Part shown: positions 1 to 64,000 of the stretch, in pieces
Layout: each line of letters begins with the position of its first letter
How positions within the stretch are numbered: the stretch's first letter is position 1
The notes under the pieces: generated by a model
What the model saw: the letters and a program-made list of their open reading frames with translations, nothing else
The model's database searches: none
Told to the model about the DNA's origin: nothing
Translations under genes and position numbers: made by a program
NCBI GenBank assembly: GCA_963813815.1
Contig: CAWFAD010000010.1
Location: forward strand, 96,001-160,000
Source of the DNA: an uncultured bacterium
Lineage (GTDB): Bacteria; Krumholzibacteriota; Krumholzibacteriia; Krumholzibacteriales; Krumholzibacteriaceae
Length of the DNA stretch: 64,000 bases
Direction: 5' to 3'

Positions 1-1046
1 GAAGCTTCGGGCACCGGGGCGACGCCGTCGCGGAAATGCGGAATGATGATCGTCTGGTCGAACTCCTCGGGCACGACGCCCTCGTGGGTCGGAAGCTGAA
101 ACAAGAGGTCGTATTTTCCTATCGTGATGACGTCGCCGTCGGCGAGGGGCGCCGACGTGACGGGGGCGCCGTTCAGCAGGGTCCCGTTCTTGCTTGCGAG
201 ATCGCGGACGCGGTACTCGTCGCCGTCGGCCGAGACGGCGGCGTGCGCGCGGGATACGCTCAGATTATCGATCACGATGTCGTTGTCGGGGAGGCGCCCG
301 ATGGTGAGCTCCGCCGCGGACAGCGAATAGGTCTTGAGAGGCCGCCCCTTGAGCCGTACGACGAGCCGCGGGGGCTGGCTCAGGTAGTAGGACGAGATCG
401 ATCCGGCGAACCCGGCGGGAAGGGATCGCATGTCCTCCGCGTGGGTGACGGAGAGATCGCCGAAAAGATTGATCTCGAGCGGATGCTTGGCCGATATCGT
501 GTAGACGGTGACGAGAAAGTCCTCGCGCGGATCGCATCCCCGCCGCGCCGCGTCGAGGCGATCGTGGTAGCAGGCGACCGCCACGCCGTCCTGGTAGCGG
601 AGCACGACGAGGGTCGCCTGGTCGCGCGCGGTGAGAACCGCGCTCGAGCGCTCCTTCTTGATCCGGTCGAGGAGCTCGTCGAGATCGACGAGGGTCGAGG
701 CGACTTTGAGATCCGGTTTCTTTTGTCCCCATACGAGGAGCGAGTGGAAGAGCGCCATGTCGGCCCGGTACGCGACGACCTGAGGGAACTGCATCCGCCG
801 CAGACGGCTGAAGAACTCGCGGATCGGGATGGAGCGCGATCGTTCGCCGTCGTTGGCCGATATCCAGTAGAGCTGCCCGTCGCTCAGAAAGAGAAGGTAC
901 TGCATGTCGACGCTCGCGACCTCGATCACGACGGGCGCCGCGCGGCTCGCCACGAGCTGCTCGAGGCAGAGGGCGTCGAAATCGGCGGGATCGAGATCCC
1001 GCGGCTCGAGCAGAACGGACCGATACGGTATTTGCAGACGTACCAT
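1..1046 (-). CDS. FHA-domain protein (3'-truncated by the window edge; absent from the ORF track)
   Basis: ATG at 1046 (MVRLQIPYRSVLLEP...), open to the left edge; FHA motifs TIGRLPDNDIVIDNLSVSRAHA and RVRDLASKNGTLLNG. Confidence 0.85.
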   Translation of the reverse strand, partial: MVRLQIPYRSVLLEPRDLDPADFDALCLEQLVASRAAPVVIEVASVDMQYLLFLSDGQLYWISANDGERSRSIPIREFFSRLRRMQFPQVVAYRADMALFHSLLVWGQKKPDLKVASTLVDLDELLDRIKKERSSAVLTARDQATLVVLRYQDGVAVACYHDRLDAARRGCDPREDFLVTVYTISAKHPLEINLFGDLSVTHAEDMRSLPAGFAGSISSYYLSQPPRLVVRLKGRPLKTYSLSAAELTIGRLPDNDIVIDNLSVSRAHAAVSADGDEYRVRDLASKNGTLLNGAPVTSAPLADGDVITIGKYDLLFQLPTHEGVVPEEFDQTIIIPHFRDGVAPVPEA

Positions 1047-1070
1047 CGCTCGGGTCCCCCGAACCCGGCG

Positions 1071-2207
1071 CTATTTCACCTCGGCGTGGAAACGCCTGAG
1101 GTTGCGCCGTGCCTTTTCGTTCGCCGGGTCGATCTCGAGGGCCTTCTTCCAGGCCTCGATCGCCTCGTCGACCCGCTTCATCTTGTAGTACGCGTTGCCG
1201 AGGTTCGTGTACGCGGCGGCGTTGTCCTTGTTGCGGCCGATCGCCTCGTTGTACATCTCTATCGCCTCCGAGTACGATCCGAGGCGGTAGAAGACGAACC
1301 CGAGGTTGTTGTACGCGGCCGCGAGCTCCGGCTCGATCTCGATCGCCTTTTTGAAGGCCTCCGTCGCCAGCTTCGGCTCGTTCATCTCGGTGTAGGTCAG
1401 TCCGAGGTTGTTGTACGCCTCGGTCATCACCGGATCGATCTCGACCGCCTTGCGGAACATCTCGAGCGCCTTCTCGTACTGGCCGTTGTGGTACGAGAGA
1501 ACTCCGGCGTTGTTGATCCGCCGGGCCTCGGAGGTGCGGCGCTTGCGCCCCTCTTCCTCGAGGTTCCGCTTCTGGTACTCGACGATCTGCATGATTCCCT
1601 GGTGGCTGCGCGAGAGCTCGCCGACGATCTGGCGGTTCTCGACGAAACCCTCCTCGAGCTTGTCCATACGCGCGGCGAGCGCGTCCTTCCACGCCGTGAT
1701 TTCGCCGCGAAACGCCGCGATGGATTCGGCGCTCGCTTCGATCTTCCGCTCGATCTCCTCGCTGCGCGCGTCGAGCGTGAGGGAAAAGGCGTCGAACGAC
1801 TCGTCGCGCTGTTTCGCCGTCGCGCCGATGGCCTCGCGAAGCTCGTCGAGCGCCCGGCCGGCGTCGGCGCGGGCGGCGCCCTCGGCGCCGGAATCGGCCG
1901 CGGGGCGGGAGAACACGCTATCGAAGCGGCATCCGTTGGCCTCGGCGTCGTGGAACCGGCAGAGCTCTCCGAGGCATTCCACGCGTCCGCGGTACGCCTT
2001 GGCGATGAAGCGCACGGCCGAGGCCGTCTCTCCGCCCGCCGGCGCTCCGGCGTTCGCCTTCGGCTCGGGATTGATGAAGAGCGGATCGCCCGTCGCTCCC
2101 GGTTCCGGGTGATCCGGGGAGGATGCCTCGACGTCGTCCGGCTCGCGGACGAGCACGTCCTTGTCCTCGAGAATGCACGTCTGAGTGACGAACGGGCAGA
2201 TCTTCAT
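1071..2207 (-). CDS. TPR protein with Cys-rich N-terminus and probable coiled coil
   Basis: C-terminal TPR repeats (AYNNLGLTY, AYNNLGFVF, AYTNLGNAY); N-terminal CPF..C..C..C pattern; AGGAG upstream on the minus strand. Confidence 0.85.
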   Translation of the reverse strand: MKICPFVTQTCILEDKDVLVREPDDVEASSPDHPEPGATGDPLFINPEPKANAGAPAGGETASAVRFIAKAYRGRVECLGELCRFHDAEANGCRFDSVFSRPAADSGAEGAARADAGRALDELREAIGATAKQRDESFDAFSLTLDARSEEIERKIEASAESIAAFRGEITAWKDALAARMDKLEEGFVENRQIVGELSRSHQGIMQIVEYQKRNLEEEGRKRRTSEARRINNAGVLSYHNGQYEKALEMFRKAVEIDPVMTEAYNNLGLTYTEMNEPKLATEAFKKAIEIEPELAAAYNNLGFVFYRLGSYSEAIEMYNEAIGRNKDNAAAYTNLGNAYYKMKRVDEAIEAWKKALEIDPANEKARRNLRRFHAEVK

Positions 2208-2228
2208 GGTCGTTCTCCTTTGCTCCGT

Positions 2229-5200
2229 CTAGATCGATTCCGTTTTTACGATCGCGCACGCCGGCTCCTCGCACGATTCGGCGATGAACGCGGCGTAGTT
2301 GCGCGTCGAACGTTCGTGGCTGTCGCCGGGCGCGCCGGCGGCGGCGGCCGCCGCGAAGACGGCCGCGGCGCGGCCATGGTCGCCCGCGCGCTCGCGGGCG
2401 ATCCCCTCGAGATAGAGGGTGTCGAGCTTCATATCGGGAGAGAGAGAGTCGTTCCCCGCCGCTCCGGCGAGCGCCGCGCACGCCAGCACGGGCCGGTCCA
2501 TGGCGAGGTAGATGCGGCCGAGCAGCAGCGCGCGCGTTGCTTTCGGCACGGCGCTCCACAGAATCGTTTCGAGCGCCTCGGCGGCCCGTCCCCGATCGAT
2601 GAGAAGGCCGACGAGGAGCTCCGTCGCTCCGGAGAAGGCCGGCGCGGCGGCGACGCGGGAGGAGAGCGCGGCGATCATGCGGTCGGCCCACGCCAGGTAC
2701 GAGCGCTCGATGCGGGCGTAGACGGGCGATCGGTCCGGCGCGGCGGCGAGCGCCTCTTCGAAGATGCTCACCGCTCGCTCGGTTTCGCCCGCGCCGTGCA
2801 GGATCTCGGCGAGCTCCATGGTGAGGTCGAGCGCGTCTTCTCCGCCGAGCGTGCGTCTGCCCTCGTCGATGCGGCTCTGGGCCTCGTCGAGCCTTCCCGC
2901 TCCCGCGAGCAGCGAGGCGCCGAGAGAAAAGTGCTCGCGGCGCGGAGCGCGGGCGATGAGCGCGGAGATGCGGGAGATGATTTCGCCGAGGAGGATCGTG
3001 TCGGGGGCGGTGAACGAGGCGACGAGCGAGAACGCCTCGTCGAGGCGCCCCGCGGCCGTCAGGCAGTCGACGGCGAGGAGCGTCTTCGCGGAGGCGGTCT
3101 CGTCCGGCCACCGGTGTCCCTCGATCGCGGCGATGACGCCGTCCGCGCACGCCCCGTCGCGCTCGAGCGCCGCGCGGAGATGCGTGAGCGCCTCCGCGTG
3201 CCGGCCCGCGCGGGCCATGAGCGCGCCGTATCGCGCGAGGAACGCGCCGTCCCCGCCGTGCGCCGGCAGGAAGGGTTCCACGATCGTGGCGAGGCGCGCC
3301 GCGTCGGCCGTTTCGTCGGCCATGAGGCGGGCGAGCGCGTCGCGCGAGCGGGCCGGATCGCCCGCATCGAGGTGGAGGCGCGCGAGGAGAACGTTCGCGT
3401 CGAGTTGCGCCGGGGACGCGGCGATGATGCTCTGGAGAACGTCGCTCGCCGCCGGCGCGAGACCCCTGTCACGATCGAGAAGGGAGGAGAGCAGGGCAGA
3501 GGCTTCTCCGTATCGCTCCTCGAGCGTGAGAATGCGCGCGTGGAGAAGGCCGAGGCTTCCGTCTTCCGGCGCGGCCGCGCGGACGCGGTCGAGCGAGGCG
3601 GAGAAATCCGCGAGCGACTCGCGGGGGCCCCGCTCGGCGGAGGCGAACAGACGGAGCGCCTCCTCGCGGTTTCCCTCGAACCAGACGATCTCGCCGAGGA
3701 GCACGGCGAGGATCCATGGCTCCACGCTGAGCGGCAGCAGCCGCTGGAGGGTCGTTTTGACGAGGGTTCGGCGGTCCGGCGAGAGCTCGAGGCACCGCCG
3801 GAACGCGGCGACGGCCTCCCGTTCCCGGGCGAGCCGCGCGAGCGACTGGCCGAGCAGGAAGTGCGCGCGGGGTTCGCCCGGATCGCGTTCGACGAGGGCG
3901 CGAAGCTCGACTTCGATCCCGCGGACGTCCGGCTGCTCCGCCTCGAGAGCGATTTCGAGGCAGCGGAGCGCCTCTTCATAGGCGCCCTCGGCGACCGAGA
4001 TGCGCGCGCCGTGGATATGGAGGGCGGCGGCCGCTTCGATCGGCAGGGCCGAGACGGCGCGCTTCATGATTTCCTTGGCGAGGTTCGTCCGGTGCACGGA
4101 GAGCGAGGTCGCGATCATCGTCTCCCAGACAGCCACGTTATCCGGCTCGAGCTCGACGAGCCGGTCGAACCGCTGCATGATGTCGCGTATCTGGCCCGGT
4201 TCGATCTCGAGCGCGCGGCAGAGGTGGCGCGCCGCCTCCGCGGGCGACTGCGCGTCGAGGTAGAGATGGTAGAGGGCGATATGAAGAGCCGCGCTTTCGC
4301 CGGAACGGGCGATCGCGCCGCGATAGAGATCGATGACCTTTCCGCGGAGACCTTCGTCGAGCATCATGAGCTGGTCGAATTCGAAGACGGCCCGTTCGAT
4401 GTCCCCGATCCGCAGGTGAGCCGCGGCGCGCGCGAAGCGGAGCGGCGGAGAGAGCTCCTCCCCGGCCGCCATGGCGTCGAGGAGGCCCGCGAGGAACCGT
4501 GAACGCTCCCCGTCCTCGCCCGCGAGATCCGCGAGCTCGGCCGCGAGGGGTTCGTGCTCGCCGCCGCCGTCGCGGCAGTACGCCGCGAGGTGGGGGAGCG
4601 CCTCGTCGATCGCGCCGCGCCGCATGGCGATGTCGATCGCGGTGGCGACGCCGGCGAGGGAGACTCCGCAGCGCCGCATGATCTCTCCGGCGAGCCGCAT
4701 GAGATCCTCCTCGGGGAGGCCTCCGACGCGCCTGAGGAGCCCGAGCGACTCCTCCGCGCTCTCGCGGTCGCCGAGCCGCGCGTAGAGCTCGCCGAGAAGC
4801 ATGACGAGCCTCGGATCGCGCTCCGCCGGGGGCGCCGTGAGCGCCTTGATCGATTGGACGAGGCCGGGCACCGCCGTTTCGTCGCCGTCCGCGGCGAGAC
4901 GCGCGGCGCGCGCCGCGTCTTCCATGCGGCCGGAGGCGGCGTAGAGGCGCGCGAGGAGATTCTGGCCCGGCGCGGACGGCGCCTTCGCCTCGCGCGGTTC
5001 GAGCCAGGCGACGACCTCGTTCGCTCGGCCGGGATCCCGCTCGAGGGAGGTCTCGAGGGCTGCGACCGCGTCCTTCATTTGTCCGATGGCGGCGGCGGCG
5101 TCGGCGTAGAGAAAAGCGACGGGACCTTCGGCGAAAACGTCCGCCGGAAGGATGGCGAGCCGGCACGCGACGCGCCGGCACCGCTCGTCGCTCGAAACGG

Positions 5201-6092
5201 CGGCGTCCCCGTCGCCCGCGGCGGTTCCACGTTCCATGTAGCTTTTGATCGCCGAGGCGCCTTCCGCGAAGCGCCGGGCGCGGATGAGCGCCTCTCCCAC
5301 GAGCAGGAGCCCGTTCGGAACCGATTGCGGCGCCGCCTCGAGCGCTCCGAGAATGCCTTCCACGGGGGCGGACGGGCGCTCCAGGCACTGGAAGAAACGC
5401 GTTTCCGCCTTGTCCGGATGTCCGAGCCGCAGGGAGGCGAGGGCGACGTAAAACTTGACGGCGGCGCTTCCGGGAAGCTCGCTCTCGAGCCTGAGGAGAG
5501 CCTCTCCGATGGGCCGCTCGTCGCCGGGAAGGAGCTCGAGCGCGGCGCGCAGCATCTCGGCCGATTTCTCGTACTGCTTCGCTTCGCGGTACAGCACGCC
5601 GAGCAGCAGCGCGTTCTCGCCGTAGAGGGCGGATCGCTCCTGACCTTCCGAGGCGAGATTGCGCGAGCGCGCCTCGCCGCGCTTCAGGAGCTCGCTCCTG
5701 AAGGATTCGGGGGCGGAGCCGGCGAGATGGGCGATCGTCTCGAAATCTCTGGCCTTGAGCTGCACGTCGACGATGAAGGCGCCGACGAGCGTGCTTCCCG
5801 AGCGCGAGAACGCGCTCCGGGCGCACTCCATGATCTCGTCGCGCCTCGCGCCGTGCCGCCGGTGCGCGTTCTTCAGGAGGTTGGCCGCCTGCGGATAGTC
5901 CGAGAGCTCGAGGGAGGCCTGAATCGCCTCCATCGCGAGGTCGTAGTCGTTCGGCCACTTTTCGAGAGCCTCGAGCGCGTGCTGGCGCGCCTTCGCGAGC
6001 TCGCCGCGCTCGCGGTCTTGCAGCACTCTCTTGAGGGCCCGTTCCTGCGTGAGGAAGATCGACCCCGACACCATTTCACCGATGTTCGCCAT
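2229..6092 (-). CDS. Large TPR/alpha-solenoid protein (1287 aa)
   Basis: Long Ala/Leu-rich helical ORF with TPR-like units (AHFLLGQSLARL...EAVAAFRRCLELSP); first gene of the minus-strand operon. Confidence 0.8.
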   Translation of the reverse strand: MANIGEMVSGSIFLTQERALKRVLQDRERGELAKARQHALEALEKWPNDYDLAMEAIQASLELSDYPQAANLLKNAHRRHGARRDEIMECARSAFSRSGSTLVGAFIVDVQLKARDFETIAHLAGSAPESFRSELLKRGEARSRNLASEGQERSALYGENALLLGVLYREAKQYEKSAEMLRAALELLPGDERPIGEALLRLESELPGSAAVKFYVALASLRLGHPDKAETRFFQCLERPSAPVEGILGALEAAPQSVPNGLLLVGEALIRARRFAEGASAIKSYMERGTAAGDGDAAVSSDERCRRVACRLAILPADVFAEGPVAFLYADAAAAIGQMKDAVAALETSLERDPGRANEVVAWLEPREAKAPSAPGQNLLARLYAASGRMEDAARAARLAADGDETAVPGLVQSIKALTAPPAERDPRLVMLLGELYARLGDRESAEESLGLLRRVGGLPEEDLMRLAGEIMRRCGVSLAGVATAIDIAMRRGAIDEALPHLAAYCRDGGGEHEPLAAELADLAGEDGERSRFLAGLLDAMAAGEELSPPLRFARAAAHLRIGDIERAVFEFDQLMMLDEGLRGKVIDLYRGAIARSGESAALHIALYHLYLDAQSPAEAARHLCRALEIEPGQIRDIMQRFDRLVELEPDNVAVWETMIATSLSVHRTNLAKEIMKRAVSALPIEAAAALHIHGARISVAEGAYEEALRCLEIALEAEQPDVRGIEVELRALVERDPGEPRAHFLLGQSLARLAREREAVAAFRRCLELSPDRRTLVKTTLQRLLPLSVEPWILAVLLGEIVWFEGNREEALRLFASAERGPRESLADFSASLDRVRAAAPEDGSLGLLHARILTLEERYGEASALLSSLLDRDRGLAPAASDVLQSIIAASPAQLDANVLLARLHLDAGDPARSRDALARLMADETADAARLATIVEPFLPAHGGDGAFLARYGALMARAGRHAEALTHLRAALERDGACADGVIAAIEGHRWPDETASAKTLLAVDCLTAAGRLDEAFSLVASFTAPDTILLGEIISRISALIARAPRREHFSLGASLLAGAGRLDEAQSRIDEGRRTLGGEDALDLTMELAEILHGAGETERAVSIFEEALAAAPDRSPVYARIERSYLAWADRMIAALSSRVAAAPAFSGATELLVGLLIDRGRAAEALETILWSAVPKATRALLLGRIYLAMDRPVLACAALAGAAGNDSLSPDMKLDTLYLEGIARERAGDHGRAAAVFAAAAAAGAPGDSHERSTRNYAAFIAESCEEPACAIVKTESI

Positions 6093-6127
6093 AGTTATAC
6101 CGATGCGATTGAATCCACGATATTGTC

Positions 6128-6143
6128 AGCGAAATGCGTACCA
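6128..6143 (-). promoter_or_regulatory. Putative sigma-54 (-24/-12) promoter of the TPR-TPR-FHA operon
   Basis: Minus strand reads TGGTACGCATTTCGCT (GG-N10-GC), about 36 nt upstream of the ATG at 6092. Confidence 0.45.
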
Positions 6144-6302
6144 TTCGCCGGGGGCGGCGCCGGCTTCTTTAATCGTTGATAAATCGCGAGGTTAGATGTA
6201 CAGTATGCGGGGGGCGGCTCGAGGTAAGCCCCTGTCAACGTTGCAATTTGCGAGGACGGCGATCCCATGCTGCCACGCCGCGCGGCAGCCTCGGAGGGTT
6301 TC

Positions 6303-6683
6303 ATGGCGGGACGGTACCTGATCGCGACCGAGATAACGTTCTCCGCTTCGCACGCCTTGCGGGCGTACCGGGGAGACTGCGCCCGCGTGCACGGGCACAA
6401 CTGGATCGCGCGCGTCTGCTACGAGTTCGATCGTCTCGATGACGAGGGGCTCACGGTCGATTACCGGGAGCTTCGCGCGGCGCTCGAACGGGTCATCCTG
6501 CCGCGCTTCGATCATCGCCACCTCAACGAGGTCGCCCCGTTCGATCGCGTCAACCCGACCTCCGAGAATATCGCCGCCGAGATCTATAGGATCTGCCGCG
6601 CGGAGATCTCCCTCGGCGGCGCGCTCCGCGAGGTCGAGCTCTGGGAATCTCCGACGGACATGGTGCGCTACCGTGAGGATTGA
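6303..6683 (+). CDS. queD: 6-carboxytetrahydropterin synthase
   Basis: FSASHAL...CARVHGHNW, FDHRHLNE, NPTSENIA and ELWESPT motifs. Confidence 0.93.
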   Translation: MAGRYLIATEITFSASHALRAYRGDCARVHGHNWIARVCYEFDRLDDEGLTVDYRELRAALERVILPRFDHRHLNEVAPFDRVNPTSENIAAEIYRICRAEISLGGALREVELWESPTDMVRYRED

Positions 6684-7367
6684 CCGGGGGTCGCCGGGAC
6701 GCGCCCTCGCGCTGCTCTCGGGGGGCTCGATTCCACCGTCGCGCTCGCGATGGCCGTCGAGCGCGGTCCTCGACCCGTCGCGGCGCTCTTCTTCGACTAC
6801 GGCCAGCACGCGGCTCGCCGCGAGGCGGCGGCCGCGCGGTGGATAGCGGCGCGGTACGGCTGCGCCTTCGAACGCGTGGCGCTCCCGTGGCTCGCCCGCG
6901 AGTCGGGATCGTCCCTCATTGCGGGAAAGGGCTCGCCGCCCCGGTGGCGGCGCTCGAGGCTCGCCGACGCCTCCCCGCGCGGTGTCTGGGTGGAGAACCG
7001 CAACGGCATCTTCATCGCCATCGCCGCGCTCTACGCGGCCGAAAGGGGCTGCGGCACGGTGATCGTCGGCTTCAACCGCGAGGAGGCGCGCGCCTTTCCC
7101 GACAACACGGAGCGATTCCTCCGGCGCGCGAACGACGCGCTCGAGCTCTCCGTGCGCGCGGCGGTCCGCGTCGCGAGTCCGACGGTCCGTCTCACGAAGC
7201 GCGGGATCGTGCGGCGGGGAATCGAGCTCGGCGTGCCGTGGAGCCGCCTGTGGAGCTGCTATCGCGGCGCGGCGCGGATGTGCGGATCGTGCGAGTCGTG
7301 TCTTCATCTGCGGAGGGCCGTCGCGGGAACCGAGGCCGAGCGGCTCGTCCGTTTTGGAAAGGAATAG
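6673..7367 (+). CDS. queC: 7-cyano-7-deazaguanine synthase, with an apparent 1-nt deletion in the G-run at 6720-6725
   Basis: ALALLSGG and LDSTVALAM lie in different frames across a 6-G run; FDYGQH, VWVENRNGIF, FPDN, WSCY...CGSCESC. Confidence 0.88.
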
Positions 7368-7369
7368 CC

Positions 7370-7951
7370 ATGGCATCCGGCTCCTTCGGGCTCGTCCAGA
7401 CGGCGTTTCTTCCCGGCGCGACCGCGTACACGGGAGCGGAGCTCCGGAGCCATTACGTTCGGGAGCGCGGGCGCATCGAGAGCGACGGGCTCATCGCCTT
7501 CATCGGCCCCTGCGGCGTCGGGAGCGACCGCCTCGTCGATCTCGAGGACGCGGAGGCCGGCAGCTCGATCGTGAGCGCGCGTATGGTTCATTTCATCGGC
7601 GAGCACTTCCAGTGCTCTCTCCGCGAGGCGAATCTCCGCCTGCGCCTGCTCGTCTCGATCGCCGCCGGCGCGCTCTCGGAGATGGCGCCGCGCTCCATGG
7701 TCGTCCGTCGCGGCGACGACCTCTTCGCGGGAGACCGGAAGCTGAGCGTCGCGATCGCCACGGCCACCCCCGTCTCCGCGGTGTTTCATTTCGGCGTGAA
7801 CGACGATCCGCAGGGCGCTCCCGTCAAGGCGATCGGTCTCGCCGAGCTCGGCGTGGACGCGCGCTCGTTCGCGCTCGCCCTGCTCGATCGCTACGCCGCC
7901 GAATGCGAATCGATCGAGCGCGCGCTGCGAAAGGTGAGGGGGGTTCCGTGA
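7370..7951 (+). CDS. DUF366-family protein
   Basis: YTGAELRSHY...FIGPC...LVDLED...MVHFIGEHF...GDDL...RKLSVAIAT pattern recalled for DUF366; lies between queC and queE. Confidence 0.75.
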   Translation: MASGSFGLVQTAFLPGATAYTGAELRSHYVRERGRIESDGLIAFIGPCGVGSDRLVDLEDAEAGSSIVSARMVHFIGEHFQCSLREANLRLRLLVSIAAGALSEMAPRSMVVRRGDDLFAGDRKLSVAIATATPVSAVFHFGVNDDPQGAPVKAIGLAELGVDARSFALALLDRYAAECESIERALRKVRGVP

Positions 7952-8691
7952 TCGCCGGGGCGGAGGGATACGTTCACGAGATCTTCCGTTCGATTCAGGG
8001 AGAGGGTCCCTGGGTCGGCGTGCTTCAGGCCTTCGTGCGGCTCGGCGGATGCTCGGCGCGGTGCCGCTACTGCGACACGGCGGCGGCCCGGGAGCGCTCT
8101 CCGTCGTGCGTGCTTCGCGGCGAGGGCGGGCCGAGGAGCGTTCCGAATCCGGTGGGCTCCGATGAGGTCGCCTCGTTCGTTCGGGCGCTCGCGAACGCCC
8201 CCGGGTTCCATTCGCTCAGCGTGACCGGCGGGGAGCCGCTCGAGCAGCCGGAGTTCGTCGCGGCGCTCGCCGCGCGCTGTCGCGAGGCGGGAATCCCCGT
8301 TTATCTCGAGACGAACGGCCTCTCCGTCGAGGGAGCCCGCGCCGTGGCCGGCGCCGTCGATTTCGTCTCGCTCGACATCAAGCTTCCCTCGCTCTGCCCC
8401 GGCGTATCGCTCGAGACCTACCGCGAGGTGCTTCCCCTCTGGACGGGCGCGCGGCTCTTCTGCAAGATCGTCGTCGCGGAAGGCTTCTCCATGGAAGAGC
8501 TCGCCGCGGCGGCGAACATCGTCGCGGAGCACGACCGCGGCACGACGGTCGTCATCCAGCCCGCGACCGCGACGGCGGGATGCAGACCGGTCGGCGCCGG
8601 CGAGCTCATGGCATGCCACGAGATCGCCTCGCGCAGTCTCGACGATGTCCGTGTGATTCCTCAGTGCCACCGCATTCTGGGGCTCGCGTAG
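7948..8691 (+). CDS. queE: 7-carboxy-7-deazaguanine synthase (radical SAM)
   Basis: EIFRSIQGEG, FVRLGGCSARCRYCDT (CxxxCxxC), SVTGGEPL, YLETNG, IPQCH. Confidence 0.92.
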   Translation: MIAGAEGYVHEIFRSIQGEGPWVGVLQAFVRLGGCSARCRYCDTAAARERSPSCVLRGEGGPRSVPNPVGSDEVASFVRALANAPGFHSLSVTGGEPLEQPEFVAALAARCREAGIPVYLETNGLSVEGARAVAGAVDFVSLDIKLPSLCPGVSLETYREVLPLWTGARLFCKIVVAEGFSMEELAAAANIVAEHDRGTTVVIQPATATAGCRPVGAGELMACHEIASRSLDDVRVIPQCHRILGLA

Positions 8692-9001
8692 CAATAAAAA
8701 ACGCTGCGAGATGATACGATGCAGGGTCGGGTTCGTGAAGGCGGCGACCATCTCGCAGCGCTCCCGAAAAAAGCAAGGGCTGTACCAATCGGGGCGCGAG
8801 GAGAGCGGGCGTCGGCGCAACGGCATGGCCGGAAACACGTTCCCCGGGAGGCGCATTTTTCGCGCGCCGTCCGGGCGCTCCGATGATTTCTCATCGTTCC
8901 CCGGCGGGTCTCCCGCCGGGAGCGCCGTTTCGCTCTTTTGCATGAGGGGCGTGCGCCGCTGCACGGCGCGAGCGCGCGGAAGCCGCCTCCTCAGAAAAAA
9001 C

Positions 9002-9040
9002 TTGACAAGCTTCTTGTCCTAAATTAAAAACTGTTATATA
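9002..9040 (+). promoter_or_regulatory. Putative sigma-70 promoter of the HU gene
   Basis: TTGACA at 9002-9007 followed by AT-rich -10 candidates (TAAAAA at 17-nt spacing; TATATA at 9035-9040). Confidence 0.5.
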
Positions 9041-9106
9041 GTTGCGACCGATTCAACCGCATAGGGAGAGGATTCACAACCCTGGATTATTTCAAGGAGG
9101 CCCCAA

Positions 9107-9385
9107 ATGACGAAGGCAGAGATCGTGGAGAACATTTCCAGCAAAACAGGGTTGACGAAGAAGGAAGTGGCGGAGGCGGTCAACAAGTTCCTCGATTGCA
9201 TCGCGAAGGGCCTCGCCGAGGGAAAGCACTATGAAATCCGCGGGTTCGGGACGTTCAAGGTAAAGGCCCGCAAGTCCCGCATGGCCAGAAATCCGCGGAC
9301 CGGCGACGCGGTGCCCGTTCCCGATCGCAGGGTGCCCGTGTTCAAGGTGTCGCGCGAGCTCAAGGAGCTCGTCGCCCAGTCTTGA
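9107..9385 (+). CDS. hup: HU/IHF-family DNA-binding protein
   Basis: MTKAEIV...IRGFGTF...RMARNPRTG...PVFK; AAGGAGG RBS. Confidence 0.92.
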   Translation: MTKAEIVENISSKTGLTKKEVAEAVNKFLDCIAKGLAEGKHYEIRGFGTFKVKARKSRMARNPRTGDAVPVPDRRVPVFKVSRELKELVAQS

Positions 9386-9419
9386 CGCCGGGTTCGCGCG
9401 TATTCTCAACCTTTTATAG

Positions 9420-9463
9420 ATCCGTCGCTCCGTGAATCCCGCCGGGGAGCGGTGGATTTTTTT
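9420..9463 (+). terminator. Intrinsic terminator after HU
   Basis: ATCCGTCGCTCC...GGAGCGGTGGAT stem followed by a T-tract. Confidence 0.65.
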
Positions 9464-9493
9464 CGGAGCGGCGCGCCGGAGGCGCGGAGCGCA

Positions 9494-10531
9494 ATGACGG
9501 AGCGGATCATAGATTTGCGGAGCGACACGGTCACCCGGCCGTCGCCTCCCATGCGCGAGGCGATAGCCCGCGCCGAGGTGGGGGACGACGTGCTCGGCGA
9601 CGACCCGACCGTGATCCGTCTCGAGGAGCGTATGAGCCGGCTGCTCGGCAAGGAGCGGGGGGTCTACGTGCCGAGCGGAACGATGTCGAACACGATCGCG
9701 CTCCTTTCGCAGACGAGCCCCGGCGACGAGGTCATACTCGACCGCCGTTGCCACATCTTCAATTACGAGGTGGCCGGCGCGTCGGCCATCGGCGGTCTTC
9801 AGCTCTACCCGCTCGACGGCCCCGCGGGGCTCCTGCCGGTCGACGATCTCCCCGCCGCGGTTCGGCCGGCCAACATCCATCACCCCCGGACGGCCCTCGT
9901 CGCGGTCGAGAACACGCACAACCGCGCCGGAGGGCGGGTCTATCCCATAGACGAGCTCGAGGCGGTTTCCCGATTCGCGCGCGAGCGCCGGCTCCGTCTC
10001 CATATGGACGGCGCGCGCCTCGCGAACGCTTCGGTCAAGACCGGCATTTCGTTCGAGCGCTACGGCGCGCTCGCCGATTCGATCTCCTTTTGCTTTTCAA
10101 AGGGCCTCGGCGCGCCGGTCGGATCGATCCTCGTGTCGGACGAGACGACGATAGAGCGGGCCCGCGTCTGGCGCAAGCGGCTCGGCGGCGGCATGCGGCA
10201 GGCCGGCGTCCTCGCCGCCGCGTGTCTGTATGCGCTCGACCACAACGTCGCGCGTCTCGCCGAGGACCACGCGCGGGCCGAGCGGATCGGGCGGCTCATC
10301 GTCGAGTCCCGCCGCTTTCGCCTGACCTTTCCCGTCGAGACGAACATCATCATATTCGAGCCTCTGGATCCCGCGACCGATATGGCGGCCGTCGACGGGG
10401 CCCTCCGCCGCGAGGGCGTGCTGTCGCTCCCCTTCGGCGGCCGCTTCATGCGAATGGTGACCCACCTCGACATACACGACGAGGATATGGAGCGGCTCGA
10501 GCGGGCGCTGCCCCGAGCGCTCGCCGGGTGA
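9494..10531 (+). CDS. ltaE: Low-specificity L-threonine aldolase
   Basis: IDLRSDTVTRP, VGDDV, PSGTMSN, ENTHN, LHMDGARL, CFSKGLGAPVGS, GGGMRQAG. Confidence 0.93.
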   Translation: MTERIIDLRSDTVTRPSPPMREAIARAEVGDDVLGDDPTVIRLEERMSRLLGKERGVYVPSGTMSNTIALLSQTSPGDEVILDRRCHIFNYEVAGASAIGGLQLYPLDGPAGLLPVDDLPAAVRPANIHHPRTALVAVENTHNRAGGRVYPIDELEAVSRFARERRLRLHMDGARLANASVKTGISFERYGALADSISFCFSKGLGAPVGSILVSDETTIERARVWRKRLGGGMRQAGVLAAACLYALDHNVARLAEDHARAERIGRLIVESRRFRLTFPVETNIIIFEPLDPATDMAAVDGALRREGVLSLPFGGRFMRMVTHLDIHDEDMERLERALPRALAG

Positions 10532-10565
10532 CGCCGGCGGAGCCGGCGGGAAGGGCGGAGGGGGC

Positions 10566-11282
10566 GTGAGAATCTTTCAGTTCTACCTCGTGAGCACCCC
10601 CATCGGCAATCTGGGGGATTTTTCTCCCCGGGCCGCGGAGGTGCTCCGCTCGGTCGATACGATTCTCGCCGAGGACACGCGGACGGCGCGGGTGCTTCTC
10701 GACCGCTCCGCGATCAAAACGCCGCTACGGGCGTATCACGATCACAACAAGGAGCGCGTGACGCCTCTCATCCTGAGGGAGCTCGGCGAGGGGAAGCGCT
10801 TCGCTCTCATTTCCGACGCCGGGACGCCGCTCGTCTCGGATCCCGGCTACTACGTCGTCCGCAAGCTCATCGAGGAGCGGATCGAGATCACGGCGATTCC
10901 CGGACCGAGCGCCGTGACGACGGCGCTCGTGCTCTCGGGGCTTCCGCCCGACCGTTTCACATTTTTCGGCTACGTTCCGCGAAAGCCCGGCGAGCGGGCC
11001 CGGGCGCTGCGGGAAGCGCTCGAGAATCCCTACACGTCGATCTTCTTCGAGAGCCCGCACCGGTTGCTTTCGACGCTCGAAGCGCTCGAAGAGGCCGCCG
11101 GAGACCGCGACGTCGTCGTCGCGCGCGAGCTGACGAAACTCCACGAAGAGGTCGCGCGCGGCAGGGCGGCCGAGCTGCGCGAACGCTTCTCCGCCTCCCC
11201 CGTGCGCGGCGAGATCGTCGTGCTCGTTCGCGGCACCGGAAGGCGGCGCAGGGAGGCCGCGGAGGAGAGCGCGGACGATTGA
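10566..11282 (+). CDS. rsmI: 16S rRNA C1402 2'-O-methyltransferase
   Basis: YLVSTPIGNLGD, AEDTR, ISDAGTPLVSDPG, IPGPSA, FFESPHR, RELTKLHEE. Confidence 0.95.
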   Translation: MRIFQFYLVSTPIGNLGDFSPRAAEVLRSVDTILAEDTRTARVLLDRSAIKTPLRAYHDHNKERVTPLILRELGEGKRFALISDAGTPLVSDPGYYVVRKLIEERIEITAIPGPSAVTTALVLSGLPPDRFTFFGYVPRKPGERARALREALENPYTSIFFESPHRLLSTLEALEEAAGDRDVVVARELTKLHEEVARGRAAELRERFSASPVRGEIVVLVRGTGRRRREAAEESADD

Positions 11283-11343
11283 CAGGCGGAGCGGCGGCGG
11301 TTCATACTGCCGCCCGGGCGCGAAGGGAAAGGCGCGCGGCGAC

Positions 11344-11991
11344 ATGGCGGACAAGGCTTCGGTGAAACGGACGCTCCGCGGGCTGCTCGATCCGCTCGTG
11401 GCGGTCCTCGCCCGGGCGGGCGTGACGCCGCTCGGCGTCACGATCGCGGGTCTCGTCGTGAGTCTCTGCGGCTCCGTCGTCGTTGCGCGGGGGCACCTCA
11501 GGGCGGGAGCCCTCGTGTTTCTCGCGGGGGGCCTGTGCGACGTGCTCGACGGCTCCCTCGCCCGCAAGACCGGGCGGGAGAGCGCGTTCGGGGCGTTCAT
11601 CGATTCGACGCTCGATCGCGTGGCCGAAATCGCCGGCTTCGGCGCGCTCATCGTCTATTTCGCGGGGCGCGGCGCGGGTTCGCCCGACCGGATGGACCCC
11701 TTCGGATCCGGCGCGCCGCCCGTGGATTTCCGGATCGTGCTGCTGCTCGTCGTCATCGCGGGATCCTTCCTCACGAGCTACACGCGGGCGCGGGCCGAAG
11801 GGCTCGGCCTCGAATGCCGCGTCGGGCTCGTCGAGAGGCCGGAGCGGATCGCGGCGCTCGTCGCGGGGCTGCTCGTCGGCGGCGCCGCGCTCGACGCGAT
11901 GATCGTTGCGCTCGCCCTGCTCACGCTCGCGACCACCGCGCAGCGGATCGCGCACGTGCACAGACTGACGTCGAACCGGGAGCGGCCGTAG
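11344..11991 (+). CDS. CDP-alcohol phosphatidyltransferase
   Basis: CDVLDGSLAR...FGAFIDSTLDR motif; SYTRARAEGLG; transmembrane segments. Confidence 0.9.
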   Translation: MADKASVKRTLRGLLDPLVAVLARAGVTPLGVTIAGLVVSLCGSVVVARGHLRAGALVFLAGGLCDVLDGSLARKTGRESAFGAFIDSTLDRVAEIAGFGALIVYFAGRGAGSPDRMDPFGSGAPPVDFRIVLLLVVIAGSFLTSYTRARAEGLGLECRVGLVERPERIAALVAGLLVGGAALDAMIVALALLTLATTAQRIAHVHRLTSNRERP

Positions 11992-12030
11992 CGGCGCGCG
12001 GCGCGGCCCCCGCGACGGCGGAGGAACGTC

Positions 12031-12681
12031 ATGAAAGGGCGTCTCGTTACCTTCGAGGGGATCGAGGGGTGCGGCAAATCGGCCGTCTCGCGCGAGGCGC
12101 GCCTCGCGCTCGAACGCGCGGGAGTGAGCGTGACCTTCGCGCGGGAGCCCGGCGGCACGGCGGTTTCCGAGAGCGTGCGGGCGCTGCTGCTCGATCCGGC
12201 GCGGAGCGAGATGGCGCCGCTCACCGAGCTCCTGCTCTACCTTTCCGCGCGCGCGCAGCTCGTCGCGGAGGTCGTTCGTCCGGCGCTCGACGCGGGGCGG
12301 ATCGTTCTCTGCGACAGGTACCTCGACGCCTCGGTCGCCTACCAGGGATGGGCGCGCGGGCTCGGCGAGCGGTTCGTCGAGCGGCTGAACCGCGTGGCGG
12401 TGGGCGGCGCCGTTCCCGACCGGACGTTTCTCCTCGACGCGCCGGTCGAGACCGGTCTCGCGCGCGGCCCGCTGCGGAGGGAACGCGAGGGAGTCGCGGC
12501 GAGGGACCGCCTCGAGCGCGAGGACACGGCCTTCCACGAAAGGGTGCGCGAGGGATACCTCCGGCTCGCCCGCAGGAACCGCAGGCGCGTCGTCGTCGTC
12601 GACGCCTCCCGTCCGCTCGAGGAGGTCGTCCGCGAGGTTCTGCGCGGCCTCGAACGTCTGCTCTCCGTGCCGCTTTCCTGA
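12031..12681 (+). CDS. tmk: Thymidylate kinase
   Basis: TFEGIEGCGKS, REPGGT, LCDRYLDASVAYQG, DRLERE. Confidence 0.95.
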   Translation: MKGRLVTFEGIEGCGKSAVSREARLALERAGVSVTFAREPGGTAVSESVRALLLDPARSEMAPLTELLLYLSARAQLVAEVVRPALDAGRIVLCDRYLDASVAYQGWARGLGERFVERLNRVAVGGAVPDRTFLLDAPVETGLARGPLRREREGVAARDRLEREDTAFHERVREGYLRLARRNRRRVVVVDASRPLEEVVREVLRGLERLLSVPLS

Positions 12682-12844
12682 CGCATGGATAACGTTTTGC
12701 TTCGCCGCCGCTACCTATTATATTACCGCCGGGCGCGATATTGACTGCTGGAATCCTCCCCGATGGCATGGTTCGTGATCGCCGAGACGTGAGACATCGC
12801 AGCCCGGCGCCTCGGCACACGGTTCGACCTCCGGAGGTAGCGTC

Positions 12845-14485
12845 TTGCGATTGAACAAAAAAGCGATCGTCGGAATCTCCGTTCTCTGCCTGCTCGCCGT
12901 CGCCTCGATTTTCGTCATGGCCGGCGACCGGGAGGAGCGCCAGCGGGAAACCGTTCTGGAGAATATCGAGCAGTTCGGCGCCGTCCTCGACAAGATCCTC
13001 AACTACTACGTCGACGAGATCGACGCGGACAAGCTCATTCAATCCGCCATCGAGGGCATGCTGAACACGCTCGACGAGCATTCCGTCTACATGGACAGCT
13101 ACGACTACGAGAACCTCATGATCGACACGCGCGGCGAGTTCGGCGGCCTCGGGTTCACCGTCGGCACGGTGGATGGATTTCCGACCGTCAGCTCGGTGCT
13201 CGACGACACTCCCGCGTACCGCCACGGCATACAGGGCGGAGATAAGATCGTCGAGATCGAGGGCGTGTCGACCAAAGGGCTCAAGACCGAGGACGCGGTC
13301 TCGAAGCTCCGCGGCCGCGAGGGGACGCAGGTGAGCATCACCGTCGCCCGCGAGGGGCTCCCCGATTCCCTCCATTTCACGGTCACGCGCGAAATCATCC
13401 GCGTGCCGAGCATCACCTACTCGACGAAGCTCGGCGAGATCGGCTACATCCGCGTCGCGCGCTTCGGCGAGCGGACGGCGCGCGAGCTCGACGACGCGAT
13501 GCGGGGGCTCGAGCGCGAAAAGATCCGCGGGCTCATCATCGATCTGCGCGGCAATCCGGGCGGCCTGCTCGAGGCGGCGCGCGAGGTGTCGGAGATATTC
13601 CTCGAAAAGGACAAGCTCCTCGTCTACACGGAATCGCGCATCCCGAGCCACAACGTGAAGTACTACTCGCGCTCGACGAAGGTCCACGACGGCTATCCGG
13701 TCGTGATTCTCGTGAACGGGTTCAGCGCGTCGGCCTCCGAGATCGTCGCCGGGGCGCTCCAGGATTGGGACCGCGCCCTCATCGTGGGACAGACGAGCTA
13801 CGGCAAGGGCTCCGTGCAGACCGTCTTCATGGTCGGACGGGACGCGCTCAAGCTCACCACGGCGAAGTATTTCACGCCGAGCGGGCGCTGCATTCACAAG
13901 GACCGCGACGGCGAAGAGGACGAGATGGGCATCGCCCTCGACGGCGAGACGCCGGCGCCCGTCGGCGAAACCCCCGCCGCGGAGGCTCCCGCCGGCGAGT
14001 CGAAGGAAGCCACCGAGGAGAAACGCGAATACAAGACGAACGGCGGACGCGTCGTGTACGGCGGAGGCGGCGTCACCCCCGACTGGGTGATCGAGCCGCG
14101 GCGTTTCACGCCCTTCCAGCGGGATCTCGAGCTCCGGAACCTCTTCTTCAATTTCGCCATCCGCTACACGTCGACGCACGAGACGGACGACCGGTTCGAG
14201 ACCGGCGACGACGTTCTCGCCGCCTTCAAGAGCTACGTCGCGGAGAGCAAGTTCGAGGCGCCCGATTCGCTCTGGACGCCGGAGAACGTCGCCTACGCGA
14301 AGCTCGCGATCAAGCGGGAGGTGTTCCGCAAGCGCCTCGGAACGAAGGGAGCGTATCTGGCGACCCTTTCCCACGACGACGAGGTGCAGCGGATTCTCGA
14401 GATGTTCCGCGAGGCGCCGACGCTGCAGGAGATGTTCGCGTACGTGCGGGAGCGCGCGGAGGCGGTGGAGGCCGCGCAACGGTGA
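12845..14485 (+). CDS. S41 carboxy-terminal processing protease (PDZ)
   Basis: N-terminal hydrophobic segment, GEFGGLG, IIDLRGNPGGLL, SASASEIVAGALQD, GKGSVQ, YFTPSGR. Confidence 0.92.
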   Translation: MRLNKKAIVGISVLCLLAVASIFVMAGDREERQRETVLENIEQFGAVLDKILNYYVDEIDADKLIQSAIEGMLNTLDEHSVYMDSYDYENLMIDTRGEFGGLGFTVGTVDGFPTVSSVLDDTPAYRHGIQGGDKIVEIEGVSTKGLKTEDAVSKLRGREGTQVSITVAREGLPDSLHFTVTREIIRVPSITYSTKLGEIGYIRVARFGERTARELDDAMRGLEREKIRGLIIDLRGNPGGLLEAAREVSEIFLEKDKLLVYTESRIPSHNVKYYSRSTKVHDGYPVVILVNGFSASASEIVAGALQDWDRALIVGQTSYGKGSVQTVFMVGRDALKLTTAKYFTPSGRCIHKDRDGEEDEMGIALDGETPAPVGETPAAEAPAGESKEATEEKREYKTNGGRVVYGGGGVTPDWVIEPRRFTPFQRDLELRNLFFNFAIRYTSTHETDDRFETGDDVLAAFKSYVAESKFEAPDSLWTPENVAYAKLAIKREVFRKRLGTKGAYLATLSHDDEVQRILEMFREAPTLQEMFAYVRERAEAVEAAQR

Positions 14486-15161
14486 GAAAGATCGCGATCC
14501 TGAGCGATTTCGACGGAACCGTCTCGAGACGGGACGTCGGCCACCATTTCTTCGGCGCCTTCATCGCGCGCAGGGCCGACTGGCTCGCGCTGCTCGAGGA
14601 GTGGCGGCTCGGCCTCATCAGCTCGAGGGAGTGCCTCGAGAAGGAGCTCTCGTGGGTCCGGGCCGATCGCGAGGATCTCGACGGCTTCGTCGACCGGGAG
14701 GGGCTCGATCCGTACTTCAAGGATTTCGTCGATTTCTGCGATCGGCGGGGGTCGAGCTCGTCATCGCGAGCGACGGGCTCGATTACTACATCGACCGGCT
14801 CCTCTCGCGCGACGGTCTCGGGATCGTCGGTTTCCGGGCGAACCGGCTCGTGTGCGACGGGGACCGGCTCGCCGCGATCGAGTTTCCCTATTACGATTCC
14901 ATGGACTGCAAGCGGTGCGGCAACTGCAAGAGATCGCACCTCGAGGATCTCCGCCGCGCGGGCCACGTCGTCGTGTACGTCGGCAACGGTTACAGCGACC
15001 GCTGCCCGGCCGAGCACGCCGACCTCGTTTTCGCCAAGGGGGAGCTTCTCGATCACTGCCGCGAGCGGCGCCTCGCCCACGTCGTCTTCGAGAACTTCCG
15101 CGACGTCGAGCGCGAGCTGACGGCGCGGTTCATTCTTCACTCGGGAAACGTCTCGTTCTGA
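14482..15161 (+). CDS. HAD-IB phosphatase (MtnX-like), frameshifted in the G-run at 14747-14751
   Basis: GTG start, LSDFDGTVS; continues in another frame as VELVIASDGLDYYI...CKRCGNCK...VGNGYSDRCPA..ADLVFAK. Confidence 0.82.
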
Positions 15162-15514
15162 GAGCGTTTCATCGCCTCGGTGTAGAGGCGGCTCACGTAC
15201 CCGATGAAATCGAATATCTCCCGGTCCGTGATCGTCTCCCGGCCCCGCAGCGTTTTTATCTTGTCCGCGACGTCGTTGAGATCGTTCCGCGTGAGGAGCC
15301 CCCGGTCGTAGAACTTCCAGAAGGTCTTCAGCGTGTATTGAAGGTCGCCGCCGTACTTCTGGCGCAGATCGGGGGCGAGGGCGCCCTCGAGCTGCCGCCC
15401 GGACCGCATGAACATCCGCTTCGAGATCGCGTCGCGCGACCCGAAGAGCAGCGCGGCCGCGAGAATCGCCGCGATGACGGCGACGGTCGCGATCGTAAAG
15501 GCCTTTCTGCTCAC
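15137..15514 (-). CDS. Hypothetical membrane-anchored or secreted protein (125 aa)
   Basis: GTG overlaps the stop of the upstream hydrolase; N-terminal hydrophobic helix, protein-like composition. Confidence 0.7.
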   Translation of the reverse strand: MSRKAFTIATVAVIAAILAAALLFGSRDAISKRMFMRSGRQLEGALAPDLRQKYGGDLQYTLKTFWKFYDRGLLTRNDLNDVADKIKTLRGRETITDREIFDFIGYVSRLYTEAMKRSQNETFPE

Positions 15515-16383
15515 CCGGTAGCCGTCCTTTCTCCGTGAAGAGTCCGTTGGAACCACGCTTCGCTGAGCGCGATCGCCCGTTCGAGGGCGGGGGAGGGCCG
15601 CCGCATCGGATGCCTGGCGCCGAACGCGTGACCCGCGCCGGGAAGGATCTCGAGGCGAGCGGGGGCGCTCCGCGGGGGCGCGAGCAGCGCGCGCGTCTCC
15701 GCGACGGTCACCGCCGCGTCGCGCTCGCCGTGCACCATGAGGTGGGGAACGTCGAGGCGGCCGGCCGCCGCGGGGAGGTCGAACGCATCGCGATGCCGGT
15801 CGATGTCCTCGTAGTAGGCCCAATCGAGCCGGAGCGGCCCGTCCGAGCGGGGATCGTCGAAGACGAGGGCGCCGTCGCGCCGCCACGCGGTCTTCCGCCG
15901 CGCCGTGTACCGGTCGAGACGCCCGAGAGTCGCCCACGTGACGAGCGAGCGCGCCTCGGGGATCCCGGGAGCGGCGAGGAGCGCGACCGCTCCCCCGCGG
16001 CTGTGTCCGAAAAGCCCCCACGACCCGCCGGCGGGCGCCGCCGGCTCGAGCCCGCCGCGGCGGACGAAGCGGGCGACGCGGCGGACATCCTCGATCTCGG
16101 CGGAGACGGTGTTGCGGGCGAAGGCGTCCGCGTCCGAGAATCGCCCGGTCGTTTCGTCGACGCCGCAGAGCGAGAAGCTCATCGTCAGAACGTGAAAGCC
16201 CGCGGCGGCGATGCGCTCCGAGAGATGAGGAAAGAACCCCCACCGCTTGTACCCGAGAAAACCGTGGCAGACGATGACGAGCGCCCGCCGCGCGCCTGGC
16301 GCGCCCGTCCGCAGGTCGGCGCGCACGGGACGCCCGCCGGCTGAGGATATCTCTATCTCGCGAAGGCTCACGTTCGTTTGCAT
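15511..16383 (-). CDS. Alpha/beta-fold hydrolase
   Basis: CHGFLG oxyanion region, GHSRGG nucleophile, VHGERD, GAGHAF. Confidence 0.88.
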   Translation of the reverse strand: MQTNVSLREIEISSAGGRPVRADLRTGAPGARRALVIVCHGFLGYKRWGFFPHLSERIAAAGFHVLTMSFSLCGVDETTGRFSDADAFARNTVSAEIEDVRRVARFVRRGGLEPAAPAGGSWGLFGHSRGGAVALLAAPGIPEARSLVTWATLGRLDRYTARRKTAWRRDGALVFDDPRSDGPLRLDWAYYEDIDRHRDAFDLPAAAGRLDVPHLMVHGERDAAVTVAETRALLAPPRSAPARLEILPGAGHAFGARHPMRRPSPALERAIALSEAWFQRTLHGERTATG

Positions 16384-16390
16384 GGCGGTC

Positions 16391-16419
16391 TTGCCAATCG
16401 CCGCCCCATCCTGTAGAAT
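16391..16419 (+). promoter_or_regulatory. Putative sigma-70 promoter
   Basis: TTGCCA-N17-TAGAAT upstream of the 16453 ATG. Confidence 0.6.
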
Positions 16420-16452
16420 GGCGGCACGTCGTTTATATTACAGCGGGGGTGA

Positions 16453-17277
16453 ATGGTGGCAAGGAGAATCATAATCGCGCTTCTCTGCACGGTCGCTCTT
16501 CTCGGAGCGGCGCGGCGCCTCACGTCCGGCAAGCCGCGGGACGTGTACGTGGAGGAGGGCGACGTCAAGATGTGGCACCGTACGGTCACGGAGAACATCG
16601 GACCGCAGCAGCCGCTCATCGACGTTCTGCTCGAGGTGCCCCGGGGGAGCAGGATCAATCTTCTTTTCATCACGCCGGACAATCCCGAGGAGCAGAAGCG
16701 GGGTCTCTTTTTCCTCGGCAACCGCCGCTACAGCATGCGCCTGCCGCGCTACGACGTCGGATCGAGGATCCGGTACGCGCTCGCCCTTACCCGGCCCGAC
16801 GGATCGATCGTGAGGACGCCGGAAAAGGGGTACTACGTTTTGAAGTTCAAGACGGATGCCTCGAAGCCGGTGATCGTCGCGCACGTCGTCTGCATGTTCG
16901 GCGCGTTCTTCTTCATGGTGCTGAGCTTTTTCGGCGCGCTTCGCATGTTGCGTCGCGGCGCGGGAAAGCGCGGCACGGTGGGCGCGGCGCGATGGGCGCT
17001 CATTTTCACGATCGTGGGGACGTGGCCGCTCGGGCTCGTGCTCAACCGGCAGACCTTCGGTTTTTTCTGGCAAGGGTTCCCGTTCGGCAGCGACATCACG
17101 GACAACAAGACGCAAGTCATCTTCATCTTCTGGCTCGTGAGCCTGCTCCTCGTGCGGGGGAGCTTCTTCGGGCGCGGGGAGGAGCGGGACCGGCTCGGAC
17201 CGAAAGGCTTCGCGTGGGCGATCGTCGCGAGCTTCGTCGTGAGCCTCGCGCTCTACCTTCTCCCGCACAGCCTCTGA
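16453..17277 (+). CDS. Hypothetical membrane protein (soluble domain plus about 4 C-terminal TM helices)
   Basis: Signal-like N-terminus, hydrophobic C-terminal half containing WQGFPFGSDITDNKTQ. Confidence 0.75.
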   Translation: MVARRIIIALLCTVALLGAARRLTSGKPRDVYVEEGDVKMWHRTVTENIGPQQPLIDVLLEVPRGSRINLLFITPDNPEEQKRGLFFLGNRRYSMRLPRYDVGSRIRYALALTRPDGSIVRTPEKGYYVLKFKTDASKPVIVAHVVCMFGAFFFMVLSFFGALRMLRRGAGKRGTVGAARWALIFTIVGTWPLGLVLNRQTFGFFWQGFPFGSDITDNKTQVIFIFWLVSLLLVRGSFFGRGEERDRLGPKGFAWAIVASFVVSLALYLLPHSL

Positions 17278-17314
17278 GGCGCCGGCTCGGCCTGCGCGCC
17301 ATCGGGAGCGGGGT

Positions 17315-18307
17315 ATGCGGCGGAATCTCTTCACGGAATCGGACGCCTGCCTCGCGCCGCTCGCCGGGTACAGCGACGCGCCGCTCCGGCTCGTCGCCGC
17401 GGAATGCGGCGCCGACTTCGCGTTCACCGGGCTCGTCAGCGCGGACGGGCTCGTGCGCGGGGGAGCGGGGAGCGCGAGACTGCTCGGGCGGCTGCCGGGA
17501 GAGGCGCCGCTCGGCGTGCAGATCTTCGGCGCCGATCCCGCCCATATGGGGCGCGCGGCCGCGATCGCGGAAGGGTCGGGGGCCGATTTCATCGACCTCA
17601 ACTTCGGCTGTCCGGTGAAGAAGGTCGTCAAGAAGAACGGCGGCGTGTCGATTATGCGCGATCTCGACCTCATGGAGCGGATCGTCCGCTCGGTGGTCGC
17701 GAGCGTCGCCTGCCCGGTGACCGCCAAGATCCGGAGCGGCTGGAGCGACGAGGAGCGGAACTACCTCGAGGCGGGGCGCCTCCTCGAGGCCTGCGGCGCC
17801 GCCGCCGTCACGCTGCACCCGCGCCCGCAGAGCCAGGGCTTTTCCGGCAGCGCGCACTGGGACGATATCGCGGCGCTCCGCGGGGCCCTCGCGATCCCCG
17901 TCATAGCGAACGGCGACGTCCGGACGCCGGCCGACTATGAGGAGGTGCGGCGGCGCACGGGATGCTCGCTCGTGATGATCGGCCGCGGCGCGCTCGGAAA
18001 TCCGTGGATCTTCCGCGAGATCAAGGACGCCGCGGGCGGACGCGCGCCGCGTCCGCCGGACGCCGGCGAGCGGCTCCGCACGATCGAGCGCCATCTCGCG
18101 CTCATGGTCGAATTCTTCGGCGAGGATCGCGGCGTTCGCGAGATGCGCAAGTTCTACCGCTGGTACGTGCGGTCCATGGAGCACATCAAAAGACACCGCG
18201 CGATGCTCGTGACCGCGGAGCGGGCCCGGGACGTGGCCGCGATCATCGCCGGCATGAGAGAGGAGCTCGACGGGAATGGAAGAGGCGAAGCTCAAAAGGC
18301 TTCTTGA
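17315..18307 (+). CDS. dusB: tRNA-dihydrouridine synthase
   Basis: LAPLAGYSDAP, VQIFG, IDLNFGCPVKKV, VTAKIRSGW, PVIANGD, MIGRGALGNPWIF. Confidence 0.92.
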   Translation: MRRNLFTESDACLAPLAGYSDAPLRLVAAECGADFAFTGLVSADGLVRGGAGSARLLGRLPGEAPLGVQIFGADPAHMGRAAAIAEGSGADFIDLNFGCPVKKVVKKNGGVSIMRDLDLMERIVRSVVASVACPVTAKIRSGWSDEERNYLEAGRLLEACGAAAVTLHPRPQSQGFSGSAHWDDIAALRGALAIPVIANGDVRTPADYEEVRRRTGCSLVMIGRGALGNPWIFREIKDAAGGRAPRPPDAGERLRTIERHLALMVEFFGEDRGVREMRKFYRWYVRSMEHIKRHRAMLVTAERARDVAAIIAGMREELDGNGRGEAQKAS

Positions 18308-19035
18308 ATCCGTCGCGAAGGGCGGGACGAGCCCCGCCCGCGCGATCGAGCGGCTCAAGGTGCTTCCCTTCGAGGATCTCGGATTCGCGAAGGTGGATCA
18401 CCACCGCTCCCTGCGGCGCGGCTTTCCCGAGGTGATCCTCTGCGAGGGAAAGACCGCGGCGGAGATCGCCGCGATCGCCAGGAACCTGGCCGCCCGGGGG
18501 GCGAACATCCTCGCCACGCGATGCTCGCCGGTCCTCTTCCGCGCGGTGCGCGCGAAGGTGCGCGGCGCCGTGTATCATCCCGAGGGAAGGCTCTTCGCCG
18601 TCGAGCGCGGCCGCGCGAAGCGCCGCGGGATCGTCGCCGTCGTATCGGGGGGGACCTCCGACCGCACCGTCGCCGAGGAGGCGGCGCTGACGGCGCACTA
18701 CCTCGGCTGCGGCGTCGACCGGCTCTACGACGTCGGGGTCGCGGGGATTCACCGGCTCCTGCGCTCGTGGAAGCGGATCCGCGGGGCCGACTGCATCATC
18801 GTCGTGGCGGGCATGGAGGGAGCGCTCGCGAGCGTCGTCGCGGGAATCGCGGACGCCCCGCTCATCGCCGTTCCGACGAGCGTGGGGTACGGGGCGAGCT
18901 TCGGCGGCCTCTCGGCGCTGCTCGACGATGCTCAACAGCTGCGCCGGAGGGGTCACCGTGGTGAACATCGACAACGGATTCGGCGCCGGCTACGCGGCGG
19001 CGGTCATCGTGAGGAAGATGCATGAAAAGAAGTAA
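18276..19035 (+). CDS. larB: Nickel-pincer cofactor biosynthesis protein LarB, frameshifted near 18924
   Basis: [54 protein letters not shown]-terminal [19 protein letters not shown] in a shifted frame ending at TAA 19033-19035. Confidence 0.9.
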
Positions 19036-19045
19036 GGAGGATCCG

Positions 19046-20251
19046 GTGGCGGCGCGAACGCCGACACGGGAGACCCCCGGATTGATCGTGATCGATCCGG
19101 CCGGGGGGCTCGCCGGGGACATGTTTCTCGCGGGCCTCTTCGCCCTCGGCGCCGATCCCGCGCGGGTCGCGCGGGCGGTGCGGGGCCTGCCCGGGCTCGA
19201 GCGGTTCTCGATCGCGACGGAGCGCGTGAAGCACGGGGCGGTCGCCGCCATCCGCGCGCGGGTCCGCTGCTCGCGCGCGTCCGCCGGGCGCGATCTGTCG
19301 GAAATTCTCCGCATGATCGAACGCTCGCCGCTCGAACCGCGCGTCAAGGATCTCGCCGCGAGGACGTTCCGGGTTATCGGTGAGGCCGAGGGCGCGATCC
19401 ACGGCGTGAGCGCGCGGCGCGTGCATTTTCACGAGGTCGGCGCCGTCGATTCGATCGTCGACATCGTGGGCGCCGCGGAGGCGCTCTCGCAGCTCGGCTT
19501 TCCCGCGCTCTACCATCGCCCCGTGAGGCTCGGCGCCGGCTTCGTGTCGATCGCGCACGGGAGGCTGCCCCTGCCCGCGCCGGCGACGATCGAGCTGCTG
19601 CGCGGCCGGACGGTGCATCTCGTCGACGAGGAAGGGGAGACCGTCACGCCGACCGGCGCGGCGATTCTGAGGGCGCTCGCCCGGGAGCTCCCCGCGGAGA
19701 TCTCCTTCAAGCCCCGCCGCGTGGTGTACGCGGCGGGAACGAGGGAAAACGGCGCGTCGCCCGGCCTGCTCCGTCTCATCGCGGCCGATCCGGCCTCGCT
19801 CCGCCGCGGCGTGGCCGTCATTCGGACCACGATCGACGACATGAATCCTCAGCTCTACCCGTACGTCGAGGAGCTGCTCTTCGAAGCGGGGGCCCTCGAG
19901 GTGTACCTCGCGCAGATCATCATGAAGAAGGGACGCCCCGGCGTGCTCCTCACCGCCCTCTGCGAGACGGAGGCGGTCGATGCCCTCACGTCGATTCTCT
20001 TCCGCGAGACGACGACGCTCGGCGTCCGCGTGAGCGTCGAGGGGCGCGAGGAGCTCGAGCGGTGGATGGAGCGCGTCGCCACGGCGTACGGCTCGATACC
20101 GGTGAAGCGGGCGCGTCTCGACGGCGGGGCGATGAAATCCGCCCCCGAGTTCGAGTCGTGCAAGGCCGCCGCTTTGAGGCGGGGGGCGCCCCTCTCCGCG
20201 GTTCTCGAGGCCGCGCGCGCGGCCTCATCCCGCCGGGGAGCGAAGCGATGA
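19046..20251 (+). CDS. larC: Nickel-pincer cofactor biosynthesis protein LarC
   Basis: GLAGDMFL, VHFHEVGAVDSIVDIVG, LPAPAT, TPTGAA, TIDDMNP, MKKGRPG, ETTTLGVR; AGGAGG before GTG 19046. Confidence 0.92.
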   Translation: MAARTPTRETPGLIVIDPAGGLAGDMFLAGLFALGADPARVARAVRGLPGLERFSIATERVKHGAVAAIRARVRCSRASAGRDLSEILRMIERSPLEPRVKDLAARTFRVIGEAEGAIHGVSARRVHFHEVGAVDSIVDIVGAAEALSQLGFPALYHRPVRLGAGFVSIAHGRLPLPAPATIELLRGRTVHLVDEEGETVTPTGAAILRALARELPAEISFKPRRVVYAAGTRENGASPGLLRLIAADPASLRRGVAVIRTTIDDMNPQLYPYVEELLFEAGALEVYLAQIIMKKGRPGVLLTALCETEAVDALTSILFRETTTLGVRVSVEGREELERWMERVATAYGSIPVKRARLDGGAMKSAPEFESCKAAALRRGAPLSAVLEAARAASSRRGAKR

Positions 20252-21012
20252 GATTCCGGCCGGCCGCTCTCGCGATTCTGCTCGCCGCCGCCTCCTCCTG
20301 CGGCGGACCGAAGCGGAGCGCCATCTCCCCCGAACGCGTGGCGCAGGTCGTGACGCACCGCGTCGAGCAGGGGGAGAGCTGGAAATCGCTCGCGCGGGAT
20401 TTCTACGGCGACGAGTCGAGGGCCGCGGACATCGCGCGTTCGAACGGCATGGATCTCGCGGCGCCTCCCCGGGCGGGAGCGGCCGTGAGGATATCGCTCG
20501 GCGCGCGGGACGCCTCTCGCCTCGAGCGCCGCCTCGAGGCGGCCCGCGATTACAACGCGGGGCTCGATCTCGCCGAGAGCGGCAACTACGCCGCCGCCGC
20601 GGAGAGATTCGAGGAGGCGTTGAAGCTCGATCCTTCGTTCCGCGACGCGTCGTTCAACTACGCGCTCGTCTGCGGCAAGCTCGGCGCCCACGCGAAAGCG
20701 ATCCGCGCTCTCCGCGAGCTCGTTTCCGTCGAGCCCGCCCGCGCGGACTACCGGTACGCCCTCGGCGCGGCCCACTTCGCGGCGGCCGAGCTCGCCTCCG
20801 CCGCGAAGGCGTTCGAGGCGGTTCTCAAGATTGAGCCGCGCCACGCGCGGGCGGTCTTTTCGCTCGCCGCCGTTCTCGAGCGGCAGGGCAAGGCCCCCGA
20901 GGCGGCGAGGCTCTACGAGAGGTACCTCTCGCTCGATCCCGAGGGGGAGTGGGCCGAGGCGGCGCGCTCGCGAATCGAGGCGCTCGCCCGCCCGGCGGGA
21001 GGCGGACGTTGA
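20248..21012 (+). CDS. LysM + TPR lipoprotein
   Basis: Lipobox-like AASSC; THRVEQGESWKSLARDFYGD..IARSN (LysM); TPR repeats. Confidence 0.78.
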   Translation: MRFRPAALAILLAAASSCGGPKRSAISPERVAQVVTHRVEQGESWKSLARDFYGDESRAADIARSNGMDLAAPPRAGAAVRISLGARDASRLERRLEAARDYNAGLDLAESGNYAAAAERFEEALKLDPSFRDASFNYALVCGKLGAHAKAIRALRELVSVEPARADYRYALGAAHFAAAELASAAKAFEAVLKIEPRHARAVFSLAAVLERQGKAPEAARLYERYLSLDPEGEWAEAARSRIEALARPAGGGR

Positions 21013-22433
21013 TCGAGCTCCGCGGCGTCTCCTTCGCCTTCGCCGGCGGCCGCGAGATTCTGCGGTCGATCGACCTTTCGATCGAGAACGGGTCGTGGGT
21101 CGCCGTCGCCGGGGGCAACGGCTCGGGCAAGTCGACCCTCTGCCGCCTCGTCGCCGGGCTCTTCCGTCCCTCGGCGGGAACGGTCTCGGTCGACGGCGCG
21201 GATCCATCCTCCGCCGGCGCCCCGCCGGGGGTCGGCATCGCGTTCCAGAACCCCGACAGCCAGTTCGTCACCTCCAGCGTCGAGCGGGAGATCCTGTTCG
21301 GGATGGAGAATCTCGGGCTCGATCCCCGCGAGATGCGCTCGCGTCTCGACGCGATCCCGCCGGCCTTCGGTCTCGCGGATCTGCTCCGCCGCAACCCCCA
21401 CACGCTCTCGGGAGGGGAGAAACAGCGCCTGGTGCTCGCGGGTCTCTCGGCGATGGCGCCCCGGCATCTCGTGCTCGACGAGCCCTTCTCGTTTCTCGAC
21501 GAGGCGGGGAGAAGCTCGTTTCTCGAAACGCTGCGCGGATCGCTCCGCGCGGCGGCGAGGACGGTCGTCTGGTCGACGGTCGACGAGGAGGAGATCGCGC
21601 TCGCCGATCGGGTCGTTTTTCTCCACGGGGGAAGCGTCCTCTACGACGGACCGCCCGGCGCCCTCGCCTCGGCCGTGCCGGAAAGCGCGCTCGACGCGTC
21701 GCTCGTCCGGGCGAAGCGCGCGACGCCCGGCGCGCCCGGGCGCGGAAACGCCGGCGGAGCGGAGCGCCGGCAGGGGCTCGGGGCGGGAACGCCGCCCCTT
21801 CCGATAGAGATCCGCGGCGCGGAGTTCTCCTGGCCGGACGCTGCGTTTTCCCTCGCCGTCGAGGATCTTTCGATCGCGAAGGGGGAGATGACGCTCCTCA
21901 CGGGCCCCTCGGGCTCGGGAAAAACGACGCTTCTTCTCGGCTGCTCAGGCCTGCTCCCCCCGCGCTCGGGAACGGCCGCCGTGCTCGGCCGCCGCATCCG
22001 GTCCCGGCGCGACGCGCCGGTCGGACGCTTCGCCCTGCTCTTTCAGAGCCCCGAGCAGGGTTTCTTCGCCCCGACGGTTCGCGGGGAGATCGCGATCGCC
22101 CGCCGTGCCTTTCACGGCGGCGACGGGATCGACGGGGCCGTCGAGGCGGCGCTCGCCCGGACCGGTCTCGCGCCGGGGGCGTTCCTCGAGCGCAACCCGT
22201 TCGGCCTCTCACAGGGAGAGAAGCGGCTCGTGGCCTTCGCCTCGGCTCTCGTTATCGGCGCCGAGCTCGTGCTGCTCGACGAGCCCACGATCTTTCTCGA
22301 TGGGGCGGCTCGCGCGAGGCTCCGCGATCTTCTCGTGGAGCTCCGGGCCGAGGGGACGACGGTCGTCGCCGCGTCGCACGACAGGCGGTTTTTCGAGCCG
22401 ATCTGCGACCGCGTCGTCGCGCTTTCTCGTTGA
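21009..22433 (+). CDS. ECF-type ABC ATPase with two nucleotide-binding domains
   Basis: GGNGSGKST, FQNPDSQF, LSGGEKQR, LDEP; second domain GPSGSGKTT, FQSPEQ, LSQGEKR, LDEPT. Confidence 0.88.
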   Translation: MIELRGVSFAFAGGREILRSIDLSIENGSWVAVAGGNGSGKSTLCRLVAGLFRPSAGTVSVDGADPSSAGAPPGVGIAFQNPDSQFVTSSVEREILFGMENLGLDPREMRSRLDAIPPAFGLADLLRRNPHTLSGGEKQRLVLAGLSAMAPRHLVLDEPFSFLDEAGRSSFLETLRGSLRAAARTVVWSTVDEEEIALADRVVFLHGGSVLYDGPPGALASAVPESALDASLVRAKRATPGAPGRGNAGGAERRQGLGAGTPPLPIEIRGAEFSWPDAAFSLAVEDLSIAKGEMTLLTGPSGSGKTTLLLGCSGLLPPRSGTAAVLGRRIRSRRDAPVGRFALLFQSPEQGFFAPTVRGEIAIARRAFHGGDGIDGAVEAALARTGLAPGAFLERNPFGLSQGEKRLVAFASALVIGAELVLLDEPTIFLDGAARARLRDLLVELRAEGTTVVAASHDRRFFEPICDRVVALSR

Positions 22434-22458
22434 AATTGCAGGGGAAAGGGAGTACACT
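22430..22458 (+). promoter_or_regulatory. Putative sigma-70 promoter of the paralog array
   Basis: TTGAAA-N17-TACACT; AGGAGGT RBS before ATG 22521. Confidence 0.55.
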
Positions 22459-22520
22459 CCCGATAGGGGACAACGAGGCCAATCCCGGTCATTGCAAGCA
22501 TTGAAAAAAGGAGGTGACGT

Positions 22521-23063
22521 ATGAAGCGAATGCTCACGCTTTTGGTGGCGCTCCTTGCTTTCTCATCCGCGGCCTCCACGGACATTCGACCGTCGGTGGG
22601 GCTCTTCTCGGACTACAGCCATTCGGAATGCTCGGTTTTCGCGAACTTGTTCACGCCGTTCGATGCCTGGCTGTGGTGGACGCCCGGCCCGGGCGGCATC
22701 ATGGGAGTCGAATGCGCGATCGAGTGCCCGAGCAACGTGGTTTTGGTCTCCAAAACGTACCACCCGGAGCTCCAGTCCCAGCTCGTGGATTGCTGCGAAG
22801 GATTGGAGTGCAGCTGCTTCTACTCGACGTGCCACACGGACTGGGTCTACGTCTTTCGTTTGACGTTCTTGCTATTAGACAATGCTAGTTCCGTGATCGA
22901 CATCGTGCCGTATCCGCCGTCGGGAGGAATCAACGCCGCGACCTGCGAGCCGGGATATCCGATCGTTCCGGCGACTCTGATGAGCGGCCTTTATATCAAC
23001 GCGTGGTGCTTCGTCGCCGTCGAGGAGTCGACCTGGGGGGCGGTCAAGAGCCTGTACCGTTGA
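22521..23063 (+). CDS. Cys-rich secreted protein with C-terminal STWGAVKSLYR (paralog 1)
   Basis: Signal peptide, 10 Cys, strong RBS, clearly homologous to the next two ORFs. Confidence 0.85.
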   Translation: MKRMLTLLVALLAFSSAASTDIRPSVGLFSDYSHSECSVFANLFTPFDAWLWWTPGPGGIMGVECAIECPSNVVLVSKTYHPELQSQLVDCCEGLECSCFYSTCHTDWVYVFRLTFLLLDNASSVIDIVPYPPSGGINAATCEPGYPIVPATLMSGLYINAWCFVAVEESTWGAVKSLYR

Positions 23064-23140
23064 TCGCGCGGCCGGCGTCGGCCGAAACCGCTCGGGAGGG
23101 CGCCCGCAAAGCCTTCCGGGCGGATTGAAGGGAGCGATAC

Positions 23141-23695
23141 ATGAAGCGAATGCTCACGTTTTCCGTTCTGATTGTTCTTTTCCTTTGCTCGAGCGCCGTG
23201 CCGCAGACGGCGCCGAAGCCGTACGTCGGAGTTTTCGCGGACGCTTACCACTCGGTATGCAGCGTGTATCCCCGTCTCTACTCTCAGTTCGATGCATGGA
23301 TATGGTGGCTCCCCGGGCCCGGGGGGATAAAGGGGGTCGAGTGCGCGATAGCGTATCCGAGCTACATTGTGCGCACGTCCACCACGTTCAACCCGGACCT
23401 CGACTTTATGATACCGACGTGCTGCGAGGGCGGCGTGTGCTCCTGCGTGTTCAACTCGTGCCACACGGAGTGGGTGTGGCTCATTCGCGAGACCTTCCTC
23501 TTCCTCGTCATCACGACGCCCTCATTCATCAGCGTCGTAAACCATCCGCTGTCGAACGGAGTCTACGTCGCCACGTGCGAGCCGGGGTATCCGACGGCTC
23601 CGGCGACGGTTTTTACCGCTCTCGCGATCAATCAGGAGTGCTACATCGCCGTCGAAGCGTCGACGTGGGGGGCGATCAAGAGCCTGTACCGTTGA
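23141..23695 (+). CDS. Cys-rich secreted protein with C-terminal STWGAIKSLYR (paralog 2)
   Basis: Same pattern: FDAWIWW.PGPGG, CCEG..CSC, CHTEWV, ATCEPGYP. Confidence 0.85.
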   Translation: MKRMLTFSVLIVLFLCSSAVPQTAPKPYVGVFADAYHSVCSVYPRLYSQFDAWIWWLPGPGGIKGVECAIAYPSYIVRTSTTFNPDLDFMIPTCCEGGVCSCVFNSCHTEWVWLIRETFLFLVITTPSFISVVNHPLSNGVYVATCEPGYPTAPATVFTALAINQECYIAVEASTWGAIKSLYR

Positions 23696-23772
23696 TCGCG
23701 CGCACGATGTCGGTTCAAGCCGCTCCGGAGGGCGGCCGCAGAGATTTTCGAGGGTGTTGAAGGGAGCGGCGT

Positions 23773-24315
23773 ATGAAGTGGATGCTCACGCTTTTTGGGG
23801 CGCTGCTGGTTTTCGCCTCGTCGGCGTCCATGGCTGGGGGTCCGTATGTGGGGATCTTCGAGGGCGACGGTCATGCTGCCTGCTCCGTGTTCAGGACCAT
23901 CTGGCAGGCGTTCGATGCCTGGCTGTGGTGGTACCCGGGTCCGGGAGGTTTGAAGTCTGTAGAGTGCGCGGTCGAGTGTCCGAGCAATGTCCTGATGATC
24001 GCCAAGGTTTACCACCCTGATCTCCAGTTTCAGGTGGAGGATTGCTGCGAAGGATTGGAGTGCAGCTGTTCCTACCTGACGTGCCACACGGACTGGGTCT
24101 ACGTCTTTCGTTTGACGTTCTTGCTGATGAACACGGACCCTTCCTCCATCAACATCGTGCCGTATCCGCCGTCGGGAGGAGTCAACGTCGCGACGTGCGA
24201 GCCGGGATACCCGGTCGTTCCCGCGATCGTGTTCAGCAACCTCGGCATCAACCTGCCGTGCGTCATCGGCGCCGAGACGTCGACGTGGGGGGCGATCAAG
24301 GGGCTCTACCGCTAG
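23773..24315 (+). CDS. Cys-rich secreted protein with C-terminal STWGAIKGLYR (paralog 3)
   Basis: Same pattern; long identical nucleotide tracts shared with paralog 1. Confidence 0.85.
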   Translation: MKWMLTLFGALLVFASSASMAGGPYVGIFEGDGHAACSVFRTIWQAFDAWLWWYPGPGGLKSVECAVECPSNVLMIAKVYHPDLQFQVEDCCEGLECSCSYLTCHTDWVYVFRLTFLLMNTDPSSINIVPYPPSGGVNVATCEPGYPVVPAIVFSNLGINLPCVIGAETSTWGAIKGLYR

Positions 24316-24351
24316 GCGGCCCGTTTCTCGCCGCGAGAGAGGCGTTTCATT

Positions 24352-24382
24352 CGGGGGAGGCGACCGGTCTCCCCCGTTTTTT
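24352..24382 (+). terminator. Intrinsic terminator after the paralog array
   Basis: CGGGGGAGGC...GTCTCCCCCG stem followed by TTTTTT. Confidence 0.7.
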
Positions 24383-24512
24383 GTCCTCTTGCAAGCCCGC
24401 TTCCATTCGGCTATCCTCAATCCTCTTTCGCGCCCGCGGGGCGCGTCGCACTAGCGAGTATCACCGGTCGTTTCGAGGAGCGTCGGATCCGGCATGGATG
24501 GAGGGATGGACC

Positions 24513-26198
24513 ATGAAGGCAGCAGCCCGCCTCTCTTGCATCATCCTCGCGCTCGGGCTCGTTTCATTTCTGTCGTGCTCGAAGGGCGTTGAGATGCAGT
24601 TCAAGGATTTTGTGACGGCACACGTCGCGAAGCTCGAGCCGCTCGAGAAGGAGGCGAATCTCGCCTACTGGCAGGCCGCGAACTCCGGCAAGGAGGAGGA
24701 TTATCAGCGCTATTCAGAGGCGCAGCTCAAGCTCGAGAGACTCTATACGAATGCGGAGGATTTCGCGTTCGTGAAGCGTGCGAAAGAGTCGGGAAAGCTC
24801 GCCGATCCTATTCTCCGGCGCACGGCGGAGGTTCTCTATCTGCGCTACGTCGGCAACCAGACCGATTCGCTGCTCCTCGAGCGGATACTCGATATCTCGA
24901 GCGCCGCGGAGAACAAGTTCACGGTGTACCAGCCGGTCGTCGGCGTTGATACGATCAACACGAACGAGGTGTACCGCATCCTCGGCGAGGAGCGGAGCAC
25001 CGTGAAGCGGCGGGCCACGTGGGAGGCGAGCAAGAACGTCGGGCCGCTCGTCCGCGACGATCTCATCGCGCTCGTGAAGCTCCGCAACGAGTCGGCCCGC
25101 AAGGCCGGATTCGAGGACTTCTACACGATGACCCTCACGCTCGGCGAGCAGAAAGAAGAAGATCTCATCGGCATATTCGCCGAGCTCGACGAGATGACCC
25201 GCGAGCCGTTCCTCGCGCTCAAGGCGGAGCTCGACCGCGAGCTCGCGAAATCCTACGGCGTGAAGATCGAGGACCTGCGGCCGTGGCACTACCACGATCC
25301 GTATTTTCAGGAGCTGCCGCAGGTAGGCGAGCTGGACCTCGACTCGTACTACGAAGGAAAGGACGCCGTCGAGACCGCGAAGACGTTCTTCGCGGGCGTC
25401 GGCATGCCCGTCGAGGACATCCTCGCGCGGAGCGACCTCTTCGAACGGCCGGGCAAGAATCCGCACGCCTTCTGCTCGGACATGGACCGGGCCGGGGACA
25501 TCAGGATCCTCGCCAACATGAAGAACAACGGCTACTGGATGGAGACGATCCTGCACGAGCTCGGCCACGGAACGTACGACAAGTACATCGACGGCGGCCT
25601 TCCGTTCCTCCTGCGGAGCTATCCGTCGAGCTGCCTCACCGAGGCGGCCGCCGAGTTCTTCGGGCGGCTGTCGCAGGATCCGGCGTGGATGAAGGCGGCG
25701 CTCGGCATTCCGGACGAGGAGATCGCGAAGATCACGCCCGCGATCGAGCGCTCGCTTCGACTCAAGCAGCTCATCTTCTCGCGGTGGAGCCAGGTGATGT
25801 TCCACTTCGAGCGCAGCCTCTACCGCGATCCGGATCAGGATCTCAACAAGCTCTGGTGGGATCTCGTCGAGCGCTACCAGTACGTGAAGCGTCCCGAGGG
25901 CCGCGACATGCCGGATTGGGCGACGAAGATCCACATGGTCATGAGCCCGGTGTACTACCACAACTACATGCTCGGCGAGCTCGTCGCCTCGCAGGTCCAC
26001 CACCACGTGTACGCCGAGGTGCTGAAGGACGGGGCGGCGGGCGGCGTGTACGGCAATCCCGCGGTGGGCGCGTGGTTCCGCGAGACGTACTACAAACCGG
26101 GTAACGTCGCTCCCTGGAACGCGCACATCGAGGCCGCGACGGGCGAGCCGCTCACCGCGCGGTACTTCGTCGAGCAGTTCGCCAGGGCCGGCATTTGA
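24513..26198 (+). CDS. M2/M3-type zinc metallopeptidase, probable lipoprotein
   Basis: FLSC lipobox-like motif; SDLFERPGKNPHAFC, HELGH, TEAAAEFFG, PVYYHNYMLG. Confidence 0.85.
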   Translation: MKAAARLSCIILALGLVSFLSCSKGVEMQFKDFVTAHVAKLEPLEKEANLAYWQAANSGKEEDYQRYSEAQLKLERLYTNAEDFAFVKRAKESGKLADPILRRTAEVLYLRYVGNQTDSLLLERILDISSAAENKFTVYQPVVGVDTINTNEVYRILGEERSTVKRRATWEASKNVGPLVRDDLIALVKLRNESARKAGFEDFYTMTLTLGEQKEEDLIGIFAELDEMTREPFLALKAELDRELAKSYGVKIEDLRPWHYHDPYFQELPQVGELDLDSYYEGKDAVETAKTFFAGVGMPVEDILARSDLFERPGKNPHAFCSDMDRAGDIRILANMKNNGYWMETILHELGHGTYDKYIDGGLPFLLRSYPSSCLTEAAAEFFGRLSQDPAWMKAALGIPDEEIAKITPAIERSLRLKQLIFSRWSQVMFHFERSLYRDPDQDLNKLWWDLVERYQYVKRPEGRDMPDWATKIHMVMSPVYYHNYMLGELVASQVHHHVYAEVLKDGAAGGVYGNPAVGAWFRETYYKPGNVAPWNAHIEAATGEPLTARYFVEQFARAGI

Positions 26199-27034
26199 TC
26201 TGGCTCGTACCGGCAGCGCTCTGCTCCATAACGATCGCCCTCATCCTCAAGATCAACGAGGGGAGGGGCGGAAACCGCATACTGATCGCCGGGGCGAACT
26301 ATCTCGTCGCCTCGGCGATCTCGTTTCTCATGATCGGGGGGCTTCCCCCGGCGCCGGGGGCGGCGACGCTGGCGCTCGGCGCCGTCTCGGGCGCCGTCTA
26401 CGTGCTCGGCTTTCTCGTTCTCATGACGGCGATCGCGCGCGGCCCGCTCGCCGTGCCGGTCACCGTCGCCCGCCTCTCGGTCGTTATCCCCGTCGTCGTC
26501 TCGATCGCGGTCTGGCGCGAGGCGCCCGGAGCGGCGCAGTGGGCGGGGATCGTTCTCGGCCTCGGGGCGATCGTGCTCTTCGGCTTCGGCATCTCGCCGG
26601 GAAAGGGACGGGCCGGTCTCGGCTACGGCTGGCTCATGATTGCGCTCTTTCTCGTGCTCGGAACCGGGGACGTCCTGCTGAAGGCCTTTCGGGAAACGTC
26701 CGGCGGGCGCGACCGGCTCGTTTTCACGTGGATTCTCTTCACGTCGGCCGCCCTCCTCACGTGGATCGTCATCGCGGCGCGGCGCATTCGCTTCGATGCG
26801 CGAACCTTCGCCCTCGGCCTGCTCCTCGGCGTCCCGAACCTCTTCAGCACCGTTTTTACGCTGCTCGCGCTCCGCTCGGTGGACGCCTCCGTCGCGTTTC
26901 CTCTCATCAACCTCGCGGTCATCGCCGGCACGACCGCCCTCGGGCTCGCCGTCTGGCGCGAGAGGATCGGACGGCTCGGCCTCGCCGCCCTCTTCCTCGC
27001 GGCCGCGGCCATCGTCCTGCTCTCTTTTCGGTGA
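26195..27034 (+). CDS. DMT/EamA-family transporter
   Basis: About 10 TM helices in two repeats (VWREAP / VWRERI). Confidence 0.8.
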   Translation: MIWLVPAALCSITIALILKINEGRGGNRILIAGANYLVASAISFLMIGGLPPAPGAATLALGAVSGAVYVLGFLVLMTAIARGPLAVPVTVARLSVVIPVVVSIAVWREAPGAAQWAGIVLGLGAIVLFGFGISPGKGRAGLGYGWLMIALFLVLGTGDVLLKAFRETSGGRDRLVFTWILFTSAALLTWIVIAARRIRFDARTFALGLLLGVPNLFSTVFTLLALRSVDASVAFPLINLAVIAGTTALGLAVWRERIGRLGLAALFLAAAAIVLLSFR

Positions 27035-27102
27035 CGCGAGCGGGCCGTAAAAAACCCTTGCGCCCCTCCGGCCATCCGCGCTACGATCCGCCGGAAAGAC
27101 GG

Positions 27103-27134
27103 CCTTTTAATCTGGCCCGGGAGGCCAGGAAAGG
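27103..27134 (+). ncRNA. PyrR-binding loop (pyr attenuator leader)
   Basis: CCTTTTAATCTGGCCCGGGAGGCCAGGAAAGG matches the UUUAA...CCNGNGAGG stem-loop pattern, directly upstream of pyrR. Confidence 0.8.
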
Positions 27135-27146
27135 ATAGAAAGGGTC

Positions 27147-27182
27147 AGTCCCATCCTCCCTCTCCGGCCGGGTGGGCTTTTT
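27147..27182 (+). terminator. Attenuator terminator in the pyr leader
   Basis: AGTCCCATCC...GGGTGGGCT stem followed by a T-tract, just downstream of the PyrR loop. Confidence 0.65.
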
Positions 27183-27219
27183 CATGCGCGCGCCCCCCGC
27201 TCCCAAGGAGGTTCGAGTC

Positions 27220-27900
27220 TTGAGGATCAAGCCCAAATCGACGGTCATGGACAGCGCCCAGATTCGCCGGACGATCGTGCGGATCGCGCATGAGATCATC
27301 GAGCGCAACCGGGGGGTCGACAACCTCATTCTCGTCGGCGTGCGCAAGCGCGGCGTGCCGCTCGCCGAGCGCATCGCCCTCGAGATCGAGCGGTTCGAGG
27401 GCGTGCGGGTTCCCGTCGGCGTCATCGACATCACGCTCTATCGAGACGATCTCCAGATGGTCGCCCAGATGCCGATCGTCGGTGAAACTTCCATCAAAGA
27501 GGACATCACGGCGCGCGTCATCGTGCTCGTCGACGACGTGCTGTACACCGGCCGAACGATCCGCGCGGCGCTCGACGAGCTCATCGACTTCGGGCGGCCG
27601 AGCGCGATCCAGCTCGCCGTGCTCGTCGACCGCGGGCATCGCGAGCTTCCGATCCGCGCCGATTTCGTCGGAAAGAACGTACCGACGGCGAAAGGCGAAA
27701 CGGTCGAAGTGCTCCTCGAGGAGACGGACGGACGCGAAGAGGTCCTGCTCGGGGAGATTATTGAGGAGGAGCCGCCGGCGAAGCCGGCGCAGAAAGGAGA
27801 AAGCATGGCCCCGGTGAAGGCGAAGAAGAAAGCGGCGAAGAAATCCTGCTGCGGAGCGAAGAAGAAACCGGCGAAGCGGACTTGCGGTAAGAAGAAATAG
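27220..27900 (+). CDS. pyrR: Bifunctional pyr operon regulator/UPRTase with Lys-rich C-terminal extension
   Basis: [74 protein letters not shown] before TTG. Confidence 0.95.
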
Positions 27901-27990
27901 CGAGGAATCCCCGCGCGTTCCGGAGCCGGCCCCCGGCGGAGGCTCCGGCGCGCGGCGGGGGCGGGCATCGAACAAGGGGGTAGAGGGTCC

Positions 27991-28941
27991 GTGCCGTTCA
28001 ATCGAAAGCACCTCCTCGGTCTCGAGGAGCTCACGGCGGAGGAGATCACCGCCATCCTCGACGCCGCCGACACGTTCAAGGAAATCTCCGAGCGGCCGAT
28101 CAAGAAGGTTCCCGCGCTCCGGGGCAAGACGATCGCGAACCTCTTTTACGAGCCGAGCACGCGCACGCGGATCAGCTTCGAGCTGGCCGAGAAACGGCTC
28201 AGCGCCGACAGCGTGAGCTTCTCGAAGCAGGGCTCGTCCGTCGTGAAGGGGGAAACGCTTCGCGACACGGTCGAGAACATCCAGGCGATGAAGGTCGACA
28301 TGGTCGTCATGCGCCACCAGTCCTCCGGAGCGCACCGGTTCCTCGCGAACTACCTCGACGCCTCGATCATCAACGCGGGGGACGGCCAGCACGAGCATCC
28401 GACCCAGGCGCTGCTCGACATGATGACGCTGCGGCAGCGGTGGAAAACCTTCGAGGGAAAACGCGTGACGATCGTCGGCGACATCATGCACAGCCGCGTG
28501 GCGCGCTCGAACGTCTGGGGGCTCACGAAGCTCGGCGCCGCCGTGACCGTCTGCGGTCCCGCGACGATGATGCCGGCCTCCGTCGAGGCGCTCGGCGAGG
28601 GAGGGGTGACGATCGAGCACGACATCCGCGCGGCGGTGGCGGACGCGGACGCGATCAACATCCTGCGGGTGCAGCTCGAGCGCCAGAAGGCGCGGCTCTT
28701 TCCGAGCATGCGGGAGTATTTCGACGTGTTCGGCGTGACGGCCGAGGTTCTCTCGCACGCTCCCGAGCACTGCATCATCATGCATCCCGGCCCCATGAAC
28801 CGGGGGGTCGAAATCGGACAGGAGGTCGCCGACGGCGACCGCGCCGTCATTCTCGAGCAGGTCACCAACGGCGTGGCCGTCCGGATGGCGGTTCTCTTTC
28901 TGCTCGCCGGGGGAAGTCTCGACGCCGGCGCCCTGCAATAG
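27991..28941 (+). CDS. pyrB: Aspartate carbamoyltransferase catalytic subunit
   Basis: FYEPSTRTRISFE, KGETL, NAGDGQHEHPTQALLD, HPGPMNRGVEI. Confidence 0.96.
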   Translation: MPFNRKHLLGLEELTAEEITAILDAADTFKEISERPIKKVPALRGKTIANLFYEPSTRTRISFELAEKRLSADSVSFSKQGSSVVKGETLRDTVENIQAMKVDMVVMRHQSSGAHRFLANYLDASIINAGDGQHEHPTQALLDMMTLRQRWKTFEGKRVTIVGDIMHSRVARSNVWGLTKLGAAVTVCGPATMMPASVEALGEGGVTIEHDIRAAVADADAINILRVQLERQKARLFPSMREYFDVFGVTAEVLSHAPEHCIIMHPGPMNRGVEIGQEVADGDRAVILEQVTNGVAVRMAVLFLLAGGSLDAGALQ

Positions 28942-28956
28942 GACGGAGGAACATCG

Positions 28957-30261
28957 ATGATCGACTGGAAGGACAAGCGGGAGTTCTGGATAGCGGGGGC
29001 GCGGATCGCCGATCCCGGCGCGGAGCGGATGCGCGTCGGCTCGGTCTGCGTGCAGCGGGGAACGGTCTCGGAAATCGTTTGGCAGAAGAGCGTCGATACG
29101 GACCTCCCCGTGCTCGAGGCGGATCGCTTCGTGCTCGCGCCCGGCTTCATCGACGTCCACGCGCACCTGCGCGAGCCGGGATTCGAGGACAAGGAGACGA
29201 TCGAGACGGGCACCGCCGCCGCGGCCGCCGGCGGGTACACGGCGGTTCTCTGCATGGCGAACACGAACCCCGCGATCGACGATCCGAGCGTCGTGGAGTA
29301 TTTGAGCCGCCGGGCGGCGCTCGCCGGGCACTGTCGCCTCTACATCGCCGGCGCCCTCACGAAGGGGCTCGGGGGCGAGATCATCAACGAGTACGGGCTG
29401 CTGAAGCGCGCCGGCGTTTCGGCCCTCAGCGACGACGGCCGGTGGGTGACGAACAGCCAGGTGATGCGGACGGCCCTCGAGTACGCGAACCAGCACGCCC
29501 TCCCCGTGATCGCGCATTGCGAGGATTCGTTTCTCACGCAATCGTCCCTCATGAACGAGGGATACCACTCGACCCGGCTCGGACTTCGCGGCAACCCGGC
29601 CGCCGCGGAGGAAATCGCCGTTTCGCGCGACGTCATGCTCGCCGCGCTCACCGGGGCGCGTCTCCACGTGGCCCACGTCTCGACGGCGGGATCGGTCGAT
29701 ATCATCCGGCGCGCGAAGAAGCGGGGCGTGCGCGTGACGGCCGAGGCGACGCCGCACCATCTCACGCTCGACGACTCTCTCCTCGAAGGCTACGACACGA
29801 ACCTCAAAGTGCAGCCGCCGCTGCGCGGCAAGAAGGATATCGAGGCCCTTCGCGCGGGCCTGCTCGACGGGACGATCGACTGCGTCGCGACCGATCACGC
29901 CCCGCACACCGAGATCGACAAGCAAGTCGAGTTCGATGAGGCGCCCGCCGGCATGATCGGGCTCGAGACGGCCTTCGCCCATCTCCACACGGCTCTCGTG
30001 AAGCCGGGGATCGCCGATCTCCTCGATCTCGTCAGGTTCCTCACGGCGCGGCCCGCGGAGGCGCTCGGACTCGGCGGCGGATGCATCAAAAAGAACGCGC
30101 CGGCCGATCTCGTGATCATCGATCCGGAGGAGGAATGGACGTACGAGCGCGCGCTCATCCGGTCGCGCTCGAAGAACACGCCGCTCGCGGGTGCGGCCTT
30201 CACGGGAAGGGTGCAGGGCATTTTTCTCGAGGGCAAATGGAGAAGCGCCATTACGGGTTGA
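28957..30261 (+). CDS. pyrC: Dihydroorotase
   Basis: PGFIDVHAHLREPG, AAAAGGYT, MANTNP, HCED, HVAHVST, TPHHL, ATDHAPH. Confidence 0.95.
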   Translation: MIDWKDKREFWIAGARIADPGAERMRVGSVCVQRGTVSEIVWQKSVDTDLPVLEADRFVLAPGFIDVHAHLREPGFEDKETIETGTAAAAAGGYTAVLCMANTNPAIDDPSVVEYLSRRAALAGHCRLYIAGALTKGLGGEIINEYGLLKRAGVSALSDDGRWVTNSQVMRTALEYANQHALPVIAHCEDSFLTQSSLMNEGYHSTRLGLRGNPAAAEEIAVSRDVMLAALTGARLHVAHVSTAGSVDIIRRAKKRGVRVTAEATPHHLTLDDSLLEGYDTNLKVQPPLRGKKDIEALRAGLLDGTIDCVATDHAPHTEIDKQVEFDEAPAGMIGLETAFAHLHTALVKPGIADLLDLVRFLTARPAEALGLGGGCIKKNAPADLVIIDPEEEWTYERALIRSRSKNTPLAGAAFTGRVQGIFLEGKWRSAITG

Positions 30262-30332
30262 CGGGCGCCCCGGCGAACCGTCCCGAATCGACGCGCGGGC
30301 GCGGCAGGGCGCGCCCGGCGAGGAGCCGCGGC

Positions 30333-31823
30333 ATGAACGGACGAGCGGGTGTCGGTCTTCTCGCGGCGGCGGCGCTGCTCGCCGCCTGCACGGCATCGTG
30401 CGCCTATTACAACACCCTCTACAACGCCCGGAAGATCTACCGCGAAGCCGAAAAGGCCGCCGCGACGGGCGGCGCCCAGCCGCGCGAGCAGCGCGACAAA
30501 TACGAGAGCGTCGTCGAGAAGTGCGCCAAGGTGATTACGGAATACCCGAAGAGCCGCTGGATCGACGACGCCGTCTTCCTCATGGGCATGGCGCTGCTGC
30601 GGCAGGACGAGTACGATAAGAGCATCCGGAAATTTCAGGAGATTCTGACGAACTTCCCCGAGGGCGAATACGCGCCGCAGGCGCGGTACTGGATCGCTTT
30701 CGCGCGATACCGCAGGGAGGACTACGAGCCGGCGCTCGCGGACGTGAATCGATTCCTCGATGAGTATCCCCGGCACGAGCTCCTCTTCGAGACGCTGTTC
30801 CTCGGCGGCGATATCGAGCGCGCCCTCGGAGAGGACGAGGCCGCCATCGCGTTCTACGGGCGCGTCGCGGAGGCGGGCGCGGAGGACGATTTGCTCGACG
30901 AGGCCCGCGTGCGGAGCGCCGATCTCTTCTTCGAGCGGGGCGATTGGGGACGCGCGGCGGCGAACTACGAGCGGGTGCTCCGGAAGGGGCTCGCCTGGGA
31001 GCGCCGCTACGCGATTTCGCTCCGGCTCGGCGAATGCCGGGCGCGGACGGGAAAGTGCCGCGAGTCGCTCGAGCTCACGGACGGATTGATGCAGCGGGCG
31101 ACGGCGCAGCAGGTGCCGCCGATTCTCCTCGCGCGCGGGGCAGGGTACGAATGCATGGATTCCCTCGGCGCGGCGTTCGCCGCGTACGACGAGGTCATCG
31201 CCAAATACCCGAAGTCCCTCTTCTCCGCCGAGGCCTACTACCGGAAGGGCGTGCTGCTCGATGAGCGGCTCGATTCGCTCCGGGCCGCGGAAGAGGCCTT
31301 TTCGAAGGTGGGCGGGGAGTACGCGAACTCTCCGTTCGCGGCGGAGGCCCTCGAGAAGAGCGGCAGCATGAAGCGTCTCCTCGACCTGCGGCGCGCGGGG
31401 AAGGGCGGCGAGACGGCCGATCAGGCCGCCGAGAAGCTTTTCCTGTCGGCCGAGATACAGCTCGTGAAGCTCGGGGAGGTCGAGAAGGCGCTCGCCGGAT
31501 ACGAAGCGGTGCTCGACAGCTTTCCCGCCGCCGCCGTCGCGCCGCGGGCGGCCTACGCCGTCGCCTGGATACAGCGGTACCGGCTCGACCGGCCCGATTC
31601 GGCGGCCGCGCTCTATCGCGAGCTCGTCGAGCGGTATCCCCGGTCCCCGCAGGTCAAGGGCGCTCTCGACGAGCTCGAGACCCTCGTCGAGGGGGATCTC
31701 GTGCCGCGGCTTCGCGCGTACGCCGATTCCGCGCGGGCGGCACTCGCCGAGGCCGCCCGGGATACGCTCGCTCTCACGCCGCGACCGGATTCTTCGGCGA
31801 CCTCGCGGGGAGGCAACCCATGA
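30333..31823 (+). CDS. TPR lipoprotein (BamD- or SprE/PorW-like)
   Basis: Lipoprotein signal ending TASC-AYYNTLYNA; KCAKVITEYPKSRWIDDA; many TPRs. Confidence 0.75.
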   Translation: MNGRAGVGLLAAAALLAACTASCAYYNTLYNARKIYREAEKAAATGGAQPREQRDKYESVVEKCAKVITEYPKSRWIDDAVFLMGMALLRQDEYDKSIRKFQEILTNFPEGEYAPQARYWIAFARYRREDYEPALADVNRFLDEYPRHELLFETLFLGGDIERALGEDEAAIAFYGRVAEAGAEDDLLDEARVRSADLFFERGDWGRAAANYERVLRKGLAWERRYAISLRLGECRARTGKCRESLELTDGLMQRATAQQVPPILLARGAGYECMDSLGAAFAAYDEVIAKYPKSLFSAEAYYRKGVLLDERLDSLRAAEEAFSKVGGEYANSPFAAEALEKSGSMKRLLDLRRAGKGGETADQAAEKLFLSAEIQLVKLGEVEKALAGYEAVLDSFPAAAVAPRAAYAVAWIQRYRLDRPDSAAALYRELVERYPRSPQVKGALDELETLVEGDLVPRLRAYADSARAALAEAARDTLALTPRPDSSATSRGGNP

Positions 31824-32635
31824 GCGCTGCGGGTAAGGGGCTCTGGAAGGCCGCGCTTCGGCGCGTCGCGCATCTTTCGCCGTCCTGCAGTCTCCTCGTG
31901 TTCGAGCGTCCGGCGGGATTTCCCGACGCCGAGCCCGGCCAGTTCGTGTCGGTCCGCGTATCGGGCGCCCCGGCGCCGCTGCTCCGGCGTCCCTACAGCA
32001 TCATGGACCTCACCGGCTCCTCGCTCACGCTGCTCGTGAAGTCGGTCGGCCGCGGCTCGGAATCGCTGCGCTCCGCGCGAGCTCGGGAGCGGTTCGACAT
32101 GATCGGTCCTCTCGGCGGCGTTTCCTTCCCGGGGCCGGGGGAGGCGGATGCCGTGTTCGTCGCCGGCGGCACGGGGCTCGCCCCGCTCCTCTTCGCCGCG
32201 CGGGCGTGGCGCCGCGCGGGGATCGCCGCCCGGACGACGCTTCTCTACGGCGCCGCGACGAAGCGCGAGCTTCTCGGCGATCTCGTGCGGACGGCCTTCG
32301 GGGCGTGCCGGTTCGCCACGCTCGACGGCAGCGCGGGGTTCCGCGGGGACGTCGTCGCGCTCTGCCGCGATCTCATCTCGCGCGGGCGAATGCCGGAGGG
32401 CGTTCTCTACTCGTGCGGGCCGCGCGGCATGGTCCGCGCGCTCGAGGAAACGGCCGGCGGAAGTTTCGCGGCGCATTACACGTCGCTCGAATCGATCATG
32501 GCATGCGGCGTCGGCGCGTGCCGCGGCTGCACGGTGCCCGTTCGCGGCGGGGGTGGAAGCGTCCTCAAGACGATCTGCAGCGACGGAACGGTTTTCGAGG
32601 CGCGCGACATCCTCTGGGAGGAGTGGGAGGAATGA
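31820..32635 (+). CDS. pyrK: Dihydroorotate dehydrogenase electron transfer subunit
   Basis: PGQFV, LRRPYSI, GPLG, AGGTGLAP, SCGP, MACGVGACRGC...C. Confidence 0.92.
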   Translation: MSAAGKGLWKAALRRVAHLSPSCSLLVFERPAGFPDAEPGQFVSVRVSGAPAPLLRRPYSIMDLTGSSLTLLVKSVGRGSESLRSARARERFDMIGPLGGVSFPGPGEADAVFVAGGTGLAPLLFAARAWRRAGIAARTTLLYGAATKRELLGDLVRTAFGACRFATLDGSAGFRGDVVALCRDLISRGRMPEGVLYSCGPRGMVRALEETAGGSFAAHYTSLESIMACGVGACRGCTVPVRGGGGSVLKTICSDGTVFEARDILWEEWEE

Positions 32636-33546
32636 AAGCGCACGGACCGGCGTTCTCCATCGGCCCGGCGGCGTTCCGGAACCGGGTGTTCCTCGCCTCC
32701 GGCCCGGCCGGGTACGGCACCGAGTACGAGGGGCTCATCGATCTCGGGCGGCTCGGCGCCGTCGTCACGAAGACCATCACCTTTCATCCGCGCTCCGGCA
32801 ACCCGGGACGCCGCCTCTGGGAAACGGGGGCGGGGCTCCTCAACAGCATCGGGCTCGAGAACGTCGGCGCGCAGCGGTTTTTCGCCGAGAAGCTTCCGCG
32901 TCTCGTCGAGGCCGGCGCGCGTCCCGTCGTGAGCCTCGGCGCGGAGGATTGGGACGAGTACCGCTCCCTCCTCGACGCCGCCGCCGCGGCGGGCGTCGTC
33001 GACGCGGCGGAGCTCAACCTGTCGTGCCCGAACGTCGACCGGGGCGGGATGAGCGTCGGAGCCGATCCGGAGCTCGTCGAGCGGTACGTGCGGGCGGCGC
33101 GCGAGGCGCTGCCCGGGGCGGCGATCATCGCGAAGCTCACCCCAAACGTCGCCGACGTCACGGTTCTCGCGCGGGCCGCGGCCGAGGGCGGGGCGCACGC
33201 CGTGACCGCCATCAACACGCTTCTCGGAATGGATCTCTGCGGTTCCGCGAACGAGCCGGTTTTCCGGCGCGTGCGCGCGGGCCTCTCGGGGCCGGCGATA
33301 TTCCCCGTGGCGCTCGACGCCGTGTGGCGGATCAGCCGCGCCGTCGAAGTGCCCGTCGTCGCCTCGGGGGGCGTCTCGTCGGTTCTCGACGCGCGAAAGT
33401 TCCTCGCGGCCGGAGCCGCGGCCGTCGAGGTCGGCACGGCGATATTCTACGATCCCGGCCTTCCCGAGCGCATCGTCGACGCGCTGGAAGAGGCCGGCGC
33501 GGACGGCCCTCCGGAGACGAAACCTCGAAAGGGGAGAAAGAAATGA
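32632..33546 (+). CDS. pyrD: Dihydroorotate dehydrogenase (family 1B)
   Basis: LASGPAG, GNPGRRLWET, LNSIGLEN, ELNLSCPNV, AKLTPNV, AINT, GLSGPAI. Confidence 0.93.
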   Translation: MKAHGPAFSIGPAAFRNRVFLASGPAGYGTEYEGLIDLGRLGAVVTKTITFHPRSGNPGRRLWETGAGLLNSIGLENVGAQRFFAEKLPRLVEAGARPVVSLGAEDWDEYRSLLDAAAAAGVVDAAELNLSCPNVDRGGMSVGADPELVERYVRAAREALPGAAIIAKLTPNVADVTVLARAAAEGGAHAVTAINTLLGMDLCGSANEPVFRRVRAGLSGPAIFPVALDAVWRISRAVEVPVVASGGVSSVLDARKFLAAGAAAVEVGTAIFYDPGLPERIVDALEEAGADGPPETKPRKGRKK

Positions 33547-34268
33547 AGGTCAGCCGCGCCGCGCCCGCCGTCATCGCCGCCCTCGACGTCGAGGATCGCG
33601 CCCGCGCCCTCGCGCTCATCCGCGCCCTCGCGCCGGCGATTTCGTGGTTCAAGATCGGGAGCCGCCTCTTCACGGCCGAGGGCCCCGCGATCGTCGAGGA
33701 GGCGAGGAAGCTCGGAGCCTCGATATTTCTCGACCTCAAGTTTCACGACATACCGCAGCAGGTCGCGGGCTCGGTGCGCGCCGCCTCGGCGCTCGGCGTC
33801 TCGATGATGACGATCCACGCGTCGGGAGGCGTCGAGATGATGCGCGCGGCCGCCGGCGCCGCGGCCGAGGAATCGGAGCGGCTCGGAGTCGCCCGGCCGC
33901 TCGTCGTCGGCGTCACGGTGCTCACGAGCCTCTCGGCGGAGGATCTCTCGCGGCTGTTCGGAACGGCGGGCTCGGCGCGCGATCAGGTGCTCCGGCTCGC
34001 GGCGCTCGCCGGCGAGGCGGGGATCGACGGCATCGTGGCGTCGGTCGAGGAGGCGCGCGCCGTCAAGGGCGAGCTCGGCGAGCGGTTCGTCGTGGTCACG
34101 CCGGGTATACGGCCCGCCGGCGCCGACGCTGGCGACCAGAAGCGGATCGCCACCCCCCGCGCGGCGCGGGACGCCGGATCGGACTTCCTCGTCGTCGGAC
34201 GCCCGATCATCGAGGCGCCTTCGCCTGTCGACGCCGCCCGCGCGATCCTTCGCGAGCTCGGGGAGTGA
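33543..34268 (+). CDS. pyrF: Orotidine-5'-phosphate decarboxylase
   Basis: AALD, FLDLKFHDIP, VTVLTS, VTPGIRP, DQKRIATP, VVGRPI. Confidence 0.95.
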   Translation: MKVSRAAPAVIAALDVEDRARALALIRALAPAISWFKIGSRLFTAEGPAIVEEARKLGASIFLDLKFHDIPQQVAGSVRAASALGVSMMTIHASGGVEMMRAAAGAAAEESERLGVARPLVVGVTVLTSLSAEDLSRLFGTAGSARDQVLRLAALAGEAGIDGIVASVEEARAVKGELGERFVVVTPGIRPAGADAGDQKRIATPRAARDAGSDFLVVGRPIIEAPSPVDAARAILRELGE

Positions 34269-34273
34269 GCGGA

Positions 34274-35554
34274 ATGACGAGGGCCGTGATCATATTCCTC
34301 GCCGTGTACGCGGGACTCGTGATCGTCCGCAGCCGCCGTTCGCTCATCGCCTGGGGGGGCGTGGCGGTCGCGCTCGCGGCCGGATGCCTCCGGTTCGGCG
34401 AGATCGCGCCGAGCGTCAACTGGAACGTGCTCGGGATCTTCGCGGGGACGCTGCTCGTCGCGGAGCTCTTCATTATCTCGCGGGTTCCCGAGGCGATCGC
34501 GGATACCCTCATCAACCGCAGCCCGAACCTCGGCGTCGCCTTTTTCTCCATCATCGCCTTCACGTCGGTTCTCTCGATGTTCGTCGAGAACGTCGCGGCG
34601 ACGCTCATCGTCGCGCCGGTGGCCCTCCAGCTCGCGCGCAAGGCGGACGTGTCCCCCGTGCCGGTCATTATCGGACTCGCCGTGAGCTCGAATCTGCAAG
34701 GAACGGCGACCCTGATCGGAGACCCGCCGAGCATGATCCTCGGGGCCGCGATGAAGATGAACTTCATGGAATTCATCTTTTACCGCATGCGCGACGGTTC
34801 CGGCGAGATCCGGCCGGGCATCTTCTGGTTCGTTCAGGCCGGAGCCGTCGTGAGCCTCGTGGTGCTCTACTTCTTTTTCAGGGGGATGAAGCGCAAGCCG
34901 GACCGCATACCCGTGACCCCCGTGGCGAGCCTCGTTCCGGGCATGATGCTCGTCCTCATGATCCTGCTGCTCGCGCTGGCGTCGTTCGTCGATCCCGACT
35001 TCGTCTGGTTCGGCGGCGCCGTCTGCATGGCGGGCGGGATCGCGGGGGTGGCGTGGTACGGGATGCGCGACCGGAGCCGGGCCGGAAGAATCGTGCGCGG
35101 ATTCGACTGGGACACGGCGGCGTTTCTCGCGGGGGTGTTCGTGCTCGTCGGGATGCTCGAATCGCGCGGCGTGATCGACGCCGTCGTCACGCGGCTCGCC
35201 GGTCTGCGCGGAATGAGTCCCTTCGCTCTCTACTCGATCGTCGTATGGGCGTCGGTTATCCTGTCGGGATTCATCGACAACGTGCCGTATGTCACCGCGA
35301 TGCTTCCCGTCGTTTTGAAGCTCGCCCCCCAGATCGGCGTGCCGGTGGAGGCTCTCGCTTTCGGCCTCCTCCTCGGCGCGTGCATCGGCGGCAACATAAC
35401 GCCGATCGGCGCCTCGGCGAACATCGTCGCCGTGGGGCTTCTGCGCCGCGACGGCAGGGCTGTGTCGTTCGTCGATTTCATGAAGATGGGCGTCCCCTTC
35501 ACGGTTGCGGCGACCGCCGTTTCCTACGTCGCTCTCTGGTTGGTCTATCGCTGA
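34274..35554 (+). CDS. ArsB/NhaD/SLC13-type anion or cation transporter
   Basis: SMFVENVA, SNLQGTATLIGDPPS, SGFIDNVP, GGNITPIGASAN; polytopic. Confidence 0.85.
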   Translation: MTRAVIIFLAVYAGLVIVRSRRSLIAWGGVAVALAAGCLRFGEIAPSVNWNVLGIFAGTLLVAELFIISRVPEAIADTLINRSPNLGVAFFSIIAFTSVLSMFVENVAATLIVAPVALQLARKADVSPVPVIIGLAVSSNLQGTATLIGDPPSMILGAAMKMNFMEFIFYRMRDGSGEIRPGIFWFVQAGAVVSLVVLYFFFRGMKRKPDRIPVTPVASLVPGMMLVLMILLLALASFVDPDFVWFGGAVCMAGGIAGVAWYGMRDRSRAGRIVRGFDWDTAAFLAGVFVLVGMLESRGVIDAVVTRLAGLRGMSPFALYSIVVWASVILSGFIDNVPYVTAMLPVVLKLAPQIGVPVEALAFGLLLGACIGGNITPIGASANIVAVGLLRRDGRAVSFVDFMKMGVPFTVAATAVSYVALWLVYR

Positions 35555-35693
35555 GCGGCGCCCCGATTCACGTTGACGGCGGCGGCGTAATGCCATTAGA
35601 ATATTACGATTGAACGAACCTCCGAGCGGCCGGCGCGCGGGGGCTGCCGGCGCGCGCCGGAACGGCCCGCCGCCTTGGCAAAGGGGCGAAGCG

Positions 35694-36656
35694 ATGAAAA
35701 TCTTGATAACCGGCATCACCGGTTTCGCGGGGAGCCACCTCGCCGATCTGTGCCTCACGAAGAAGGACGTCGATCTCTACGGGATCATCCGCTGGCGGAG
35801 CAGAACGGAAAACATCGAGCACATCTGGGAGCGGGTGAAGCTTGTCGAATGCGACCTGCGGGATGCGACCTCGACGCGGGACACGATCGAGCAGATTCGC
35901 CCCGACTGGATCTTTCACCTCGCCGCGCAGAGCTTCGTGCCGACCTCCTGGGCCGCGCCGACCGAATCGCTCGTGACGAACATCATCGGACAGCTCAACG
36001 TCTTCGAGGCGGTGCGGAAGATCAAGCTCGATTGCCGCATACAGATCGCCTGCTCGAGCGAGGAGTACGGGATGGTGCACCCGGACGAGGTTCCGATCCG
36101 GGAGACGAACCCGCTCCGTCCCTTGAGCCCCTACGCGGTGAGCAAGGTGGGGCAGGACATGCTCGCCTATCAATATCATATGAGCTACCGGACCGACGTC
36201 GTGCGGACGAGAGGCTTCAACCACACCGGGCCCCGCCGCCCGTCGATTTTCGTCTGCAGCGATTTCGCCAAGCAGCTCGTGGAGATCGAACGCGGCCATC
36301 GGCCGCCCGTCGTCCGCGTGGGCAACCTCGAGGCCCGGCGCGATTTCACCGACGTGCGGGACATCGTGCGCGGATACTGGCTCGCGCTCGAGAAGGGGAA
36401 AAGCGGCGAGGTCTACAACCTCTGCTCCGGCCGGAGCCACCGCATACGCGACGTGCTCGACATGCTCATCGGGCTCGTCGGCCTCTCGGTCAAGGTGGAG
36501 CCCGAGCCCGCGCGGATGCGTCCGAGCGACGTGCCGCATCTCGAGGGGGACAACCGGAAGTTCGCGGACGATACCGGCTGGCAGCCCGAGATCCCGTTCG
36601 AGCGGACCATGCGGGATCTCCTCGATTTCTGGCGGAAAACCCCCGCGCGCGCCTGA
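35694..36656 (+). CDS. GDP-mannose 4,6-dehydratase / GDP-6-deoxyhexulose reductase-family SDR
   Basis: ITGITGFAGSHL, FHLAAQSFV, SSEEYG, SPYAVSK, FNHTGP, RRDFTDVRD. Confidence 0.9.
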   Translation: MKILITGITGFAGSHLADLCLTKKDVDLYGIIRWRSRTENIEHIWERVKLVECDLRDATSTRDTIEQIRPDWIFHLAAQSFVPTSWAAPTESLVTNIIGQLNVFEAVRKIKLDCRIQIACSSEEYGMVHPDEVPIRETNPLRPLSPYAVSKVGQDMLAYQYHMSYRTDVVRTRGFNHTGPRRPSIFVCSDFAKQLVEIERGHRPPVVRVGNLEARRDFTDVRDIVRGYWLALEKGKSGEVYNLCSGRSHRIRDVLDMLIGLVGLSVKVEPEPARMRPSDVPHLEGDNRKFADDTGWQPEIPFERTMRDLLDFWRKTPARA

Positions 36657-36673
36657 GCGAATCGGACGGTCGT

Positions 36674-37700
36674 ATGAAGGTTCTCGTCACGGGAGCATGC
36701 GGATTCGTCGGAGTTCACTGCGTCCGCGAGCTCATTGGCGCGGGGCACGAGGTCGTCGCGAGCGACATCGTCGATCCCGGCGGCCGGTCTGAGCGCGGTC
36801 CGGGAGGAACGTCCGGCCGCCGTTCCCCGTCGCCGTTTCCCGCGGACGTCGTGTTCCATAGGTGCGATCTCGTTCGCGCCTCGTCCGTCAGCGATCTCGT
36901 TCGCGACATCCGCCCCGACGGCGTCTCTGCATCTCGCCGCGCAGAGCTCGGCCGCGAGGTCGCTCGAGGACCCGCGCGGAACCATCGATACGAACGTGTT
37001 CGGCGCGCTCAACGTCCTCGAGGCCGTCCGCGCCGCGCATCCGCCCTGCCCGCCGGCGAAAACCGTCTCCGGAAAAACGCGCGTTCTCTCGATCGGCTCG
37101 GCGGAGGAGTACGGGGCGCGCCCCGCTTCCGAGATGCCCCTCGGCGAGGGGAGCTCCCTCGAGCCGGCGAGCCCCTACGCGGTGAGCAAAGCCGCGCAGA
37201 CGATGCTCGCCGCGCAATACGCGCGCTCGTACGGTCTCGACGTCATTGCGACGCGGAGCTTCGCCCACACGGGCCCGGGGCAGAGCGACCGCTTCGTGCT
37301 GCCGTCCTTCGCGAAGCAGTGCGCCGAAATCATGGCGGGTAAACGCCCGCCGCGAGTCCGCGTCGGCAGGCTCGACGTCGTCCGCGATTACCTCGACGTG
37401 CGGGACGTGGCGCGCGCCTATCGCCTCATCCTCGAGGGCGGCGAGGAGGGCGCCGTGTACAACGTGTGCTCCGGCGAGGGGCTCGCGCTGCGGGACGCTC
37501 TCGCGTTCTTTGCGGGGGCGTGCGGCGCGGAGGTGGCCGTGGAAGAGGATCCCGGCCTTCTGCGCCGGGCCGACATCGCGCTCCTCGTGGGGGACAACGG
37601 CAAACTCCGCCGCGAGTGCGGATTCGAACGGACGATCGGCGTCGAAAAGATGCTCGGCGATTTGTTCGCGCGCTGGGAACGCGTCGCAAGGGAGTCGTAA
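36674..37700 (+). CDS. Second GDP-sugar SDR paralog, frameshifted near 36926
   Basis: MKVLVTGACGFVG...IRPDGV, then LHLAAQSS...SAEEYG...SPYAVSK in a shifted frame. Confidence 0.85.
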
Positions 37701-39014
37701 ATGTTCAAGATTTGCGTGGTCGGAACGGGGTACGTCGGGCTCGTGAGCGGCGCCTGTCTCGCGGATTTCGGCAGTCGCGTCATCTGCGTCGATATCGACG
37801 AGGCCCGCATCGATTCCATCCGCTCGGGCGTCATGCCGATCTACGAGCCGGGCCTCAAGGATCTCGTCGAGCGGAATCAAGCCGCGGGGAGACTTCTCTT
37901 CACCGCCGATCTGAGCCGCGCCGTCAAGGAATCGACCGTCGTCTTCTCCGCCGTCGGAACGCCGCAGCGGGAGGACGGATCGTGCGATCTCGCCGCGGTT
38001 TTCCAGGCGGCGAAGGACGTCGCTTCGCATATGGAGGCGTACACCGTCTTCGTGCAGAAGAGCACCGTCCCCGTGGGCACGTCCGAGCGGGTCGGCGAAA
38101 TCATCGGCGCGAACCTCGCGCGCCCCGTTTCCTTCGACCGCGTCTCGAATCCGGAGTTTCTCCGCGAGGGATCGGCGATCGAGGACTTCATGCGTCCGAA
38201 CCGCGTCGTGATCGGCGTCGAGAGCGACCGCGCGAGGGAGATCATGCGCGAGATCTACCGCCCGCTCTACCTTCTCGAGACGCCGATCGTTTTCACGACG
38301 ATCCGGACAGCGGAGCTCGTCAAGTACGCGAGCAACGCGTTTCTCGCGACGAAGATCTCCTTCATCAACGAGATCGCCGAGCTCTGCGAGAAGGTGGGCG
38401 CCGACGTCGACGTCGTGGCGAGGGCCATCGGGCTCGACCGACGGATCGGTCCCAAGTTTCTGCACGCGGGGGTCGGCTACGGCGGCTCGTGCCTGCCGAA
38501 GGACGTCGCCGCCATCATCCATACGGCCGCGGAAGCCGGATCGCCGTTGCGAATCATCCGCGCCGCGGAGGAGGTCAACCGCTCGCTCGTCGAGCGGCTC
38601 GTCGAGAAGATGCTCGCGGAGCTCTCCTCCTTCGCCGGCCGGACGATCGCCGTCCTCGGGCTTTCGTTCAAGCCGAACACGGACGACATCCGCGAGGCGC
38701 CGGCGCTTCGCCTCATCGACCGGATCGTCGCCGGGGGCGGCCGGGTGAACGCGTACGATCCGGCCGCGATGGAGAACGTGCGCCGGCTCTACGGCGACCG
38801 GATCGCGTACTTCCGCGACTCCTACGGCGCGGTCGACGGCGCGGACGCGCTCGTCATCATGACCGAGTGGAACGAGCTGCGCGTGCTCGACATGGACAGG
38901 ATTAAGAAGTTCCTGCGCTCGCCGGTCGTATTCGATTGCCGCAACATCTACAAGAACGCCGAAATGGCCGCGTGGGGTTTTCGGTACCATTCCTTCGGCC
39001 GGCCGGGCGCGTGA
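37701..39014 (+). CDS. ugd: UDP-glucose 6-dehydrogenase
   Basis: GTGYVGL, PIYEPGL, KSTVPVGT, SNPEFLREG, GYGGSCLPKD, FKPNTDDIRE. Confidence 0.94.
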   Translation: MFKICVVGTGYVGLVSGACLADFGSRVICVDIDEARIDSIRSGVMPIYEPGLKDLVERNQAAGRLLFTADLSRAVKESTVVFSAVGTPQREDGSCDLAAVFQAAKDVASHMEAYTVFVQKSTVPVGTSERVGEIIGANLARPVSFDRVSNPEFLREGSAIEDFMRPNRVVIGVESDRAREIMREIYRPLYLLETPIVFTTIRTAELVKYASNAFLATKISFINEIAELCEKVGADVDVVARAIGLDRRIGPKFLHAGVGYGGSCLPKDVAAIIHTAAEAGSPLRIIRAAEEVNRSLVERLVEKMLAELSSFAGRTIAVLGLSFKPNTDDIREAPALRLIDRIVAGGGRVNAYDPAAMENVRRLYGDRIAYFRDSYGAVDGADALVIMTEWNELRVLDMDRIKKFLRSPVVFDCRNIYKNAEMAAWGFRYHSFGRPGA

Positions 39015-39048
39015 CGGCGCCGGCGTCGAAGAGGGGAAGGATCCGTCG

Positions 39049-40083
39049 ATGAAACACATCCTCGTCACGGGCGGAGCGGGCTTCATCGGCTCGAATTTCG
39101 CGCGCTTCCTGCTTCGCGAGCGCCGAGGCCTTCGCGTCACCGTGCTCGACAAGCTCACCTACGCGGGGAATCTCGAGAATCTCGCCGCCGCGCGGGGGCG
39201 CCGCGGATTCCGCTTCGTGCGCGGGGACATCTGCGACGCGCGGCTCCTCGACGAGCTGTTGCCGGGGGTCGACACCGTGTACAACTTCGCCGCCGAGACG
39301 CACGTCGACCGGTCGATTCTCGAGGGGGGGAGCTTCGTCCGAACGGACGTCCTCGGCACCTACGCCCTCCTGCAGGGCGCGCTGAAGCACCGCGTGCGGC
39401 GCTTCGTGCAGATCTCGACGGACGAGGTCTACGGAAGCATCGCGCGGGGGAGCTTTCGCGAAAACGATCCCCTCATGCCGAACAGCCCGTACTCGGCGAG
39501 CAAATCGGGCGGGGATCTCCTCGCGAGGTCGTTCTTCAAGACGTACGGGCTTCCCGCGATCGTCACGCGAAGCTCGAACAACTACGGTCCTTACCAGCAT
39601 CCGGAGAAATTCATCCCGCTCTTCGTCACGAACGCGATCGAGGGGAAGCCGCTTCCCCTCTACGGGCGCGGCGGAAACGTGCGGGACTGGCTGTACGTGG
39701 AGGACAACTGCCGCGCGATCGAGCTTGCGGGGCGCTCCGGCGAGCCCGGCGAGGTGTACAACATCGGCGGGGGAGAGGAGCGCTCGAACATCGAGATCGC
39801 CCGGCGCATCGTCGAGCTCGTCGGGGCCCCGCCGGAGAGCATCGTCTTCGTCTCCGACCGGCCGGGACACGACTGGCGCTACTCGCTCGATTGCCGGAAG
39901 CTCCGCGCGCTCGGGTTCCGCGCCCGGGTCGGCTTCGACGAGGGACTCGCCCGCACGGTGCGCTGGTACCGGCGCAACGAGGCGTGGTGGCGCCCGGTCA
40001 AGGAGGGGCGGTTCAAGTGGTATTACGGGAAACTCTACGGCGACCGGCTGCGCCGCGCGGGCGGAGCGAAGGAGCATCGATGA
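39049..40083 (+). CDS. rfbB: dTDP-glucose 4,6-dehydratase
   Basis: VTGGAGFIGSNF, DKLTYAGN, FAAETHVDRSI, STDEVYG, NSPYSASK, DRPGHD. Confidence 0.95.
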   Translation: MKHILVTGGAGFIGSNFARFLLRERRGLRVTVLDKLTYAGNLENLAAARGRRGFRFVRGDICDARLLDELLPGVDTVYNFAAETHVDRSILEGGSFVRTDVLGTYALLQGALKHRVRRFVQISTDEVYGSIARGSFRENDPLMPNSPYSASKSGGDLLARSFFKTYGLPAIVTRSSNNYGPYQHPEKFIPLFVTNAIEGKPLPLYGRGGNVRDWLYVEDNCRAIELAGRSGEPGEVYNIGGGEERSNIEIARRIVELVGAPPESIVFVSDRPGHDWRYSLDCRKLRALGFRARVGFDEGLARTVRWYRRNEAWWRPVKEGRFKWYYGKLYGDRLRRAGGAKEHR

Positions 40084-41171
40084 AAACCGCGGTCATCGTC
40101 GGCGCGAGGCCGAATTTCATGAAGGCCGCGCCGCTCATCCGCGAGTTCGCGGCGCGCGGCCGGTTCGACACGCTGCTCGTGCACACCGGACAGCACTATG
40201 ACGAGAACATGTCGCGCGTGTTCTTCGAGGATCTCGAGCTTCCCGAACCCGATATCTACCTCGGCGTCGGCTCCGGCTCGCACGCCGAGCAGACGGCGAA
40301 GGTCATGACCGCATTCGAACGGGTCGTGGAGCGCGAGCGGCCCGATCTCGTCACCGTCGTCGGCGACGTGAATTCGACGCTCGCCTGCTCGCTCGTGGCG
40401 GCCAAGATGCTCGTCCCCGTCGCGCACGTCGAAGCGGGGCTCAGGAGCTTCGACCGCAGGATGCCGGAAGAGACGAACCGCATGGTGACGGACGTGCTCT
40501 CGCGCTTCTGCTTCACGACCTCTCCCGAGGCCGAGACGAACCTCCTGCGCGAGGGCGTGACCCCGGATCGAATCTTCTTCGTCGGCAACATCATGATCGA
40601 TTCGCTCCTCTTCTACGTCGAGAAGGCGGAAACGTCGCGCGTTCTCGGCGACCTCGGCCTCGCCCCCGGGGGATACGTGCTCGTCACCCTCCATCGCCCC
40701 TCGAACGTCGACGACGCGGGGATTCTGCGCGGCATCATGGAGGCCCTCGGGGAGATCGCCCGCGCCGCGCCGGTCGTTTTTCCCGTGCACCCGCGGACGC
40801 GCAAGATGATCGAGGCGGCGGGGAGCTCGATCCGGGTGGCCGAAGGCATCAGGCTCGTCGAGCCGCTCGGCTACCTCGATTTCGTCAAGGCCGAGCGCCA
40901 CGCGCGCATGGTCATCACGGACTCGGGAGGCATCCAGGAGGAGACGACGGTTCTCGGCATTCCATGCCTCACGGTCCGGGAGAACACCGAACGTCCGATC
41001 ACGATCGAGCTCGGCACCAACGTCCTCGTCGGGACCGATCCCGCCCGCATCCGGGAGGAGGCGGCGGGCATCCTCGCCGGCGAGCCCCGGGCGCACCGCG
41101 TGCCGCCCCTCTGGGACGGACGGACCGCGGGCCGCATCGCGGACGTCCTCGAGCGGTATTTCCCCGCGTGA
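40080..41171 (+). CDS. wecB: UDP-N-acetylglucosamine 2-epimerase (non-hydrolysing)
   Basis: VGARPNFMK, HTGQHYD, VGDVNST, HVEAGLRS, MPEE.NR, TDSGGIQEE. Confidence 0.94.
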   Translation: MKTAVIVGARPNFMKAAPLIREFAARGRFDTLLVHTGQHYDENMSRVFFEDLELPEPDIYLGVGSGSHAEQTAKVMTAFERVVERERPDLVTVVGDVNSTLACSLVAAKMLVPVAHVEAGLRSFDRRMPEETNRMVTDVLSRFCFTTSPEAETNLLREGVTPDRIFFVGNIMIDSLLFYVEKAETSRVLGDLGLAPGGYVLVTLHRPSNVDDAGILRGIMEALGEIARAAPVVFPVHPRTRKMIEAAGSSIRVAEGIRLVEPLGYLDFVKAERHARMVITDSGGIQEETTVLGIPCLTVRENTERPITIELGTNVLVGTDPARIREEAAGILAGEPRAHRVPPLWDGRTAGRIADVLERYFPA

Positions 41172-41286
41172 GGCGGGAGGGGAGGGCGGTGGAGGGGGAA
41201 CGGCGCCGCGATTCGCAAAGCTTTTCTTGACATCATTCTGCGGATTGTCAATCCTTGAAACGGGCGGTGATCAAGGAGCGGCGCAC

Positions 41287-42393
41287 GTGTCGAACATGGG
41301 GTTTTTTCTCGCATTCGCGCTTTCCGCGGGTTTGGCTCTCCTCTTTACGCCGATCGTGCGGGCTGTCGCGTCGCGATTCAACATTCTCGACAAGCCGAAC
41401 GGGCGAACGAGCCGCGACATAGCGCACATCGGCGGGGCGGCGATCATCGGGGCGATTCTCTTCTCGCTCCTTCCGGTGTTTCTTTTCGCCGTCGACGGCG
41501 GCGCGCTCGAGCGTTCTCTCGTGCCGGTGCTCATCGCGAGCGGCTTCCTCGTGTTTCTGCTCGGCATCATCGACGACCTGCAGAGTCTTCACTATCTCTA
41601 CAAGCTCGTTCTCCAGATATCGGTCTCCGTGTTCGTTTCGTCCGTGGGGCTCGCGCTGCTCGGCCACTTCCGCGTCATGATCGTGCCGCTCTACCTGCTG
41701 TTGCCGCTGTTCGCCGGCGCGGCGATGTGGATGCTCGTCGTGACGACGTCGTTCAACCTCGTCGACGGCCTCGACGGCCTCGCCGCCGGTATCGCCTGCA
41801 TCGCGGGCGTGTCGTTCGCCGCGGCGGGCATGGCCCTCCATCAGCCGATCGCGGTCGTGCTTGCGCTGGTCGTCTGCGGATCGGCGCTCGGATTCCTCCG
41901 GTACAACTTTCCGCCGGCGACGATCTTCATGGGGGATTCGGGAAGCCTCTTTCTCGGGCTTCTCTTCGGGCTCATTTCGCTCCTCCTGCTCATTCCCGGC
42001 ACGAACCTCTTTTTCCGCGCCGCGGGGAACGTCGTCATCCTCGGCGTTCCGATCCTCGACACCGCGCTCGCCTTCTCCCGGCGTCTCGCGACGCGGCGCC
42101 CCGTATTCGAGGCCGACCATCGGCACCTGCATCACATGCTCCTCTACCGCTTCTGCTCCGTTCGAAAGGTCGACGCGATCCTCTGGTCGCTCGCTGCCGC
42201 GTTCGGGGCGCTCGGTTTCTTCGTCATACAGGGAAGCGTGGCGGCTCTCTGCGCGGCCTTCGCGCTCATGGTCGGCGTGTACGTAGCGGCGCTCCGCAGG
42301 ATGGTTCGCGTCTCGATCGACGAGGGGGCGGACGAGAGGATTCTCCGCGCCTGCGGCATCGCCGCGTCGGACCCGGCGTCGCCCCGGCGCTGA
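41287..42393 (+). CDS. MraY/WecA-family polyprenyl-phosphate glycosyl-1-phosphate transferase
   Basis: GIIDDL, FNLVDGLDGLA, NFPPATIFMGDSGS, DHRHLHH; polytopic; AAGGAG RBS. Confidence 0.9.
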   Translation: MSNMGFFLAFALSAGLALLFTPIVRAVASRFNILDKPNGRTSRDIAHIGGAAIIGAILFSLLPVFLFAVDGGALERSLVPVLIASGFLVFLLGIIDDLQSLHYLYKLVLQISVSVFVSSVGLALLGHFRVMIVPLYLLLPLFAGAAMWMLVVTTSFNLVDGLDGLAAGIACIAGVSFAAAGMALHQPIAVVLALVVCGSALGFLRYNFPPATIFMGDSGSLFLGLLFGLISLLLLIPGTNLFFRAAGNVVILGVPILDTALAFSRRLATRRPVFEADHRHLHHMLLYRFCSVRKVDAILWSLAAAFGALGFFVIQGSVAALCAAFALMVGVYVAALRRMVRVSIDEGADERILRACGIAASDPASPRR

Positions 42394-42488
42394 AGCCCCG
42401 CGCGCCGCGATTCGCAATTGCCTTTTTTCCCGCCCTGTGCTAGCGTTTCCGCGAACGAAACACCTGACGCCATCGTCAAGGAGTCGAC

Positions 42489-43400
42489 GTGTCCCGTGCG
42501 AAACAAATTGTCGTCGGCTGCCGGAGCGACGCGCTCGCGGCGCTCCACTGCGAGCGCGCCTGCGCGGCCCTGCGCGAGGCGCATCCGCACGCCGAGTTCG
42601 TCGCCGCGCGCGGGAACGGGGGGCGGCTCGACCCGCGCCGCGCCGCGGCCGCCATTCTGCAGCGGCTCGTGAAGGGCGAGATCGACATCGGCGTCCTCGA
42701 CGGGCGGTGGATGCCGCTCCAGCTTCCCGCGCCGGTCGAGATCGCCGCCGTGCTCGAGCGGACGAATCCGTTCGACGTGCTCATCTCGAGCGAGGATCTC
42801 ATCCTCGACGAGCAGCCCGACAACGTCTCCATCGCGGTCATCGACTCCGTCACGCGCGGGCAGCTTCTCTACTATCGCCCGGATCTCAAGATCGTCGAGA
42901 AGCCCGACGGCTTCGATCGTCTCTTCGAAGCCCTGCGCCGCGGAACCGTCGCGGCGTTCGTCTATCCGGCGGCGGACGTCGAGGCGCTCAACCAGCAGGA
43001 GAACGTCGTGGAGGTGTTCACGACCTCGATCTGCACGCCGCCCGGGGGGCAGGGCGCGCAGGTGCTTCTCGCCCGGCGCGAGCGGCGGGACGTCGGCGCC
43101 CTCGTCCGCGATCTCAACGATCCGTCGGCCGAGGCCGAGATCGAGCTCGAGCGGTTGCTGCTCGAGCATCTCGCCCGCAACGGGCGCGGGCCGGTCGGCG
43201 TGCTCGGCAACGTCGAGGGAACGGTGTTCGAGCTCGAGGCGGCGATCACGGCGACCGACGGAACCGAGAAGATATCGGCGACGGTGGGCGGCTCCCTCGT
43301 CGAGCGGGCGAAAATCGTCATGAGGCTCGCCGCCGAACTGCTCGCCTCGGGCGGCGAGGAGATTCTCGCCCCGTACCGGCGCGCGCGGAGCAGCGAGTAG
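42489..43400 (+). CDS. HemC (porphobilinogen deaminase)-like protein lacking active-site residues
   Basis: Colinear with HemC (ERTNPFDVLIS, RPDLKI, PPGGQGA, ERLLLEHL), but HSxKD, TSSxRR, RGN and GGC motifs are replaced. Confidence 0.75.
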   Translation: MSRAKQIVVGCRSDALAALHCERACAALREAHPHAEFVAARGNGGRLDPRRAAAAILQRLVKGEIDIGVLDGRWMPLQLPAPVEIAAVLERTNPFDVLISSEDLILDEQPDNVSIAVIDSVTRGQLLYYRPDLKIVEKPDGFDRLFEALRRGTVAAFVYPAADVEALNQQENVVEVFTTSICTPPGGQGAQVLLARRERRDVGALVRDLNDPSAEAEIELERLLLEHLARNGRGPVGVLGNVEGTVFELEAAITATDGTEKISATVGGSLVERAKIVMRLAAELLASGGEEILAPYRRARSSE

Positions 43401-43405
43401 GAAAC

Positions 43406-45923
<2,518 letters not shown>

Positions 45924-45937
45924 GGGCGGTGGAGCGA

Positions 45938-47491
45938 ATGACGAAAGGCAAGAAGATACTGTGGGTCGACGACGAGATCGATCTGCTCGCCTCCCACATC
46001 ATGTTCCTCGGCGAGAAGGGGTACGCGGTCCGTCCGGCGGCGAGCGGCGACGAGGGGATCGCCGCGCTCCGCGCGGAATCGTTCGATCTCATTCTGCTCG
46101 ACGAGACGATGCCGGGACGCAGCGGTCTCGAGACGCTCCAGGAGATCAAGGAAATCGACCCGAATATTCCGGTGATCATGATCACGAAGAACGAAGCCGA
46201 GGATCTCGTCGTGCAGGCGATCGGCATGAAGATCGACGATTACCTTCTCAAGCCCGTGAACCCGCTCCAGATCTATTCGGCGGCCAAGCGGATCCTCGAG
46301 GCCCACCGTATCCAGGAGACGGCGCTCAGCCGGGACTATCTCCAGGCCTACCAGCGGGTGGACGAGGCGCTCCGCGCGGGTCCCGGCTGGCAGGAATGGG
46401 TACGCATTCACCAGGAGCTCTCGGCCTGGGACGTCGAGTACGACCGATTCAGCGACACGGGGCTCGAACAGACGCATCAGGATCTCAAGAAGAAGGCGAA
46501 CGCGGACTTCTGCCGCTACATCGAGCGCGTCTACCACGACTGGATTTGGAGCGACGAGCGTCCGGCGATGAGCGTCGACGTGCTCGATCGATTCGTGTTT
46601 CCCCAGCTGCGGGAGCGGCGGCGCGTGTATTTCTTCGTCATCGACTGCATGCGGTTCGACCAGTGGCTCAAGATAGAGGACCTCCTCGCTCCGTTCTACA
46701 CGATCGATCGCGGCTGCTATTTCGCGATCCTGCCGACCGCCACGCCCTACGCGCGGAACGCCCTCTTTGCCGGGGCCTTTCCGGCCGATATAGAGAAGCG
46801 CACGCCCGATTACTGGCTCGAGCGCTCGCGCGACGAGTTCAGTAAAAACCGGTTCGAGCAGAATCTCCTGCAGGACAACCTCGCGCGCGCCGGTCTCGGA
46901 AACGTCGCGTTCAAGTACATCAAAATCTACGAGATCGACGAGGCGAACGAGATCCGCAAGCAAGTCGACGGCTACCGGACGCTCGATCTCGTCGCCATGG
47001 TGTTCAACTTCCTCGACATACTCGCGCACGGACGGAGCCAGAGCGAGATTCTGCAGGAGATCGCGCCCAACGAGAGCGCCTTCCGCTCGCTCATGCGCTC
47101 GTGGTTCGTGCACTCGGCGCTCTTCGACATCCTGCAGCGGATCGCGAAGCACGGCGCCACAGTCGTCATCACGACCGATCACGGATCGGTGCTCGGGGCG
47201 AGGGCGAGCCTTGTGCACGGCAACCGCGACACATCGACGAACCTGCGGTACAAGTTCGGCGAGAACATCAACGGCGATCCCCGGCAGACGCTCCTCATCC
47301 GCAAGCCCCTCGACTATCGGCTCCCCGCGGAAAGCCCCTCGAAGAACTACATCCTCGCCAAGGAAAACTACTACTTCGTCTATCCGACCAAGTATCACGA
47401 GTACGAGCGGCAGTATCTCGGCACGTTTCAGCACGGCGGCATCTCGCTCGAGGAGATGATCGTTCCGTGCATCACCCTGACTCCGAGGTGA
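45938..47491 (+). CDS. Response regulator with PglZ/alkaline-phosphatase-like domain (PorX-like)
   Basis: ILWVDDEIDLL, LLDETMPG; FVIDCMRFDQW, ILPTATPYARNALFAG, ITTDHG, STNLRYK, FQHGGISLEEM. Confidence 0.88.
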   Translation: MTKGKKILWVDDEIDLLASHIMFLGEKGYAVRPAASGDEGIAALRAESFDLILLDETMPGRSGLETLQEIKEIDPNIPVIMITKNEAEDLVVQAIGMKIDDYLLKPVNPLQIYSAAKRILEAHRIQETALSRDYLQAYQRVDEALRAGPGWQEWVRIHQELSAWDVEYDRFSDTGLEQTHQDLKKKANADFCRYIERVYHDWIWSDERPAMSVDVLDRFVFPQLRERRRVYFFVIDCMRFDQWLKIEDLLAPFYTIDRGCYFAILPTATPYARNALFAGAFPADIEKRTPDYWLERSRDEFSKNRFEQNLLQDNLARAGLGNVAFKYIKIYEIDEANEIRKQVDGYRTLDLVAMVFNFLDILAHGRSQSEILQEIAPNESAFRSLMRSWFVHSALFDILQRIAKHGATVVITTDHGSVLGARASLVHGNRDTSTNLRYKFGENINGDPRQTLLIRKPLDYRLPAESPSKNYILAKENYYFVYPTKYHEYERQYLGTFQHGGISLEEMIVPCITLTPR

Positions 47492-47494
47492 GGT

Positions 47495-48025
47495 ATGGCG
47501 CGGCGCTCCGTTCCCCGCTGGGATCCCGCGATCCCCGGCGCGCGTCGCCTCGACCGCCTCGGAGGAGAGCGCGCCCGGATCCGGCTCGAGAGCGGCTCGC
47601 CGGACCGCACGCTGGCCCTGGGACGCGCCATCGGATCGATTCTGCCCCCGGGGACGGCGCTGTCGCTCGAGGGCGGGCTCGGCGCCGGCAAGACGCTGTT
47701 CGCGAAGGGCCTCTGCGGCGGACTCGGCGTGAGCGATGAAGTGACGAGCCCGAGCTTCATCCTCGCCGAGGAGTACCGCGGGGTGTTCCCCGTCTTTCAC
47801 TTCGACCTCTATCGGCTCGAGCGGGTCGACGACGCGGCGGGGATCGGGTTCTTCGACGCCATCGACGGCCGCGCCGTCGTCATCGTCGAGTGGGGCGATC
47901 GCCTGCCCCCGGGCGCCGTCGAGTTCGACGTCGTTGCGAGATTCCGCGTCACCGGGCCGGAGAGCCGCGAGATCGAGATCGCCGGACCGAAGGAGTTGTG
48001 TGACGAGCTCGAACGGAATTCCTGA
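47495..48025 (+). CDS. tsaE: tRNA t6A biosynthesis ATPase
   Basis: LEGGLGAGKT, VTSPSF, HFDLYRL, IVEWGD. Confidence 0.93.
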   Translation: MARRSVPRWDPAIPGARRLDRLGGERARIRLESGSPDRTLALGRAIGSILPPGTALSLEGGLGAGKTLFAKGLCGGLGVSDEVTSPSFILAEEYRGVFPVFHFDLYRLERVDDAAGIGFFDAIDGRAVVIVEWGDRLPPGAVEFDVVARFRVTGPESREIEIAGPKELCDELERNS

Positions 48026-48800
48026 CGCGCCTCTCCCCGGAGGCGAGTGCGTCCCGGCGGCTCCGGCCGCGGGCGGGCCCCTCGTGCTCGCCCTCGACGC
48101 TTCGCATCATCGGGGAAGCGTCGCCGTGTGCCGGGGCGCGGAGACGCTCGCGGAGATTCTCTTCGACGCGGGGGACACGCACTCGGCGACGCTCATGCCG
48201 GCGGTGGCCTCATGCCTCTCCTCCGCCAAGACGACGCTCGATTCCATCGATCTGCTCGCCGTTGTTTCGGGGCCGGGCAGCTTCACGGGGCTGCGGATCG
48301 CGCTCGCGACGGTCAAGGCCTTCGCGGCCGCGAGCGGCGCCGACGTGGTTCCCGTATCGAGCCTCGATGTGCTCGCCGCGGCGATGCCCTGCGCCTCCCG
48401 TCCCGTGCTTCCCCTCATTGACGCGCGTCGCGGAGAGGTTTACGGCGCGCTGTACGACACGCGTTCGTTCTTCCCCCGAGAGATCGTTCCCTGCTTCGCG
48501 GCGCGCCCCGAAGCGCTCGCCGGCGTGCTCGGCGGCTCCGCCGCCGGCCCCCTCATCCTCTGCGGCACCGGCGCTCACCGGTACCGCGCGGAGATCGCCC
48601 CGCTCCTGCCCGACGGGAGCGTTTTCGCTCCCGAGCGGTGGTCGATCCCTTCGGCCTCCCTCTGCGCGTTCCTCGCGCTCGGGCGGCCTCCGCTCCCGGT
48701 GGGAGAGATCGCCGCGCTCGAGCCGCTGTACCTGCGCCCGCCGGACGCCCGGCTCCCCGCCGGCGCCCGCCTCGCCCCGGGCGGGGGAGAGGGCGCATGA
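48000..48800 (+). CDS. tsaB: tRNA t6A biosynthesis protein TsaB
   Basis: LALDAS, HSATLMP, GPGSFTGLRI, IDARRGEVY, LEPLYLR; start codon uncertain. Confidence 0.92.
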   Translation: MTSSNGIPDAPLPGGECVPAAPAAGGPLVLALDASHHRGSVAVCRGAETLAEILFDAGDTHSATLMPAVASCLSSAKTTLDSIDLLAVVSGPGSFTGLRIALATVKAFAAASGADVVPVSSLDVLAAAMPCASRPVLPLIDARRGEVYGALYDTRSFFPREIVPCFAARPEALAGVLGGSAAGPLILCGTGAHRYRAEIAPLLPDGSVFAPERWSIPSASLCAFLALGRPPLPVGEIAALEPLYLRPPDARLPAGARLAPGGGEGA

Positions 48801-49249
48801 CCGCGCGTGCGATACGCGATCTCGAGACGGATGACATCCCGCGGATACTGGCGATCGAGCGGGTGAGCTTCATCACGCCGTGGACCGAGCAGATGTTCCG
48901 GTCGCAGCTCCGGTTCAGGGATCGCGCCATCACCCTCGTGCTCGTCGAGGATGGCGCGATCACCGGATACGTGGCCACCTGGATCGCCGCGGACGAGATG
49001 CATCTCATGAGCATCGCGGTGAGCCCCGAGGCGCGCCGCGGCGGGCGCGCTTCGACCCTGCTGGCCGAGGTTCTCGCCCGGGGGACGGAGCGCGGCTGCG
49101 AGCGCACGCTGCTCGAGGTGCGCGAGGGAAACGAGGGCGCGCGCCGTCTCTACCGCCTGCACGGATTCAGGGAGATCGGCAGACGCCGCGGCTACTACGA
49201 GGATACGGGAGAAGATGCCATCATCATGGAATGCCGCCGGGGGGAGTGA
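48797..49249 (+). CDS. rimI: Ribosomal-protein-alanine N-acetyltransferase
   Basis: IERVSF.TPW, DEMHLMSIAV, LEVREGN..A..LY..HGF...GRRRGYY...EDAIIM. Confidence 0.92.
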   Translation: MTARAIRDLETDDIPRILAIERVSFITPWTEQMFRSQLRFRDRAITLVLVEDGAITGYVATWIAADEMHLMSIAVSPEARRGGRASTLLAEVLARGTERGCERTLLEVREGNEGARRLYRLHGFREIGRRRGYYEDTGEDAIIMECRRGE

Positions 49250-50033
49250 TCCTCTCGCCCCCTTCGCGGGCGCCGCGGATGTCGCGATCGTGCTCGGGAG
49301 CGGTCTCGCCGGGTTCTGCGACGCGGCGCGCATCGAGCGCCGCGTTTCCTACGCCGCGATTCCGTCGCTGTTCCGGTCGGAGGTTCCGGGGCACCCCGGC
49401 TTCCTCGCGCTGGCCGATTTCGGCGGCAGATCCGCGCTCGTCTTCGCCGGCCGCAGCCACGTGTACGAGGGGCCTCCCGTCGAGCGGGCCACGGCGGCCG
49501 TCTCGCTCGCCGCCGACCTCGGCTGCAGGGAGCTTCTGCTCACGAACGCCGCCGGGAGCTTCAGCCCGGAGATCGAGCCGGGATCGTGGCTGCTGCCGGA
49601 GGACGTGCTGCCCTTCCCGGCGAGGGCCGCCTCCGCGCTCGGCGGCGCGTCGGCGGCCGAACGCGCGTTCGCCGCTCCGCTCGTTTCGCCGCGGCTGCGG
49701 CGGGCCATCCGACGGGCGGCGGAAGGGGCGGGAACGGCGGTCGCGGACGGCGTGCTGGCGTGGATGATCGGGCCCTGCTACGAAACGGCGGCAGAAGCTC
49801 GGGCCGCGCGGGCGGCCGGCGCGGACGCGGCGACCATGTCGATCTACCCGGAGCTCGTCGCGGCGCGGACGCGCGGTTTGGAGGCCGCCGTTCTATCCTG
49901 GATCACGAATTTCACGGCCAACGTCTCGCGCGAAACCGTCGATCACCGCGAGGTGATGCGGCGCGGCGGCGAAGGAGCCGCCCGGCTCGCCGCGATCGTC
50001 GCGCGGTATCTCGGCTCCCCCCGCGGCGCTTAG
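49215..50033 (+). CDS. Purine-nucleoside phosphorylase (trimeric type)
   Basis: IVLGSGL, SEVPGHPG, GRSHVYEG, LTNAAG, GPCYETAAE, GADAATMS..PE, ITN. Confidence 0.85.
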   Translation: MPSSWNAAGGSDPLAPFAGAADVAIVLGSGLAGFCDAARIERRVSYAAIPSLFRSEVPGHPGFLALADFGGRSALVFAGRSHVYEGPPVERATAAVSLAADLGCRELLLTNAAGSFSPEIEPGSWLLPEDVLPFPARAASALGGASAAERAFAAPLVSPRLRRAIRRAAEGAGTAVADGVLAWMIGPCYETAAEARAARAAGADAATMSIYPELVAARTRGLEAAVLSWITNFTANVSRETVDHREVMRRGGEGAARLAAIVARYLGSPRGA

Positions 50034-50213
50034 AAAAAACCCTTTTTGACCCGTCGCAAAGCTGATACATTCGCGCCGGAAAGCGCACGGGCCGGCCCTG
50101 CGGACGCGCGATCGGCCCGTCCGCGGAGCGGGCCGGCCGGGGGCGCGTGCCCGTTTTTTCGACGGTCGCGCCGCGCGCGGCTCGCGCGGGGCGGGACGGA
50201 GAGCGGACTGCGG

Positions 50214-51605
50214 ATGCCATCACGGTTGCGGAAACGGCGCCGCCGGAGCACGACGGCGTATCCACATCTGGCGCGGGTCGCCTCCCTCCCTCAGTCGCGC
50301 ATGCGTCTCGGTCTCGATCGGATCGCCGGCGTGCTCGATCGACTCGGCCAACCGCAGCGGGCCTATCCGTCCCTGCTCGTCGCGGGCACGAACGGGAAGG
50401 GCTCCGTGACGACGTACTGCGCGGCGGCGCTTCGCGCGGCGGGCCTCAGGGTCGGGGTGTACTACTCGCCGCATATCTTTCGCGTTCACGAGCGCATCAG
50501 GTGCGACGGCTCGGAGATCTCCTCTCGAGAGCTCGACGCGGCCGCGGCGCGAGTGAAGGCCGCGGGCGGAGCGCGGCTGACCTACTTCGAATCTCTCACC
50601 GCCGCGGCGATGCTCATATTTCGGGAGCGAGAGGTGGACGTCGCCGTGTTCGAGGTGGGTCTCGGGGGACGTCTCGACGCGACGAATCTCGTCGAGGCCG
50701 CCGTGACGGTCGTCACGGGGATCTCTCTCGATCACCGTGAGCGGCTCGGGGCGACGAAGCGCCTCATACTCGCCGAAAAGCTCGGCATCCTGCGCCGCGG
50801 CGTGCCGCTCGTGGCGAGGCTCGAGGGCGCCGCTCTCGAGCGGCAGGCGAGGGAGGCGGCTTCCGCCGCGGGGTCGCCCTGCCACATGGTGCGCGACGGG
50901 ACGCGCTGCGACGTGCTTCGAGCCGGTCCGGAGGGTATGACCGTGCGGCTCGAGACCCGCCGCCGGGCGTACGGCGAGCTCAATTCCCGGATGATCGGCG
51001 CCGCGCAGGCCGGCAACATCGCCACCGCCGCTCGGGCCATAGAGACGCTCGACGCCGCTCTCGCGGCGCGGCGTGCGGCGCTGCGGAGGGACCGGCGGCG
51101 GCCGCGATCGGGGCTCGACCGGCTGGCGGCGCGATGCGCGGGCCGGCTCGGCGCGCGGGCCGTGCGGGAGGGAGTCGCCGCGGCGTTTCTCCCCGGCAGG
51201 TTCCAGATCGTCTCGCGCGAGCCGCTCGTCGTCGTCGACGTTTCGCACAACGAGGAGTCGTTCGTCGCCTCGCTCGATACCCTGCGGATGCTCGATCCGC
51301 CCGGGCGCTCGGCCGTCGTGTTCGGCATGATGGCCCACAAGGAGCTCGGGGACTTTCCGGCGCGGGCGGTCCGCGCGGTCGACGCGATCGTCGTGACCGC
51401 CCTCGCGGACCGGCGCTCGGCCCGGGCGGAGACGCTCGCGGCGGCTTTCCGGCGGGCTTCCGGGCGGAATCGCCGCGCGGCGATCATCCGGGCGCGGGGT
51501 ATGGCCGAGGCCCTGAAGACGGCGAGACGCGCGGCGGGCGAACGCGGCGTCGTTCTCGTCATGGGATCGCACGTGGCGGTCGAAGAGGCCGCCCCGCATA
51601 TATAA
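50214..51605 (+). CDS. folC: Folylpolyglutamate synthase/dihydrofolate synthase
   Basis: LGLDRI, VAGTNGKGSV, YSPHI..VHERI, TYFE, FEVGLGGRLDATN, PGRFQ, DVSHN; start codon uncertain. Confidence 0.9.
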   Translation: MPSRLRKRRRRSTTAYPHLARVASLPQSRMRLGLDRIAGVLDRLGQPQRAYPSLLVAGTNGKGSVTTYCAAALRAAGLRVGVYYSPHIFRVHERIRCDGSEISSRELDAAAARVKAAGGARLTYFESLTAAAMLIFREREVDVAVFEVGLGGRLDATNLVEAAVTVVTGISLDHRERLGATKRLILAEKLGILRRGVPLVARLEGAALERQAREAASAAGSPCHMVRDGTRCDVLRAGPEGMTVRLETRRRAYGELNSRMIGAAQAGNIATAARAIETLDAALAARRAALRRDRRRPRSGLDRLAARCAGRLGARAVREGVAAAFLPGRFQIVSREPLVVVDVSHNEESFVASLDTLRMLDPPGRSAVVFGMMAHKELGDFPARAVRAVDAIVVTALADRRSARAETLAAAFRRASGRNRRAAIIRARGMAEALKTARRAAGERGVVLVMGSHVAVEEAAPHI

Positions 51606-51619
51606 GGAAGGAGCGCGGC

Positions 51620-52564
51620 ATGGGGCTCATTCTCGGCGTCGACATCGGCGGCACCGATATCAAGCTCGGGATCGTGGAAGAGTCGGCCCGCGTGCTCGAT
51701 TCGGGGTCGATTCCGACCCGGGCGCCGGAGGGTCCGGAGAGCGCGGCCGAGCGCGTCCGCGCCTGGTGCGAGAGCCGGAGCGCCGCGGCGTGCCGCGTCG
51801 ATGCGGCGGGGGTCGCCTGCGCGGGGCTCATCGACGGCGCGCGCGGATATCTTCACGTTTCGCCGAATCTCGGCGGCTGGGTCGACGTGGCGCTCCGCGA
51901 CCGCTTCGAGCGCGCGCTCGGCGTGCCGGTCACGGTCGAGAACGATGCGAACGCCGCGGCCTACGGAGAGTGGCGCGCCGGAGCGGGACGCGGGCTTCGG
52001 AGCTTCGTTTGCCTCACGCTCGGCACCGGTGTCGGCGGAGGCATCGTTTTGGACGGAGCCCTCTACCGGGGTTCGACCGGTTTCGCCGGCGAGATCGGGC
52101 ACGCGGTCATTTGCGCGGACGGTCCGCCCTGCGCGTGCGGCAACCGGGGGTGCCTCGAGGCGCTCATCGGAGCGGCGGCCATCCTCGGGCGGGCACGGGA
52201 GGCGTACGAGGCGGCGGGGCGGCCGCTCGCGGGAGACGGCGCGGGCATCTCCGTCGAGGGGCTCGCGCGCGCGGCGGCCGCGGGAGACGCGGCGGCGGCC
52301 GGCGTGTTCGCCGAAACGGGCCGGTACCTCGGCGTCGCTCTCGCGAACGTCGTCCATATTCTGGCCCCGGAGGCGATCGCCGTCGGCGGGGGAGTGGCGG
52401 GGGCGGGCGACCTCATCTTCGCCCCCGCGCGGGAAACGCTTCGTCGCTGCGTCATGGATCGCCGGATGGCCGAGGTCCGGGTCGTTCCGGCCGAGCTCGG
52501 CAACCGCGCCGCCGTGATCGGCTCCGCGCTGCTCGCGGCGGAGGAGGCCGGCCGCGCGCGATGA
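51620..52564 (+). CDS. ROK-family sugar kinase (glucokinase-like)
   Basis: GVDIGGT, ENDANAAAYGE, TLGTGVGGG, GEIGH, CACGNRGCLE. Confidence 0.92.
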   Translation: MGLILGVDIGGTDIKLGIVEESARVLDSGSIPTRAPEGPESAAERVRAWCESRSAAACRVDAAGVACAGLIDGARGYLHVSPNLGGWVDVALRDRFERALGVPVTVENDANAAAYGEWRAGAGRGLRSFVCLTLGTGVGGGIVLDGALYRGSTGFAGEIGHAVICADGPPCACGNRGCLEALIGAAAILGRAREAYEAAGRPLAGDGAGISVEGLARAAAAGDAAAAGVFAETGRYLGVALANVVHILAPEAIAVGGGVAGAGDLIFAPARETLRRCVMDRRMAEVRVVPAELGNRAAVIGSALLAAEEAGRAR

Positions 52565-55500
52565 GGGAAAGGGCGCGCGGGCGAATGAAAATCGTCATGT
52601 CGAGAGGATTTCATCTTCGATTGCTTTTCGCGGCGATCGCGGCCTCGCTCGCCGCCGCGGCCGTTTGCCCGCCCGCCGGAGCGCAGGAGGGCGTCCCCGC
52701 CGCGGGCGACAGCGCGATCTACCGCGTCGACGCGGCGCGGCTTCGCTGGACGACGGAGGACGCAGAGCGCGTCATCTACCTCGAGGGGGGCGTGCGCCTC
52801 GAGCACCAGACGACGACCATCACGGGATCCTGGGGAAAACACTACCCCTCCCGGCGGTACCTCATGCTGCACGACAGCGTTCGCGTCGTCGACGGCACGA
52901 CGGTGATGACGGCCGATGAGGGGGAGTATTTCGGCGGGACGAACACCGTCGTCCTGCGGGGGCGGGTCCGCGTGCGGGACACCGGCTGGCAGGCCCGCTG
53001 CGACCGGGTGACGTACGATCGCACGACCCGGGTCGCCGTCATGACCGGCAACCTGAGCCTCGCCGACAGCACGCGAACCCTCTACGCCGACACGATCGTA
53101 TACGACCGTTTCCGCGAAACGGCCGACGCGCGGGGCGGCGTGGTGCTCGCCGACGACGTCGAGGACTATTCGATCGCCGGAGCCCACGCACGGTACGATC
53201 GCGCCCGCCGGAAGGCCGTGGTCGACGTCGATCCAGTGCTCACCTTCGATCTGCGCGCGGAGGAAAAGGGGATCGTTACGAGCCGCCTCATGCGCTTCGA
53301 CATCGACCGCAAACTCGGCATCGCCGAGGGAGACGTCAATCTGGCGAAGGGGGAGACCCGGGCGAGCTGCGACAGCGCGGCCATCTACGACGAGGAGGGG
53401 AGGATCGAGCTCTACGGAAAGCCCCTGGCGACGAGCGACAGGTCCTCGATGAGCGGGACGCGGATGATTCTGTGGTACGACGACGCCGCCGTGCAGCGCA
53501 TCGTCCTCCCCGAGGACGGACGGATAGCCGAATCCCCGCCCGAGGGTTCGCCGTGGCGGGACGATTCGTGGATCGAGGGCGATTCGATCGCCGTCTATCT
53601 TTCGGACGAGCGCGTCGATTCGGTGCGGATCGAGCGCAGCGCCCGTGCGATGTACTATCCCGCCGAGGAGACCGAGCGCAAGGTGTCCAACAACTACGCG
53701 GCGGGAAGCAGGATGTACTTCGCGTTCCGCGAAGGCGAGCTCTCGTATCTGCGCATCGACGGAAAGGCGACGGGACTCTATCAGTTTCTGAATCTCGGCG
53801 GGACAGAGACGATCGACAGCCTCTCCGCCGCGATCGACACGGCGCTCGTCTTCCGGAGCTTCGAGAAGTCGAGCGAGCGCGTTCGGTACAGCGCCGACAC
53901 GATCGAGTACTACGCCGGGCGGGAGAATATCGTCATGCACGGAAAGGCCATGCTCAAGTATCAGGACTCGAGCCTCGAGGCGCGGCGCATCGACTACGAT
54001 TCGCGCCTCAACATCATCGAGGCCACCGGCGCCCCCGTGCTCACGGAGGCCGACCAGCGGATGTACGGGGAGGACATGGGGTACGACATGGACACCCAGG
54101 CGGGCGTGGTCGTCGAGGGCTCGACGAAGTACGACCAGGGGTACTACGTCGGATCGAACATCTTCAAGGTCGGGAGCGACGTGCTCAAGGTCTATCACTC
54201 GACCTACACGACGTGCGACCTCAAGGAGCCGCACTACTCGCTGCGCTCCGACAAGATGAAGGTCTACGTGAACGACAAGATCGTGTCGGGGCCGATCACG
54301 CTCCGCATCGGCGAGCTCCCGGTCTTCTACCTCCCCTTCATGGTCAACTCGCTGCGCCGCGACCGCTCCTCGGGGCTCCTCCGTCCCAATTTCGACATCG
54401 GCATCGACAGCAGGGACGGTCGTTTCATCCGGGGGCTCGGCTACTACTGGGCGACGAACGACTACACCGATTTCACCCTCGTCGGCGATTTCAACGAGAA
54501 CCGGAACATCCGGTTCAACGTCGCGAACCGCTACAAGCTCCGGTACGTCCTCGACGGCGACGTTCGCCTCGACTTCGTCCGGCAGTTCGATCCGAGCGGC
54601 ACCGAATGGAGGATCGAATCGGACCATTCCCAGCAATTCTCGCGGACGGCGAGCTTTCGCAGCAATCTCGAGTTCGTCTCGAGCGACGAGGCGCAGGAGG
54701 CGATCAACAGCTCCGAGGACACGCGGCGGTTCATCGACCGCAAGATCTATTCGACGGCGAGCTACCGCCAATCGTGGGGGGGGACGAGCCTGAGCCTCTC
54801 GGCGAGCCGGGACCAGAAGCTGAACGTGCAGAGCCCCACGACGCCGTCCATCGCGATGACCCTGCCGAGCCTCTCCATCGCCCTTCCGCGGACCTCGCTC
54901 TGGTTCGGCGACAAGCACTCCTCGTCCGAACGATCCTTCTGGGAGAGCGCCCTCGGCGGGATCGCGTTCACCCCGTCGCTTTCGGGAAACCACAGCCGGA
55001 GCGAGAGCGAGGTGCAGAAGCGCTCGGTCGTCACGGCGAGCTCGGGCGCCGGCTTCAGCCGCCAGCAGAGCGTCGGATTCCTCGACGTCAACCCGTCGAT
55101 GAGCCTGCGCTGGAACTACCAGAAGGAGATCGAGAACACGGTCGACACCGCGGGGACGGGCATCGTGTTCGTCCCGGCGCGCGCCGAGTATCGCAACGAG
55201 GTGTCGATGAGCCTCTCGACGGGTCTCGGGACGAAGATCTACGGAACCTTTCACCCGCGCATCGGCTCGCTGGCCGGCATCCGCCACACCCTGAACCCCG
55301 TCGTCTCGTGGCAGTACGTCCCGAAGCTCAGCGAGCGGCAACGGAGCTCGCAGAGCGTCTCGTGGGAGCTCCGCAACTCGATCGATCTGAAGCTCGTGAA
55401 GGGCGAACGGGAGACGAAGCAGAACGGCGTGTTCACCTGGTATCTCAACGGGTACTACCGTCCGGAGAAGGCGATCGCCGACGCCTTTTCCGACATCTCG

Positions 55501-56127
55501 AGCTCGATGCGGCTGCAGGCCGGAAGCTTCATATCGTTCAACCTCAACCAGACCTGGTCCATGGAGTACCGGGAGATCGTCGCCACGACCTTCAGCACCG
55601 GATTCGATCTGCGCGGAGCGTTCGCCTATCCGGCGACGTGGAAGGAGCCCGAGCGCGAGCGCATCGCCGCCGCCCTCGACGAACCCTCCGATGCCCCCGT
55701 TCCGGGCGGGGCCGCCGCGCCGGGCCTGACTCCGGCGTCGGCGGGGAGCTGGTCGCTTCGGCTCAATTACAACTTGAGCCAGAACGTCGGGCGCCGGCTG
55801 CTCTCCGACGGCTCCATCGCGGCGACCCGGCAAACGGACAGCAACCTCGATCTCGGCGGCGCGCTCTCGCTCACGAAGAACTGGCGGATCACCTACTACG
55901 CGTACTACAACGTCGAGGCCCGCGATTTCACCGAGTACCGCTACGCGATCGAGCGCGATCTCCACTGCTGGCGCGCGAGCTTCAACCATCGGCGCTTCGG
56001 AGACGATTGGAGCTACTATTTCCAGATCGCGATCAAGGCGCATCCCGACATCATGTACGAGCAGGGCACCCGCGGAATCCAGTCGTTCGGAGGCTCCGGC
56101 GGCGGATTTCCCATGAGCGGGTACTGA
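52561..56127 (+). CDS. lptD: LPS-assembly protein: long OstA/LptA-like region fused to an LptD-like domain
   Basis: Signal peptide; repeated beta-jellyroll strands; YSADTIEY, YTTCDLKEPHY, LPVFYLPF, SSGLLRP, GLGYYW, RDLHCW; start at 52561, 52585 or 52597. Confidence 0.8.
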   Translation: MRERARGRMKIVMSRGFHLRLLFAAIAASLAAAAVCPPAGAQEGVPAAGDSAIYRVDAARLRWTTEDAERVIYLEGGVRLEHQTTTITGSWGKHYPSRRYLMLHDSVRVVDGTTVMTADEGEYFGGTNTVVLRGRVRVRDTGWQARCDRVTYDRTTRVAVMTGNLSLADSTRTLYADTIVYDRFRETADARGGVVLADDVEDYSIAGAHARYDRARRKAVVDVDPVLTFDLRAEEKGIVTSRLMRFDIDRKLGIAEGDVNLAKGETRASCDSAAIYDEEGRIELYGKPLATSDRSSMSGTRMILWYDDAAVQRIVLPEDGRIAESPPEGSPWRDDSWIEGDSIAVYLSDERVDSVRIERSARAMYYPAEETERKVSNNYAAGSRMYFAFREGELSYLRIDGKATGLYQFLNLGGTETIDSLSAAIDTALVFRSFEKSSERVRYSADTIEYYAGRENIVMHGKAMLKYQDSSLEARRIDYDSRLNIIEATGAPVLTEADQRMYGEDMGYDMDTQAGVVVEGSTKYDQGYYVGSNIFKVGSDVLKVYHSTYTTCDLKEPHYSLRSDKMKVYVNDKIVSGPITLRIGELPVFYLPFMVNSLRRDRSSGLLRPNFDIGIDSRDGRFIRGLGYYWATNDYTDFTLVGDFNENRNIRFNVANRYKLRYVLDGDVRLDFVRQFDPSGTEWRIESDHSQQFSRTASFRSNLEFVSSDEAQEAINSSEDTRRFIDRKIYSTASYRQSWGGTSLSLSASRDQKLNVQSPTTPSIAMTLPSLSIALPRTSLWFGDKHSSSERSFWESALGGIAFTPSLSGNHSRSESEVQKRSVVTASSGAGFSRQQSVGFLDVNPSMSLRWNYQKEIENTVDTAGTGIVFVPARAEYRNEVSMSLSTGLGTKIYGTFHPRIGSLAGIRHTLNPVVSWQYVPKLSERQRSSQSVSWELRNSIDLKLVKGERETKQNGVFTWYLNGYYRPEKAIADAFSDISSSMRLQAGSFISFNLNQTWSMEYREIVATTFSTGFDLRGAFAYPATWKEPERERIAAALDEPSDAPVPGGAAAPGLTPASAGSWSLRLNYNLSQNVGRRLLSDGSIAATRQTDSNLDLGGALSLTKNWRITYYAYYNVEARDFTEYRYAIERDLHCWRASFNHRRFGDDWSYYFQIAIKAHPDIMYEQGTRGIQSFGGSGGGFPMSGY

Positions 56128-56200
56128 AACCGGGCGGAGGCGCGAGACGGGCGTCCCCTGAAAAATCTTGTATCCTCGCGGATAAATCGAGATAAAATTG

Positions 56201-56229
56201 TTGACAACAGGGCGAACGGACGGTAGGGT
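56201..56229 (+). promoter_or_regulatory. Putative sigma-70 promoter of the second HU gene
   Basis: TTGACA-N17-TAGGGT; AAGGAGGT RBS downstream. Confidence 0.55.
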
Positions 56230-56265
56230 GGCGCCAAATCCACGTTCAAGCAAAGGAGGTGAATC

Positions 56266-56559
56266 ATGAACAAGACCGATCTCATCGAAAAGGTCGCCAA
56301 GAAGACCGGGTTGACACTGAAGGATTCGCGCGCCGTCGTCGAAACGATTTTCAGCACTTCTCCGAAGGAAGGCGTCATCGCCGCCGAGCTCGACGCCGGC
56401 AGGAAGGTTCAGATCACCGGTTTCGGGACCTTCATGACGCGCAGAAGGAAGAAACGCATGGGACGCAACCCGCAGACGGGCGAAGCGATCACGATTCCTG
56501 CGGCGAAGTTCCCCGCGTTCGCGGCCGGCAAGTCGCTCAAGGCTCGCGTCGCGAAGTAA
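56266..56559 (+). CDS. hup: HU-family DNA-binding protein
   Basis: [11 protein letters not shown]...VQITGFGTF...GRNPQTGE...[10 protein letters not shown]. Confidence 0.95.
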
Positions 56560-56574
56560 CCGAGTTTTCGCAGG

Positions 56575-56612
56575 GGGGCAAAGGGAGTTCGCTCTTTTTG
56601 CCCCGTTTTTTT
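56575..56612 (+). terminator. Intrinsic terminator
   Basis: GGGGCAAAGGGAG-TTCG-CTCTTTTTGCCCC followed by a T-tract. Confidence 0.8.
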
Positions 56613-56660
56613 GCAGGCACGAGGGCGGCGCCGGACGGCGGCGCCGCGGTCGGGACGCAT

Positions 56661-58037
56661 ATGCGCTTCATGGTTCTCCTCCTCGGGGCGGGCGCCCTCG
56701 CCGCCTCGTTCGCCGGCTGCGACGAGGAGCGGCCGGTCACCGTGCTTTTCACGGGGGACGACCGGGGATTCGTCGTCCCCGCGGGTTGAGGGGAGACCGC
56801 CTCCGGCGGCGTGGCCCGGCGGGCCGCGAAAATCAACGAGCTCCGTCTCCGCGACGCGGAGCTTCTGCTGCTCTCGGCCGGCGATTTCAGCGCCGAGCCC
56901 GGTATCGTCGAAATGTACCGCTCCCGTTTTCTCTCGCGCACGATGGTCGCTCTCGGCTACGACGCAGTGGCCGTCGGGGAGCGCGAGCTCAACCACGGCA
57001 TCCGGACGCTCAAGGCGGAGGCGGAGGAGGGGCTGCCGCTCATCTGCGCGAATCTCTTCGAGGGCGGGGAGCGCGTCTTTCCTCCGTATATCGTGAAAAA
57101 GGCGCACGGAAAGAGGATCGGCATTCTCGCGCTGCTCGGAGCTCCTCCGCGGGAAACGCGAGGGCTCGAGATCCGCGATCCGGCGTCCGAGGGGCGCGAG
57201 GTCATCGAGGAACTGCGGGGCCGGACGGACTGCATCATCCTCCTCGCGCACATGGGGCGCGAGGAGCTCGCCCATGTGTTGCCGGCGCTCGAGGGGGTCG
57301 ACATCGTCATCCGCGCTCACGCGGCGGGGATCGAGCAGGAAGCGGGCGACTGCGCCGATACGACGGGCGGCCACTTCGAGAACGCGGCGAAGCCGATCCT
57401 CTTCGCGGGGGATCGCGGCCGGAAAATCGGGCTCGCGGCCGTCGCCGCCGCGGGCGGAGATCGCCCCGCGCTCGTCGAGCGGCGGCTCTTCGATCTCGAC
57501 TCGTCGGTTCCGGACGACTCCTCGACGGCGGAGCGGCTGCGCTCGTTCCTCGACGGGGAAGGAGAGCGGCGGCGCGAGCTCTCCCTCTCGAGGGCGCTTT
57601 CTCGCGAGGAGGGGACGGGGCGCGTTCTCGAACGCTACCTCGGCGTGGACGTTTGCGCGCGCTGCCACGGGGAGCTCATGCCGCGATTCACGCTGAGCCG
57701 CCACTCCCGCGCGATGGGGACGCTCCGCGCGCGCGGGGAGGAAACGAACCCCGTTTGCCTTCCGTGCCATACTACCGGATACGGACGCCCGACCGGGTAC
57801 AGCCCCGAAACAGAAACGAAGGGCGCGCCGTATCTTCAGGGGGTGCAATGCGAGGCCTGTCACGGTCCGGGAACGATGCACGAGCGCACCGGCGCCTACG
57901 CGGAGGCCGGCCGGAAATCCTGCCGCGCCTGCCACACGTCGAAGTGGAGCCCCGAGTTCGACTACGAGGCGTCATGGCGGCGGGCCGCGCATTGCGGGAA
58001 ACTCGCGGACAGCGCGTCCGCCGCGGGAGCGCCATGA
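56661..58037 (+). CDS. Putative selenoprotein lipoprotein: UshA-like domain plus tetraheme cytochrome c, in-frame TGA (Sec43) at 56787-56789
   Basis: One frame from ATG 56661: signal, FAGC lipobox, VLFTGDDRGFVVPAG*GETASGGVARR, then SAGD, YDAVAVGERE, CANL, LLAH; four CxxCH motifs. Confidence 0.78.
56799..56824 (+). promoter_or_regulatory. Candidate bacterial SECIS hairpin
   Basis: GCCT-CCG-gc-GGC[GTG]GCC-CGG-c-GGGC; the G-initiated loop starts 22 nt after the TGA (folded by eye). Confidence 0.45.
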
Positions 58038-58777
58038 GAACGATCGCCAGCGCCGCAATCGCCCTCTCCCTCGCCGTCGCGGCCGTCCCCGCCGCCGCCG
58101 TGGATTTTCTCGTCCCCGGCGTCTCGCTCGGGTCCGTTTCGCTCGAGCCCGGCGCGCGGGTGCGCTACCTCGTCGTGACGCAATCGTTCGGATCGTCCGA
58201 TAGCTCGCAGGTCGAGCTCGCCGTTCTCTCGCACGGCCGCGGCGAGGTTCGTCTCGAGGTGTCGACCGCGCCCTATCCGCCCAGCCGAGACGAGACGTTC
58301 ACCGTGAGACTGCGGCTCGCGGAGAGCGTCACGTCGATCGAGTCGGCCGAGGAGTTCCGCGGGTGTCTCCGCGAGATCCGGATCCGCGAGGGGGACGAGG
58401 GTTTTCGCGCGCCCACGGATGACGAGCTCGACGAGCTCGCGATCGAGGATCTCTTCGTCCAAAGCTCCGCCGGCGCCGAGCGCCGGGCGCTCGAGAGCGG
58501 GAAGGTGGCCGTGCCGGCGGGATCCTTCACCTGCTCGGGGATCGAGACCTCGAGACGGAGCGCGCGCACGGTCACGCTCGGCGGCGTGCGGGCCGAGCGC
58601 ACCGAGGAGGAGGTGACCCGGATCTACCTCTCCCGGGACGTGCCGCTCTGGGGGCTCGTGAAGAGCCGAATGGAAAAGCGGAGCATGATGCGGCGCGAGG
58701 GCGCCCCGGCCGCGGCGCCGCGGATCACGATCACCGAATCGACGCTGCTCTCGTTCGAGAGGCCGCGCGCGAGATGA
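58034..58777 (+). CDS. Hypothetical secreted protein
   Basis: ATGA overlap with the upstream gene; signal peptide ending AAA; VAVPAGSFTC and SRDVPLWGLVK segments. Confidence 0.75.
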   Translation: MRTIASAAIALSLAVAAVPAAAVDFLVPGVSLGSVSLEPGARVRYLVVTQSFGSSDSSQVELAVLSHGRGEVRLEVSTAPYPPSRDETFTVRLRLAESVTSIESAEEFRGCLREIRIREGDEGFRAPTDDELDELAIEDLFVQSSAGAERRALESGKVAVPAGSFTCSGIETSRRSARTVTLGGVRAERTEEEVTRIYLSRDVPLWGLVKSRMEKRSMMRREGAPAAAPRITITESTLLSFERPRAR

Positions 58778-58844
58778 CGCTCTTCCCCGCCCGCGCGCCG
58801 GCGGCCGGCTCCCGCGTTCGAGACGATTCCCATTGATGCTTCCC

Positions 58845-58872
58845 TTGCGAAAAACTATTTTTATGCTAGAAT
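58845..58872 (+). promoter_or_regulatory. Putative sigma-70 promoter
   Basis: TTGCGA-N16-TAGAAT with extended TG, in an AT-rich patch. Confidence 0.55.
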
Positions 58873-58893
58873 GTAATCTCAAGGGGGGAATCT

Positions 58894-61248
58894 GTGCATC
58901 TTCGCTCGAGCGTGACGCTGTGTATCGCATGCGCGATCGTCGTTCTGGGAATCGAACCGGTGCGGGGGGAGATCCCGTCCCGTCCCGGGACCGTTTCGTG
59001 CGCCGTCATCGTTCATGACCGCTCCCCGGACTCCTTCGAGCGCGCCGTCGCCGCCGCGGAGGCGGCCGGCGCCCGCGCCATGCAGATGCTGCCTCCCGAA
59101 ACCTTTTTCGCGCGCTTTCCCGCCCGCCCCTCCCGGTCGCTCTTTCAGGGGCTTCCGGTCGAGCTCGTCTTCTCATCGGGCGACGTTCGCGGCAAGGGGC
59201 TCGGTCCCGTCGCCGAAAAGGCGCTCGGGCGTCTTTTCGACGGCATCGGCGCGGCGGCGGCCGGGGCGGCCCCCGCGGCGGGGGAGCCCGTCGAGGACGT
59301 CCTGCTCCGCGTTCCTCCCGAGATCATCCGCGCGGCGACTCCCGCGGGGCCTCGCCTCGCCTCGCCGGGCGAGATATTCGATCGAGGACCGACGCAGAAT
59401 AGCGAGTTTCTCATCGGAACCGTGCTCGTGAACATCGTTTTTCCGGAAAGCGACGGCGGCACGGAGAACTGGACCCAGGACGAGATTTCGGGCGCCGTGG
59501 CCGACCTGATGCTCGGCATCCAGCAGTATCTCGATCGCGCGGGCTGGATGACGACGCCGCTGCGCTTCATTTACAACTACAGGGATTACGTCGGGGTCCC
59601 CGTGTCCATCGAGCCGATCGAGAGCAACATGGACACGGATTACATCTGGATTTCCGAGGCGATGGCCGCGCTCGGCTACAGCGCCGACGCCTATTTCGGC
59701 CCGAGCGCGCTCAACAACGCGACGCGCTCCGCGTTCGACGCCGACTGGGTCTTTACGGCGTTCGTCGCCGACATGAGCGCGCATTACGATCCCGATCCCG
59801 ATCGTCCCGATCCCGGCTGCTGGGGCGGGGCGGGATACGTCGCCTACGCGTACCTCGGCGGCCCGTACCTCGTCATACCGTATCCGGCCTGCCGCTACGG
59901 GTACGGCCTCGGTTTCGGCCGCGTGTTCATTCACGAGATGAGCCACATTTTCTGGGCGCTCGACGAGTACGTGAGCGGCGATTATTACACGCTCTGCACC
60001 GAATGCTCGGGGTACCTCAACGTGCCGACGCTCAACACGCTCTTCCGGCCCGATATGTGCGGCTCCACCCCCGTCGAGTGCATCATGCAGACGGCGAGCC
60101 CTCCGTTCGAGTCGCCGCTCCCCATCTGCGAGACGACTCAGGGGCAGGTCGGGCTCTACGAGAAAGAGCTCGGCGCCATCACGGTGCCCGCCATCTACAG
60201 CCTCGCGCCCGAAATCGAGTTCGTCGTCCTGCCGGGGCTCGAGACCGACACGGTGCTGCCCGACGGAGAGTATCTGTTCGGGGCCCACGTGACGAATCCG
60301 GCCGTTCCGAACCTGAACTCCCAGCAGCCCTCCATCTACCGGATCGATTACGCGGCGGAGCTCGCGAGCGGAGAGATCTCGATCAACGAGATGCCGTACG
60401 AGCCGATCCGGCCCTCGACCGGGGCCTGGGACAGCTCGCGCGAGGACATCGGATTGATCATGGACGGAAGCGTGTTCGAGCCGGGCCTCAACTCGATCCA
60501 GCTGCGCGTGCGCAACATCGCCACGCTCGAAACGATCGCGGAAACGCAGGTGTTCGCGATCGGCATCAAGTATTTCTTCGTCGCGGCGGAGGCCGACAGC
60601 TCCGTCGTCGAGATCTCCTGGGTCACGCCGGGGGAGGTCTTCGGCGCGGCGTTTTCGGTGCTGCGCTCCGACGATACGATCGGCGAGACGGACGCCGTCG
60701 TGTCGGTCGTGACCGAGCCGGTGACGGCGGCTCCCGACCGCCGGGCCTACGCCTTCACGGACACCCTCGTTCGCCCGGGGCATCGCTACCGGTACCGGAT
60801 CGTCGCGTCGTTCGAAATAGATTTTCGCGGCGAGCATCTCGCGTATGAATTTCCGTCGGCCGAAATGAGCGCCACGGCGCTCATACCGATAGCGCCGGGA
60901 GCGTTCGTGTCGAGCCTGCTGCCGAATCCGACGAGAGGGCCGGTGTCCTTCACCGTCGAGGTGCCGATGAGCTATCAACGGGTCGACGACAGCCGGGCGC
61001 CGGCGCCGAACGCGGCGCGGCTCTCTCCCGCGTTGATTCCGGTCACGACGTTCGTCGACATCACGGTGTACAACGTTCTCGGGCAGCGGCTCCGCACGAT
61101 CTTCTCGGGCAGTCTCTTCGGCGGCTACATGTCTCTCGTCTGGGACGGCGCCGGCGATTCGGGCGCCCTCGTTCCGCCGGGGGTCTACTTTCTCTCCGTG
61201 ACGGCGGGAGGGGCGAGGGACGTGCGAAAGGTCGTCATCGTCCGCTGA
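58894..61248 (+). CDS. Secreted zinc metalloprotease with C-terminal FlgD-Ig/T9SS-CTD-like domain
   Basis: Signal peptide; HEMSHIFWALDEY zincin motif; PNP...VYNVLGQRLRT...WDG...G..VPPGVYF...RKVVIVR. Confidence 0.82.
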   Translation: MHLRSSVTLCIACAIVVLGIEPVRGEIPSRPGTVSCAVIVHDRSPDSFERAVAAAEAAGARAMQMLPPETFFARFPARPSRSLFQGLPVELVFSSGDVRGKGLGPVAEKALGRLFDGIGAAAAGAAPAAGEPVEDVLLRVPPEIIRAATPAGPRLASPGEIFDRGPTQNSEFLIGTVLVNIVFPESDGGTENWTQDEISGAVADLMLGIQQYLDRAGWMTTPLRFIYNYRDYVGVPVSIEPIESNMDTDYIWISEAMAALGYSADAYFGPSALNNATRSAFDADWVFTAFVADMSAHYDPDPDRPDPGCWGGAGYVAYAYLGGPYLVIPYPACRYGYGLGFGRVFIHEMSHIFWALDEYVSGDYYTLCTECSGYLNVPTLNTLFRPDMCGSTPVECIMQTASPPFESPLPICETTQGQVGLYEKELGAITVPAIYSLAPEIEFVVLPGLETDTVLPDGEYLFGAHVTNPAVPNLNSQQPSIYRIDYAAELASGEISINEMPYEPIRPSTGAWDSSREDIGLIMDGSVFEPGLNSIQLRVRNIATLETIAETQVFAIGIKYFFVAAEADSSVVEISWVTPGEVFGAAFSVLRSDDTIGETDAVVSVVTEPVTAAPDRRAYAFTDTLVRPGHRYRYRIVASFEIDFRGEHLAYEFPSAEMSATALIPIAPGAFVSSLLPNPTRGPVSFTVEVPMSYQRVDDSRAPAPNAARLSPALIPVTTFVDITVYNVLGQRLRTIFSGSLFGGYMSLVWDGAGDSGALVPPGVYFLSVTAGGARDVRKVVIVR

Positions 61249-61282
61249 TCGCGAGTCCGCGCCGCGGCGGACGGAAATCCTG

Positions 61283-61311
61283 TTGACATCCTACACGCCT
61301 GGTGGTATAAG
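61283..61311 (+). promoter_or_regulatory. Sigma-70 promoter
   Basis: TTGACA-N17-TATAAG with extended TG. Confidence 0.7.
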
Positions 61312-61312
61312 G

Positions 61313-61360
61313 CCACCATATCTGGTATGATGGAGGTCCACCGAATACCGTATGCTGTAT
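61313..61360 (+). promoter_or_regulatory. Tandem NrdR-box-like operators
   Basis: CCACCATATCTGGTAT (61313) and ATACCGTATGCTGTAT (61345), 32 bp apart, at the predicted transcription start. Confidence 0.45.
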
Positions 61361-61398
61361 ACCGCGAAGCAGTCTATCCGCTGAAAGGGAGGGAGGAA

Positions 61399-61587
61399 AT
61401 GACGAGAGTGGAAAAGGAGGATACACTACTTCAGAAGGATAAAAATTACGTGAAATTTCACCGGCTTCTCGCCAAGGCCGAGGCCGAGGGCAGATTAGAC
61501 GGCAAGCACGTTTGCCCGGTGTGCGGGATGAGATTTCTCGCGCCGAAAGAGGCGGACGATTGCTGCCGCATCGTATCGTCGCAGTAA
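61399..61587 (+). CDS. Small zinc-finger-like protein (62 aa)
   Basis: GGAGG RBS; HVCPVCGMRF...EADDCC. Confidence 0.72.
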   Translation: MTRVEKEDTLLQKDKNYVKFHRLLAKAEAEGRLDGKHVCPVCGMRFLAPKEADDCCRIVSSQ

Positions 61588-61629
61588 TCATCCGGGGGAA
61601 CGTGAGGGTTCGATGGAAGGGGATCTTTC

Positions 61630-62067
61630 GTGACGCAGCGAAAAGTGAAAAGCAAAAAGGAACGCGCGCGAACCATCTCGCAGTACTGCTCGGTCTGCAA
61701 GAAGGCGTTCGACATGCCGGTCGTGGAGGAAGCGGACAATCAGGAAGTCATCTGGCTCAAATGTCCGGGGTGCAACGGTTACCTTCCGCATATGCTCAAC
61801 CAGGACGAGATCGGCGATGAGGACGAGGGAGACGCCGAAAAGACCGCGCACGCGTCGGAGGACGTCGCGATCGAAGATCTCTACACCGAGAACGCCCGCG
61901 AGTACAGCGAGGCCGGCCGGTACGAGGTCGGCGAGGTGATCTACCATCGATCCTGGAACGATTACGGCAAGGTGGTCGCCAAGGAGACGCTCCCGGGGAA
62001 CCGCAGCACGATTGTCGTGCATTTCGTGAACCAGGGAAAGATCAAGCTGCTGGAAGGAGTGGCATAG
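61630..62067 (+). CDS. Zinc-ribbon protein with C-terminal tudor/SH3-like domain
   Basis: CSVC...CPGC; acidic linker; YEVGEVIYHRSWNDYGKVV...IVVHF...GKIKL. Confidence 0.78.
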   Translation: MTQRKVKSKKERARTISQYCSVCKKAFDMPVVEEADNQEVIWLKCPGCNGYLPHMLNQDEIGDEDEGDAEKTAHASEDVAIEDLYTENAREYSEAGRYEVGEVIYHRSWNDYGKVVAKETLPGNRSTIVVHFVNQGKIKLLEGVA

Positions 62068-62079
62068 AAGGGCCGCGAA

Positions 62080-62895
62080 GTGCGTACCGGAACGTCCCCG
62101 CTGCTTCCCGTCGTTTTCATTCTGCTCGCCGTCTCTTCCGCCGCGCCGAGGGCGGCCGGCCTGTTCGATGATCCCCGTTTGCTCTTTCCGCCAGTCGACA
62201 CCGCGCGAACGGTCCTCTCGGTCGGCCACGCCGAGATCGATCTCGAAGACGGCGGGGCCTCGCTCGTATCGATCGAGGCGCTTCTCAGGACCGGCGCGAG
62301 AACGCGGATCGCGCTCGCGACGAGCTTCCCCGCGGTCCGCTCGGCGGGGGACGTCGCCTTCGGCGTCGGCGACCTCGTCGTTGCGGCGGCCGTCAGGCTC
62401 GCCGGCGACACGCTCGAGTCATCGGGCCTCTATCTCGACGCATCCTGCCGCGCGCCGACGGGATCGCGCTCGCTCGCCCCGTTTTCCCATGCCTCGCTCG
62501 ACGGATCGCTCGGCTGCGAGGTCCGCGGGAGGCTCTCGATTTTCGCGGCCCGCGCCCTCGCCCGCTACACGCTTGCCGGGGAGCGGCCGGTGGAAGGGGA
62601 TCTCCGTCACGACCACCATGCCACGCTCGCGGGGGAGCTCGCCTTGGAGATCCCGCGCGTCGGATCGGCGAGCGCCGGAGCGGCCTGGGTCAGGTACGCG
62701 GACGGCGCCGACCGCAGCTCGCTCTGCCTGTCGCTCTCGGCCCGCCTCTCGGAGGCGATCGCGGTCCGGATCGCCGTCGCTGCGGAAAGCGGGAGCGATG
62801 GAACGGCGGCGTACGAGCGCATGGCGGGGATCGCCCTTTCGTACCGGTTTTCCCCCCGGCCCGCGTCCCATTCCGCGGCACCGCAGTCTCCGTAA
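62080..62895 (+). CDS. Hypothetical secreted protein, possible outer-membrane beta-barrel
   Basis: Signal peptide; FGVGDL, APTG, amphipathic strands, GIALSYRF near the C-terminus. Confidence 0.6.
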   Translation: MRTGTSPLLPVVFILLAVSSAAPRAAGLFDDPRLLFPPVDTARTVLSVGHAEIDLEDGGASLVSIEALLRTGARTRIALATSFPAVRSAGDVAFGVGDLVVAAAVRLAGDTLESSGLYLDASCRAPTGSRSLAPFSHASLDGSLGCEVRGRLSIFAARALARYTLAGERPVEGDLRHDHHATLAGELALEIPRVGSASAGAAWVRYADGADRSSLCLSLSARLSEAIAVRIAVAAESGSDGTAAYERMAGIALSYRFSPRPASHSAAPQSP

Positions 62896-62981
62896 TTGCA
62901 GAGTGCAATTTCGACCCCTCTTCATTGTTCCTCATGATGACCGGTTCGTATGCGGACGGCTTCGTCGTTCCCTCGCTCGAA

Positions 62982-62997
62982 AGGCATGCGCCTTGCG
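62982..62997 (+). promoter_or_regulatory. Putative sigma-54 promoter
   Basis: AGGCATGCGCCTTGCG (GG-N10-GC), about 50 nt upstream of ATG 63049. Confidence 0.4.
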
Positions 62998-63048
62998 TTC
63001 GCATGGCTCGGGAAGACAACCGTGGCAGAACATCTGAAAGGAACGGAA

Positions 63049-64000
63049 ATGAAGGACGATATCGCGGCTGCGGCGACCGGGCGGGACGCCGGCCGCCGTC
63101 CGGGCCCAGCCCCGGGCGCATTCATCATAGACGACGATCCTCTCATGGCGGATCTCCTCTCGCGGCGGCTCGACCGCCGCGGAATCGCGGCCCGCGTGTT
63201 CGACGACGGCGAGCGTCTTCTGGCCGAGCTGGCCGAGCGTCCGCCGGCCGTGCTCTTTTCCGATCTCCGGATGCCGGGCATGGGGGGAGCGCAGGTCATC
63301 TCGCGCGCCCGGGACGCCGCCTTCACGGGACTCGTCGTTCTCGTCACGGCGTCGCGCGATCAAGCCGCGATCGCCGAGGCCCTCCGCGGCGGCGCCGACA
63401 TCGTGCTCGCCAAACCGCCGCGCGAGTACGATCTCGATTGGCTCGCCGTCAAGGCGCGCCTCGGAAACCCGCAGCCCGACCCCGTTCGCGCGCTCGTCGC
63501 GGCGCTCGAGCACGTCGATCAGGGAGCGATCCTCCTCGACGAGGAGTGCGTGCCGCTCGGCGTGAACGGCCGGGCGCGACGAATGCTCGGAGTCGACGAC
63601 GCCGGCGAGGCCGTCAAGACTCTCGATCGACTGGGAATCCTCTCCCGGATCATGGACGGCCGCCACGGGGACATCGTGTTTGTGGAATCGCCCGAATCGG
63701 CTCTCGGGGGCCGGTATCCGCTCGGGGTGGAGGTGCGCGAGATAGGCGACGGCGGTTCGCGGCGACTCCGGATCGTGCTGCTGCACGACTTTACCGAGCG
63801 CCGCAGGCTCGACGATCTGCAGGCGCAGTTCGCCGCGTACCTTTCGCATCGCATGCGCACCCCCCTCACCTCCGTCCGGAACGCCGTGTCGATTCTCTGC
63901 GGCGCCGAGGCGCCGCTCGACTCTGCGGAGCGGGAACGTTTTCTCGATATCGGATGCCGGAACATCGAGCGGCTCGTGAGCTCGCTCGAAGATCTGCAGA
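63049..64000 (+). CDS. Hybrid receiver-PAS-histidine kinase (3'-truncated; absent from the ORF track)
   Basis: FIIDDDPLM...FSDLRMPGMGG...LAKP receiver; ALEHVDQGAILLD...VNGRARRMLG PAS-like; YLSHRMRTPLTSV H-box. Confidence 0.85.
   Translation, partial: MKDDIAAAATGRDAGRRPGPAPGAFIIDDDPLMADLLSRRLDRRGIAARVFDDGERLLAELAERPPAVLFSDLRMPGMGGAQVISRARDAAFTGLVVLVTASRDQAAIAEALRGGADIVLAKPPREYDLDWLAVKARLGNPQPDPVRALVAALEHVDQGAILLDEECVPLGVNGRARRMLGVDDAGEAVKTLDRLGILSRIMDGRHGDIVFVESPESALGGRYPLGVEVREIGDGGSRRLRIVLLHDFTERRRLDDLQAQFAAYLSHRMRTPLTSVRNAVSILCGAEAPLDSAERERFLDIGCRNIERLVSSLEDLQ

Follow-up and report, generated by a model that had tools for sequence, protein, structure and literature searches.

An UshA-like tetrahaem selenoprotein with a relocated cysteine and a conserved secreted partner in a Krumholzibacteria-type order

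A selenoprotein designated 'COG0737, UshA-like, CxU' appears in a list given by Zhang & Gladyshev (2008; PMC2398784). Tables in PMC9312934 and PMC13188914 also include an UshA-like (seleno)protein. Members of the corresponding NCBIfam family, NF041198, combine a signal peptide, a degenerate 5'-nucleotidase N-domain and a C-terminal tetrahaem domain. Their selenocysteine (Sec) occupies a loop ahead of the peptide GG-x-A-R-R, and a SECIS hairpin lies over V/L-A-R-R-A. The protein described here shares all of these traits. There is nothing new in joining these domains with an in-frame Sec; the combination is catalogued as NF041198 and has been in print since 2008. The family is also widespread: one scan of species-representative genomes confirmed 515 relatives. 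Our literature search found no biochemical data and no assigned function for any member. It likewise found nothing joining selenocysteine, nucleotidase and tetraheme, and nothing on selenocysteine in Krumholzibacteriota.

We focused on two adjacent genes in a 64,000-nucleotide stretch of DNA from an uncultured member of the Krumholzibacteriaceae (hereafter, the window). Unlike the NF041198 family, the selenoprotein encoded here has Ala in place of the motif Cys, a loop bearing Cys231 and a place in a long-branch clade. It also has a lipobox, whereas the NF041198 signal peptide is plain. We think it likely that the locus comprises a single gene for a Sec-containing tetrahaem lipoprotein of a divergent UshA-like subfamily, a putative redox enzyme, coupled to a LolA-like partner.

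The open reading frame list splits the first gene into two pieces (56259..56789 and 56811..58037), as the initial annotation had pointed out. From ATG 56661 to TGA 58035–58037 there is a single frame of 458 codons plus stop. The sole interruption is TGA 56787–56789, at codon 43. The translation contains every motif previously reported (VLFTGDDRG, GGVARR, SAGD, GERE and LLAH), and PAGU likewise. The proposed lipoprotein signal is also in place, with Cys20 following a hydrophobic stretch (SFAG/C). In the alignment, Cys is found at the lipobox column in 19 of 22 order-level orthologues. All 39 fetched orthologues have an N-terminal hydrophobic signal, and further conserved residues, upstream of the TGA or TGC. 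Judged by sequence comparison, TGA 56787–56789 is a selenocysteine codon and the gene is a genuine selenoprotein gene, because a shared TGA column, Cys-codon homologues, a covarying hairpin and sel machinery all point the same way. The gene is indeed hidden, as had been claimed. Among public gene calls listed for close relatives, 120 of 120 begin past the TGA. Those of the subfamily carry either the name 'hypothetical' or 'multiheme c-type cytochrome' in all 120 of the matches listed. With gene calls truncated in this way, selenoproteome and cytochrome inventories of Krumholzibacteria-type genomes overlook the Sec as well as the export signal.

Features of the two-gene unit, in window coordinates.
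Feature	Position	Strand	Basis
Intrinsic terminator of the upstream HU gene	56575..56612	+	5' boundary of the two-gene unit
Selenoprotein gene (UshA-like / tetrahaem lipoprotein)	56661..58037	+	Translation with TGA as U; NF041198 as top NCBIfam match
Predicted lipoprotein signal peptide, lipobox Cys20 (codon 56718–56720)	56661..56720	+	Read from sequence
Degenerate 5'-nucleotidase-type metallophosphatase domain plus linker helix, residues ~26–312	56736..57596	+	Profile and structure model
Selenocysteine codon U43, motif P-A-G-U-G	56787..56789	+	Common alignment column; public-run contigs
SECIS-type hairpin within the coding sequence (V-A-R-R-A)	56810..56828	+	Covariation; Sec-versus-Cys control
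Cys231	57351..57353	+	Column counts in the subfamily versus CxU forms
Tetrahaem cytochrome c554-like domain, four CXXCH, His348 and His407	57633..57995	+	Pfam and PDB matches
Partner gene, 247-residue secreted protein	58034..58777	+	ATGA overlap, synteny, alignment, AF2

Family, Pfam and PDB matches agree with the earlier description of an UshA-like domain joined to a tetrahaem cytochrome behind a lipoprotein signal. A PDB profile search matched residues 28–310 to 5'-nucleotidases (E 1e-39). These alignments stop at about residue 310–317, where the cytochrome domain begins. The AF2 model has pLDDT above 90 across most of residues 25–220, and its best Foldseek matches are 5'-nucleotidases (E 1e-22). 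Loop 221–240 is poorly modelled (pLDDT 61–65). In the Pfam search of the selenoprotein, at E up to 0.1, neither 5_nucleotid_C nor Metallophos was matched. The initial annotation considered several metal ligands degenerate. This is correct for the hydrolytic residues, but the degeneration covers only half of the metal site: D33, D75, E107, H197 and H220 are kept, each in 21–22 of 22 order-level sequences. Briefly, Arg35 replaces the His of DxH, E107 the Asn of GNHE and Arg108 the catalytic His. Asn111 stands in place of the catalytic Asp partner and Ala222 in place of the Gln ligand. We take these five positions to correspond to UshA numbering in this way. By this residue comparison, the complete dimetal ligand set and the catalytic His-Asp dyad are absent from the selenoprotein.

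All four of the predicted haem motifs were recovered: CARCH (57654–57668), CLPCH (57756–57770), CEACH (57849–57863) and CRACH (57921–57935). The domain scores 54.3 bits against Pfam PF13435 (Cytochrome_C554; cut-off 20.8) and matches cytochrome c554 in the PDB (1bvb, E 2e-16). The CXXCH motifs, together with His348 and His407, are invariant in the alignment; H444 is not. The genome also carries a cytochrome c assembly gene (PF01578, 127 bits). Haem attachment is predicted, with CXXCH motifs, family score, export signal and maturation gene all present.

NF041198 'UshA_like_PCGU' is the top NCBIfam match of the window protein. The score is 209.5 bits versus a cut-off of 275, and the match covers both protein halves (profile positions 19–237 and 343–519). 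Five other members of the subfamily score 187–216 bits. Class-level PCGU forms score 219–296 bits, and three of these seven exceed the cut-off. As initially noted, the motif is AGU with no vicinal Cys; P-A-G-U replaces the P-C-G-U of NF041198. Across the Krumholzibacteria-type order the motif reads A/S/F/V/Y-G-U. In the -2 column, none of the 22 order-level sequences has Cys, and all 10 class-level sequences do. Over 84 distinct family proteins, the motif Cys (Cys41 column) is lost in 30 and kept in 54.

A different Cys accompanies this loss. Cys231 lies within an insertion of 8–10 residues past His220, the motif-V histidine, and CxU forms do not have the insertion. It is present in 22 of 22 order-level and 0 of 10 class-level sequences. 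In the set of 84 proteins it occurs in 30 of the 30 without the motif Cys versus 0 of 54 with it; these counts reflect one evolutionary event and are not statistical proof of functional coupling. Consistent with a single event, the subfamily forms one long-branch clade in the tree (stem 0.71, SH-aLRT 100). The initial annotation had described a lone Sec. There is no vicinal Cys, but the subfamily as a whole has acquired Cys231, which is invariant in it. Sec43 is probably not lone, and Cys231 is the candidate partner. Three aspects of the locus appear to be new. The first is the subfamily itself, which belongs to one Krumholzibacteria-type order and scores under the NCBIfam cut-off. The second, read from the alignments, is the loss of the motif Cys with gain of an invariant Cys in an inserted loop. 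The third is the secreted, putatively LolA-like partner with a conserved Cys, encoded directly downstream.

Our preferred reading is a periplasmic redox enzyme that uses Sec and Cys and is wired to haems. UGA-43 would be decoded by SelB and tRNA-Sec, aided by the hairpin 20 nt downstream. The product would be exported and anchored in the membrane, facing the periplasm. Only the read-through product has the signal peptide, which four c-type haems need. The enzyme would act as a periplasmic oxidoreductase rather than a nucleotidase. Sec43, in the loop past the first metal motif, could be the reactive nucleophile. It would cycle with a resolving cysteine: Cys231 in the subfamily, and in canonical members the neighbouring Cys of C-G-U. 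Electrons would move to or from the haem chain. The site formed by the five kept ligands may bind a metal or an anionic substrate. Finally, the partner would be co-transcribed and translationally coupled, and probably presents or carries the substrate. We infer the co-translation, the Sec-to-haem 'wire' and the non-hydrolytic chemistry, all of which the initial annotation had put forward.

The wider neighbourhood was scanned by Pfam search of 61 ORFs from 38 of 40 selected distant loci. In these 38 loci, outside Krumholzibacteria-type genomes, there was no recurrent functional neighbour, and most neighbours were housekeeping genes. Membrane electron-transfer neighbours were found in 3 of the 40 scanned loci: NapC/NirT at L094, and MauE/DoxX plus NapH-like Fer4_5 at L097 and L117. 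We counted these three loci in favour of the redox reading. Counted against our preferred explanation were the largely housekeeping neighbourhood, the NF041198 score below the cut-off, the middling fold match of the partner and the strong conservation, within the order, of metal ligands at five positions out of seven. Such conservation would suit a functional metal centre, perhaps one that hydrolyses a non-nucleotide ester.

An alternative role for Sec43, together with Cys231 here or Cys41 elsewhere, is to coordinate the metal of a remodelled site 1 fed by the haems. Sec and Cys would stand in for the His and Gln that have been lost, and chemistry would occur at a Se/S-ligated metal centre. 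Sec is a metal ligand in formate dehydrogenase and [NiFeSe] hydrogenase. The near-invariance of the five remaining ligands suits this arrangement, and the losses are precisely the two site-1 ligands (the DxH His and the Gln after motif V). Moreover, Sec43 and Cys231 both lie in loops after ligand motifs (I and V, respectively). However, no family member has a known metal, and a class-level PCGU clade (L059, L062 and L065) has Gly or Asn at the site-2 His columns while keeping C-G-U and all haem motifs. Because these three retain Sec/Cys and haems after losing site-2 ligands, Sec/Cys and haems are the constant core, which also favours the redox reading. We regard a metal-ligating Sec as possible but doubtful.

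Less probable again is that the protein is still a hydrolase. It would be a sulfo- or phospho-esterase of SoxB type whose substrate is small and anionic or bound to a carrier, and the haems would serve another step or regulation. SoxB belongs to the 5'-nucleotidase family; class-level relatives match the SoxB model at 85–98 bits and SoxB in the PDB at E 1e-10. Retention of the site-2 ligands would also suit hydrolysis, and a partner with a conserved Cys recalls a carrier protein. Conversely, the window protein itself reaches only 25.8 bits with the SoxB model (TIGR04486), whose cut-off is 550. Arg108 and Asn111 replace the catalytic His and its Asp partner, a cytochrome takes the place of the substrate-binding C-terminal domain, and the presence of Sec points to redox or nucleophilic chemistry. 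Hence, we consider hydrolysis improbable and retain the Sec/Cys redox enzyme as the preferred reading.

Each of these functions presupposes that codon 43 is read as Sec. The TGA could instead be a true stop. The gene would then be a pseudogene, be misassembled or yield two products, the second with its own start at GTG 56811. Gene callers do pick GTG 56811. Furthermore, the folding energy of the hairpin in the window sequence alone is not above chance (z = -0.37; 60 of 200 shuffles equal it). The significance of the hairpin comes from cross-sequence comparisons and not from this single-sequence fold. Homologues with TGA and homologues with Cys at codon 43, the search for which had been recommended, were both found. 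TGA occupies one identical column in 38 TGA-bearing fetched orthologues, and one paralogue has TGC at the same column. An in-frame TGA is present in 55 of 56 relatives with a best match of E <= 1e-50. Over 120 loci there are 78 TGA rows, one of which (L080, 'RRGU') is a false pattern match, and 9 rows with a Cys codon at the Sec position. The column is conserved even among orthologues of only 28% identity, and conserved codons and a signal peptide precede it, which is difficult to reconcile with a stop. A product starting at 56811 would also have four CXXCH motifs but no export signal.

A hairpin had been placed 22 nt after the TGA. It is present, but starts 20–21 nt past the TGA. The stem has 8 bp (56810–56817 with 56821–56828) and the apical loop is GGC (56818–56820). 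The loop contains G and starts 31 nt after the U of UGA; the spacing rule for bacterial SECIS elements is ~16–37 nt (bSECISearch). Base pairing holds in 92.4% of cells across 38 distinct TGA-bearing sequences. Both sides have changed in four of the eight pairs, and none of 500 shuffles reached the observed covariation score. On average, 7.19 of 8 pairs are kept in the 78 TGA-bearing rows versus 4.89 of 8 in the 9 Cys-codon rows, which encode the same GG-x-A-R-R peptide. No Rfam model matches 56500–57100.

The genome, searched for Sec machinery as the initial annotation had suggested, carries selA (506 bits), selB (353 bits), selD (367 bits) and tRNA-Sec (71 bits), all over curated cut-offs. 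ARAGORN also reports a tRNA-SeC, with anticodon tca. The selD gene itself contains a TGA. The complete machinery argues against a true stop. So do public-run contigs from three studies, which span the TGA with no listed difference (X1, 56709–57189; X2, 56739–56834; X3, 56701–56851); the source sample itself may be among them. A sequencing error at the TGA was ruled out by its unchanged state in X1, X2 and X3. No RNA run is listed among those that contain the sequence; run X11, guessed to be RNA, gave short contig pieces only. We conclude that the true-stop explanation is already refuted in practice. That TGA is read as a standard amino acid, by a reassigned code or near-cognate Trp/Cys read-through, can be dismissed with still greater assurance, given that the selenoprotein gene and the partner gene both stop at TGA, that the genome has tRNA-Sec and SelB, and that the gene has a position-specific hairpin that is lost where the codon is TGC or TGT.

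The second gene encodes the secreted partner. The ATGA overlap noted earlier is confirmed, with the partner ATG at 58034 overlapping TGA 58035–58037. Coupling in position also holds: the partner is conserved downstream in 26 of 26 order-level loci with downstream DNA, the set to which this count applies. The signal peptide occupies residues ~1–22, and the mature protein opens with DFLVPG. Cys167 (58532–58534) is kept in 16 of the 16 rows shown, comprising the window, 2 class-level and 13 remote homologues. The AF2 model (pLDDT 83.4) is all-beta, with a putative LolA-superfamily-like fold. VIA-align gave middling Z scores of 9.5–7.5 to the putative lipoprotein 4fvs, CT021, LolA, LolB and RseB/MucB. 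Foldseek matches reached E 1e-5 with TM of only 0.3–0.4. Pfam and NCBIfam searches returned no match. In the ESM Atlas the partner matched 'hypothetical protein' clusters only, with DUF3108_like on 21% of one cluster (rank 22). By these middling fold matches, the partner is a candidate LolA-like open barrel.

By analogy with SoxYZ and SoxB, the two genes might encode a carrier and an enzyme that together carry out periplasmic chalcogen (S/Se) chemistry, oxidoreductive rather than hydrolytic. We rate this proposal as quite unlikely. The partner would hold its substrate on Cys167 or in the hydrophobic barrel (for example, polysulfide, S8 or Se0). Sec43 would attack that substrate, the relocated Cys231 would resolve, and the four haems would drain or supply electrons. 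Sec or Cys might even be an axial ligand of one haem; Cys is an axial haem ligand in SoxAX and TsdA. No sox genes are adjacent to the selenoprotein gene. If the proposal were true, the shift of the resolving Cys out of C-x-U into a distant loop would offer a natural experiment in the tuning of selenenylsulfide chemistry. The locus offers two handles without counterpart in the canonical family: the swap of Cys41 for Cys231, and an obligatory partner, encoded downstream, that has one conserved Cys. They indicate residues to mutate and a protein to co-express.

Comparison with better-known systems places the selenoprotein among several relatives. It shares the metallophosphatase fold and linker helix with UshA and CD73 (PDB 1ush, 4h2i, 5h7w), and four metal ligands are identical. 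In the PDB profile alignment, a loop Cys of eukaryotic 5'-nucleotidases aligns with Sec43. In CD73 this Cys forms a structural disulfide. Unlike UshA and CD73, the window protein has no nucleotide-binding C-terminal domain and adds Sec and four haems. UshA-like family 2 (NF049981, CxxU) is also a 5'-nucleotidase-like selenoprotein, but is short and haem-less. The window protein scores 38.3 bits against this model (cut-off 140), and the genome's second UshA-like gene falls outside the model. The tetrahaem domain resembles Nitrosomonas cytochrome c554 (1bvb; PF13435) in its four CXXCH motifs and their similar spacing. However, here it is the C-terminal domain of a larger enzyme, with axial ligands partly assignable. 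SoxB is a periplasmic sulfur enzyme of the 5'-nucleotidase family, and its substrate is held on a cysteine of the partner SoxYZ. The window locus likewise has a conserved partner with one conserved Cys, but this partner is putatively LolA-like rather than SoxYZ-like. SoxB has a dimanganese hydrolytic site where the window protein has haems and Sec.

The TGA at window positions 56787-56789 is a selenocysteine codon. A mechanical ORF list cut the gene around it into two ORFs, 56259..56789 and 56811..58037. The 42 codons upstream of the TGA encode a hydrophobic export signal ending SFAG-C20, then VTVLFTGDDRGFVVPAG. Downstream are GETASGGVARRA, SAGD, GERE, LLAHM, IRAH and four CXXCH motifs. The gene's stop codon is shared, in an ATGA overlap, with ATG 58034 of the next ORF. 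All elements named by the initial annotation (frame, TGA, signal, motifs, CXXCH and ATGA) were found.

The annotation had also suggested looking for selenocysteine machinery. The genome (2.53 Mb, 16 contigs, 90.8% complete) encodes selA (506 bits), selB (353 bits), selD (367 bits) and tRNA-Sec (71 bits; anticodon tca, identified by ARAGORN). The selD gene (L010, G000:C10:174414-175340) lies ~14 kb past the window's end. It contains one in-frame TGA, in the context C-A-G-U-A-A-K; hence, SelD is itself a selenoprotein in this genome.

Conservation was assessed using the read-through protein as the query against 60 relatives. Strong matches were defined as a best match with E at or below 1e-50. 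An in-frame TGA lay within the best match in 55 of 56 such relatives. In G053, the one exception, the best match is a TGA-free copy, but a TGA-bearing fragment is also present; the remaining 4 of the 60 gave weak or partial matches only. We retrieved 39 orthologous loci for alignment. A single shared column holds TGA in 38 and TGC in one (paralogue L058). All 39 encode a signal peptide and conserved residues 5' of this column. Hence, independent initiation at GTG 56811 is excluded as the source of the normal product. The TGA was also unaltered in independent DNA, namely contigs from sequencing runs of three studies.

A SECIS-type hairpin had been proposed downstream of the TGA. Folding of the window sequence alone was unremarkable (z = -0.37) but comparison supported the structure. 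Across 38 distinct sequences, 92.4% of cells pair, double changes occur at 4 of 8 pairs and the covariation score was reached by 0 of 500 shuffles. As a control, Sec and Cys forms were compared among 120 loci. The 78 TGA-bearing rows, one of them a false pattern hit, averaged 7.19 of 8 pairs, with a GG[CA] loop in 74. The same peptide is encoded by nine Cys-codon rows, which averaged 4.89 of 8. In the Cys-form paralogue L058 (G058:C1:1515893-1517218; motif S-C-G-C) the hairpin is degraded to 5/8 pairs. Among the aligned sequences, L058 alone retains the DxH histidine (SNDLHGE).

Features of the selenoprotein gene and its surroundings (window positions)
Feature	Position	Strand	Remark
HU gene	56266-56559	+	5' neighbour of the two-gene unit
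Terminator of HU gene (strong)	56575-56604	+	5' limit of the two-gene unit
Selenoprotein gene	ATG 56661 to TGA 58035-58037	+	One internal TGA, 56787-56789
Hairpin	56810-56828	+	8 bp, GGC/GGA loop; V-A-R-R-A coding stretch downstream of TGA
Cys231	57351-57353	+	Invariant in 30/30 proteins without -2 Cys; Cys at that column in 0/54 others
Partner ORF	58034-58777	+	247 aa, signal peptide
Promoter-like site of next gene	58845-58872	+	3' limit of the two-gene unit

The best NCBIfam match was NF041198 ('UshA_like_PCGU, UshA-like (seleno)protein'; 209.5 bits, cut-off 275), in two stretches that cover both the N-domain and the haem tail. Three publications list this family: Zhang & Gladyshev 2008 (as 'COG0737, UshA-like, CxU'; PMC2398784), a 2022 review (PMC9312934) and a 2026 review citing NF041198 (PMC13188914). 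Our literature search found no functional study of it. The window gene is a new subfamily of this known, functionally uncharacterised selenoprotein family. All 6 subfamily members scored fell below the NF041198 cut-off (187-216 bits). Among the matches listed, 120/120 public gene calls from close relatives measure 357-417 aa and span no more than 89% of the query; hence, they begin after the TGA. Their product names are 'hypothetical protein' or 'multiheme c-type cytochrome'.

We aligned 22 sequences from the window's own order (families f1-f3) with 10 class-level sequences. Position -2 from Sec is A, S, F, V or Y in 22/22 of the former and Cys in 10/10 of the latter. In a wider sample of 84 distinct full-length proteins, drawn from 120 loci titled Krumholzibacteria, Eisenbacteria, Acidobacteriota, Nitrospirota, Myxococcota and others, the -2 Cys is present in 54 and absent in 30. 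These 30 form one side of one branch (SH-aLRT 100; stem 0.71 changes per column), a single event. In these proteins, His220 is followed by 8-10 inserted residues that include an invariant Cys. Hence, the partner cysteine seems to have shifted from the -2 column to Cys231. Because one clade is involved, the counts describe a clade-defining swap, not independent co-evolution. The Sec had been described as lone. This was correct in that -2 Cys is missing, but 'lone' is probably wrong given the Cys gained in the inserted loop.

Other UshA-like genes were observed. One lies ~11 kb before the window's start (L025, G000:C10:84406-85158, minus strand). This short gene encodes a signal peptide but no haem domain, and its in-frame TGA falls in a canonical motif, E-P-C-G-U. 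NF041198 matches it at 87 bits, and the family-2 model NF049981 does not claim it. A third, TGA-free paralogue is at C7:254424-255257. In the Eisenbacteria-titled locus L102, two family genes lie in tandem, their motifs being E-C-G-U and P-C-G-U (match 3001-4248; second motif near 1876).

The secreted partner noted by the initial annotation, whose translation may be coupled to that of the selenoprotein, is conserved. A homologue lies directly 3' of the selenoprotein gene in all 26 order-level loci having downstream DNA. Class-level PCGU loci L056 and L057 also have a homologue, as do L082, L090 and L099 (phmmer E 1e-13 to 1e-17). In 14 more PCGU loci, weak matches came from a trimmed HMM and always fell in the ORF just 3' of the selenoprotein gene. 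The partner had no Pfam or NCBIfam family. Its AF2 model (pLDDT 83.4) shows an open barrel built wholly of beta structure, with middling matches to LolA/LolB/RseB-type and YmcC-like proteins (Z 9.5, E 1e-5). At least 90% of 28 aligned partners retain Cys167, and it is present in 16/16 rows displayed (the window's partner plus two class-level and 13 remote homologues). Beyond the unit, a 784-aa ORF (58894-61248, +) has its own promoter-like site and, as its only Pfam match, a C-terminal FlgD_ig domain. On the other side, a very long LptD-type ORF (51766-56127, +; 1453 aa; OstA, LptD_N and LptD_2 domains) precedes the HU gene. LptD is also 5' of the family gene in distant locus L111.

We infer that the selenoprotein is a periplasmic oxidoreductase. 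Sec43 would cycle with a resolving Cys and exchange electrons with the haem chain. The observations of the initial annotation were confirmed, and its interpretation is partly supported. For haem maturation, the genome encodes a cytochrome c assembly gene. Electron-transport neighbours were hinted at in only 3 of 40 distant loci scanned. In L097:2315-5257 (titled 'bacterium' only) and L117:2452-5410 (Eisenbacteria), genes for a MauE/DoxX membrane protein and a NapH-like Fer4_5 protein flank the PCGU gene. In Myxococcales locus L094:2414-4018, a NapC/NirT cytochrome follows.

A Sec-ligated metal centre is a live alternative. D33, D75, H197 and H220 are unchanged and Glu107 takes the place of Asn; 21-22 of 22 order-level sequences conserve these five ligand positions. 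However, in the class-level clade of L059, L062 and L065 the site-2 ligands are gone, whereas C-G-U and all of the haem motifs remain. Hence, we prefer the oxidoreductase. A SoxB-like hydrolase is less likely still. A profile built from 32 orthologues matched the solved structure of SoxB (E 1e-10). The hydrolytic dyad is lost: mapped onto UshA, Arg108 stands in for the catalytic His and Asn111 for the Asp paired with it. Likewise, Arg35 occupies the place of the DxH His and Ala222 that of the Gln ligand.

The selenoprotein had only cytochrome families in Pfam (Cytochrome_C554, 54.3 bits), with no match to Metallophos or 5_nucleotid_C. Against solved structures, the orthologue profile matched 5'-nucleotidases over residues 28-310 (E 1e-39) and cytochrome c554 (1bvb) over residues 330-440 (E 2e-16). 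The AF2 model had a mean pLDDT of 79.7, exceeding 90 across most of residues 25-220, and its closest Foldseek matches were 5'-nucleotidases. Compared with those enzymes, the nucleotide-binding C-terminal domain has been lost and the tetrahaem domain stands in its place.
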